Below are positions 1 to 64,000 of a DNA stretch of 64,000 nucleotides, in pieces. A program made the position numbers and the translations under genes. Origin of the DNA: Lepidodermella squamata (taxonomy: Eukaryota; Animalia; Gastrotricha); contig JBLDXI010000009.1 in the NCBI GenBank assembly GCA_047495785.1, forward strand, positions 186,001-250,000, written 5' to 3'. The notes under the pieces are model-generated. The model worked only from the letters and a program-made list of their open reading frames with translations. It did not search any database and had not been told where the DNA came from. Numbering within the stretch: the first letter of the stretch is position 1; every line of letters starts with the position of its first letter.

Positions 1-111
1 TCTCGGCGATAACAGGCAACTCAAACATGCAGCTTCGATTTTGCACATGATAAAAAATCAATCGTTGAATATTGGCGGAAGAAAGTGTCCGTAATGAACG
101 ACTAGCAAATA

Positions 112-2320
112 TCAAATAGCGGCTTCAGGTCGACTAAGGTTCGTCTGACCATTTGTTCCATTGCCAAGAGAGCCGAGAGGAGACGTTACGAATCGGCCAT
201 TACTTTCTGCAAGGAGGCGCAATTGCGATCGCATCAGAGATAACGCTGACGAATTGCCGACAAATGATGAACCAGCCTTAAATGTTTCCGAAATTAATCA
301 ACAGTCTTAAGAATATACTTCAAGCTCACATTCAGCTCACTGGCCGTGCCTGAGTAAGATCGAGTGTTCGAACCCACAGAGGCGGTTACGCTTACCAACT
401 TTACAATTGCACGTGCCCTTTCTAGATATTTTCTATATCTCTGTTCCATTATCAGTGTCTCGTTCTTCCGCCGCGCAATCTCAGCTTTAAGCGACTGGAC
501 CAGCTTAAAATAAACAAGCAAGCTATGTGATGTCAAAAAATTGCGCTAGAATTTACATTGTCTTTGTCAGAATCATCGATAATGCCCGCTTCGAATCCGT
601 CGCCATTATAGTCATCCTTCAGGCTGGGCAGGGTTGGAAGTGTTTCGTAACTAGCTGTAGTTGATTCAGCTGCGGCAAGTCTCAGCTTTGCGTTTTCATC
701 GACCAAAGATCGATTTTGAGAGAGTGCATTCATCAGTTGCTCACGGGTTTCAGCCAACTTGGCAGTGGCTTCTTCAAATTGGCGCTGGAGCAAATCAAAC
801 CTTAAGCTTGAACCAACACCATCGTCATCTGACAGCATATAAAACATTTTCAAGTTACTTGTGAGATCTTCCATCAATAAAACAAACCCAGCAACTGCTT
901 TTCCGTGTTAGGAGTGGAGCCATCTGAGTTAACATCGTTTACGCCAGAGCGTCGCTTCGAAACTGAACGCAGCCTATTAAGTTGGTCCTGTAATGATGCA
1001 TTCTCGTTCAGAACAGTTTGCAAGCGTTCTTCGACAGTTCGCAGTTTACGCTGAGCAGCACTCGACTGCTCAACTTTGCGCTGCAGTTGCTCTATTTGAG
1101 ACTCGGCAATCGATAAGCGCTCGACGGCGTGCTGAAGATTCAGCTTATAGTCATTAATATTAAACCATAAAGCGAAATTACCCTGGCGACGTCAAGCTCG
1201 TCTCTCAGCCGTTTTACTTCACGGCTGGCAGTAGCCAATTCCGTCACACGAGCTCGCAACTGAGCCGCCTCATGCTCGGCTGCTTCGGCTTTTTGCCTCC
1301 ACTCATCTCTAGCTGTATCAATTTTTTCCAGCTCATCGCGCAATCTTTCGTTTTCATCTAGGACGGAACTTCGTTGCCGCGCCATTTCCCTGAGTGAGTG
1401 TAAAATATTTCGTTTCAACGCGCATGTGTGAGTAGGAAATTGAGCTTACCCCGAAGCAGATTCAACTTTCTGAAGCTCATCCTCCAGGTCGCCTTTAATT
1501 CTTGCAGAAACTACTGATTCAGTTCTAATTCGCATTGAACTCAGCTCCATTTCTAGACGTTTCACTTTTTCTGCCAATTCATCACGGCCTTGTAAAGCTG
1601 ATTGTAACTGGATACGCAAATTCTGTTCCATTCATAGATTTTATAGGTAATAAAATATCTTCATATTATTTGACGTCGTGCGTTACCTTTGTGTCATCAG
1701 CGTTACTTTCGACCACGATCGGACGCACCGGTTCGTCGACAGCGTCACTATGGTCATCTGTGCGTTCCAACACCTGAATCAACACAAGACCGATTAATCA
1801 TAACCAAAATGTACAAATATTGGGAATGTATGCATACCAATTTCACCGCCTCCATCACGCCAGCTTGAATGTCGGTTTCTAGGTTTAAAATAGCTTCAAT
1901 AAAGTGTTGCCGTCTGGAACAGCTGACAGCACATCCCACAGTGAGCTGTAAAAATCGATACACTGATTCGACAACCGGAGCCGTTCCATCGCTAGACGAG
2001 GGCTGATATTCAGCTAAAACTTTCAAATCTGGAATCAAATTCGAGGATGTAATTGCCGAGCCAGTGACTTCAAGATAGAAATCCTGAAGGCGAGACATTA
2101 CTCGCTGTAGATTGGCCATCTTTAATCTCCAAGAATGGCCGCAATCTTGGACAAAGCCATCCAGCCATATCGGAGAAAAGAAAACCGGATCGATTTCGTG
2201 CAGAATTTCGGCAAAAGCTATTCCGTCAACGAAGTCAAGTGCGCTTTGATGAGGAGCCTCGATTTTGAAGATTTGAACCCAAGAAAGAAGGGTATCGATT
2301 ATGGCCACACTTGAAGACAT
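112..2320 (-). CDS. HOOK: Hook-family dynein adaptor (multi-exon)
   Basis: N-terminal Hook domain (LLSWVQIF..DGIAFAEILHEIDPVFF..W..WRLKMANLQRV..LQLTVGCAVSC..FIEAILNLETDIQAGVMEAV), coiled-coil exons (LRDELDVAR), and MEQRYRKYLERARAIV typical of Hook C-termini. ATG at 2320. The 3' end (TGA 112-114) is inferred from a phase-0 splice and is less certain. Confidence 0.85.
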
Positions 2321-2983
2321 CAATTGATTTTCAAGAGTAAATAAGAGCAGCCAGCTACTAGAATCATAATAAAAATAAGTTCGAGTAAATTCGTGTAAGA
2401 CGCTTCATGAAGACGCTGAAAGCTGAAGTGACAACAACCTGTGCAAGTCCCAACTGCCCAAATGAAACATGATGAATCATAGATTATTGTGAGTATCATG
2501 ATATGAGAACTTTAAAATGTCAATACTAAGCTGAGAACAGAGGACGCGAAGATACATGAAAGTTCCACATAAAGCCTGGCCTCGCTCTTTTATACTGACC
2601 TCAGCGCTTTTCATTTTTCCCAAATCGCCTTTTAGCCTTTGGTCTTCCAGTAACGAATCTGCGGGTCTCTGGTTTTGCCTGAGCCACTCGAGCTATGATA
2701 TGCTGAGCTCTGCCTGGCTTTTTCAAAGCATTATCATTCGAGCCAGTTTCGACAAGGATGTCAGATGTCACACACAGTATCTGGGTTGTCTCAGTCACCT
2801 GTGAAAAACTAAATAAAAACATTATTTCCGTCCATCTGTGAGGTGTTTCAAATTTGCGGAAGTTGTATTTTGATATTTATATATTGATAAAATATAAATC
2901 TACAAAAAATCATTTACTGCAAAGATTATATAAATATTTATTTGGTTGCTATGGCAAAAGAGGCCTTGCCATTTGCATGCTGT

Positions 2984-3527
2984 TCAGGAATCGGCAGCCT
3001 CCGGCAGCCACGATGCCTTCGAGGATTCCCTCAAGTCAGATAGTAAAATAAAATGCCTTAATTTTACCAATCGAAATAGGAAATATGTATGAGACCCGTC
3101 ACCCGTCAAGTGATTTCGGCCCCAATCGGTTTTTCCTGCCTGATAAAACTGAGAAGCTGCGCAATAATGACAGTGCATCAGGCATTGTCCTGTCAAATGC
3201 CCGGGGAGATAAAGATGATAAAAAGTCACCCCAGGAGTCTGGTACAACCGAATCAAAACGTATTAATAATAGTAATAATTACTATCGTTTTGATCGCCAT
3301 CAAGTCGTTGCGTTGGCACCATCAGAGTACTAAACCTGGTTTTGTATTCAGGCGATAATTTAACAGAGATTTCTTGTTCAAAATGGGATGGCCATGTTTT
3401 TACTCTGCTTCTGGAGATCATTGAATAGTCTATTCTATAATTCATAAATTAGGTGCTTGTTGTCAATTATGAGCTACATTTTGTCGAATTGCTCAGTGAA
3501 TGACATGTCCCTAGATGCTTCTTCCAT
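2984..3527 (-). CDS. Candidate 4-exon orphan gene, 136 aa
   Basis: Exons 3527-3478, 3434-3283, 3238-3103, 3056-2984, joined by GT-AG introns of 43, 44 and 46 bp, give one open frame (MEEASRDMSFTEQFDKIIDYSMISRS...WLPEAADS*). No family recognised. Confidence 0.55.
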
Positions 3528-3848
3528 GGAATTTCCTCTTTCGCCAATTCATACACAACTTGAGAAAATGACTGACTTCTCAATTATTGTTAATTGAGAG
3601 ATAACACCACCGTTGAGCTCCTTGATATTGATCTGAAGGCGTTAGATGTTCCATTTATCCTACACAAACATCCTACAACTTGGTAACACGACCATAGCAG
3701 ATACAAGAGTTTATTTCTGCTTGTTTTGCTTGATATATATAACGTTGGAACGTTTTTTTCTTTTCCTGTAAGCAAATCGCAAGAAATAATCAAAATGATG
3801 TAACGTAAAGTAGAATTATCATGATATGTTTTTAGATAATTTTAAAGG

Positions 3849-6800
3849 ATGATGGCCACTGAAGTGATAACCGAAGTGGGCAGTCAGTCATTAATAGAAA
3901 AATGGAATCACAAAAAAGTAGCCAATCATCTACTTGATGCCAGTAAGTTGGAATTGCATGCACTTGAGGTTCTTTAAATTGCATTTCCTCTCAATTTACA
4001 GAGCTATTCAACAGATTAGGATCAAACGATGTATTTTCGATCAATCCGACTTCCGTACATTTCGCCGGATTTTCCGTGGGGAAGACAATTTCGAAAACTT
4101 TCGAAGTTGTCAACAAATCAGAATTAATTCAACGGCTTCACCTGATTCCCCCACAATCTCAAAACTTCAAAATATTCTACACCAAGCAGGTAATTTGTTT
4201 ATATTCTAATAATTTTCCATGTAAATGGCATGTTGGTTTTTAGGAGAGATTTGCTCCAGGCTGTACATTGAAGTGTCGAATAGAGTTCTCACCTCAAGGT
4301 TAGTGAAACGTTTATCTGCTTCGAAGGATGTTTCCTTACTGCTCTCGATTTTCAGAATGGAAATACTATTATGACTGTGTCAGACTGCATTGTCCGGTAG
4401 GCCAATTTTATTTCTTAAGAAACTTTATGTCGAATCAACCGTCTCAGGATGAAGAAAATTTGATAATTCCGATTCACGCATACCCTGTTGTTGACACATC
4501 TGCTTTCCCAAGTGTTCTCACGTTCCGAGGAGTAACTATTGGAGAAAGGTTGGTGATTATTGCTCTATGAATTGCGATTAATCCGATTACTGTTAAACAT
4601 TAGCGTTACCAAATATATTCCATTACGCTCCCATGTTCCTGTCGATTTCCATTTTTCATTGAAGTTATTACAAAAAACACCGTCTTTCACGGTTTCGCCA
4701 TTAAAAGGTAGCCGATATATTTTGAGACGTTTTAGCGGAATATAAATTTTACATTTTTATCCGACTAGGCGTCGTGCCTAAAAATGGAGAAGCATCAATC
4801 TGCGTAACATTTGCGCCTAAGCGTTTCGCCACAGAATCTTTTCACTTTCAATTGGATGTCGCACAGTTTGACTCACCTCGGCTGGTTTGCTTAGTTACAG
4901 GCTCTTGCGAATCGCAGGTTCAGGCTTTGGATCCGAAAAAAGTGGAGAGCGCTTTGGCTAAACTAGTACGCGTAGATCCAGTCGCAATATCTCCTCTAGC
5001 GAGAGCCAGGATGCGTTATATGCAGCAAACGAAAGGCGATCTGAACGATATTTCGAGTACATTGGAATCAGTTGCCGATGGAGTCAACCCTAGCAACCTA
5101 TTCAGGCCAGAAAATGTGGAGGGTCCGGAGTTTTTTGCGATGATTAATTCCCACGCCGCTGTCAGCCGACTGCTACTTCATGATCCATCAAAGATGAAAA
5201 GCAAGGATTTGAAGAAAGGTGAGAGTATATCCGATGCATGCTGATCCTTTAACGTAACTTTCTATGTAGCAATGGCGAGCAAAAGCTCAGACGACAACAG
5301 ACAGGCCAAGGTATGTGAATATTTATTGATAATAGCGAGCTCGCTCGGTAACGAATTATTAACATTTCCTTCAGGCAGCCAGGTTCGAGCAGGAGTTGCG
5401 TCAAGCTGACTACAGAGAACGACAGAACCAATTGATATGGCAAACTACCCTTGGCTCTGAGCCTCTTCGTGAATCTCAAAGGGAAAGAATTCTCAACGAG
5501 CGCCGCAATGCGTGGCGACGATATAATGTATGCCAAGTCTAGATAGCGTTGCATCAATTAACTCCTATTGTTGAATAGGCTCGGCGTGGAGAAGTAACGA
5601 GTTCGATGAAAGACGATTCAAGCTCCAATACGATCATGCGAATTTCATTTAGAAGAACGTATCGGTTGTACACTATGGAACCAGTTATCTCTTTCGGAGC
5701 GCCCACCTTCGATCCATACAATAATGACTTCTGGCGGTTAAAGCTGGAGAGAATAGAGCTTTTCCAACAGGCCTCAAGAGCTGTGTTGATCCGGAAGCGC
5801 GCCGACGGTAAAATAGTTGGGCTGCGAAAGTTGAAGGCTGCCTTTCAAGCCGGTCGGCGCAGTGTCAATCCTGAGGATATACTAGAAAGTTAGTTGAACC
5901 CGATAGGTTTGCTTATCGATTTAATCGAATTAACGAGGCATAAGATCGAGATTTAATCGCTTAATTATTTTCATTATTAACCCTGCACTTTGAAAATTAT
6001 ACCAGCCTACGATGTACTACACCGTCTATGGATTAAAAACGAACCGAGTCTTGAAGACTTTGACGAGCCTGAGTCATTGAATAATATCCGTTCGTTTCGA
6101 TTATTAATTTCTGTGAAAAAAGCTTACCTCGGGCATCGATTGCCTCGCTTGAAGCGCTCAAATATTTATTTTTGCTTATATCTCGTTCTGAATTAGCTTC
6201 GCTTCGTTTTAAACTTAACATATCAGTTTATTTGCGTAATTGAAGTTAGCTGACCAATTTCATATTTTCCCCCAGCAGGCTACTGAAAGCCTTTGATGGA
6301 ATTGTGTCTCGTGATTTTCTCTCTTTCCGGATTTTCCGGGGAGTTAGGTGTTCAAAGTTTTGAATGGCGCATGAAGTAAATCTAGGGCACAATGCCGGTT
6401 CTCAAAATTTGGGTGGTCCGCTGGGGAAAATCCAAACGCGGCCTGCTAACTTCAATCACCTTTCGAGGATATTCTTACTTTTGCTAGCTGAGAAATTTTC
6501 GGCCTGTATAGCCATTCGTTTCACCGTTTAATCGGTTACTGTTTTTTCAGGGAAATCATCGAGCAAGACAATAGATCAGAATTTGTCAGCGGAATCAATA
6601 AAAATCGCTCGGAAGAAATTCGTCAGTGAATCGCCGATCGATGTGAAAGAAAACATTGTAAGGGCACCTGGTATATTTAGCCCGATTGTTCTAGCGTTAT
6701 CATTTGTAGACCGATGTTGCTATCGCGCCGCTAGTTTTCTGGGCATCTTCTGACATCGCGTTCGATCGCAAACCTCTTTTCCACTCGATTAGGGTCACGC

Positions 6801-7754
6801 GTCAATTCCAATTGCTTGGCTTCAACCCTGTCGGTGTATCGAGTCTTGCGTACGCCGCAAAGAACGCACCGGGAAGACTTTACAGAACTGGCGCCGAGGA
6901 CGAGTTGACTACGGCGCCAAGCTTAGCATTAAAGCAGACTAGAGTTGACGCTTACGATCAACAGGAAGGCCAGGAAGATTCCAAAAATGACAGCGTGGTG
7001 ATTGCTCGACTCAGTGTGCCAACTTTCATGCTTGCTAAAAATCAATTTTCGACGGTTAGAATCAATGAAGCGTAAATATTTTTTTTAAATTAATCCTTAT
7101 AGGAACGTTATGCCGGTGGCAGCCTGACGTTTTTTCATCAACCGCTGCCGTATGGTGAAAGCGAGCAGGACGCTCAGTTCTGTCCCACTGCCCGCTATTC
7201 AGCTGTGAACAACCGATTCAAGGGACCCTCAAATGTACTTCACGAGAGGGTAAGGATATATTTCTTTATAAATCCATACGTGATTATAAAATAATTCTCT
7301 GGCAGGATGTTATCAAGGGAATGATGTCCTGGCGCAATTTGCCCGCTGCTGGCCCTTTAGCTACATCTGCTTTACCGTGCTCGACTCAACTGCTTGCTCT
7401 TCGCTTCGCCGATAGCGTCGAACCTAATGATCTGCTTCCAGCACCCCCACCGGTTCTGCTCAGGCGAGCTCCCGACTCAGATAAGGATTTCGCCGGGGAT
7501 TTGTTTGTTATCAGCTTCCTCTATGTTTTTGGCTTCATTTTGATTTTATATTCAAGGGATGGAATTTCCGGTAATGTGGTCGAATTAAGTCCCGACGCTG
7601 TTGCAGCCAAGTTTGAGCTGCTCAAAGTACAGCAAAACAAACCATTGGTTGACAGGTAAGAATAATTTCAAAATAGCAAATAAATTTCTGTCGAATGGGG
7701 TGAATGCATCGCTGCAGAAAGCTCAAAACCTTACATTGCGTCCCATATCATTAG
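3849..7754 (+). CDS. CFAP221: Cilia- and flagella-associated protein 221 (PCDP1; central-pair projection)
   Basis: Spliced peptides VANHLLDA, VHFAGF, EWKYYYDCVRLHC, LIIPIHAYPV, PLPYGESEQDAQFCPTARY, DVIKGMMSWRN and VELSPDAVAAKF match recalled CFAP221 motifs (VPNHLLES, EWRYYYDCIRVHC, LLVPIHAYPV, DIIPGIMHWK). Short GT-AG introns. Confidence 0.9.
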
Positions 7755-7908
7755 CGTCACACCGAAAGGGCAGCTTATGAATGAAATGGCTCACACATGG
7801 GAAAACCTGGGTCGATTTATAAGGAAGACCTAGAGAATAAGACCTAGGTACTACAAACTACAACCAACAGCCAACATGATTCACGAGCTTATGTGGTCAC
7901 TTGAGTTT

Positions 7909-8410
7909 TCATCTTTTTGACGTGAAGCTAACGATAAGAAATATCACCGCAGAAAAAAATAAAGAAGATAGACACGAAACTCTGACCTCTGAACCACATC
8001 TGAGCCGTTCCAAATAAAAATACGATAATGGATAGAATTAAGACCATAGAAATGCTAACAAGAGATAAAAATCCGAAATGCTTGAATCACGTAAAATCAC
8101 CGAATAGGGTTTATTGATAGATTGGGATTCGTTTGGGCTGTCAGAACCAAATTCATCCCCTAAATACGCATTCACCTTGAAATGCGAAGACAGAATGAGC
8201 GACCGAAATGTTTTCGCAGTGTAGTACCTAAGTGCCAAAAAAGTTCCCGCATTCACTCCTTTTGACAATGGCAGAGACTGATAGTGTTAGAAATAGGGTA
8301 ATGATTTTATTGCTAATAACGATATTTACATGTCTAATGAATTTTTCTAAAGCGATGTGCAAGGTAAGACGCATCCACCGTTCAGTTCGCTGCCGGATAT
8401 TTGAGTTCAT
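7909..8410 (-). CDS. Candidate spliced small ORF (114 aa) or 3' part of a decaying gene, copy 1
   Basis: Exons 8410-8330, 8277-8101, 8054-7987, 7927-7909 with GT-AG introns of 52, 46 and 59 bp keep one frame. No homology recognised. Confidence 0.4.
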
Positions 8411-9164
8411 CTTTCATGACTAATTTCTCTGTTGCTATCATGATCATTTATGTTCAAAGATACTAGTTGCGAATCGGGTATGACGCTTCAAAATTAAGCT
8501 CGCGGTTCTTCTCACAATTGATAAAACGCCACTTATGATAAAAAAAAATGTGATCAATATTGTTGATTCCAGTCCATTCAGTCAAATGAAGCAGTTACTG
8601 CGCGTTGTGTAATGGTGCTCACTGAACCATCACTGAACAATTTCACGCCTTCAAATTTTGCATTCTCCATTTGCCATTATTTGATCAATGATCTGTTTAT
8701 AATTACCTATTAACAGGGCAGCAGCAGGCTCTAAAGGCCGAAAAATCCAACCTGAAGCAACGAAACAAGCAAGGGATCAAAATAAAAAGTAATTTGCATT
8801 TTTATTGTCTTTGAGATGTGAGGAAGCTCTAACTCTTCTCTAGATCGGAGCGAGACACGACACTAGCAGAGGAATCAAATCGACCAATTTTTAAAGCCTC
8901 AAACAGAGCTGCACTTTACATCAACTCCTAATGTAGCTCTAACGTTCTAACGAAGATAACCTACCTTGTAATTACGTTATTATATTTTTGCCACATGTTT
9001 TTTCAAGTCAAAGGAATTATTCTGATATCAAAATAAAGTTTGCTATGTAATCAATGTTTCTAATTATTGTTGAGGACTGGATGCAGACACATTGTTTTTT
9101 AAGGCACGGGGCTTCGATTTCGGAAACATCACGGGGCACCTGGATAGCATGCAATAGGTACCTA

Positions 9165-9611
9165 CCGTATTTTACGAATTATAAGACCCTGCCCTGTATT
9201 TTTTTCAAACGAGGTTCAAGTCCTGCCCTGTATTTAGGGTCTGCCCTTTAATTCGGCTCTGCCCTATAATTTTTCGAACCTAATCAGTCACCTGAAAAGT
9301 ACCTATATCAACAGTTAAAACCGCCGAATAACCCCTATAGCTACTGCCTTCCACCTGTGACTACACGCGTGAAGTGTGTACTCATGTAGATTAAGGTGGA
9401 TAAAGGACGATTAGTGCACTTACTGACGAAAAATCGCAACCTATCCAACTTTAACCACTTACGCAGCAGGCGCTCATGTAAGCCACTTCATACAAGGCCC
9501 TGCCTATTAATAAGGTTCTGCCCTTTATTATTTCAAATGACCATTACCCTCTGCCCTTTATTCCGGTTCTGCCCTATAATTGGGTCCTGCCTAATAATTC
9601 GTAAAATACGG
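9165..9611. mobile_element. Non-autonomous Tc1/mariner-pogo-type MITE, copy 1
   Basis: 18-bp perfect TIR CCGTATTTTACGAATTAT, TA on both flanks, multiple subterminal CTGCCCT repeats at both ends, no transposase. Confidence 0.85.
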
Positions 9612-10464
9612 TATATAATATCCCACGGTTTATTCAGATGGCTATATCGGCTATACCACCTGATACATGAGAAGGCTGCGGTTTGCGGTTTTGACTTTAA
9701 TAGCGAAAGATCCAATTCAAACAATAGAGGGCAGGTCTCATTTGTAAGGCTTGACGTCAATAGCAATGAAATAAGGCAGTGCCTTCTAACTTCTAGTTCG
9801 GAATTTACGGTAGGCCTGTTCAACATGTACCTCTTCACGGGGTGCGTCTCATTTATTTAGCAATACCTTCTTTGCTTTCATAATAAAGCATTATATCAGG
9901 CTACGAACCAACCACCGGACGTTGGGGGCTGAGTATCCTGTGTCGTCCATGTGAAGCAAGGTTAGAGGTCTATTGATTCACGTTCCATGAGACCTGAGAT
10001 CGCCTGTAAAATTTGTCTTTTGCGAAAATTTCAAATATAAATAAAGCTGTTGCTTAGAGTGAATCGGCTGGCTTAGAGCTGGGTAGTTGGAGGCCATGGG
10101 CACTTGTTCCGTACGCCAGAGCGCAAATGCGAAAACGGGCTCATGTTGAGCCGCCAACGGATTGAAAGAGAGAAAGAATGCAAAGTGAGTAAAGATCTTT
10201 ATTTCGTCAAAGTAACTTTATAACAATGAATCTTGCCTATTTTGACTCAATAGATGCCGGAGCTTCGCGTTATGCACGAGACATTAAAAGAACAAGGAAG
10301 ATGTGCCTCGTCTCATCCTCACACGGGATAAGATACTTTATCACTAGCTTTTATACAGTAACAGTAAACTATGTGTCCATTTCGAAGAGTTCATCATGAT
10401 TAAATGCGCGAATTTAACCGAGTTCTTCTGGAAAAAACTGTCAAACAGTTTGTACCATGGCAGT

Positions 10465-12291
10465 TCAATTCTTTAGAGCGCCTCCATCACCTTCGGAACA
10501 GAACCTTTTGCGCCCTTTCAAAGGCAGCGAGTCGAAAATTTCTAGAATGACACGAGTTTATAGTAATAAATCGAGCAACAACTGACTTACCACTCTTGTG
10601 TATGTTTAGATCAACGGCTTTCTGGGCGAATTTTTCGATCCAAAACTGGGCTAGCGGCATGTCAATTAGAATGTCATCAGAATCTAACCATAAACACGGT
10701 TACTCGGTCGTGAAAAACATGATACTAAAACGAACCGGCATCGATGCGGCGATAAGCTTGCGCAATCTGGCGTTGCGTGATCACTCCCTCTGCTGTAAGC
10801 TTCGAAATGAGCTTCAAAAAAGCGTCGAGAGCTGTGTCTCTATTTTCGTTAATCAACATGATTAATAACTCGTACACGAGTTCATGGTGGAAATGCGGAA
10901 CATCCATTGCTTTAAGCTGTTTAATGAACTCATCGCAGTCTCCGGCAGCGAGATATTCGCGCAGGATAGCTTCTAACTCGTGGGTCAGGAGCACAACGGG
11001 CCGCGGGCAATATGATGCACCCGAGCCACTGTCGTAACGGCCACGAGAGCTGCGGGGAGACGCTCCAGCCCCTGTGTTGGAATCATTCGATGACTCAGCA
11101 TGCCTGTGTGCGTCGTCATTAGATTCACTGCAGTGTCGAGCGGTTGAAATCCATATGCCGTCTAGTCTGAAAACCATGCGACGGTCGGATAGCAGACCAT
11201 GCGCAACTTTTGCGGCATCGCCGGCTAAGCCCGAATTGTCTGTCTCCAGCAAGTTTTTGACAAATGATTCGGGCAAACATTTGTCTGCGACTGCGCGGGC
11301 CATAAAGCGACCAATCGTTTCCACAGCATCGGGGTTGTCGACAGCCAGGTCTGTAAGGTCGCGCAAAATGGCACTGAACCCAGCCGAAACTAGCTCTGGC
11401 ACTAGAATACCAGCAGCGCATGTATCTGCTAATAGAGCGCTAACTAGTTCACGATGAGCTGGACGATGCTCTAATACAAAACATCATGTTATATGCCCAT
11501 GCCGTAAATCTCGATAATAATACCTAGTGCCATCGTCAAGGCCATGGAGACAATACCGTGAATATAATTTTCAAAATCCCGAGTGTTTTCCAATTCACGC
11601 AGCTCTTCCTAAATTTCGAACGCAGTAATTATTAACGAATTCCAAAGTTTCAAAATATGCAATCTTACTGCAACTTCGTTTACATCGCCAGTTTGAAAAT
11701 ATTCGTTGAGAATATTTTTAACTTCCCGGCGGAAGTCCTCCTCTGATACCACGCGTGGCTCGTCGATAAAACTATCATCCTAAAAGACGACAATCGGCAT
11801 TAGAACTCAGCACCAGCACCAATTGAGAAAGGTAGTACCTGTGCTTCTGAATCGTAATTCGGGTCGCTTTCGTCTAGAGCTGCGCTCGTAGCATAAAGCT
11901 CACATCCCGCCTGGAATAAAGTAGATGAATAATCTTCTTCATAAACAAACTGGTCACACTTGCCTTTCCCCAAACTGTCTTAGATCCTGCGCCACCCTTT
12001 TTCGGATTTCCTAGCAAATTAGTGAAATTTCCTGCGTAAAAACAGGTCAGCTATTATCAAATGTTCGCCCAAAATACCTTTATTCTTCCCCAGTGGTTTG
12101 CGTGAGCGTCTCGAATTTTTCGTCAGCAATCTTTTGGCAACAATATTTTCGGGTTTATTAGCTGCCGCTCGTGCGCTGTTTGACGAAGGTCCGACGATAC
12201 GCAAGCCATTGTCGGCATCAAGCTGAGAGATAAGAGCTTCGGTCGATAATTGCGAGATATCTTGTTTTTCACTTTCTTCCATAGCTGACAT
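10465..12291 (-). CDS. PDCD4: Programmed cell death protein 4 (eIF4A inhibitor, two MA3 domains), copy 1
   Basis: PKKGGAGSKTVWG..DPNYDS, DLAVDNPDA..GRFMARAVAD, VPHFHHELVYE and C-terminal GRKRFCSEGDGG are diagnostic PDCD4 motifs. Confidence 0.95.
11911..11963 (-). other. GC-AG intron in PDCD4 (also at 20105-20157)
   Basis: Donor AAG|GCAAGT and acceptor TTCCAG|. Only this donor keeps the conserved WGK-AG..DPNYD frame; the nearby GT leads to a stop within 3 codons. Confidence 0.8.
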
Positions 12292-13328
12292 GAAATTACT
12301 TTAATGTTTAAATTTAAACTAGAGCCCATCGTGAAACAAACAATCATTTTCTATGTTCAAGTCGTCGGGTTGCGTTTGAAAGGAGCACATTCTATTTTAT
12401 TGTTCATGAATAATGATAATGGGCGGCCTCTCTCAACGCAACGCGACGAAGTACGAGATACGACCACAGACCACATAGCCAGCTGGAAAACTCACTTGGT
12501 TCGCAGCCAACTTCGTTAAAAAAAGCTTCGTGATAACGGGGCATGTGGCTACCCTTGGAATTATTATTCCTCACATTATTTTATATTTATTTTAATAATA
12601 TTTTCGAAAACAATATTTGTTGGCATGAAATGGCACCATAATTGTAGGTAAGTGATATTTTTCAATCTTTCGTAAATCGACAAGGTTGACAAACAAGTTT
12701 CGAATTTTTTTTCGAAACTGTCATATTCATTTCTATCGAAGATAAGTCCGGTCCCACCATGAATCTTCCTCCCTCCTCCTGCCGCCTTCTGCCTGATAAC
12801 CCCAGTCATGCACTTCTCGGTCAGTTGATAGATAATAGTTATACCCAAGTGCTCAACATTTCACTCTGCTCGGTTACAGTATACCTCGATATATCTAACC
12901 CCTGACCCCTGATCCCGCCACCGTGCACTCGTCATGCGTCATGTTTGCATTCCGTCGTAATAGTTGCACACCCCGCATTGAATTTTCGGTAACAAGCGCT
13001 CTTATCTCCACACTGCTAAATGGGCTGAGATGGCGTCGCAGGGTTTAATTTTTCATCCACCAATCAGGATTCTAAATTCATTTTACCGCGATCACTTTAT
13101 TATTGCGATGAAATTTGCCATTTCACTCATGAATTTTGTTAGAATTCATTTTCATTCGGTTCTTCTTACCGTCGCGCGAAGTTGAGTGTCGTCTTTTTGA
13201 TCGATATTACTTCTGAGAAGATGTCAGTTTTTATGGCGGTAGTTGTATTATGTCTGCTTACCATCAATATTTTCACGTAGGTTAACTTTTTCAATGCTAA
13301 TGTCGGCAATTTATCGATAACGTGAGCT
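12292..13328. promoter_or_regulatory. Divergent PDCD4/CCDC186 intergenic region (candidate bidirectional promoter; copy at 20486-21522)
   Basis: Head-to-head ATGs about 1 kb apart; CCAAT near 13060. Function inferred from position only. Confidence 0.4.
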
Positions 13329-15352
13329 ATGTTATCACTAGCCGATGGAGTTGCGGATGATACCTTCCATCAAGATGCAAACGGCGAGTTTCTACCTACG
13401 AGAGAAAGTGTTTCTCCGGCACCTGACATCGATGAAGAAGAAATTACCCTCAAAACTCCGAGAATGAAACTGTTATCTGAGATTGCTTTTAGAGCAATCA
13501 CGTTTGAGCGGCTCAAAAATTATTTTGCGGCCGATGCGATTCACCAATCAGAGAAAAATGACGAGCTTGCAAGGTCAGTTTGTATTCTTTGAGTTATAGA
13601 AGTCTCATCGCGGCTATCGTTAGGCTTCGAGGAATTACGCTATCATTGGAAGAAAAGATTTCTCAGCTTAATCAAGAAAAGTCTGTTCTTGAAGACTCGC
13701 TGCAGAGGAAAACAAAAGAGGTATGTATAAAAATAGAATGGAATAAATGTATAACGCGCCGAATCGCAGTTGGAAGATGAAAAACAAACTCACAAATCCG
13801 ATCTGACCCTTGCTGAAGAAAAGCTGAAGAAACACGATGAGGCTGCGAAGCGTGCGATAACCTCATACCAGCAAGATGTCAACAACAAACTTGTTGAGGT
13901 GAAGCTTGTGCCGAGTGCTTCTATGGTATGACTTTACTTTTTTTTCATCAGGCTGCGAAGCAAATCGAAGATATTCGGAAGGAAAGAGAAAACGCAGTTA
14001 TGAGATTTGCCCAAGCAGAGCAGCAAGTTATCGATTCGAGAACAGCTGCGGAAAAGTATGAAGCGCAGTGCAAACTTGTCGTAAGAGAGAAAGACCTTCT
14101 AATGGAGAGAATGAAGACGCTGACGGACGAGAGAAAAAAGCTGCAATCTTTCATCGATCAGAAAGTTGGTTTGGTTTAACGTTTATTCAACAAATTTCTT
14201 CAAAAGCAATAGCATCCAAGAAAAGGCAGCTTGGAAATTTTATTAAATTCGCTTATTTTCCATCGAATGTACCAAAATGCTGATTTGAGCGATTTATTTT
14301 CTAGACTCTGGAGGTCGTTGCATTACAAAAGGAGCTAAGAGAGTCTAAAGAATCCAGCAAAGAATCTGATATTAGGCTAAAAGCCGTTTTAGCGAAGGCA
14401 AAAACCGATCAGGACACTATTCAAGATCTAAGAATGAGGCTGGAGCGTACTCAGCAAATGCTCATCGAAGTGAAAACCGAACTTGAACATACCAAACAAG
14501 ATCTGAATGACAAAGAGCAGAAGCACAAGAGCGACAAAGAGCAAAGCGAATTGCAACGCCAGCAGGAAAATTTTCAACAGCGAATGGAACTGGCAGAGGT
14601 TTGACGCGGCTGATTTAATATTTTGTTTTGATTATCGACTTGAAAATTATAAAGATCAACGAACGTTTGCGATTCGAGTTGGACAGCTTGAAGCAAAAGC
14701 ACAGGGACGCACTGGAAGAAAATATAACGCTCAAAGACAGAGTCACTTGTCTCGACTCTGAGCTCAAGCTTTGCGAGCAAAGTTTGGATTCGTAAGTGAA
14801 CATTATATTTCATTAACCTCGTCTCATATACTTTCCTACAGTGTCCGGTCAGAAATTGCCGCCTTCAAAGACGAAGCTGTAAGTGCTAAAGAGGATGCGG
14901 CTGCTGCCCAGGAAAGAGGTAAATTTCGTGTAATAAATTAACTTGGTTCAAAATTTTTTACTTTGACCAAAAGCTGCTGAATTGGTTAATCATAATGAGC
15001 AACTGTCATTGTTTCGGTCGCAAATCCAAGCAGAAACCAGTGGTCTGCGTGAAAATTTGGCTGATCTTCAACGAGACTTTTCCAATCTCACTGTCGAAAA
15101 TAATTCTTTGAAAAGTGAAACTGCTAACCTCATGGCTCAGGTGAGAAATTCTAATACCAAAAGATGATCAGATCTTATCAGATACTTTAGCTGGCTGAGG
15201 AACGGAGAGTAGCTGAAACCACTATCGAAAACTTGAAAGGCGAGCTGACCACGGTGAAACAAGCGGCACAAGACTTCGAGAAACGTTTCCTTATAGGAAC
15301 GTTATGCCGGTGGCAGCCTGACGTTTTTTCATCAACCGCTGCCGTATGGTGA
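13329..15352 (+). CDS. CCDC186: 5' portion of CCDC186 truncated at the duplication junction (potential fusion to the CFAP221 3' exons, ending 15948)
   Basis: Identical to 21523-23484 up to the junction. Read-through gives ...FEKRF-LIGTLCRWQPDVFSSTAAVW* (TGA 15350-52). Confidence 0.85.
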
Positions 15353-15948
15353 AAGCGAGCAGGACGCTCAGTTCTGTCCCACTGCCCGCTATTCAGCTGT
15401 GAACAACCGATTCAAGGGACCCTCAAATGTACTTCACGAGAGGGTAAGGATATATTTCTTTATAAATCCATACGTGATTATAAAATAATTCTCTGGCAGG
15501 ATGTTATCAAGGGAATGATGTCCTGGCGCAATTTGCCCGCTGCTGGCCCTTTAGCTACATCTGCTTTACCGTGCTCGACTCAACTGCTTGCTCTTCGCTT
15601 CGCCGATAGCGTCGAACCTAATGATCTGCTTCCAGCACCCCCACCGGTTCTGCTCAGGCGAGCTCCCGACTCAGATAAGGATTTCGCCGGGGATTTGTTT
15701 GTTATCAGCTTCCTCTATGTTTTTGGCTTCATTTTGATTTTATATTCAAGGGATGGAATTTCCGGTAATGTGGTCGAATTAAGTCCCGACGCTGTTGCAG
15801 CCAAGTTTGAGCTGCTCAAAGTACAGCAAAACAAACCATTGGTTGACAGGTAAGAATAATTTCAAAATAGCAAATAAATTTCTGTCGAATGGGGTGAATG
15901 CATCGCTGCAGAAAGCTCAAAACCTTACATTGCGTCCCATATCATTAG
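15297..15948 (+). pseudogene. CFAP221: Duplicated promoterless 3' exons of CFAP221
   Basis: Copy of 7103-7754 that retains the TTATAG acceptor at 15291-96. Confidence 0.85.
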
Positions 15949-16102
15949 CGTCACACCGAAAGGGCAGCTTATGAATGAAATGGCTCACACATGGGAAAAC
16001 CTGGGTCGATTTATAAGGAAGACCTAGAGAATAAGACCTAGGTACTACAAACTACAACCAACAGCCAACATGATTCACGAGCTTATGTGGTCACTTGAGT
16101 TT

Positions 16103-16604
16103 TCATCTTTTTGACGTGAAGCTAACGATAAGAAATATCACCGCAGAAAAAAATAAAGAAGATAGACACGAAACTCTGACCTCTGAACCACATCTGAGCC
16201 GTTCCAAATAAAAATACGATAATGGATAGAATTAAGACCATAGAAATGCTAACAAGAGATAAAAATCCGAAATGCTTGAATCACGTAAAATCACCGAATA
16301 GGGTTTATTGATAGATTGGGATTCGTTTGGGCTGTCAGAACCAAATTCATCCCCTAAATACGCATTCACCTTGAAATGCGAAGACAGAATGAGCGACCGA
16401 AATGTTTTCGCAGTGTAGTACCTAAGTGCCAAAAAAGTTCCCGCATTCACTCCTTTTGACAATGGCAGAGACTGATAGTGTTAGAAATAGGGTAATGATT
16501 TTATTGCTAATAACGATATTTACATGTCTAATGAATTTTTCTAAAGCGATGTGCAAGGTAAGACGCATCCACCGTTCAGTTCGCTGCCGGATATTTGAGT
16601 TCAT
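16103..16604 (-). CDS. Candidate spliced small ORF (114 aa), copy 2
   Basis: Copy of 7909-8410 at +8194. Confidence 0.4.
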
Positions 16605-17358
16605 CTTTCATGACTAATTTCTCTGTTGCTATCATGATCATTTATGTTCAAAGATACTAGTTGCGAATCGGGTATGACGCTTCAAAATTAAGCTCGCGGT
16701 TCTTCTCACAATTGATAAAACGCCACTTATGATAAAAAAAAATGTGATCAATATTGTTGATTCCAGTCCATTCAGTCAAATGAAGCAGTTACTGCGCGTT
16801 GTGTAATGGTGCTCACTGAACCATCACTGAACAATTTCACGCCTTCAAATTTTGCATTCTCCATTTGCCATTATTTGATCAATGATCTGTTTATAATTAC
16901 CTATTAACAGGGCAGCAGCAGGCTCTAAAGGCCGAAAAATCCAACCTGAAGCAACGAAACAAGCAAGGGATCAAAATAAAAAGTAATTTGCATTTTTATT
17001 GTCTTTGAGATGTGAGGAAGCTCTAACTCTTCTCTAGATCGGAGCGAGACACGACACTAGCAGAGGAATCAAATCGACCAATTTTTAAAGCCTCAAACAG
17101 AGCTGCACTTTACATCAACTCCTAATGTAGCTCTAACGTTCTAACGAAGATAACCTACCTTGTAATTACGTTATTATATTTTTGCCACATGTTTTTTCAA
17201 GTCAAAGGAATTATTCTGATATCAAAATAAAGTTTGCTATGTAATCAATGTTTCTAATTATTGTTGAGGACTGGATGCAGACACATTGTTTTTTAAGGCA
17301 CGGGGCTTCGATTTCGGAAACATCACGGGGCACCTGGATAGCATGCAATAGGTACCTA

Positions 17359-17805
17359 CCGTATTTTACGAATTATAAGACCCTGCCCTGTATTTTTTTC
17401 AAACGAGGTTCAAGTCCTGCCCTGTATTTAGGGTCTGCCCTTTAATTCGGCTCTGCCCTATAATTTTTCGAACCTAATCAGTCACCTGAAAAGTACCTAT
17501 ATCAACAGTTAAAACCGCCGAATAACCCCTATAGCTACTGCCTTCCACCTGTGACTACACGCGTGAAGTGTGTACTCATGTAGATTAAGGTGGATAAAGG
17601 ACGATTAGTGCACTTACTGACGAAAAATCGCAACCTATCCAACTTTAACCACTTACGCAGCAGGCGCTCATGTAAGCCACTTCATACAAGGCCCTGCCTA
17701 TTAATAAGGTTCTGCCCTTTATTATTTCAAATGACCATTACCCTCTGCCCTTTATTCCGGTTCTGCCCTATAATTGGGTCCTGCCTAATAATTCGTAAAA
17801 TACGG
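17359..17805. mobile_element. Tc1/mariner-pogo-type MITE, copy 2
   Basis: Copy of 9165-9611 at +8194. Confidence 0.85.
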
Positions 17806-18658
17806 TATATAATATCCCACGGTTTATTCAGATGGCTATATCGGCTATACCACCTGATACATGAGAAGGCTGCGGTTTGCGGTTTTGACTTTAATAGCGA
17901 AAGATCCAATTCAAACAATAGAGGGCAGGTCTCATTTGTAAGGCTTGACGTCAATAGCAATGAAATAAGGCAGTGCCTTCTAACTTCTAGTTCGGAATTT
18001 ACGGTAGGCCTGTTCAACATGTACCTCTTCACGGGGTGCGTCTCATTTATTTAGCAATACCTTCTTTGCTTTCATAATAAAGCATTATATCAGGCTACGA
18101 ACCAACCACCGGACGTTGGGGGCTGAGTATCCTGTGTCGTCCATGTGAAGCAAGGTTAGAGGTCTATTGATTCACGTTCCATGAGACCTGAGATCGCCTG
18201 TAAAATTTGTCTTTTGCGAAAATTTCAAATATAAATAAAGCTGTTGCTTAGAGTGAATCGGCTGGCTTAGAGCTGGGTAGTTGGAGGCCATGGGCACTTG
18301 TTCCGTACGCCAGAGCGCAAATGCGAAAACGGGCTCATGTTGAGCCGCCAACGGATTGAAAGAGAGAAAGAATGCAAAGTGAGTAAAGATCTTTATTTCG
18401 TCAAAGTAACTTTATAACAATGAATCTTGCCTATTTTGACTCAATAGATGCCGGAGCTTCGCGTTATGCACGAGACATTAAAAGAACAAGGAAGATGTGC
18501 CTCGTCTCATCCTCACACGGGATAAGATACTTTATCACTAGCTTTTATACAGTAACAGTAAACTATGTGTCCATTTCGAAGAGTTCATCATGATTAAATG
18601 CGCGAATTTAACCGAGTTCTTCTGGAAAAAACTGTCAAACAGTTTGTACCATGGCAGT

Positions 18659-20485
18659 TCAATTCTTTAGAGCGCCTCCATCACCTTCGGAACAGAACCT
18701 TTTGCGCCCTTTCAAAGGCAGCGAGTCGAAAATTTCTAGAATGACACGAGTTTATAGTAATAAATCGAGCAACAACTGACTTACCACTCTTGTGTATGTT
18801 TAGATCAACGGCTTTCTGGGCGAATTTTTCGATCCAAAACTGGGCTAGCGGCATGTCAATTAGAATGTCATCAGAATCTAACCATAAACACGGTTACTCG
18901 GTCGTGAAAAACATGATACTAAAACGAACCGGCATCGATGCGGCGATAAGCTTGCGCAATCTGGCGTTGCGTGATCACTCCCTCTGCTGTAAGCTTCGAA
19001 ATGAGCTTCAAAAAAGCGTCGAGAGCTGTGTCTCTATTTTCGTTAATCAACATGATTAATAACTCGTACACGAGTTCATGGTGGAAATGCGGAACATCCA
19101 TTGCTTTAAGCTGTTTAATGAACTCATCGCAGTCTCCGGCAGCGAGATATTCGCGCAGGATAGCTTCTAACTCGTGGGTCAGGAGCACAACGGGCCGCGG
19201 GCAATATGATGCACCCGAGCCACTGTCGTAACGGCCACGAGAGCTGCGGGGAGACGCTCCAGCCCCTGTGTTGGAATCATTCGATGACTCAGCATGCCTG
19301 TGTGCGTCGTCATTAGATTCACTGCAGTGTCGAGCGGTTGAAATCCATATGCCGTCTAGTCTGAAAACCATGCGACGGTCGGATAGCAGACCATGCGCAA
19401 CTTTTGCGGCATCGCCGGCTAAGCCCGAATTGTCTGTCTCCAGCAAGTTTTTGACAAATGATTCGGGCAAACATTTGTCTGCGACTGCGCGGGCCATAAA
19501 GCGACCAATCGTTTCCACAGCATCGGGGTTGTCGACAGCCAGGTCTGTAAGGTCGCGCAAAATGGCACTGAACCCAGCCGAAACTAGCTCTGGCACTAGA
19601 ATACCAGCAGCGCATGTATCTGCTAATAGAGCGCTAACTAGTTCACGATGAGCTGGACGATGCTCTAATACAAAACATCATGTTATATGCCCATGCCGTA
19701 AATCTCGATAATAATACCTAGTGCCATCGTCAAGGCCATGGAGACAATACCGTGAATATAATTTTCAAAATCCCGAGTGTTTTCCAATTCACGCAGCTCT
19801 TCCTAAATTTCGAACGCAGTAATTATTAACGAATTCCAAAGTTTCAAAATATGCAATCTTACTGCAACTTCGTTTACATCGCCAGTTTGAAAATATTCGT
19901 TGAGAATATTTTTAACTTCCCGGCGGAAGTCCTCCTCTGATACCACGCGTGGCTCGTCGATAAAACTATCATCCTAAAAGACGACAATCGGCATTAGAAC
20001 TCAGCACCAGCACTAATTGAGAAAGGTAGTACCTGTGCTTCTGAATCGTAATTCGGGTCGCTTTCGTCTAGAGCTGCGCTCGTAGCATAAAGCTCACATC
20101 CCGCCTGGAATAAAGTAGATGAATAATCTTCTTCATAAACAAACTGGTCACACTTGCCTTTCCCCAAACTGTCTTAGATCCTGCGCCACCCTTTTTCGGA
20201 TTTCCTAGCAAATTAGTGAAATTTCCTGCGTAAAAACAGGTCAGCTATTATCAAATGTTCGCCCAAAATACCTTTATTCTTCCCCAGTGGTTTGCGTGAG
20301 CGTCTCGAATTTTTCGTCAGCAATCTTTTGGCAACAATATTTTCGGGTTTATTAGCTGCCGCTCGTGCGCTGTTTGACGAAGGTCCGACGATACGCAAGC
20401 CATTGTCGGCATCAAGCTGAGAGATAAGAGCTTCGGTCGATAATTGCGAGATATCTTGTTTTTCACTTTCTTCCATAGCTGACAT
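18659..20485 (-). CDS. PDCD4: PDCD4, copy 2 (complete)
   Basis: Same exon ORFs as copy 1 at +8194. Confidence 0.95.
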
Positions 20486-21522
20486 GAAATTACTTTAATG
20501 TTTAAATTTAAACTAGAGCCCATCGTGAAACAAACAATCATTTTCTATGTTCAAGTCGTCGGGTTGCGTTTGAAAGGAGCACATTCTATTTTATTGTTCA
20601 TGAATAATGATAATGGGCGGCCTCTCTCAACGCAACGCGACGAAGTACGAGATACGACCACAGACCACATAGCCAGCTGGAAAACTCACTTGGTTCGCAG
20701 CCAACTTCGTTAAAAAAAGCTTCGTGATAACGGGGCATGTGGCTACCCTTGGAATTATTATTCCTCACATTATTTTATATTTATTTTAATAATATTTTCG
20801 AAAACAATATTTGTTGGCATGAAATGGCACCATAATTGTAGGTAAGTGATATTTTTCAATCTTTCGTAAATCGACAAGGTTGACAAACAAGTTTCGAATT
20901 TTTTTTCGAAACTGTCATATTCATTTCTATCGAAGATAAGTCCGGTCCCACCATGAATCTTCCTCCCTCCTCCTGCCGCCTTCTGCCTGATAACCCCAGT
21001 CATGCACTTCTCGGTCAGTTGATAGATAATAGTTATACCCAAGTGCTCAACATTTCACTCTGCTCGGTTACAGTATACCTCGATATATCTAACCCCTGAC
21101 CCCTGATCCCGCCACCGTGCACTCGTCATGCGTCATGTTTGCATTCCGTCGTAATAGTTGCACACCCCGCATTGAATTTTCGGTAACAAGCGCTCTTATC
21201 TCCACACTGCTAAATGGGCTGAGATGGCGTCGCAGGGTTTAATTTTTCATCCACCAATCAGGATTCTAAATTCATTTTACCGCGATCACTTTATTATTGC
21301 GATGAAATTTGCCATTTCACTCATGAATTTTGTTAGAATTCATTTTCATTCGGTTCTTCTTACCGTCGCGCGAAGTTGAGTGTCGTCTTTTTGATCGATA
21401 TTACTTCTGAGAAGATGTCAGTTTTTATGGCGGTAGTTGTATTATGTCTGCTTACCATCAATATTTTCACGTAGGTTAACTTTTTCAATGCTAATGTCGG
21501 CAATTTATCGATAACGTGAGCT

Positions 21523-24500
21523 ATGTTATCACTAGCCGATGGAGTTGCGGATGATACCTTCCATCAAGATGCAAACGGCGAGTTTCTACCTACGAGAGAA
21601 AGTGTTTCTCCGGCACCTGACATCGATGAAGAAGAAATTACCCTCAAAACTCCGAGAATGAAACTGTTATCTGAGATTGCTTTTAGAGCAATCACGTTTG
21701 AGCGGCTCAAAAATTATTTTGCGGCCGATGCGATTCACCAATCAGAGAAAAATGACGAGCTTGCAAGGTCAGTTTGTATTCTTTGAGTTATAGAAGTCTC
21801 ATCGCGGCTATCGTTAGGCTTCGAGGAATTACGCTATCATTGGAAGAAAAGATTTCTCAGCTTAATCAAGAAAAGTCTGTTCTTGAAGACTCGCTGCAGA
21901 GGAAAACAAAAGAGGTATGTATAAAAATAGAATGGAATAAATGTATAACGCGCCGAATCGCAGTTGGAAGATGAAAAACAAACTCACAAATCCGATCTGA
22001 CCCTTGCTGAAGAAAAGCTGAAGAAACACGATGAGGCTGCGAAGCGTGCGATAACCTCATACCAGCAAGATGTCAACAACAAACTTGTTGAGGTGAAGCT
22101 TGTGCCGAGTGCTTCTATGGTATGACTTTACTTTTTTTTCATCAGGCTGCGAAGCAAATCGAAGATATTCGGAAGGAAAGAGAAAACGCAGTTATGAGAT
22201 TTGCCCAAGCAGAGCAGCAAGTTATCGATTCGAGAACAGCTGCGGAAAAGTATGAAGCGCAGTGCAAACTTGTCGTAAGAGAGAAAGACCTTCTAATGGA
22301 GAGAATGAAGACGCTGACGGACGAGAGAAAAAAGCTGCAATCTTTCATCGATCAGAAAGTTGGTTTGGTTTAACGTTTATTCAACAAATTTCTTCAAAAG
22401 CAATAGCATCCAAGAAAAGGCAGCTTGGAAATTTTATTAAATTCGCTTATTTTCCATCGAATGTACCAAAATGCTGATTTGAGCGATTTATTTTCTAGAC
22501 TCTGGAGGTCGTTGCATTACAAAAGGAGCTAAGAGAGTCTAAAGAATCCAGCAAAGAATCTGATATTAGGCTAAAAGCCGTTTTAGCGAAGGCAAAAACC
22601 GATCAGGACACTATTCAAGATCTAAGAATGAGGCTGGAGCGTACTCAGCAAATGCTCATCGAAGTGAAAACCGAACTTGAACATACCAAACAAGATCTGA
22701 ATGACAAAGAGCAGAAGCACAAGAGCGACAAAGAGCAAAGCGAATTGCAACGCCAGCAGGAAAATTTTCAACAGCGAATGGAACTGGCAGAGGTTTGACG
22801 CGGCTGATTTAATATTTTGTTTTGATTATCGACTTGAAAATTATAAAGATCAACGAACGTTTGCGATTCGAGTTGGACAGCTTGAAGCAAAAGCACAGGG
22901 ACGCACTGGAAGAAAATATAACGCTCAAAGACAGAGTCACTTGTCTCGACTCTGAGCTCAAGCTTTGCGAGCAAAGTTTGGATTCGTAAGTGAACATTAT
23001 ATTTCATTAACCTCGTCTCATATACTTTCCTACAGTGTCCGGTCAGAAATTGCCGCCTTCAAAGACGAAGCTGTAAGTGCTAAAGAGGATGCGGCTGCTG
23101 CCCAGGAAAGAGGTAAATTTCGTGTAATAAATTAACTTGGTTCAAAATTTTTTACTTTGACCAAAAGCTGCTGAATTGGTTAATCATAATGAGCAACTGT
23201 CATTGTTTCGGTCGCAAATCCAAGCAGAAACCAGTGGTCTGCGTGAAAATTTGGCTGATCTTCAACGAGACTTTTCCAATCTCACTGTCGAAAATAATTC
23301 TTTGAAAAGTGAAACTGCTAACCTCATGGCTCAGGTGAGAAATTCTAATACCAAAAGATGATCAGATCTTATCAGATACTTTAGCTGGCTGAGGAACGGA
23401 GAGTAGCTGAAACCACTATCGAAAACTTGAAAGGCGAGCTGACCACGGTGAAACAAGCGGCACAAGACTTCGAGAAACGTTTCCAAGAGCAGGAATCAAT
23501 GTTGATAAGTGCGCGAAGAAAGCATCTTCGGGAAGTCAAGGAGCTACAACGGCAGCTGCGTGGGCAACAAGGTCACGTGGCTGTTAGTGAACAGCCTCAT
23601 CTTGACGTCAACTCGAACACTCGCGGGGTATGTCAACATTACAGAATTTTTGGCCGTAGATTGATCAGTTAAGATCCATTACTTGGCTTATAATGGCATT
23701 GCTCTTTAAAAGACGTGAAGACGTGAAAATTTGAAAATTGCACCAACGCGTCGGAAGCCGCATAAAATTTCGGCACGAATTCTAGCATTCATGCGCCACA
23801 TGGATGAAAATTAGAAAAAGAGCCTTCGATATACATATTTCTCCTATATATATATATATATTTCAGCTCTCACGGGCGAGTTCGAACAACTCCATACAGG
23901 ATCAATCAAATCACTCGTCTGCAAATACGTCGTCAGTGAAAAACGGCGAGTTACCTCAATCGCACCAGTTTTCCTCGAACTCAGCCGATGTAAGTGGCGT
24001 GACTATCATTCCCTTGAAATCGTTATATAAATGTTTGTTGATGTATCGAAGGACTATGTAATAGTTGGTGGTGGTTACCAAGAAGCAGCCAGCAGGCAAC
24101 AAGTCATTGAGAAAATAGTCGGACTTCAAAGAGCCCTTGCTAAGAAGTCGGAGCGCTTGGACTTCCTCAACGAACAAGTGCGATGTTTGACCGACGAAGT
24201 TCAAAAGAAATCAAAAATAATCCAAAGCTTGGCTACTCGCGAAACTGGTGAGACGGGTGCTCTCGGCAACGATACGATAGACCGGCATAAGGTAACAATT
24301 AATTGTCCGAATATTTCAATTCTTGAAATCTTTTTCTCACTGAAGGCGACGATGGCAAAAAAACATGGAATTATGGCCAGTGTTTTATCCTCTGAACTTC
24401 ACGATGGGCGGATGACGCTAGATTTATCTCTGGAGATAACGCGGAAATTGCAAGAAGTGCTTGAGGAAACTTTGCTGAAGAATATCATGTTGAAAGAATC

Positions 24501-24672
24501 ACTTGATACGCTTGGTCATGAAATCAGTCATCTATCTAAAGTTTGCATTCAAAATGTTTAATCTCTATTGCTTACATACCGAAATTTCCAATTTCAGGAA
24601 AATCGGGATCTGAAGCTCACGTTGAAAGGTGTCTTTGAGAAAGAGCTTTCAAATGCTGCCACCAGGAAATGA
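21523..24672 (+). CDS. CCDC186: Coiled-coil domain-containing protein 186 (CCCP-1; dense-core vesicle trafficking), complete copy
   Basis: ERENAVMRFAQAE, IEKIVGLQRALAKKSERLDFLNEQVRCLTDEVQKKSKIIQ and MTLDLSLEITRKLQEVLEETLLKNIMLKESLDTLGHEI match the recalled CCDC186 C-terminus. Canonical short introns; stop TGA 24670-72. Confidence 0.9.
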
Positions 24673-25748
24673 TCTGGAATCACTCAGCATTACTACTGCA
24701 CATATTCGACTGATTATATAGCCTTTTTCAAATTGCAAGATTCGACCGATAGGGTGCTGTGATCCTAGCTGAAAACTGTAGTGAAAGGCATCTTTTTACG
24801 ACTGTCGGCTTGCCTCGAGTGCTTGCGTCTTTTCAGCCTAGTCCTCATAGCGTGGCGCGACATTTCTCACGGTGTTGCATCAAAGAAGAACGAATAGCTT
24901 CTAAAACCTTCGAATGACATTGCGTTATTTGGTGAAAAATTTGTTCAACAGAGAAAAACGCGAACGTCAGATTCAATCATTTCACGGGAAACTGACGCAT
25001 TTTCCGTCAAGTGCTGCTCACTGGTTGTAAAGTTTGGTTATTGTTTCAGAATTATTATGCTGTCTTGTGCATTGCATATTATATAATATTAAACTATTCC
25101 ACGACAAATTATTGTGTATCCTGGATTCTGGATTATCAAAAGACCTGATGAAAAGTTGTTTTATAGCCGATATTTAAATAAATTAAAGTCGGAGCATTTT
25201 GCTATTACGGCCTGTCTTGATTTTTAAATGATTAATAGTTGATGTATATGTTCAACACTTTTCCACTTGTTTTTTTTACTTGTGTTACACTGTGTATTCG
25301 ACAGTTGAACTATGCACAACATTTTCACCATCAAGAAACTTGAACATCTGCAGCGTGGATACAATTTACAACTGCAAGGCGGAAGAGACAAAAATACGCT
25401 AAAAGAAATGATATTTTCGGAAGATTACTGGCTAACGATAAACACTAAAAATCACAATAATCGAAATTTCGGGTTGAATCAAGGTGACGCGGTTTGGCAT
25501 CTCGTCATAAGAGCAAATATGTGCGGTCATCTAGGACGACATAATAAAGACGTAGAGAGCCAACACTTTGTGCAGAGTATTAATGAGAACCAAGCGAAGC
25601 CACAAGGTTACCAAAACTAAATAAGTGAACTACGTTAAGGCGGGCGATTGCCAGTGTCCTGTATCATAACTTGGATTCGCCATAATTCCGGTATGTTTTT
25701 CCACCGTATAACTCAACTATGATAAGGAACAGCCAGCTTTACCATTAT

Positions 25749-27832
25749 TTAGTTGAGGGCTAGATTCCAGTACTGTGGCAGCCTATTGCCGGTAGAAGAT
25801 GTGCCGGCGGGTGTGCCAGTGGTATTGAACAAATAAGAGCCAAATTGGTGGTGAGGCAAAAATTGCCGAGAGTTAGGCACCGCATTTGCCTGCTCAAGAC
25901 TATGTGAGGTGAGGATGGATGACATCATAAAAGGACTTTGAGCGTCACCCGGCGAGTCGGAGTAACTGTTGATCAGGCGTGACGATGAGGAAGGCGAAGG
26001 AGTAGACCCAGTCAGGGCTAGGACCTTCTGCTGCAGAAATGCATTGGCCATCTCAGCCGAAGAGCCACCCGAGCCGCTGGTGGACGGGGGAGAATAGTTG
26101 CTGCCAACAGGCGGATTCAAGGCAGCAAGGAAAGAAGGCGATAGCAACGACTGTTGGTTCGTTTGATTTAGAAGTTGCGATTGGCGATTACTTTGTCCTG
26201 CAAGCGCGGGCAGCGTTGGAGGTAGGGCGAGGCCGCTCAGTTGAGGAGGTTGTATCTGAGGCAACTGGGGCGAAGGTGACGAAAGTAGGAAAGACGATGC
26301 GTCAGACGCACAAGATGATGAGTCTTCCAGAGCGGCTGTCACAATAAACACGTTAATTTATATTTTCTAAGGCAGCAGCGTAATTCTTTACCTAAGATTG
26401 GGTCAACTTTTTTTCTTTTGGCGGGCCGATGCTCAGCCGTCGCCCTATTGTTACAGGGCCCAGCAGCGGAAACAAGAGACGGCTTGGCTTGTCCTTCATC
26501 AGCATCTTCATCATCGAGTCCACCTTTTTGTTGGTCTGGAAAACAGGAATATTAAAAACGGACCTTCAGCAACGAGAGAGTGGCTTCAAACCTTTCTTGT
26601 ACTTGGTTCGGCGGTTCTGAAACCATATTTTGACCTAAATTACTTGGCTTTTAAATTCGATTGTTTCACGCAAGTATGCAATCTACCTGTGTTTCCGACA
26701 GTTTCAGACGCTTGGATAGCTCATGTCGGTCTTTTCCAACCAAGTATTGATTGCGCTCGAATTCCTCCTCTGATGAACAGCAAAATAAGTGATTTGTACG
26801 TGCAATTTGACTTGTTATACAATACCTAGAAGCTGTAATTGCTCGGCGGTGAAATTAGTACGAGGTCGCTTAGGCCGGTCAAGGTCGAGAGCTTTCGGGA
26901 AGATAAGCTCGCGCACAACACCATTTGAATCTGTCGAGGTAAATTTAAGAGAAAATTTAATAATTTTGATATGAAAAAGTTACTACTATAAGTGCAATGA
27001 GCACTAACCAACTGGAAAACGCACAATTACTTGAGGTTTTGATGAAACCTATAAGTTTGTCTATACAAACCAGAGTTGTAGCTGCCAACGGGGCTAAAAT
27101 TGTGGGTCCAATACGACCCGATCCGGAGTTAAAGCCAGACGAATTTCCAGGATTCCGATCAGGGACTTGACTTCCTTTTTAATGGCATAGTCATCCTAAC
27201 GATGCGGAAATCGTTTATCCTTCGATTTTCCCACTAATAGCTGTCATTCAAGTGTTGTTACTAGCTGAAACGTTGTACGGTGTCAAGAAAACTGTAGCTT
27301 TTGCAGCCAAGTGGTAAGCGCCAAGTAATTACCCTAATTCCGTTAAAGAATCGGGAATTGAACCAAGAGGCAAATTAGATTAACAGCAATTCGAAAACTC
27401 GAGCTGTAGCTATTGGGCCAATAGAGATAATGTCCTGTTTTTTAACGCTCCATAGCAGCATAGTTGTAACTTAATATTTCACCGAAATTGCCTGCTTTGG
27501 CTTCATGAATAAATTTCATCGAGCCAGAAATATGCCAAGTAATGCACAATTCGAGGAACTAAATCTTGCATTGTAAGTAATATATAGCATGATGTAGATT
27601 ATTTAACCTTCGTAGGCTGTCTCCCTAGAGCCCCCACTTAATTCAAGGCAATATTTCAGTTGGTTCTGTTAATTAACGATCAGCCTTGGTTTTCAATGCG
27701 ATTTTCACATTGCGATGTTGGAATCATGTCCATAGTGTATGATATAAGACGAAGATTACCTGTGACGGTTAAGGTCTTGCAGTGATTGGGATGCTTCCGT
27801 TTAAGCTCTTGCAGTTCGTCGTCGATCTTCAT
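25749..27832 (-). CDS. Vax: Vax-family homeodomain transcription factor, 344 aa (not evident from the ORF track)
   Basis: Exons 27832-27760, 26930-26826, 26769-26687, 26634-26592, 26535-26392, 26335-25749 encode [74 protein letters not shown]. The LDLDRPKR lead-in is Vax-diagnostic. Confidence 0.93.
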
Positions 27833-30269
27833 GGAATAAATTTGTTAGATGCCCTATTCTATGCAATGGTAAGAAAGGAATGATGTATGTATATGTATGT
27901 ATTTCTGTGATGAAGGGAGATGAGCTAAAAAAAATCATCGATGGAAAGCTTTAGATTTATAGCTAGCACAGAGTAAAGCTCAATTGAGGCACTAATAGGC
28001 TTTTGCTGCCGCGCACCGTCAGCCACTCGTGAACCGCGACACTTTTCGAGCATTCCTATTGGTCGGTTTCGCATGCAGCAGCGGCCAATCAGCGTTCAGT
28101 TGCGCGTCACACCACAGCAAATTCACTAGCTTATGCGCGCGCGCGGGGCGACGAGCAAACAACGGCGAAAAACAATAAAGATTAAGAATAAATGTGACTA
28201 AAGAGCCTGCGCTCCGTTTCAATAATTCAGCCGTCGTTCTTTTGACAATGTGTGACAAATTTTATTGCGATACACTAAATATCCTACCAATGGCGCATGT
28301 TATCTTATGAGAAACTAATAACGCCCAAAACTTGTGTTTTTCTGCCCGGTCAGTTGATCGTATCGCTTTAAGCCTACAAATACCGACGGGCATCGTTAAT
28401 ATTCAAATTTCCTTCGAAGGTAAGCGCTCGATATCATTTAAAAATTAATCCGCAAAATATGACCATATCGAGCTGGCGTGTAAATAAAATGATCTCGGAA
28501 TGAAACTCTTAGAGTCTTAGAAGTGAAGTGATAATTCTGAGAGGATTCACGATGTGATTGAGATATATGAAAATCCTCTTGCTTTCCGGAGCTAACTGCT
28601 ACTACAGCTTCCAAGCAAACGCGACACCTGTCCTTTTCGCGACAACACTGCTCGATCACACTCCGCACGCCTCTCGGAAGCGGCGATTTACTATTGGCGA
28701 GGAACAGCTGTTTGAGCCAAGTTCCGCGCCGCTGTTCGAGTCCAATTGAAAAATAATTATATTTTCGACATCAATTGATTGTCGACGATGCTGCTACAAG
28801 CTATTCAATTATGCCAGATGTTGGGGTGTGAACGTTCAAAATGGCTCGTTTAATAGGTTTATAGAGCACCTACCATTGTGTCGAGATGACGTATTACATG
28901 GCATTAAAAATGCGACTTTCCGATCGCGCAGTTCACTCCTCGTCAATTCGCGCGCCGCGCCTATTGCCGCGCCTCGTTCAAAGTTGAAGAGCACTCATGC
29001 GCTCGCTCGGCCCGTCAATCATAGTTTTCATTGCCATCATCATTATTATTACCAAGCTATTATTGTTCTTGTTATTGCTGTGTTGTGATTACACAAAATT
29101 AATAATCATATATACACACACACGTGGCATTTAGCAAGTGCGAAACCAAAGTTCATCGGCATCTCTGTTCCAAAAATAGACTTATATGTGCAAGCCGGCG
29201 ATGCACTTTTCAACGACGGATGAAAACCGACGCCGATGGTCGAGGTGACGCGAGCTACCGTAACCGCTTTCGCTGTGGGATGTACGGTGACCATCATTAT
29301 TTACAGCCTTTGAGCTTCATAGAGTGAATAAATCTCGGGTCTCAATTTATTAATAAAACAATTAGCTGAGAGAACGCCGCGCTAGACTCCGCACAAGTGA
29401 CTGCGTAAGTAAGCGAGCGCGATCTATATCAACGTGGTGTGTAAGATGACATTTTTCTCAACTGGGTTAATTAGGAAAACAGTTGTGATATTTATTATCA
29501 AGTATTATCACCGTAATTATTTAATCTTCTAGGCTTTCGTTGGCTGCAGTGCGCAGAGTGCTCGGCTGCTATATACATCAGTCCCGCTGTTTGAAACCAG
29601 CTCGATTTTATTGTCAGGCTAATGACTGGAGCTGCAGGTGAGAATACCTACGGCTGTCAATCTAAACAAATTAATTTTCATTAGCGTATACCTATTTGTA
29701 TGTAATTGTTTTACGGGTGCAGGAAAGCGCAACATGGATAGAAGCGCTTATTCGCATTATCGGCATGTATTAAAAAAAACTAATTAAGCCGCAGTAATGG
29801 CAGAGCTTATAAACTTATTACCTACGCTATTTACATGCCCACATTATAAACCTCACCGCCGCATAGCTTCATGATTTTATATTCAGACTAAAACGCTATT
29901 GTTCGGCGGATAATTAAATTTAAATGACCATGTTCGCCCGGTGATTTCCTGACTAGACTGGTAAAATGTTTCCTTATTTTTTCTCATGCAATCCCAATGT
30001 GGATTTCTGAATTCTTATAATTTTCTTTATTTCTCAGCCTACGTGTTGAGTTTATCGTGACAGCCTTAAAAAAATGACAGAGAGTACCAGATCAGAAAAC
30101 AGTATTATTTGCCTGAAAAGGTAGATTTAAAGTATGCTGGTCGTAGATGATCTGAAAGACACGAAAATGTGAAAAAAACAACCGATTTATATCCGGGAAA
30201 AATAACTATAACCGTGAAAAATCCGCCCAGTAGCATCAGATCACCCCAAAAAACTTGGGTGATCTTTTT

Positions 30270-31130
30270 AGCGTCTGACCGAAGCGCTGGCCCGTCACCT
30301 TCCTTCTTCTTTCCTTCTTCATCATTTCCATTCTTCCTCTCTTCCACGCCCATCTTTTTCCAATAGCGTACGCCTCTCAGCCAATATCCGAGCCTGGAGC
30401 CTGCCGTCTGCCTTTGAATCCTTTAAAGGCATTCATTCTAATATATTTGTCAAGACCACTGCTGTTTACTGCAGCTGCTTCATCGGATGTTTCGAATACA
30501 TGGTCTTGAAAGACAGAAAATTGGTCGCTTGAATATTAAAACTAACCGTATAGGAAATCTGTAGGGAATCCAGTTATCCAGTTACATCAGTTTGCTTAGA
30601 GTCCCGAAACACAGACTTTAAAGTAAGCGGTTGCAATATGAATAAAATCTCGAACGTGGAATCAACACAGCCCAGAGCAGATTGAGGATAATTTATCCGC
30701 CTTACACCGTACAGGTTTGATACGAGCTTGATATGCAACGGACGACTTCTTGTTTCGATCCGTGTTCTCCTTATCGTTCTCAACCTAACAAGCGCCCTAT
30801 TGAAACCGGGCTAGTGAACGCGATGGGTTTACAGATGAATGCTTGGCACATATTTATTTAGTAAAAAGATAACTCGAGCGACATTGATTTGACCCAAGTA
30901 GATTCAAATCACACAATATTGCGGGAAGGTAATTGAGGATCATAAACTCCCTGACGTGGCTATATTCCAGCTCACGAATCGAATAAATTCCTAGGTCGTC
31001 CACGAGTTTTTTATGGTAAGACGACAAAACAATGACAAGTTTTATTTTTCCTCCTTTACCAGCCCATAGTTGGCTGATGGCAGAATTTTGCACAACTAGA
31101 GGAGCCGTTATTCTATTCTTAAATGAATCC
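30270..31130 (-). mobile_element. Possible highly degenerate LINE 3' ORF2 remnant
   Basis: Broken frames with LINE-like fragments (VREFMILNYL, LYGV, RLGYWLR). Weak. Confidence 0.25.
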
Positions 31131-33331
31131 ACCGGACGTTTATGTAACCATTTTCAGTTCTGGATTGAGTTGTTTGGAAGTTCAGTTTTCAGGTGATTAC
31201 GGAGTACCTCAGAAATGACGAATGTTAGTCGACCTTGTCAGCTATCAGCTATCAGCTATCAGTTCAGGATGGAACCTTTCATCCATATGACCAACGTCAC
31301 CTGCTCCATTCGCGAACTTTGCATAAAGATGACGGCACCTTGCATAAAGAACTTGGCGCCAAGTCAGCCTATTTCGCCGCCGATATACCCATGTGTGAAA
31401 ACGAGCTTTTTCAGATGTTCGAGAATTGAAACAAGCCGTATGGTTTATTTTCCAGATTTCGACAATTAATTTTGTTCACAAAAATTACGTTGAAGAGCTA
31501 TTCGAAATCAATCGGATATCCCGCTCCAACGAAAAATATAATGTTTGAAAAAAACTTCGGTTAAGTACTTGAATGATGCAGAATGATGTCTCGAGCTACT
31601 TCATTTCTAACAATTTACAGTTTTTGTATCAAGGGCTAGCATTTGAATGAATACCGTTCTCGAAGAAGACAATTATTCAAAGAAATCTTGCGAAACGATA
31701 GCCGATCGACGCGAAACAAGTTGTTAGCTCAACAGCCTTGTCCCATCAAAACTAGCTCACAAGACTGGCCTCACTTATGGCTGTGAATTCTATTGTAGCA
31801 AACTGTCGTTTTTGGCTTTCGGCGATAGAAACGTGATAAATAAGTATGGATCTAGGCTTGCAAACCAAACACGCAGATTCAGCTCTATGACCACCGGATG
31901 AATATTTCTAACGTATGTCTATCAGTTAATTTTTTCAACTTCCAAATGTTCAAAAACCATGTTAATTCAGCAATGCCAATGCAAGGAATCAATAACTTAG
32001 CTAGTGTTCCAAGTCAGAGTACTACAAACATTCAGTTAGTTACAGTTCCAGCGTATGAAAAAAATTGCGATAAGCTGTTTTCCACAGATGCATTAAATTA
32101 CATTTCATTTTTAAATCTCTTTTTGAACATGGAGCTTAAATTGGAGCCGATATTCTTTAGGAAACATTTCTTCTCTTCACCCTATCAAATAAAAACATCT
32201 GATGACATTTAGCCCAAATCAATAAGACTCAAATCAGACCATGCGGGTAAATGTCGCCGCCGACTTCTAATTCATTTTCTTATAATTTAGAATCAATTAT
32301 GCGCTGTAAGTGAGATTTTCTTCATTCCTTCATCGTGCAAGAATGTAACAACTGAAGTCCGTGAGAATTAATGCGCGGAAGTGTATGTTTAGTATCAGTA
32401 ATGGTGTATGTAATTCATAGGTATGTTATATGCTGCTGTATATGATGTAGCAAGTTTAAGGTATTATCGTAATATTAAAAATAAAATGATAATAATACAC
32501 ATTTATCGAGTTTTGAGATCGAATAAGATTTGATGCAAAATTGAAGGAGACAAAAATACAGCTAAAGATGGCGTGATCATCGGCATCATCAACCGGATAT
32601 TCATACCAAAGTATACCATCATAGTAAATCAAGGATTTCTTCCGAAGATGGGATTGAATCAACTTCCAAGGTATATTATAGAAATTGACGAAAGAAAACA
32701 GTATGTTTCGACAAGCTACATATTCACGGTTAATCGCTCCGGAAATGATGAAGCTCTCAAAACCAGCTTCGACAAGATATAGCGTGATGTCATCATCATT
32801 AATAAAACCGTAACTGTAATATAACTGAGCGATGTAATATCATGAAATAGCCAATAAGCGGCCCTCTATATCGGTGAGCTCGACTTGTTGTAGGTAAACG
32901 GCAAAACTTCGATTTTTAAATGACGAGATCTGCTCGCCGTTTCGCACACCAGCCGAATGAAAGTTATGCGTATACAGTAGTTCTGATTACAGTTGAGTTG
33001 AGAGTTGTTGTTGTTTTGCTTGCGACAATGCCGTGATCGGTATGTGCAATGCGCAATGCCAATAAACGAAGGCCATAGAAGTAGGGCTACTTTCGGTTGA
33101 AAGATATATAACTGCAAAACTGAGAGAGTTTTCCGAAACTTTCTCAATCGCCGGTCGTATGAGTTGTCGTTCATTTTCAAGAATTATAATTTAAAAGAAT
33201 AATTTATCTTTACATAAGTTTGAGGAAAAATCCGAAGAAAGGTGTGTAGAGACTTTTAAATGATTCTGTTTTTTTTTATGCAAAGGGAAGAACTTGGCGA
33301 ATTGAAAACGTTAGCGTCGTTGCAGCGCGAG

Positions 33332-35296
33332 TCAATGATGATGGCCAGCACCGCCACCGCGCTCGGCCATCTCATACCGCGAAACGGTATCGGCAGCCGC
33401 TGATGTCGACGCAGCATCAGAGCACGATCGACTTTTTTTCATGTCTTGGCCGCCAGCACCTGATTTGTTCATAATTGATCCTCGACCATACATATCCTAT
33501 AGTAAAATGTTGAGTTGGATATAAGTAATAACAAGAGGGAATTCAGCAGTATAGCTTACCGCGTATGCTTCGTTTCGCAAGGTTGAGTTGAGCGTGCGGC
33601 ACCGGCATCGCAAAATTTCAACGAATGGACGCCGAATGTCGCGGTTGTATAGGGCATTGATTATGGGGTTACACATGCTTTTGGCGTAGCCGAGCCACAG
33701 AAGGACCGCAAAGAGAGTCATAGGCACACATTCTGGTACAGATCCACACCTGGAGTATAAATAGCATGTCTATGACTAAAATATCTCTGTTACTGATGTT
33801 ACCCACCTTCGAAGGGCGTTGACAAGTTGCATCGTAAAAAATGGCAGCCAACACAGTAAAAAAGTGCCCAGAAATACGCCGAGAGTGTTGACGGCTTTCA
33901 GCTCTCGATTTTCGTTCCCGCTACTCGACGACGCAGAGCCGAACGGACGCAGCACTTTGGAGATGCGAGTACGAAAGCCGGCGACAGGCGGGCGGTGACT
34001 GGACTTGAGCGACGGCCGCTTTCCTTGCATGCCGTTCGCCGGCGAGTCAGCAGCGTTTACAGCTTCTGCAAAGAGGAACATTTGAATATGCAATAACTAT
34101 AAATCAAGGCCGAGCTTCACTGACCTGCATCTTGCGCAGCGACTGCTGGGTCAGTCAGCTGCAAGCCTAACTCAGCGTTGCCTTTATGGCTGCGGTTGCT
34201 TGGCACGGCCGGCGCAGTGGAAGAGTGAACTAAAGAAGTTTGTTCGTTCGCTTTCGAGCGGTTCGTCTCTCGATCGGCCCTTGCCATTTTAGACACGATG
34301 AAGAAAATTCGAAAAGTTACATAGATGATAACTCCAGTTGGTACAAAGAAAGCAACCAGTGTGGCATAGAGCTAAGATGATAAAAGGAAGATATAAGTGA
34401 TTTCAGAATAAAGCTCAGACTAAATTTACCTGGAAGCCCAAGTCCGTAGGGTAAGAGCATTCTGAAAACAAGTTAAATCATATAAGCTTCCGCACGATTA
34501 TTAAAATTGAGCCATTTACCACCACGATTTCGCTCTGTTTTCCATCCAAACACCGCAGGCAGAGATACCGCAGCAGCCAGAGCCCAGGATATGAATACGA
34601 GTAACAACATAAATTTTGGAGTTCGTCGCTGTCCATATTGAAATGGCTTCTGTAAGGCGTAATAACAAAAACATGTAGACATTTACTCGGATAAGTTATA
34701 GTGTGATTTTTTACCGTAATGACGAGAAAGCGATCTAGACTGATGGCGGCGAGGTTCAAAATAGAAGCAGTACAGAACAGCATGTCAAGACAGACAAAAA
34801 TATCGCAGACGAGATTTGACAAAGGCCAATCTCCCCCATTCAACTCTGAAATGGCAGCCAGTGGCATTACAAGAGCGGCGATACCTGTAAGAAAAAATTA
34901 GTGGTGACTTCAAAAAATCTATCATTTTGAAAAATATCTACCGAGATCCGTCGTCGCCAAGGATACGATAAGGAAGTTATAAGGAGTTCTGAGGCGTTTG
35001 ACGAGAAGAACACTGAGAATCACAAGAGCGTTGCCGCAGATAGTACCGAGCATGAGAAAGCCGATGGCTATGGCGACAAGAACCGACCAATTGCTCCTCG
35101 GGAAGATGAATGGCACCGGTGAGTCATCGGTGCCATTGGAGACATCTATGCCCATGATGTTGGCCTCGTTTTGGCCATCGCCACCAAATGACCCACTGCC
35201 GCCTTCTAGATAGGGAAGGTCGCCGCTTGAACGTACCATGCCTCCGCTTCCGAAGTTGAGGCTCAGTGACGGGTCGAAATAGCTAAGTTGATCCAT
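33332..35296 (-). CDS. Class A aminergic GPCR, most similar to 5-HT7 serotonin receptors
   Basis: GNALV, KRLRTPYNFLIVSLATTDL, D3.32 in CLDMLFCTASILNLAAISLDRF, KPFQYGQRRTP, CWLPFF and LWLGY..NRDIRRPFVEIL resemble invertebrate 5-HT7. Multi-exon; ATG 35296, TGA 33332-34. Confidence 0.8.
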
Positions 35297-38200
35297 GCTC
35301 AGTTTGACTGAAAAACGTAAAGTTGCAGGGTAAAACGAAAAGAATTTCCTTATAGACACAATATTTATAAACGCGCACTTGCTCCACACCTACTAATTCT
35401 ACTACGAGACCATGAGACTCATCGATGATATGCGAAAAAATGGCCAAGCCGCAGGGATAGCGGTATTATTTCGGCTTATTTAATTGGTGGCACATTTCAG
35501 CTGGCCATCAAGTAAACACGGCGCGGCGTAGAAAACTAGCCACTGTCCATCCCAAATTTCATAAATTGAATACCCAGTTGGCTTGTCTATGCGCAGTATA
35601 TTATTACGAATAGCTATTTCCGATATAAAACGATCTTTTTGAGGACTTTTCGTTGCCTATTAGTACCGGAGACTGAAAAAAATCACGATGCGCTGTCTAT
35701 TGCTGGGCAAATAAAGCAGAGCCAATAGCGATTAAGCACTTAACGAAAATTGATGGTCTGAACAATCACCAACTAGCAATCACTCGAGTTTTGTAAATAA
35801 AAAAATTACATACCTTCAAGGGAACCGGGATTCGTATATACCACGCACTTCGGTAGTACTCAGTGATTAAGTTTGATCGATGCTCGTCACAACAGGTTAT
35901 TGATTAGATAATTCAAGGAGTTGCAAATGCCCCTTGATGTTGTTGGTGCGTTGGATGGCTAGCACCTGATTAATGTCGCCCAAGTAGCGGATAGATAAGT
36001 CTATGCACTTGACACTCAGCCGCCGCTTCCGCGTTGCAGTTTCTTCTGCTGGATAGGTGAGGAGCTGGCGATGGAAGCAGTATTAACAACCGAGCACAGT
36101 TGCCGATCATTGATCATTTATGCCGTCGCCGTCAAAGTAGCCGACTTGCCCGGTTATTCTCCAGGTAGCAATTGTCATAATAACAGGAACAGATGAGAAT
36201 GATATCAGCCAACAATTACAGACGATGTACAACGCCAAAGTTCGAAAAACCCATAAACGCACCACCAAGATACTCTTTATGTCTCAAATCTTAAAAACAA
36301 CTAGTAGGCGTAAAGACATTTTAGAAAAGGCAATCATATATAATTGATTAGAAGCAAGTGTTGGGATGAAGAGCAACAGAGTCATATAACAGCTATAAGC
36401 AAAACTTACAGGTGATTCGTATATTTATTCGGTCATTCCATTTTAAAGCGATGATTATGACGAAAGCATCATCATTGAGAGCCGCGGAATTCATGTAACC
36501 TTATCCCGCTTTCATGTCGAAAAATTATCAGTTATTGCATGAGCAGTAAACAGGCCGATAAGACAGGCGCGCCATCTTTTCAGGCCGCCTTTCAACTTTG
36601 ACAATGAGCTCCAAATAACTTGGAGATTCTGTTTAATTGACATTTACCTGTATATAGCCTTGCGAATCTTACTCATCATCGGCAAGCCAGATGAAAAATG
36701 TTATTGACAAGCGGCCGGGTAAAGTAAAAAAGAGCTCAAGATTATGAAAAGCACGAAAAGCGACTGCTGCGGCTTGGAAACGACGTGAAAGCTATGGGCT
36801 ACGGAGGCGCAGCGGACGAACGACGTGAATGGGATAGCTGCTCTGTCCACACGGTATGTGTCCTGAGCGCCGAGCGAGCCTTTACGAGTCACATCGCTGT
36901 TTATGACCGGTGGCTCTTTTCAGCAGGATAGACACTGAATTTCTGCGCTGTTATTGCGACAATTTGATCGCCGACGTAAATAGATTGCGGCTGCTGAAAG
37001 AAACATATTGCCTGTGAAAGCGAATACGCTGGTTGGTAATAATATAGATGCCCGCACGGTGCAATTTATCGCTTGCTATTCCACGATGGGCTGTATGAGG
37101 CAGACCAGCTTATTCTTACAAAATGATGCTAGCTATTTTAATATAAAAACACAAGACGGGTAGCTATTTTTAAATCCGCTCAAATGAGAACACTTACACG
37201 GGATCAATGCCGGCTAGATATAAAAAGCGCGTTCAAGGTTTAGCTGCGAAAGATAAATGCACATATATAAATATACGCTTCCCGCAGGTGCGCCGTGAAC
37301 TTGTCGCAGAGGTGCAATTGACCGCTACTATATATGGCAAAGGGCTACCTTGATTTTCATCGATGTGTATCGGCTTGAGCTAATTGCCTCTTCACTTATA
37401 CAAGAAATTGCAATGACATGCAATATATTCAGTAATAAAGTTGAAAAAAATCGCTTTGCCACAAGCTACACGGGAGAAATTCGGCTTCGATTTAAAATTT
37501 GCTATGCATGAGATTCAGATAATTATAAGGTCCAGGCGTTGTTCCTAACTCGGAGAGCATTACTCTCGTAAACATTAAAATTCTTCATCTACATATACCT
37601 AATATCAAATAATCTAATTGTCAGATTTATAGTGTGAAGAAGATATACCATCACTTTTAACAAGTTATGTTATTGCATGAGAGATGCTCTACGTGAAAAC
37701 GTTACAATAATCATATTTCACGTTGTGGGCGCGTGCGGATGAGTGGCGTAACCCTTAACGCTTGGTCTAAATTCCATCGGCATAAATAGTATCATTTTAC
37801 AGGCGAACGCGAGAGACGGCACATAATTTGACTGCAACAAGTACCTACGGCTGGGATTGAGCAACCGCCGGCGCGACTGGCGCTACTAGGCAGCGATTTT
37901 CGGCTCCATGTCATCTCCAGGATGAGAAACGCAGCAAAATAAAAACCGAGCTAATTTGTCGAGATTTAATTAGCGGTTTTTTATTCAACAGAATGGGCCT
38001 AATATCGCTTAAAGCGCGAAGTTAGGCGATGCTGTGCGAACAATAAGGGAATAAAAAATAAAAAGTAAAACGCAACGCAGCAGCGTAGGCTCGTAGGGCG
38101 GGACGTGTGGCCTCGTTGTTGCCGAGAGTAGAAAAATGCATAACTACAGTAAAAAATAATGCCGTATTATATTTTCATTATTTTATTATTGCATTTCATA

Positions 38201-40964
38201 CTACAATTACCGACAGCCGACCAAGTTGTGTGCCATCATCGCAGAATTCATTTATTTTGCGCGCACTACGCCGCCATGCATATGCATGCTTACGCGTGTG
38301 CGTATCGCAGCGCTGCGCCTATCGGTACAGTGCCGGCGCGTTCTGCATATCGCGCTGCGTGACTGCGCCTATAATAGTATACGATTTTCGGTTGATGCGT
38401 GTCAATTCAGTAAGTAAAATCGCTGTGCTCACAAACATGCTCTTAGCCAGAAGAAATTTGTCGGCGCCGTCATCTCGCCACACGTTGCCAGCATGCGCAT
38501 GTCGATCTTTTGCGAACGCGCCTCGCGTTAATAACACGACATATTGCGCGGATTCGCCGCGTAGTGAGAAAAAATGCGAAAGGTCACAAATACACACGCG
38601 CGCAAAGCTGCACATCACAACACATTACTTGTGTATGCAGCAACGAAGTATATGCGTAGTAAGCCAAGCCTAATCGATTGTTTTCGCACGGCTATTGATC
38701 GGCATTGTGCGCACGGCGGTAGTGCAGCACTGTCGCCGCTCCGTCGGTTGATACTCACTGCGTTAGCAGGGTGAGTACAAGATACACACGCGAGCCACAT
38801 TAAAGCGCGACTGCTACCCGAATGCGATTTTATTCAGCGCAATGGCATAGCGAAGAAGAAGCCGGCGAACAATACCCCAGCTGCAAATAACGCGCCACCG
38901 CAGCCGAGAGAGAGAGAGTAAAAACCAAGCACTCTTCGGCGGCTGATCGCTCAGTGACGGCTATTTTTTAGTCCGCCCATTCGTTCGCGGCTTCTACGAG
39001 CGCCACTATGTATCGCGCGTGTCTCAGCGGGATCGCGCAAAAAATGCGCGCAGCTGGCGTCTTTATTTCCTGAATGCCGGCCTGCTGCTGCTGTTGCTGG
39101 CGACGAAAGTTGGCGCTCCATTGAAAGCTGACGCTATTTCTATGTATGCTATTTTTAGCGCTGCTGAAGTGCTCGCCGGCGAAGGCGCGCGCTCACGGGA
39201 CTGCTTACGAGCAACACAACTCACTACATACAAGCCGCACACGATCTTGCCTTGTTACGTGCCAATATCAGGAACCCCAGCAGACGCAGAAATGCAACGA
39301 AATAAGTAACGGAAAACAGACTGCCGTAAAAAAATGGAGGTTTGCGAGGAAAAAACCTTTTTATTCAACGAGAGCTGAATCAACACTTCCGATACCAAGC
39401 TAATGCATAAGGACCAAAAGAGAGAACGAAGAAAGGAAAGAGAATAGTGATACTGTGAAATACGGTGGAACGTGGCTAAAATTCACTCGAATCGTTATAT
39501 TGTTATTATAGCGCTATTTCGGGATATGATGCAGTCGTCGCATAAAGTCGAGCCGCTATCTATCGCTCTCTATTTCTTTTTTTCTCGCAGACACTCTTAT
39601 TGATGCGTAAGTATCTCGAATATTTTTCTGCTGCATTGCAGCCTAATAAATAAACTGAATATCCGCACGCAGCGTAATAACATAAGTAAGAGTTTGTAAT
39701 GCTATTGCGAGTCAAACGGGAGTCTAACACGAGAGCTATTCGGCTGCTTAGCCGAGCGGCTCATCATCATCATCTTATTCGTCAAAAACCAACATCGAGA
39801 GCGGCGGCGGCAGCGGCGGCGGCGTGAGAGCCGGAGCGCAACATCGTGATTGCAACGGCGGGTCGATCCTGTAGTGTGCGAATCAAGAAAATAATCCTGC
39901 CGATAGCTATAAATAACACGGCTCAAAATGATGCGAGTAGTACTGGTTAAAAAGCTAATGCAATATTATATAAATTAGCTAGCGAAGATGTTGTCGACTC
40001 GCATTGGAGAGGCGTGTTGGAATAGCTAACTATATATCGGAACCGGTCGGGCGTAGTCGAAGTGCGATGCTGTTCGCCATCGAGCCGTAACCAATTCCTG
40101 TTATGCCCATGTGCTATAGCAGACTCGTTATATAGCCGTTTTTCTCATCTTGCAGCGTAATGAGATCTAAATAACCTAATAGGGTGCATAGGATTTATGT
40201 TCTAAAAATAGCCGCATTCTGTAGTGTACATCAATGTAGCTATAAATTAAAATAAATATACACCGGGATCCAGGTTAGCAGCTAATCGCCTTCTTTTCCG
40301 CAAAAAAAACGTTCGAAGTGTGCCATAGATAAAAAAAACCATCTCTACCGCCTGTTTAAATTGCCCTCGTTTAGTAACCTGGTAAAATATTCCCCTGGAA
40401 ATACACACTGCTGCAATCTTGAAACTTGCAGGGAAAGATCGGCGGTAGGCGGGGTTCTTTCTACCGCTTTTCAATACTAAGATACTTATACTTATTTTAG
40501 CAATATTGCTTCCTTACTTTGACTGAAAGAAACAAAGATATCATTGCGTGAAAAGTTGAATAAAAGCGTGGTATCTCGTATCTCTGATCTGCTGCCTTGT
40601 TCCTGAACCTTTTAACCCTTTCACGGCGGGAAGGTCGATTTCGGAATTTCGACTTTGACAGTGCACCAAAATCTCAATTTGATGACGAATTTTTGATCGC
40701 CCTTTTGAGCAATATTACTTATCGATGTTGGATATAAGAATTTTAAACAAACATACCGCTACCTCGACCGTTTGAAACTTTGGTCATTTTAAAATTGGTT
40801 ACTGGGATCTTATATTTTCCTACTCCATTCAAATTTAATCGAACCGGTCGAAATCGCCCTATCCGCCAGGACTTATACAGGCTGAGTGCGCGATTTTTTT
40901 GCTGCAAAAACTGTCGCCAGGAAAAACTGGATAAGCTGAATACTGATCTGAATACTAAAACTTA

Positions 40965-41056
40965 GCCGAACTGCAGCTGTACTTGTATGAGCTTGAACGC
41001 TACGCCAAAAACAATGGTCTCACATCAATCAACGTGGCTAAATCCAAAGTCATGTA
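40965..41056 (+). mobile_element. Short non-LTR RT fragment
   Basis: Frameshifted ELQLYLYELERYAKNNGL/INVAKSKVM matches the LxINxxKTKVM RT motif. Confidence 0.5.
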
Positions 41057-42242
41057 AAGACATGAGGAAAAAGCTTAGATGCACGACAGAGTCTGGTAGT
41101 GGTGAACGGGGTAACGCCGTGTTGAGAGGGCCAACGGTGTGGCTGTGAAGGTGGTACGTAGCAAAGGTGTGGGTGCTGCGAAAGCAACAAAAGAAAATGT
41201 CCCAATAAAATGCGCGAGCACTCACGAAATAGCTTGATTAGTGGTTTAAAAGGGATCGACCGGTGAGCCAGTGTCGAGACAAGCCAGTTTCCACATAAGC
41301 GTTCGTACATTGTGGCGAACTGAACCCAAGGAAAGCTATGAAGGACGCGGGTGACGCGGTCGAGGTTCCTGTCACAACAGGTTCCGGTGCCGTGCCCTGA
41401 CCCGATTGGTGGACCGGAGCATAGACGCCTTTCGCAGTTGACCGATTACAGGTCAAATGTTGGTGTCGGTGCGAGTCGATACGAAAATACCTAATAAATT
41501 TTCATTCAAACAATTTACCGACGACCAAGTCAAGATGGCTCTAAACTGAATTGGCAACGACAGGTTTTGACTGCATTCCGGAATGGGTGCTCAAATGATC
41601 GAAACGGGCTATCTCTTGGCATCTCGTGTCATTATTTAACTTGATTTTATTCGACGAAAATAATCAACGGTGTGGAAAACGACGGTTGTTACTCCTTTAC
41701 ATAAAAGCGGTCCATTTAACGAAGTCAGCAACTACCGACCTGTGTCGATTCTCGCCGATTCTTCGAACCTTTTATAAAGGGTCATTATCGAGCAGATCGA
41801 GTCTTATCTATAAATAACACGCTTCTTTTCGCCCAGTCAGTTGGGATACGCTGTGAAGCTATGGGACTAATGGGAAGTATTCCTTCTCAAACCTTGCCTT
41901 CAAATGCATGGACAGAAGACAGAAATACTCTGAAAATGATGGCGAACGGAGTTACCTAGGATACCTAGGATAGGCTGACAATGTCATGGCTCAATCATGA
42001 GACCTACTGTAAGTCTCATGGGCTCCATCAGTTGACACAAACCTGAAGCCATTGAAAACGATACAAGATCGAACATTCAGGATTATAATGAAAGCTCCGA
42101 AACACGCCGACGTCGAACCGCTACGCAAGCAGTTACGATGGCTCCCGATGCACCAAAAGCGTACCGTACACATAATATCAACTCTGGTCTGGCACTGCAT
42201 GAACGGCGAGGCTCCCGAATATCTATATGCGAAATTTTCGTA

Positions 42243-42699
42243 CCGTAATTTGGGGTGACTTTGGTTAGTGCGGGGTGACATAAGCATATGTTTTTGCGAT
42301 CGACTTTCAATCGATAAAATCTTCGCAAGTTGACAAGTTGACTCCCTCAATATGGATGTCGCCGGAAAGCCAGTAACGAGTAGAAACAGATAATGCAGTC
42401 AAGGTCAAGTGCAGTCAGCCATCAGGAACAAGCATTTGATCGCATGGATTCCTTTGGTTAGTCACCCAAATTCTACCGGAAATCGAACGTTTTTTTTTAA
42501 CTTTACCTGTCATTTTATACTCGGTAATAAGTCTGACTGGTGTATATTGTACTTATCTATGTCTGGCTTTCCTTGGGCTATCCAGCGGTATCCCACTCAT
42601 GGGGTCTTCACCTTGCCGGCTTCGATATTTGAGTGGCTAAAGTCACCCCTTTTGACATGTCGAAGTCGCCCCACTGGCCAAAGTCACCCCAAATTACGG
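42243..42699. mobile_element. pogo-like MITE inserted in the LINE
   Basis: TIR CCGTAATTTGGGGTGACTTTGG at both ends, TA flanks (42241-42 and 42700-01), subterminal GTCACCCC repeats. Confidence 0.85.
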
Positions 42700-42803
42700 T
42701 ACGAAAAGCTTTTGACCCGGACCAACCAATGACTCGAAGCTTGTTCAACAACACCCTCGTCGTTCTTACTTCCGACTTTCTGAAACGGCTCTGAATATAT
42801 CTA

Positions 42804-43543
42804 CAGGGTGGCCGACAGTGTTGGGGATTTGATTTCTCAGATTTGATTTGATTTGATTTTAGACCAGTTTTTACTATGATTTGATTTCAGGGATTGATTT
42901 AAAAAAGCAAAGATTTGATTGGCGCGAAAAAACTTGATTTTGGGGATTTCAAAATCAAATAACGGCAATTAACACCGTGGGGAAAATACTGACCAGTGTT
43001 CGCAAACTGGCGAGATAATCATAAGAAACTTCAATTTTTATGGGTTTAAACGCATTCTTGTAAAATAACTTCTTTTTGACATCAAAATTGACCTAATTTC
43101 TGCAAACTTTGCTCATGCTCCGGTGAGAAGTGATGTAATGAGATGTGATTATCACTGATCCAAGTAAAAACCTGATAACGATGGTCCAAGTTTCGGGCAG
43201 TTGATGTCTTGGACATGTTTTCCCAGTGTTTTTGGGATTTCCAGAGATTTATACGATTTTGGGATTTGATTTCATCGTCTTGAGATTTGATTTTGGGATC
43301 AAAAAATGATTTTAGAGGGAGAGAGATTTGATTTCGATTTTGATTTAAAATCAAATCCCCAACACTGGTGGCCGAAAAATTTCGCAGAGCGGGAATTCGT
43401 TGCGCATCAATTTAATGAGGAGTTTTAAGAAGTTGAAGAATTTCAAGCATTCTTTTGCCAATGGAACTCCTCAATTTCTTGAAATTCCTCATTAAAATGA
43501 TGCGCAGCGAATTCCCGCTCTGCGGAATTTTTTGGCCACCCTG
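42804..43543. mobile_element. Palindromic Tc1/mariner MITE (~180 bp) interrupted by a hAT element
   Basis: CAGGGTGGCC...GGCCACCCTG with TA flanks. Long near-perfect inverted arms appear once the inner element is removed. Confidence 0.85.
42816..43367. mobile_element. Non-autonomous hAT element (552 bp)
   Basis: 20-bp TIR CAGTGTTGGGGATTTGATTT, exact 8-bp TSD GTGGCCGA (42808-15 and 43368-75), GATTT subterminal repeats. Confidence 0.9.
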
Positions 43544-44818
43544 TATGACATTCTGCACGGACATTTTCAAGACACCTTGATTTTGGTTTGACTTAGGATC
43601 GACTAACGTTGGTCCTCCTCCGACACTCAGTATGGTTGGAGGAACACCATCATCCTTCAGCCATACTGGGTACACCGAAGTGACTTTTATTTCGTTATGT
43701 GTACAGGTTTCTTTTTTGTCTTTTTGCTCTAAACGAAATAAAGAAGATGTTATGTTATGTTATGTTACTCTGCACGGAAACTAGCGGCTGCACTTTTTTT
43801 AGAGCTTGCAAACTTTGATATCATGCTATTCAAATAAATAAATAAATAAATCAGACCTTGTCACTTAGGTGCAGTGTCAAGAACATTCCTTGCAGGTAAA
43901 AACCCAGATTTTTTGCACTCATCCCATATCTTTACTCTTTGAATTGGCATATTAAACATGGCTGAAATATAAACGAAGAAAAATCATCAACAATTTGGAC
44001 ATTTTTTACATAATCATGACGTGAAAGTCTCATATTTCATCAATAGAGGGCATTTTGAAGTTTTCATTACCGTGCATTAGGTGTTGCGTTTATGATCAAA
44101 TAAAAGACAACAGCAAGTCAATTTGAAAACAATAATTCGATTCGATAATAACCAAACTACCGACGAACAAATATTTAGTAAGAGCAGCATTTCATAAAAT
44201 TCAAAGCGATTGAAGACGCCATTTTACAGCTTGTACATATCAACAGTCAATCGCGATTTGGAATTATATTATCAGCCTCGGACATTTTTGCGCTCACCGC
44301 GCAACACACATTTTATCAATAATGATGCTATAAATTATTTCTTCCCACTTCTTCCACAAAATAAAGGATTTGATCATACCGACGAAGTTATTAGTCGGCG
44401 ATACATGTTGCTATTTGCCACGTGTGGCCGCCATAGAAAATACCTCGACTGACGAATAAACTAGCTTATTTACATGTCTTTTCAAGCATCTGTCGTTAAC
44501 ATCAAGTCTTCACTTGTCAAACTTAGCGCCAGCATCAAGTATTGTCAGGTATGTTTCAACGTAGCTCTACAGCAAGCCTGCCCGTCAAGTTTCCACAAGT
44601 GAACGGTGCCGCCTGAAAAGTTCTCGAACACGCGAGAGAATTTTCATAAAGAGAATTGATCGAAAACATGTTCATTTTCTACATCCGGCGCGTCCTATTC
44701 AGCCTCGACTGAACGAACAAGAAAGCACATTCTAGTCAGCGGCATTACCGATACTTCAACTTTGCACAAAACAACCGAATTACGGTAGATGAGTAAAAAA
44801 CGACCCGTTTCCGTGAAA

Positions 44819-46858
44819 TCATCGACGAGGCATGGGTGGGAACATGAATGGATTGGGCGGCATTTGCGGCATGCCTGGGTTTTGCCACGGCGCTGCCGAC
44901 TGATTCGAAGCTGACAATGAGCGTGAACCCGGTAGCCCACCGAACAGAGAATTCAACTGCATTTGCACAGCAGCGGCCGCCGCAGCCGAGCCCTGATCAC
45001 CCGAGGTAGCCGGACCCGCCGGAAAATGCGGGGCCGAGGTCATTGTACTTCCCATGCCGTTCGCGAAGCCAGGCGCATGCTGCCGTGAGGACGCGCCAGA
45101 CGAGGGCGGTGCAGATGCAGCCAAGGCTGCCGCTGCGAGGAATGGAGCGAAAGAAGCGTCGAGGAGAGACGCCGGTTCTGGAGGGTTGAGCTGCCGGTTC
45201 ATGGGCTGCGCTCCGAAATTGGGGTGAGCAGAATTGTGCGCCATGCCGGACGTAATACGCATCTCCGAGGCAGATGATGTAGATGAGGTAGGTGCGAGTA
45301 GTCTCATCATCTCCATGAAGTGAGCGGGACCGGAATTGCCAGCATTTCCCAATGCTGACGAAACGTTGGATGAGACAGGCCCTCCCGATATCAAAGATTC
45401 AACGCTGCTGGCGAAGGCCTGAACAGCGCGAGCGGCACTACTCTCGTTGGCCGCCAACAGGTGATCGGTTTGCCTGCGTTTGCTATCCACGCCACCACCC
45501 ATGGACTGCTGCAAATGCATGAGACCGGCCGAGGGCGGGTTCATCAGCTGCCTCGCCGTCGATCCAAAGGGGTCGCTGTTCCTGCCCAACATGGAAGGAC
45601 CATTGGACGATAAATTACCAACTTGCATGTGAAAATTCGGTGGCCACATGGCCGCTGAGCTTGCAGCACCTGTTTGTGTGTTACCAGCGGCAGCAGGTGA
45701 CCTCGTAGGATGCCCGTCAGCTCCGGCTCGATCTAGCGGCATGCCGAGCTGCATTGCGGCCCCCAATCCGTTTCGCTGCTGCTGATGCTGTTGCTGCTGT
45801 TGCTGCTGTTGATGATGCTCCGGTATTGTCATGTTTTGCTCGCGAAAATTAGCGCCTGTTGGTAACGCGGCTTTCTGAGACGTCTGGCTTGTCAGCGCTA
45901 GAAACGCAGAAGGAAGTATTGATTCGAGGAGATTTTCTGCAGACATAAGGCAATAAAATAATGAATGAGGTAAGACTGGGATATAAATCATAGCTTGTTT
46001 ATAGCAAGCGAACCTGGTCTTTTCGTAGCGCCATCACGCGATTGCGCCAGCCGTTTGCCGAGCGCATCAGCCGATAACACATTAGGAACAGCTGAAGGCA
46101 CCAAGGATGCAGCCCGGCCGGCTGGGGCACTTTTTGAGGAATCGCTGCCGGGATTTTGTTGCTGCTGTTGCTGATATATAAACCACGCAATTCGCACATG
46201 CGCCGTACACCATATGCCGCGCTTCTATCAAACGAAACAAACAAAACGCAAGAAGACTTAGCCATTCATTGCAACAAAACACTTTCATCAATTACACACC
46301 TTCGCATCACTTGGCTGAGACGCTCCATCCACTGGCAATTTGCCAAGCCGCTGTTCGATGTTATGTTGAGCAAAATTTTGATAGGGCCGCTTCATGCCTG
46401 CCAGACTTGACGAAGCAGCGGCAACTGCAGCAGCGTTAGCGGCGCTTTGCTGGGCTGACGTGGTCTCTCGTAAATTTTGCATCGCTGCGCCCATTTGAGG
46501 GTGAAGCAAGCGATGATCGCCGAATCGGGCAGTCTACAACAATGAAGTAAAATCAAGTTATGATCTAGGAAATTGAACCCAATAAAAGCTAACATTCATG
46601 CCCAATATGCTCGTATCGATACTGGAGGCGCCGACGGGTGGGCGCATTAGAGATCCTTGACGCAGTCCCTGCGAGACCATGTCGAAAGGCCGCGGCGCGG
46701 CGTAAGGTTCGCGTTTCAGCGATGCCTCCAAGGGATTTTGCTGACTCAGCATCGACTGTTGCGCGGCGAATGCATTATGAGCGCTCAACTGTGCCATCAT
46801 TCCAGGGGCTCCAGCTTTCATTGCCATCATTTGAGGAATACTAGCGTTAAAAAGCTGT

Positions 46859-46890
<32 letters not shown>

Positions 46891-49800
46891 TTGTTGTTGT
46901 GACTGTTGGCGCTGGTCTGCCGGAAGGCGATTAGTAGCTGGCGATGGGGATGAGCGACGATCAGATGCCAAATTATGGTTGCTGTTCGAGTTTTCTATTG
47001 CTGCTCGAGCTGCTATCGCCAGAAGGCGACCCAACCATTCGGTAGGTGGATGTGCGCTATTCGGCGCAGCTAGAAAGCAGGAAATACAACAAAAGTGTTA
47101 TTAAAACTCCAAGGCGTTCACAATTTACTTTTTCCAAGGTCACTTGGGAGTTTGCTCAACGATGGTAGAGACGGACTTGCGTTGTTGTTGGTAGAGGCAA
47201 CAGACAATGGAGGATCAGCAGCGCCCGTCGCTCTGGAAATAAACGTTAAGAGTTATCAAAATGGCGGATTAGAAGGGGACAACAAAACACGCACGTTTGA
47301 GGGACAATGTTGATAGTGACATTCGTGGGAGATGGCGATATTTCCTCCTTAGGAACATCACTAACAGCTACCGCGCTTCCGCTGGGATCTGGCGATGTTA
47401 ACCCGGTAGATTCACGCATTGTGATGACAGGTACGCCATTGGCTGCACCAGACTCAGCAACCGCACGGTTAGGCGGACCATTTGATAGGTCGGTCGGTTT
47501 TTCGTCCTCCTCGTCACTGGTTCTTGCACAACGGTTTTCTGCCGTTTCGCCTTCTCCCTTATCTTGGTCGTTTGCTGCTGCTGTATCATCCGCTACAACC
47601 GACGTGTCGCCTTCTTTGCTCAAATCTACGTAAAGAACTGGCGAGGCGGCCGATGATGGCGAAGGAACAGGATCCTCGACGAAACAATCTGCCACGGCGA
47701 TAACCGGCTCACTCTTGTCGTCGGCGACATCCGCATTCTAAAATGTAAACAGTATTTATTTAATAACAAAAAATTTCCAGACTGATCAAACGTTAATTTT
47801 GTCATTAAAAAAAAGAAATTCATATTTTTTGCATTTGGCGTACTCATTAATGTGAACCTAAACGCAGCGTTATACGCATTGCTATTTTATACCGCAGAGG
47901 GAGACCGATCAACATATTTTCAACGGGAATATGAGTCAATTTGAGTAAGAAATCGTTAGCTTTATTGGCAGCGCATCAATTGTTTCTATTTTAAACTTTT
48001 GCAACCTTTCGACGCTGTACGCAACGTCGCCTGACATCGTGGTTCGATAAAGCTGATTGAAGCGCTGTCAATAAAGTTGTGTACTTTGAATCGAGGGACA
48101 CTTATCCCACTAGAATTGTGAAATGAAAAATCCACCTTATAAAACATTAGCAAATGCTACATCGGGCCCCATGCCCTCAACAGTTCGCCATAGACAGAGC
48201 GACAGAGGAGAAAGAAGAAAGAACATCTAGCTCTTACCAAATCGTCAGGGTTGACATCAGCCGCCTCCACTGTCACTGGCTGAGATGGCGGCGGAGGAGA
48301 TTGGTGCGACAAAGTCGATTCCGCAGCTGGCTCCATGGCGCCCTGAAGGGCAAATGTTGCCATTAAAGCAGCAATACTCAGGGCTCAAGTTATTAAACTA
48401 GATAGATTGGCCACGAAAGCCATGAAAATATTTAACCAAACACCATATGAAATAATGGTTGGATTCATTTGCCTGAATTAAAATGACAACTTTGAGAAAT
48501 ATTGGAAATGAGCAATTCGCAGCGGAAGAAGACCTACGACAGTACTAGCAAACGTCATGACTTCCGCGTAGCGCAAAGAGTGGAAGCGCATATAGAAGTG
48601 GGCGAGCCAACGCTAAACTGGCGAGCAGACATCCTCTTTCTTGAACGGGCCACGGAAATGCTCGCAATGAGTGCATCTAAAAGGCACACGATGGATTGAT
48701 GAATATGACGCGCTGACCGCCGCAGATTAGGCCAGAGCTATGGCGCAAGTCTCATGTGGAAACATTTTCACATTTCAAGTAACGATGACGAATGATTTGA
48801 AGGTGATAATAAACTAAAACAACCAACGAATCTTTAAGGAGGATAGGACAGGTAGAGTTGGGAAGAATCCTGAGCGCCTGCTTGTTCATTTGTAGATTTT
48901 GAATTAACAGCGATGTAAATAATAAGCGCGGCAATAATTCGAATTTATCGTGGATAAGCAATAACAAGCACTCACAGAAGCAAACCGGCGGGCCGCAAGG
49001 AAGACAAATAACGGAAAGAGGCGAAATGCATGAAATGGTTGCAATATTGGATGAGTCTAGCACGCGATCGTCTAAAATCTATAGCTTTATATCCTGCACC
49101 GTCGGAAAAAATGCATGCACGAACTACTGAAGGGAAGTTGTCGCTGAGATATTGTAATAGGGCGAGAAGTTCATCCACTGCAGAACACAACCCCCAAGTT
49201 ACCACACTGACATTTCCTAGTTTCGCCAACTTAAAAACAGTTTTGCTGATTACAGATGCGTATTTTGGCGTGATCGATTGCACTGAGCTAGTAAGTATGA
49301 CATCTTTGGAAAGGCTGACCGAAAAAGCACGAATAACTACACATGCAGCGAGACCAATAAATCGAACACATTCTGTCAACTTCCTAAAATAATGAGCACA
49401 GAAATTCACAACAACGCGTAGTCATGCCAGGACAGTTGGAATGAGCCGCAAACACATTCACACAGAGCCACGAGCGAGTGTGAAAACTGCGCAGGTGCGC
49501 GGCGGTCATAATGCATTCCCATGAAAGAACCAAGTCTGGCACCGCCCGGCGCATCGCACGTCTTAAATAATTTATGATAAAATCAATAAATAATTCAGCC
49601 CTTATTTTGCAAAGCCAATCAAAGACCAATGTATTGCACGGAAATCGCCATGAGAACAGGTATGAGCACGAGACAGATACACTAGTATAAGAAAGGGGAA
49701 TGACATGTGAATACGCAGATACAAAGCGGTAGTGACGAGTCAAATAGCTTCTAATACAGTGAACGCAGGCTGAACTTCCGTATCTGGCGGAATCAATAGC

Positions 49801-51156
49801 TCAAACAATTTGTGAGAACGGCAAAAAATGATGGATCTACGTGCCGTCTTATTCAGTTTAACTCGCCGCGTCGAGTCAACATCACCAATGGGAAGTCGTA
49901 ACACCAATCAGTGGTCGAACGATGCCAAGATCCAAGATCTAGTTCGCAGCAAGGACAATTTCAAAAAGAACAAGACGTATGCAGCTTTTCTCATTTATTC
50001 GAGGGGGCAGACGAGAAGATCGCGCACGTGTTGAAGAAGGTACCAAGAACAGAGACGACGATATGTCATACGATATTCTAATGCATGTGCAGCATCAACA
50101 AACGTCTCCGATAACAGATTAGCGAATGAGCATGCGCAGCGCTCGCTCATCATCTTCTTCCTCAGAAACAACTAGGCAGATGTAATTTTATACTTGGCAC
50201 TAAAAGCATATGACCGAGGAAAATTTTGTTCGTGAGCGCCTCGCCGAGTGTATGAGCGAAAAATTAATTAATCTCCCTAGCGCCAGTCTAGCATTGCGTA
50301 GGTTACACTGCTAACAGACACGAGCGAAATGACTCGGTTAGAAGGAAGTGATAGACTAACCTATACAGCCGCAGAAAACACTACTATTAGCCATGTCGCT
50401 AACAGGCGGAATGTAAGCTGAATTTAGGTTTCCGTCCCATCATAGCATTAGATGAGTGCCGATATGATCATGCTGTAAGCGTTTAAAACTGCTTACACAG
50501 CTGGCTCATCAATAAATAAACAGAACCCGAAGCGTCGCGTTAGTAGGCGATAATTTTGCCGGCACCTTAATTTTCTTAGCCAAAGTAACTAACCCGGTTT
50601 TCCGACGATTCGAGTGGGCTGCCAAGTCGTTGCGCCGATGATGATTCAACGCCTTCATCTGAAAGGAGAATTTGTCAACGAAGTAAAAATACGTCAACGA
50701 AGACTAACCTGATAAATGACGCGATGTTTCGGATTTCGATACTGTTTGAGCAGCGGGCAGATAGGCTGAATCATTATTAGCGCGACTACTATCTTCGGTG
50801 CGTTTCCGACGCGGATTTGCACTCTGAGTAGGTAAGCGTCGTTTATTTTTTGCAGTTACATCTGCATCAGAGGGTCTGGGTGGTTCAAGCTTTGAAACGT
50901 AAATCTGAACAGAAACGTCTTAAGTTTACAACCAGGCTGACTGTCGCATCAATACCTTCAAATCTCGCAGGCTTAGAAATGTTTCAACTGCAAAGCCGTC
51001 TATGATGCATTCTTCTACCTCGGCGGCTAGAACAGATGCTATCGCCGAATCGGATTCATCGCTAAAAGGAATCATGTCGTGGAACAGCAAATTTTTCTCG
51101 CTGTTGGTCGAGTTTTGAGGGAATAATTGAGCATTTTCTGAGAAATTATCGACCAT
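44819..51156 (-). CDS. AUTS2/FBRSL1/FBRS (tay bridge) family nuclear protein, multi-exon, Q/P/A/S-rich
   Basis: Two family motifs: EECIIDGFAVETF (cf. EEDIIDGFAMTSF) in exon 1 and KRGIWCTAHVRIAWFIYQQQQ (cf. KWCAMHVHIAWQIYHHQQ) at ~46160-46224. Phase-compatible exons; polyQ tracts. Confidence 0.85.
46853..46900. repeat. Coding (CAG/CAA)n polyglutamine tract
   Basis: CTG/TTG run on the + strand; additional tracts at ~45775-45815 and ~46157-46174. Confidence 0.9.
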
Positions 51157-54100
51157 TTAAAATATGAATCTAAAAATGAAAATAAAAATGCTTCAACAAA
51201 CTTCAAAAGGTATTTACTAGGCAAGCAGATAACAAAAATGAGCACACAGGCTGAGTATTATCAAATAATTGAAATTCGTAAGAAACTGTCATGTAAAGCG
51301 GTAGAGACTAGGATAGGCTGGCAAGACAAGGTGAAAAATAATAGCACCATCCGATATATATATTGAATCGGCAATTTTTCTAAGCAGTTCGATGATCACC
51401 CGTTAAAACCGTGTTGAGCGACTTTCAATTGAAACAATGAGCTGTCCGGCTGAAATGGAGCGAAACATGTGATTTAGCGGCAATAAACTTCAATATTACC
51501 CTTGCTCAGATATTCGTTTTTGTTGCGAGACGAGTTGAAAATTTGACCTTCAACATCAGCCGCCGTTTTAGGTAATTTTAGTCCAGACAATGTAACAGCA
51601 CTTTCGCTATAAATTATGATTCAACTTTAAATGGTTATGAATATTTATTTCAAGAGATCTTACATTTTTTGAACAGTGTTCTGGCGTAGAGCCGGCGTGA
51701 TATCTGCCTTGTCTGACATTTTTGGAGTAAAATGGAATAGCTAAACAGAGGATAAAGGTACAAAAATGTTCGAATTTTAGAAAGGCTGTTGCACGAAGGG
51801 GGAAGATGTATTAAATGATCGATTTCAGCATCAACAGCAAAGCTCATCATCAACATTTTAACCAACTTACATCCAACACAGCAAGATGCAAGCAATTGCA
51901 CACGGGAATTGCCTACTTATGCGACATTACTTGTAAACATCAAGCTCGCTCCATGAAAATGACCGACAGGAATGGGAGAAGAAATCAGACACCTAGTTGC
52001 TCATAAGTAACCAGAAAACTACAATTCAGACCTGTCGCGAAACAGATGATGGAAGACGAAATATTTTTAAATTACATAACAACGCGATTATATAAAATGC
52101 TAATATTATGCGTCAGCTGTGGATCAACAGGTTGCCAAGGAGCCATCCGATCATTCATGTCATTTTCAGGGTAAAATTCCTGCAGCATATCTCATTCTTT
52201 CCTTTAGGTATCCGCAATGGTTCACGTTTTTCGCAAGAGCAAAGGTATTGTCTAAAGCTGGGCCTCAGTCTAAGATCTAATTTGAGCTATTAAGAAATAA
52301 TGCATACATTTTATGCTTAATATCTTCAGCTTCTTTACTTCTTTATCAACGAATCACAGCTAGGCGTTTTGAATAAGGATAACTTTTCAATTCATATTTT
52401 AAACCTCGACAAGCTAGTAAGTATCTAACGCTCCTCTGTACGGTTTTAAAAGGTGTATTTTGACAGTTCGAGTCAAGGCAAATAATAAAGAAAAAGACGA
52501 GATTGAAGTTGGGGGCTATGTTAGGATTGTTCACAGGGGACCACCGAAATTTCAAGAGCCGACATAGTACCATGATGTACCCGAGTTCAACAACGAGCCA
52601 TTTAAATTATTTAAAAATGCCCACCTTTCCCACAAATAACTTTGGCAATATTATGAAAACCTGAAAAATAACATGGAAAATCATTCATAAAGAAAAGATT
52701 CAGAAAAAAGACTGGCCCCTGGACAGCCAAACTTTTCATTTCGACGAGAAAACCCAGTCATATTCAAAGTAAGGTTGTTACCAACCGTCTCCGCTCAAAA
52801 TCTGGTTTTTAAATTGGACAGAATGTCACCGATTTACTAATTTACCTCGCTTCAACTAGAGCTATCTTTTTTACTTTGTGACGGGGCAAATTTCATAAAA
52901 TATCAAGGGATAAGGAATACTACTCGGCTAAGACTGGCGCATCATATGGAAAACTGGTTTGCTGACTTCAATTACGATAGGTAGAGAAAGAAAGATATAA
53001 AGAAAAGGAGAATCGGGATATCAACTCTTTTCCTCAAGCCAACGTCGAGCGCTGTAACGATTTCTTTTTTCTTACTTCTTTCACATCAGCTCCCAAAGCG
53101 GCTTTCTGAATCTCCTCCGGTTGCTCCGGTTTGGGGCGTTGGATAAATAAGCGAGGGAGATATAAATCCCATGATCGATTAGAGCTGAGCGACTGCAACA
53201 TGTACGCCAAATTAAAATGTATTGCTGGCTAAGGAACCTGAAGAGTGTTAACTGAGATCATTACACAGGCATTGGTCATCAATCTTCCAACCGGGAATCA
53301 GAATCGTAAGCAAGAGTCGTAACAGTAATATTGTTCAAGCAAACAAGTTTGGTTGCATGCATATATGCAACATTCATCGCTCTTTTCAAACACTGATGGT
53401 AACACGCCAATACCTCATCCCTCATCCCAGGGTGCCATGGCGATTGAATGATATCCAAGTCATGTCAAGATCAGGGCACTATTGCATATAATTACAGTAG
53501 AATTTCGAATAGGGCGTTACCTATGCCAATTTTTTGGGGTGAGTGCTGGGGTTTGAGTGCATAGAGCATACTCTTGGCTATGGATGGATGGATGGATTCA
53601 TAAGCCCAGTCGCCAGTCGCCAGTCACTAGTCGCCCATCGATATACTTGGGCATCAGTTTGTTAGTTTAGAACCCGAGTCACCGCTGTGCCGAATTTTTA
53701 CACGGGCCTTGTGGCACAATCGCGCAAAAATAGATAACAGATCTAATTCTCGTACCTACCCAGTATTGCCACCACTGAATCGTTAGCGGTAGCATCAGCC
53801 ACCACCCCAGGCTTTATTGGTAGAGACCATACTTTCCCACAGATCAGAAGTTAAAAATAATTCATGATGTTTAGTTTAAAATGCAGGATCAATCAGCAAT
53901 CTTATCTCGGGCGTCGGGCGGGGCTAGAGGGAAAACCATTAGACATTACACGATATCGGCAACATGCATCATGCATCAGGTCTCACAGAGGGCCTTCGGC
54001 GACGAAGAAGACGTCGAAGAACGAAGTTGAAATCCTACGTTTTCTTCCTACTTTTTTATATATTTTTTCCGGTCAAAAGCTTCTTCTCTTTTCTGTAAAA

Positions 54101-54294
54101 TCCATATTATTCTTACAAAAATTATGCTTATTATTTTTGTTTATTATTATTTGATTTTGTATCTGATTTGAGCCGCAGTTGTTAAGCCTTCCAAAACCTC
54201 CGCGACGCTCGGGCACGGCTGACAGATTGAGCGCTGCTCGACCGCTAAAGCTAGTCGAAACATGGAAAGTCTATCCTGCACACGACCAATTGTT

Positions 54295-54825
54295 CCCTTG
54301 GGGACTTTGAATCATTCACCCTCAAATTCACCGAGAAGGCCGACGGTGATCGAATCATTATTGGGGGTGATTTCGACGGCGCCAAAGCCCAGCAAAAGCC
54401 GCGTTTAAGAGTGCGAAGCTGAAGCTTGGTCTGCCTGACTGCCAAGTCACTAGCTAAGTGAAACCAGTGAAAACCAAGCTCAGCTGCCTCTGTCACATCG
54501 GGCTGCCTAATTCGATCGAAACGTCTGGGTCCAGAACGTATGAGCCTTTTAATGATTCCTTGGTTTGTTTTGTTCCTCCGCCCCAAAGATGAAGAAGCGA
54601 CTAGATAACAGAACCACAGTCTTCCGCACTATAAGGAAGCTTAACGAAGTCTTCATGGAATCGTTCTTAGCGGACGACTCGTCAGTCAACCGGCCGATTG
54701 CGAAGGCAGAGAAAGATGTTGATCGCTACGCAAACCACATCATCAACTCCTTTATTCAGTTGCTCGATCGCCATGCCCCTAAGGTACACATCAAAACAAA
54801 GAACAGTGTGATGGTTTCTGCCTAA
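54295..54825 (+). mobile_element. LINE ORF2 remnant (APE endonuclease plus linker)
   Basis: RIIIGGDFD (cf. IIxGDFN) followed by SFIQLLDRHAPKVHIK, the L2/CR1 EN-RT linker motif. Confidence 0.6.
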
Positions 54826-56468
54826 GCCATCGAGACTCCTAATCATTCGGTCGTGCGATCCATTGAATTTTGCGCAACTGTTGCTTTTGCCGAGGTAGAT
54901 GACCAAGATTATAGATTATGGGATTATGAGAATTATAGCCGTAGTCATTAGAAACGATGCAACTGGTGTGACAAGGCCATTTTTTATTAACTTTATTAAC
55001 CTTATGATAGAATGCGACATAGAATGCGGCAACATTTGTTTTGGAAATAATCACGTTGTACTTCTGCTCTGTTTTACTTACACACTTTGCCAATTAAGTT
55101 TCGCTGGGAGATTGATATGCTCCCACTATTGAAGTTTGAACTAATAATTTGTGGGGTCGTGAAGTTTACCTCTGCAATTGTTGTGCTATTTTTCCCTCTC
55201 CAATAGTAGAAAATCGGGGCCGATCTGCCGATATGGGAACTGCATTTTCAATCAGGCCGGATAATTTTAAGACGAAAATGAATTTACATTTCCCATTGTA
55301 ACCCGAATTCAAGCCACTTTCTATGAAAAAACTAGAAAAATAACAGAAAACATTAAATATGCGAGCGTTCATCATGCTTTATTGTTTTCTCAATTTTAAT
55401 CCAAGTATGGCAGCATAAATACCATCTGTGATACTAGATGTCATTAAGATAAAATAGCAGAGGTCAAATGTCCTCATTTTCGAATAAACGGCACTTATTT
55501 TGCGCGTTCATTCGGTTTCGCATATTTTTATATCATACAATAAAGAAGCAGATCAGGTTCATCAGTTCAGGAGCTGCGATCATTCACTTCAAGTTCATTC
55601 CAACTCGGTCATATATTTAGGTAGCAAGTCAATACTTTTGATTATTTTGTTGCATGATCATTTCATCAGAACGCCTTGGTCACAAGGCGCTGAGAGACGG
55701 CCGCTCATGCCAGCTCATGCGATGTAAATGATAGTTACAAATAAATAATGCTAGGTACAAATATGGCGATATTGCGCAGCGCCTCATCGTCTGCGCAATA
55801 ATATACCGTCCGAGATAGCAAGTATGAGAAATTCAAGTCGAAAACATTGTAAATCATCGATGGGTTGGAAAAGTAAATTGGCGACAGGAGAAAGAGCGAA
55901 AATAAAGAAATTGTGTATTCGTCAGCCGCTTCCATTCGCATTTGCATTACTTTGTGCGCTGCATCATATCAGGTTTTCATCATATTTTTTTACAGAAGGT
56001 TCTCCGAGCAAGCAAGGCCTGACGCATAAATTTTACTGGCCAAACTAGTAAAAATCTCAACTTTCCCCGATGTATAAATTATCAACCTCCGAGCGCCCAA
56101 GATTCATTGTATCGATACAAGTCAAATGCTCCGTTTCGATTCTTCACTATTGCGCTAGCGAATTTTACTTGATCCAGAGTAACTCCTTTGCTTTGCGAAA
56201 AAAATTCGTTTATAAGGCACGAGTTAGTGACCCGGTCAGGACGGAGACTCAAACTTTCAAGATGTGAGCTCAACGAGAAGCACCGTCGTCTGTTTCTTCA
56301 GCGAAATCTTGTATAGTGTGTAATGAATTAGCGAGGATAAGGCTGTGGATTTGACGTGGAAATCGTAATTCATGATTCAGTATGCGAAGAGAGATGCGCG
56401 ATGAGTAAAACAAGGAGCAGGCGACATGATAAGATACACACAATATGTAGCATTGATAGGCGCCTAAT

Positions 56469-59178
56469 TTACAGAACTGTAGCCGAGTTAGCTGGCGTTC
56501 GCACCATGACACCGTTTCTGCTTTGCCCATTCGCCGGTTGCAAGGCGACCAAATAGGTCGGCTGAGAAGCCGTTATCTTATTGTTAGATGAGGCTGAATT
56601 CATGTTACCGGTTGTTCGTTGGGAATAGAGGTTTGCCGTTGAAGCGTAAGAATTATTTGCGGTCACGATTGCGTTGGTAGTCTGCTTGGTGCGATTCGAA
56701 GCAGCCTGCATATTGAGATGTGTGTTAACTTCAGAGAATGATTATGGGAAAGCGTATCAATTAAAAGCAATATCCAGAAATCAATAGAAGCAGCTAGAAG
56801 ACACTATTTAGAGACATATACCGTCTGTTGGTATTTTGCTGGAGCTTGTGATGCTGCTGCATTGCCCGCCAGGAAATTTGGGACTGATCTAGCTTTGTAC
56901 AGCTTCATACCACCGACTCGATCCTATGAACAATTAGTTAATTAATCTTATCATCTTGGAATGGGACGCTAATACCTGGTGCTGTTTATTATCAGAGCGT
57001 ATCAAATATAGAGGCTCGGGGCCTGAAAGCAAAACATTTCGTTATTAAGATAACGGTGATTTTACTCGAACTTACCGAGCTCCCACTTTTCCTTCTCAAT
57101 TATTCCCATCTACAAACGATGAACATGATTTATTTGACGTACTTCTCTTGAAAATAGATTCTTACTTGAGCGCGTACAACCTCGCGACGTTCATGCCGAA
57201 TGCGCTCAGCCAGTTCTCTTTGCCGGCGCACCCTTTCGTCGTTTTCAGGTGAAGTAACGCGATCCAGATCGTGTGAACTAACAATTTGCGCAAGGCTGCC
57301 GCCAATCCATTGCGATGACTTGGACCTCTGCATTTGCACATTATCCCCTAACCTGCGCTGCTTTGAAATCTTGGAAGAGCTCGTTCCAGAGAGGTTTGCA
57401 CCAATCGGCGCCACGCTTCGGCTTCCATTTTGCACGTTGACGCGAACTACAGGCGCTACCGGCAATCCATTAGTCGTGGTGTTGAGAGTACGACGTGAAC
57501 TCGAAATACCGGCATTGCGGTTAGGGGAAGATGCAATAAGGTCGGTAACGCTGCCTCGCGGCGCGCCGTTGCTCCTCGCCGATTGGACGTACATCACATC
57601 GGGCTCGACATTTTGCCTAAACAATGACGTTAACTCAAAGGTTTACCTTCAATTAATAAACGCTCACCTGTAGGTGGCGTAGGCGAGGCGCCTACTGCGA
57701 CCGCTATTCGCTGGGGATGGGGGAGACGCCTGCTGATAGGCGCTTTCGCTTACAAGAGTACGTCGCCGGTAGACGTCCACCGGGCTATGCTGCGCGTCGT
57801 TGTACGGCGATTCGTTGCGCAGGTGGTGCGAACTATTGCTGTAATAGTGTTGTTCATGGCCGGGTGGTGGCGCAGGCATCAGGCCAGGTGAGCGACTACG
57901 ACGCTCCGATTCAGAAGAAGTGCTTCTATGTCCATGGTAACGATTGCCGGCGTAACGGGTCGACTGGCCGTCGTTAACTGTCGCCGATGCGCCATGGCGC
58001 ATTGTCGTCTCGAAAACTGATTTGAGGCGGTGAACTTCCTCAGCAATTGTGAGCACTTTATCGTTCAATGCTCTCTGCTGAGCCGTTATTGAATCCGTAA
58101 GACTAATCTGATCGAACTCGCTATTGTCGGCCAAATAATCCGCCGTGTCAGAATCATCCGGTACTACAGCAGCAAGTAGCGCCGCATCGGCGTCTGAGCG
58201 GTTTCGGCTACGCTTCAAGACCTCGCGAACCTGCTGGCGCATGCGCCGCTTGAAAGCGGCGTCGCTTTCATCGAATCGCCGAAACTGACTATTCTGCTGC
58301 AATAACAAATCATGGCTACGCTGGATATGCTGCTGATGAATGGCGGCCGAAAGGACGGCGTCATCGTTGTTTGGCGAGATGGCGCCCGGGTCGGGCGTTA
58401 CCACCAGGATTGCCTCCTCCTGCTCCTCGGCGCCAGGCGATGGCTGCGGGGATGGAGCAGCCATTACAACCATTTGCTGTTGACCATTCTGAGTCGAGTA
58501 ACGGCCGTTAGCTGTAAGATGAGAATTACTGCTTGCCCTCATGGTCAAATCACTTCTATTTGCCGTGTAGTAGCCAGAGTTTTCGCCTTTGTTATTCGGG
58601 GCGCCGTTGTTGGGTGGAGCAGACTTCACACCATTGTTGGTACCGGCTGCATTCGAATTCGCCTGCGACAACGCGCGCAATCGACGGAATACTTCGGCCG
58701 ATTCTCGCGCATCTTTTTCCGATGCACAGCGAAACACAAGAATGTCGAAAACTGACTTGGATCCTGTTTTAATTAGGCACAGTAGCACTGATGTATGGAC
58801 TGCATCCGGTACGACTTGAACAATTTTATCCATCGGGATAAATTCATCGTGAGTACGGCCGAGCACAACCCGCTTGCCAAAGAAAATACCCAACTCGCTG
58901 TTTTGTCAAATTAGCAATAAAAAGCTAATAATCAGTGTAAACTTATCATTTTACCTCAATTTAAGTTTGGCCTTTTGACTCGGCACCAGGGGCAAATTGC
59001 GGCGCAAGTGTTGCATGATGTCTTCGGTAACCTAAATCAACGATAGCAATAGGAATTTTAGCAAAATTCGGAATTTCGAGAGCGATCAACGCACCTCATT
59101 TGTGTGCCAACGACCCAAAAACATCACTTTCTTCGAGACCAGTATTGACGCTCGGACTTGAGCGTGTCTAGACGCCAT
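56469..59178 (-). CDS. Multi-exon protein with an N-terminal PTB/PH-like domain and a long disordered/coiled-coil tail
   Basis: VMFLGR..KLKLSELGI..FIPMDKIVQV..FDILVFRCASEKDARESAEVF has a PTB-like beta-sandwich plus C-helix pattern. Phase-consistent GT-AG introns. Family not identified. Confidence 0.65.
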
Positions 59179-62100
59179 TGTTTATCCTTGATCTTAATTT
59201 CAGCGGATTCGATGAATCACATTACAAGTATAAAAGTCATTCTTCCTAGCAAAAAGAAAGGGAAATTATATTATCGTTATGAAAGTTTTCAGAAATAGGA
59301 GTAGGCCATCCAAAGAAATCCTTGAAATGCGAGCCAAATTGCCAACATTATTGTTTGCGAATTCATTGATTGATATGTTAGGGAAAGGACAGAGAGGCAG
59401 ATGCTTTACTTGGCAAGAGAGCATCCGTGAGTTTTCAAAAAAAGCATACTCTTCGCGACCGATCATTTAGAATCGCCCTGATCACCCGTCCTCGACGATC
59501 CATGAGCTCGCAAAGGTAAGTTGAGGACAAAAAATAGAAACATCGTCTTTTGTCATTTTCTGAAACATTTTCTGAAAATTGGAAATTCAAATGCACAATT
59601 TGATTAGCGATAAGCAGATTTGCGATTACTCCGAATAAGGAATCCGCAATAAATTCTTAGCTCATTGGCCAAGTCATAACACATTGGGGTGAGGATTAAA
59701 CTCTACGCCAAGCGTCAGTGTCGGTGAATGCGAACAGGAATGAATGGACTGCGTATATCTTTTGCGTCTGGAGAACACTGTTTAACTTCTTTTGTTACAG
59801 CATGCTCAACCAGCCAGCCGCTGTAGCTCTCAAGATTCGTGTCCTTAAAACCGCATCGCATCGCATGTGAGCAGCGCATAAAATTCATGGCAATATATGC
59901 TAAGCTATTATTGTTGTTGGTTTTTCTTAGAGTATATGAGCGTCTTTATTGTTGTCGAAAAGAGTTGTTTCTACCGGTAGCGTTATATTATTCTTGCTAA
60001 ATAAAACAACAATATCCTCTTATTGTAGGTTTCGCTTCAATTTCAAGCAATAATATTCAAGATATTAGCACCAGAATAACAAGCTGTATTCATACATATA
60101 GCCACTTCACGTCTGAAGGCCTCCGCTATTAGAGCGAATAGCAGCAAAATTAAAGACGAATCAGTGCGCGCATCAGTGCAGAAGATGAAAAATCACGCTA
60201 ATCTCAACACCGGAGCAAAAGGTCCGGCCAAAAACTCGTGATTCGCATTTATTACTGTTCGCTGTTGTACTGCCCGAGTTGTAATTTTACGCGGCCTCGA
60301 CATGCTGCATGTTTATATGTGATTTTTTTGGAAATCACTCTACCAACGCGACTCATCATCAATCCTTTGCAAAGCATCGACTAAACGACTACAAACTAAT
60401 TGACTAAATATTGAAGTCACGCGAGGGGTCCGGTAATTTCATTATTCAGTGTGAACATCCCGCAAGAACATCAAACAGTTCGAAATTAAAAAATAAACCT
60501 TAAAAAAAGGTTGCAAATGTAAAAACAAACGAGAGTTGGAAAGATGACAACATTGTAATCGTACAAAAATGCCTGAAATCAATTATTTATTACAAGCGCG
60601 CCTAATAAAGATGGCAAGAAATAAAGATATAAAGATATGGCGCGTGTTACTTGTCATCACCTGAGTCATGATAGCCCTTGTGTTCTTAATGATGTATTTT
60701 TTGCGCGATTGCAACACTATTTTATCCAAGCGTGCCGCCACTGGCAACACTAAGACAATAAATTATGTGAGTAAAATAGGCAATAAAATGCATGCTGGTG
60801 TCACGTTTCAAGTTCATGAAAGTCTAAAATTTTCCAACATGGCCTCGGCGCATATAAAAAGCGGGCGATAGATATAATTATAGTCGGCCATCGACTTCAC
60901 ATTTAGTAGTAGTTGTTAAATTTGATGAGCGACATCAAGTATGCTCGCTCAAAGCCGATGTCTCTAAATTGCCAGTTTTAACAAACTGCGATATCGCACA
61001 AATAGCTGACGCGCATGCATATGTAGCAAGTTTTTGATGTCAACGCAACCCTTGTGCAAACTACTCATGAACTTTGTCTACGACCGCAGAAGGCGCTCGC
61101 GAAAAGTCACAAGTGAAATATATTTGTTAATGATACTCCTACAACTAAAAACGTACACACCAAAGACATGAACCACAATCGTTTTGAAATACGTTATATA
61201 GAGCTGAAATTTCAGAAGAAAATATGCTGCATGTCTATGCTTGCGCTTGTTAAAAAAAATTATGATCGACTTACTCGAATATAAACCCTTCAGTCAATAA
61301 ACTGGGAAATATAACTTTTAGAAGCCATTTTCATCAATATAATTTGATATTTATAAATTGCGATTCTAGCTAAAGGCTTGCAAGAATACCATCAAGAATG
61401 CAAGAAGAAACTTGTTGAAATTGCGTAGCCGAAGACCTAAAACATGGTTTCAACAAAAATTGATGATAATCGATCTCATTGGTAATAAACTATCACCCGT
61501 CTATCGCCTATTTCGAGCAAGCGGAGAGAAGGAAATAGAAGGAAGAAGAAAGAATGACCACGCCCCGGATGTGAGTGGCTAGCAAATAGCTCATAAAAGA
61601 ATATGATAGGGCCATCATGAACACAGTAAAGGGACTTCAATGTAGGAAATCTCGTGTCAGCGTCTTTTACAGCGTTCATCAATATATTTATATATTTACT
61701 TCAACTTCCGCAAAATGAATTATGTACAAGGGCATAATTCGAAGGTCGCTGATACGCAAGAGAAAATGCTAAGCCACGCAACAGGTATACTTTCGCTTCA
61801 TACATGAAGCATGAGATCGATTATAGAGAGAGATTTCATTTGTATGCACCAATATTTTGTGCCATTTAACTATAAACAACATCCTCTTTCGACCCGTTCG
61901 TAACCAGAAGTCAAGATCTGAATTCTATAGTGGTTTTTGGTTTAAAAGAACCGCAAGCTTGGCAGTAGAAATAATGGTGGCGGGTGGCCAAAGATATTCG
62001 CAACATTAATAAGGGGACAACATTCTGTACAGCCCTTAGCGCCAATTTTAATTTTTTTCATAAAAGTCTAATAGTTTCAGGGAAATTCAACTGAATGAAA

Positions 62101-64000
62101 GCGTTGAGAAGCACAATAATAACGTGTCGACTTGGCAGACGAGCGCAACTCGCCACAAAGAGGCATTTCTTAATTTATGCCAAACGTGCTGACGACATTT
62201 CGCACAGCGATGCCGCCTGCTGCTATATGAGCCTGCTGGTGTGCCGCTCTACACGTTAGGTTGAATGAATTACCTCGTGATGTATGCGAAATCATGGCTT
62301 GCATATTTTCTGCTGGAAGGAATGAAATATTGCTGAGAGAATACCACAGAGCTGCGATTATTTTCTGCTTTTAACTATTTTGTAAAAGCAAATTTGAAGG
62401 TCTCACGTGAAAATAGCCTGGTTTATAATAACACGTGGGTACAGGGTACATTAACGATGCGCTGTGGATTCGAATGTTCAATTTTTGTAAATGAATAAGA
62501 GTACCTATCCTTTAATGCCTTAGTGCAGCCAATATTTATTCTTATTTCTTAGTCAGCAAAGAGCAGGTCAAACATGCAATCTGCACATTTCGCCAAGGCG
62601 ACACTCGATAAACGATTAAACGAGCGCATTTTGAAAGCCCATCTCAATGCTATCAACTTGAACCGGCCGGAACCAGCTAGGTACTTTGAAGCTAGTATGA
62701 CGATAGTGACCAATGTGACCAAGGATTAGAAGCTTATTTCGAATTCTGAAAGTCTCGAAGTCTCAAGCAATCCACCGTAAAAAGTGGATATTTGATTCTA
62801 TTTCGTTAAGCTCCTCCTAAGGATAGCTGGATTAAGGTGTGAGAGCACCGCCGCCAAGCGAAATTTCAAAAAAAATCTGGAAAATTATTTGAAAAAAAAA
62901 TCGGCGAAAATAGACCAGGCGCATATAAAATCATCACGTTAATTAGCCGAAGGCCGTGTCGATGCTAGCGAGCTACCATAATATCGAGCAAGCCATTGAA
63001 AACGAATTCGAATTTTCTTGATAGTTCTGGATAAAAGGTGATGCTATGCATTTTGAGGGAATAATTCAACAAATGTCCCTGCACTTACGGCTTACAGGTT
63101 TATCTGAACGTCCTTTATTCTTCCTACATTCTTCCTCCTACATACGCATGCGTTAAGTAGGTAAGATGGGTTGTTAAAAAACATACTTCGACTTTGAATT
63201 ATCTATATCCTTTTCTTAAACATCACATTTTGCGAATGCAAGAACGACTCTGTGATTGGTAAGCAGCTGAGAGATCGAACGAGGGAAAGAAGAAAGGACA
63301 TCGATGTCATGACTGCTGGGGAGATTACCGAACAGCATCGCATTTAGCATTATTGTAAAATCACAGCACAGAGAAATATTGGACAAGACGGCGTGGTAGC
63401 CCAGAGAGTTTAGACTTTCCTTTAGTGGGACATTTATCAGCGGTATACAACACTACTTGTGGCGCGAACGTAGCCGTGACAGCAGACGGGAGGACGTCGC
63501 GCACAGAAGCGCTAATGAGTGATTAAACCTAATAGGTAATATTAGTAAAACAAGGTGGCCTTGTTGTACGGCTGCTGTATCATATCATTGCCATATCAAC
63601 CTAGTCGCTGTCTTTGTCACTGCCGTTGGTCGGTCGGCACCGCCGTCGCAGGCGTATTAAAACAGTGTCGGTAGCAGAAAGCCGTCAAGTTTGCGCGCCA
63701 AGAGCCAGACAGCTGTCATGCATATAACGTATTATGGGATTCCGTCTCGTCGTGGTCTCATGCGACCCCAGTATTGCTCACAACAAGCGACCTCATTGCC
63801 TGTTTACATAAGCATGTTTCCACCTTGAGACGCTTTACGCCTTAAAGGTGAACACCCTTGGTTTACATCACCATCATCATATAGCGTGTTGATGAGCGAG
63901 AGCGAACAGGAGCGAACATTTCGTTACCATGTCATTTAGACTACGGAAGTGGGCTTCGTGGTGAAGGCAATAAAAATATACCGAAGAAGCTAATAAAAGA

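Follow-up and report, generated by a model that had tools for sequence, protein, structure and literature searches.

A probable young tandem duplication in the gastrotrich Lepidodermella squamata joins the 5' part of CCDC186 to the 3' exons of CFAP221

The window, as the whole analysed stretch of DNA is called here, comprises 64,000 nucleotides of contig JBLDXI010000009.1 of Lepidodermella squamata (contig positions 186001-250000) with zero N, and the locus described lies 200 kb inside this 5.65-Mb contig. The genome is a compact invertebrate one, with an assembly of 121 Mb and introns of mostly 48-62 nt in this region. The window contains the genes CFAP221 and CCDC186 on the plus strand and, between them on the minus strand, a gene resembling PDCD4 with two MA3 domains; the coordinates of all features are collected in Table 1. 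A HOOK-family gene (554-2350, minus strand) lies upstream of CFAP221. The start of the same contig (1-30000) consists of satellite arrays with units of ~178 bp and ~168 bp that are 97-99% identical, probably a subtelomeric or centromeric array.

Gene models were compared with a relative of this animal known from metagenome sequence: the representative protein closest to the CCDC186 of the window is encoded on three environmental contigs, which come from two ENA projects. One of these contigs (ERZ27332993 k141_169934) carries HOOK (-), CFAP221 (+), the MA3 gene (-) and CCDC186 (+) in this order, with 45-70% amino-acid identity to the window. The position of the HOOK-family gene is conserved, and the relative's product has Pfam HOOK_N/HOOK. 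Most introns of these genes have been lost in the relative's contigs, and a single ORF of 312 codons spans CCDC186 exons 5-9, which makes the intron-poor contigs a useful ruler for exon boundaries in the present genome. The 176-aa ORF at genomic positions 24031-24558 of the window, looked up as an identical sequence, matched no contig. All genes were identified by searches made exon by exon or with stop-free stretches rather than with joined spliced proteins.

Table 1. Features of the duplicated locus, in window coordinates (position 1 is the first nucleotide of the window)
Feature	Position	Strand	Basis and remarks
Duplicated unit, copy A	7094..15287	+	Self-BLAST, boundary inspection
Duplicated unit, copy B	15288..23484	+	Self-BLAST; final 3 bases TCC are the microhomology with the unit start
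Junction	15285..15299	+	Sequence, boundary inspection, exon model
Difference between copies	11820 (C; T at 20014)		Copy alignment
CFAP221, intact parent	~3858..7659	+	PDB matches; colinear with relative; last 3 exons in copy A
CFAP221 3' exons, copy B	15297-15443, 15500-15696, 15751-15850, TAA 15851-15853	+	Relative's ORF; ~148 codons
AATAAA poly(A) signal	15873..15878	+	20 nt past the conserved stop
PDCD4-like (MA3-domain) gene, complete	10465..12291; second copy 18659-20485	-	Pfam MA3, E 2.5e-20; colinear with relative
CCDC186 5' part, copy A, exons 1-4	13329-13573, 13624-13720, 13770-13898, 13952-14164	+	Exon model
CCDC186 5' part, copy A, exons 5-8	14305-14598, 14655-14791, 14842-14918, 14974-15140	+	Exon model, relative's ORF
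Truncated exon 9	15191..15352	+	Sequence, stop-free stretch; 33 CCDC186 residues, then 20 new
CCDC186, intact parent	21523..24672	+	744 codons; 5' exons in copy B
CCDC186 3' exons of parent	23385-23627, 23867-23989, 24052-24291, 24346-24540, 24598-24672	+	Protein matches, tblastn, relative's ORF

CFAP221 (PCDP1, FAP221) is a protein of the central apparatus of motile cilia and is present in the solved structures 9ijj (chain L) and 7sqc. The exons in the window have their best match among solved structures in PDB 9ijj_L at residues 203-261 (E 1.3e-6), with a further weak colinear match at 443-483, and also match Chlamydomonas FAP221 (7sqc); in Pfam they give sub-threshold matches to PapD-like/CFAP74 Ig domains. 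The relative's ORFs give stronger matches to 9ijj_L, at residues 179-284 for the N-terminal ORF (E 2.9e-17) and at residues 569-794 for the C-terminal ORF (E 5.9e-9). A direct PDB search with the three short 3' pieces from the window, which are 50-54% identical to the relative, returned no match; the duplicated 3' exons are nevertheless assigned to CFAP221 proper because the relative's continuous C-terminal ORF matches 9ijj_L at 569-794. The parent gene is thus colinear with the known protein from its Ig-like N-terminal domains to about residue 794.

The exon boundaries at the 3' end of CFAP221 were likewise placed with the relative. The parent pieces 6710-7054, 7103-7249 and 7306-7500 abut in its ORF (at residues 115/116|117 and 162|163), which gives exact junctions at 7054|7103 and 7249|7306. 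The relative's protein ends in DR and a stop at the same position as the TAA in the window (7657-59 and 15851-53), where the CFAP221 frame most likely ends. In the sequence-only reading, the CFAP221 part of a fusion had been put at about 160 aa, with a last exon reaching 15948. That estimate is shortened here to ~148 aa, and the mini-exon proposed at 15912-15948 is doubtful because the conserved stop is followed by AATAAA.

The penultimate exon of CCDC186, 24346-24540, matches the extreme C-termini of at least 446 representative proteins with E-values down to 5e-16 and identities of at most 76%, among them the C-termini of named CCDC186 proteins from molluscs, insects, crustaceans, echinoderms and cnidarians (E 1e-15). 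Taken together, the C-terminal exons share 60-73% identity with proteins named CCDC186, and tblastn with such proteins is colinear with the window gene, including the coiled-coil N-terminal half. The CCDC186 of this species is itself probably absent from the protein collection, because none of the matches listed is more than 76% identical to the conserved exon. Pfam searches with single exons report only sub-threshold coiled-coil or Ig-like matches and not the CCDC186 family; the relative's product, however, carries PF27942 CCDC186_helical. A search of the ESM Atlas with the conserved exon led to unrelated coiled-coil clusters, and these were rejected. The boundaries between exons 5, 6, 7, 8 and 9 abut in the relative's ORF at 81|82, 126|128, 152|154 and 208|209, and the donor-acceptor pair 15140|15191 abuts exactly in that uninterrupted frame.

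CCDC186, known as CCCP-1 in Caenorhabditis elegans, is a golgin-like maturation factor of dense-core vesicles, and in C. elegans the CC3 domain of CCCP-1 binds membranes, is both needed and enough for the protein to localise and to bind RAB-2, and cannot be dispensed with for function (10.1101/105668). The gene in the window is its orthologue by the conservation of the C-terminal exons and the colinearity of the N-terminal half. The conserved C-terminal helical (CC3) domain is present in the parent gene and is encoded at 24052-24672.

The PDCD4-like gene stands head to head with CCDC186, with ~1 kb between the two start codons, an arrangement that suggests a shared bidirectional promoter region. 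The relative has this neighbourhood as well. An interspersed repeat of ~450 bp is found at ~9163-9613 (and again at 17357-17807); it has at least 40 copies of 88-100% identity on many contigs and looks like a short non-autonomous mobile element. This repeat explains part of the extra 2 kb that lie between CFAP221 and the PDCD4-like gene relative to the metagenome contig.

A BLAST search of the window against itself finds a sole match, an ungapped alignment of 7094-15290 to 15288-23484 that spans 8,197 bp at 99.988% identity. The two copies are adjacent and in direct, head-to-tail orientation, and the repeated unit is 8,194 bp long. Their lone mismatch falls between conserved exon blocks of the PDCD4-like gene and is probably intronic. 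The left breakpoint lies inside the 48-nt CFAP221 intron at 7055-7102 and the right one inside CCDC186 exon 9, both genes being on the plus strand. Both sides of the join share 3 bp of microhomology (TCC), so that the exact breakpoint may be any position between 15287/88 and 15290/91; ~5% of random blunt joins are expected to show at least 3 bp of microhomology. The junction at 15285-15299 reads GTTTCCTTATAG|GAA and connects the truncated CCDC186 exon 9 to the acceptor of the CFAP221 intron, preceded by the final 9 nt of that intron (TCCTTATAG). From copy A come exons 1-8 of CCDC186 together with 100 nt at the start of exon 9, and from copy B these 9 intron nucleotides and the final three CFAP221 exons. 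The sequence-only reading had described such a junction between a CCDC186 exon and a CFAP221 acceptor, had named both genes correctly, and had stated that both parents remain intact and that the chimeric locus has its own duplicate of the CCDC186 upstream region; each of these claims is borne out, the last because this region lies within the 8,194-bp unit.

The DNA flanking the breakpoints is unique in the assembly, the left region matching only itself and copy B, and a search of the 121-Mb assembly (151 contigs) finds no third copy of the unit. Non-allelic homologous recombination (NAHR) between repeats was considered as the mechanism and rejected, the breakpoints being unique and the ~450-bp repeat within the unit being far from them.

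A duplicated segment of near-perfect identity may also be produced by genome assembly. False duplications are usually located at gaps or contig ends, and genuine replication or end-joining events typically leave microhomology such as the 3 bp at these breakpoints. If the 8.2-kb unit were single in the animal and had been written twice, from two retained haplotypes or through a chimeric read, the chimeric locus would not exist. The one mismatch in 8,197 positions suits two alleles as well as it suits a young duplication, and a metagenome scan for a 26-mer at the unit end was blank and is uninformative on the choice. However, the locus is internal to its contig with no N, the breakpoints lie in unique DNA and share a microhomology that few random joins would have, and neither the window nor a sample of 18 non-satellite pieces of 10 kb from the contig shows another such repeat. 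None of these 18 pieces contains a tandemly duplicated unit of less than 5 kb, the only size that can be detected in stretches of 10 kb. An assembly artefact is accordingly improbable in our judgement, and the duplication is probably real in the animal because it is internal to a long gapless contig, has unique breakpoints with microhomology and has no similar repeats nearby. A second tandem duplication was considered on contig C24 and rejected: C24:4063275-4072130 holds direct repeats of 2.2 kb that are 99.9% identical with two gaps, but these lie 6.6 kb apart from start to start and are not in tandem. Each of them includes a copy of the ~450-bp repeat, and the pair may be an element with long LTRs or a local dispersed duplication.

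The single substitution per 8,194 bp corresponds to d = 1.2e-4 (Poisson 95% interval 3e-6 to 6.8e-4), so that the duplication would be extremely recent and quite possibly polymorphic. It is derived in the lineage of the window, because the relative's contigs carry the order HOOK, CFAP221, MA3 gene and CCDC186 once, with the equivalent of CCDC186 exon 8 continuous with that of exon 9. The proposed course of events is that 8,194 bp were duplicated in tandem very recently in this lineage, through microhomology. One breakpoint would have fallen 9 nt ahead of an acceptor near the 3' end of CFAP221 and the other in CCDC186, which is the second gene downstream and has the same orientation, within its exon 9. 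The event would have left CFAP221 and CCDC186 intact at the two ends and, between them, two PDCD4-like genes with the chimeric locus in the middle. The chimeric locus would begin with the CCDC186 promoter and exons 1-8, continue with what is left of exon 9, and end with the three final exons of CFAP221 and the poly(A) signal that belongs to them.

Tandem duplications with breakpoints in two genes of the same strand are a standard and well-documented source of chimeric genes. In Drosophila, ~10% of the tandem duplications that capture genes give rise to chimeras in parallel orientation (PMC4069613). The present locus is of the same kind as the chimeras of the Drosophila surveys (PMC4069613, PMC5460883): the duplication is direct and very young, it places the promoter and 5' portion of the downstream gene in front of the 3' portion of the upstream one, both parents are intact, and a whole gene lying between them is duplicated. 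In contrast to the Drosophila cases, the predicted default transcript here loses the frame, which would stay open across the fusion only through another acceptor. The host also differs, being a little-studied small invertebrate.

Two outcomes of splicing across the junction can be predicted, which share the exons of copy A up to exon 8. These sum to 1,359 nt, or 453 codons, and end in phase 0 at CAG|GTGAGA (15140/41). The natural acceptor at 15191 is intact and closes an untouched intron of 50 nt, a usual length in this genome. The frame entered there is stop-free over 15191-15349 and crosses the junction to a TGA at 15350-15352. The exon that begins at 15297 is also phase 0, which is the sole open frame across it and agrees with the boundaries in the relative's ORF. 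A splice from 15140 to 15297 would therefore be in frame, a phase match that is a one-in-three chance event, and would give a fusion of 453 + ~148 = ~601 aa. In the sequence-only reading, the donor had been taken as phase 0 after roughly 450 aa, the CFAP221 exon as phase 0, the two as joinable in frame, and the normal acceptor as leading to a premature stop at 15350. Its arithmetic was right; the relative confirms both splice sites, and the stop is read directly from the sequence.

The same reading took this in-frame fusion for a meaningful expressed product, enriched as nonsense-mediated decay (NMD) clears the isoform that contains the stop. Beyond the matching phases, with which the relative agrees, this view can point to the YAG and the 9-nt pyrimidine-rich stretch that survive at the junction acceptor, and to the stop of the competing isoform, which lies 91 nt before the next exon junction (15443|15500). 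A second in-frame route also exists on paper, from a donor ACG|GTGAAA at 15253/54 to 15297. Against it, the in-frame route is handicapped because the natural acceptor is intact, the branch motif is lost, ten other AG dinucleotides intervene between the acceptor at 15191 and the junction acceptor, and the fusion intron would be 156 nt long. In the parent intron at 7055-7102, a single branch-like motif is well placed, TTAAT at 7090-7094; its A sits just outside the duplicated unit and is lost at the junction, which leaves one yUnAy motif at a distance of 3 nt from the AG. These motifs were judged by consensus rules that may not be those of this animal. Acceptors are heterogeneous in this genome, and the junction acceptor may work better than such rules indicate. 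Regarding size, 14 of the 16 introns defined here are 48-62 nt long (for CCDC186, 10 of 12 are 49-62 nt and the others 140 and 239 nt), and the 43-nt intron of the second route would be shorter than all 16. The in-frame CCDC186-CFAP221 isoform is thus possible on paper and, we infer, a minor product at most.

The predicted default product has ~506 aa and consists of the CCDC186 coiled coil with a new tail of 20 residues, without the C-terminal membrane and RAB-2 domain. A message is expected to be a substrate for NMD where an exon junction follows its stop at a distance of more than ~50 nt, where its 3' UTR is abnormally long, or both. The default message has both properties, and it is a plausible NMD substrate because its predicted 3' UTR after the TGA at 15350 is ~430 nt long and is crossed by two introns (the native CFAP221 message has ~40 nt). 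In this respect the locus resembles alternative splicing coupled to NMD, since the frame is kept open by one of the two possible splices and meets a premature stop ahead of exon junctions by the other. It differs from such systems in that the choices here are an accident of the breakpoint rather than an evolved switch, and the rules of NMD may differ in this animal group.

CC3 is absent from both possible chimeric products. Of CCDC186/CCCP-1, nothing but the N-terminal 453-486 residues, a poorly conserved part, is left in the chimera. Of CFAP221 it would carry only the final ~148 residues, which correspond to ~650-795 in the solved chain of 836 residues, and none of the N-terminal Ig-like domains. 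With neither the CCDC186 targeting domain nor those Ig-like domains, the fusion has no functional role that would be evident from its parts, and one substitution in 8.2 kb leaves almost no time for selection to have acted. A fusion that is meaningful and enriched by NMD is for these reasons highly improbable. The description of the locus as a newborn chimeric gene is likewise overstated, as the default product is a truncated CCDC186 without its conserved C-terminal domain. A combined outcome, with a real duplication from which the in-frame isoform is produced, would tie a golgin-like, oligomerising coiled coil to the CFAP221 C-terminal segment in a protein of ~600 residues, perhaps tens of thousands of generations old, with NMD as a filter that leaves the open-frame isoform; we would give this outcome hardly any weight.

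The clearest predicted effect of the duplication concerns the PDCD4-like gene, which lies wholly within the unit and is thus present in two complete copies. The relevant result may accordingly be the dosage of this gene, with the chimeric locus a neutral or mildly harmful by-product that is due to decay or be lost. The unit includes the entire MA3-domain gene with the ~1-kb shared upstream region, and for young tandem duplications partial and chimeric by-products are the rule (PMC4069613). However, whole-gene tandem duplicates in Drosophila yakuba are reported often to show no raised expression (PMC5460883), and we regard an importance of dosage as possible but doubtful. The account that we consider likely as a whole is that of a young and real duplication, in which the chimeric locus would be transcribed from the duplicated CCDC186 upstream region and spliced mostly at 15191, giving a truncated product with the fusion as a minor isoform.

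If the junction is real, the locus is a clean and datable case in which one duplication has given a spare PDCD4-like gene, a truncated gene and a possible fusion. It leaves the knowledge of how new genes originate unchanged; what it adds is an example from a group of animals in which molecular genetics has hardly begun. It also serves as a warning for annotation, as automatic gene finders are likely to call a spurious or truncated extra CCDC186 or CFAP221 at this position.
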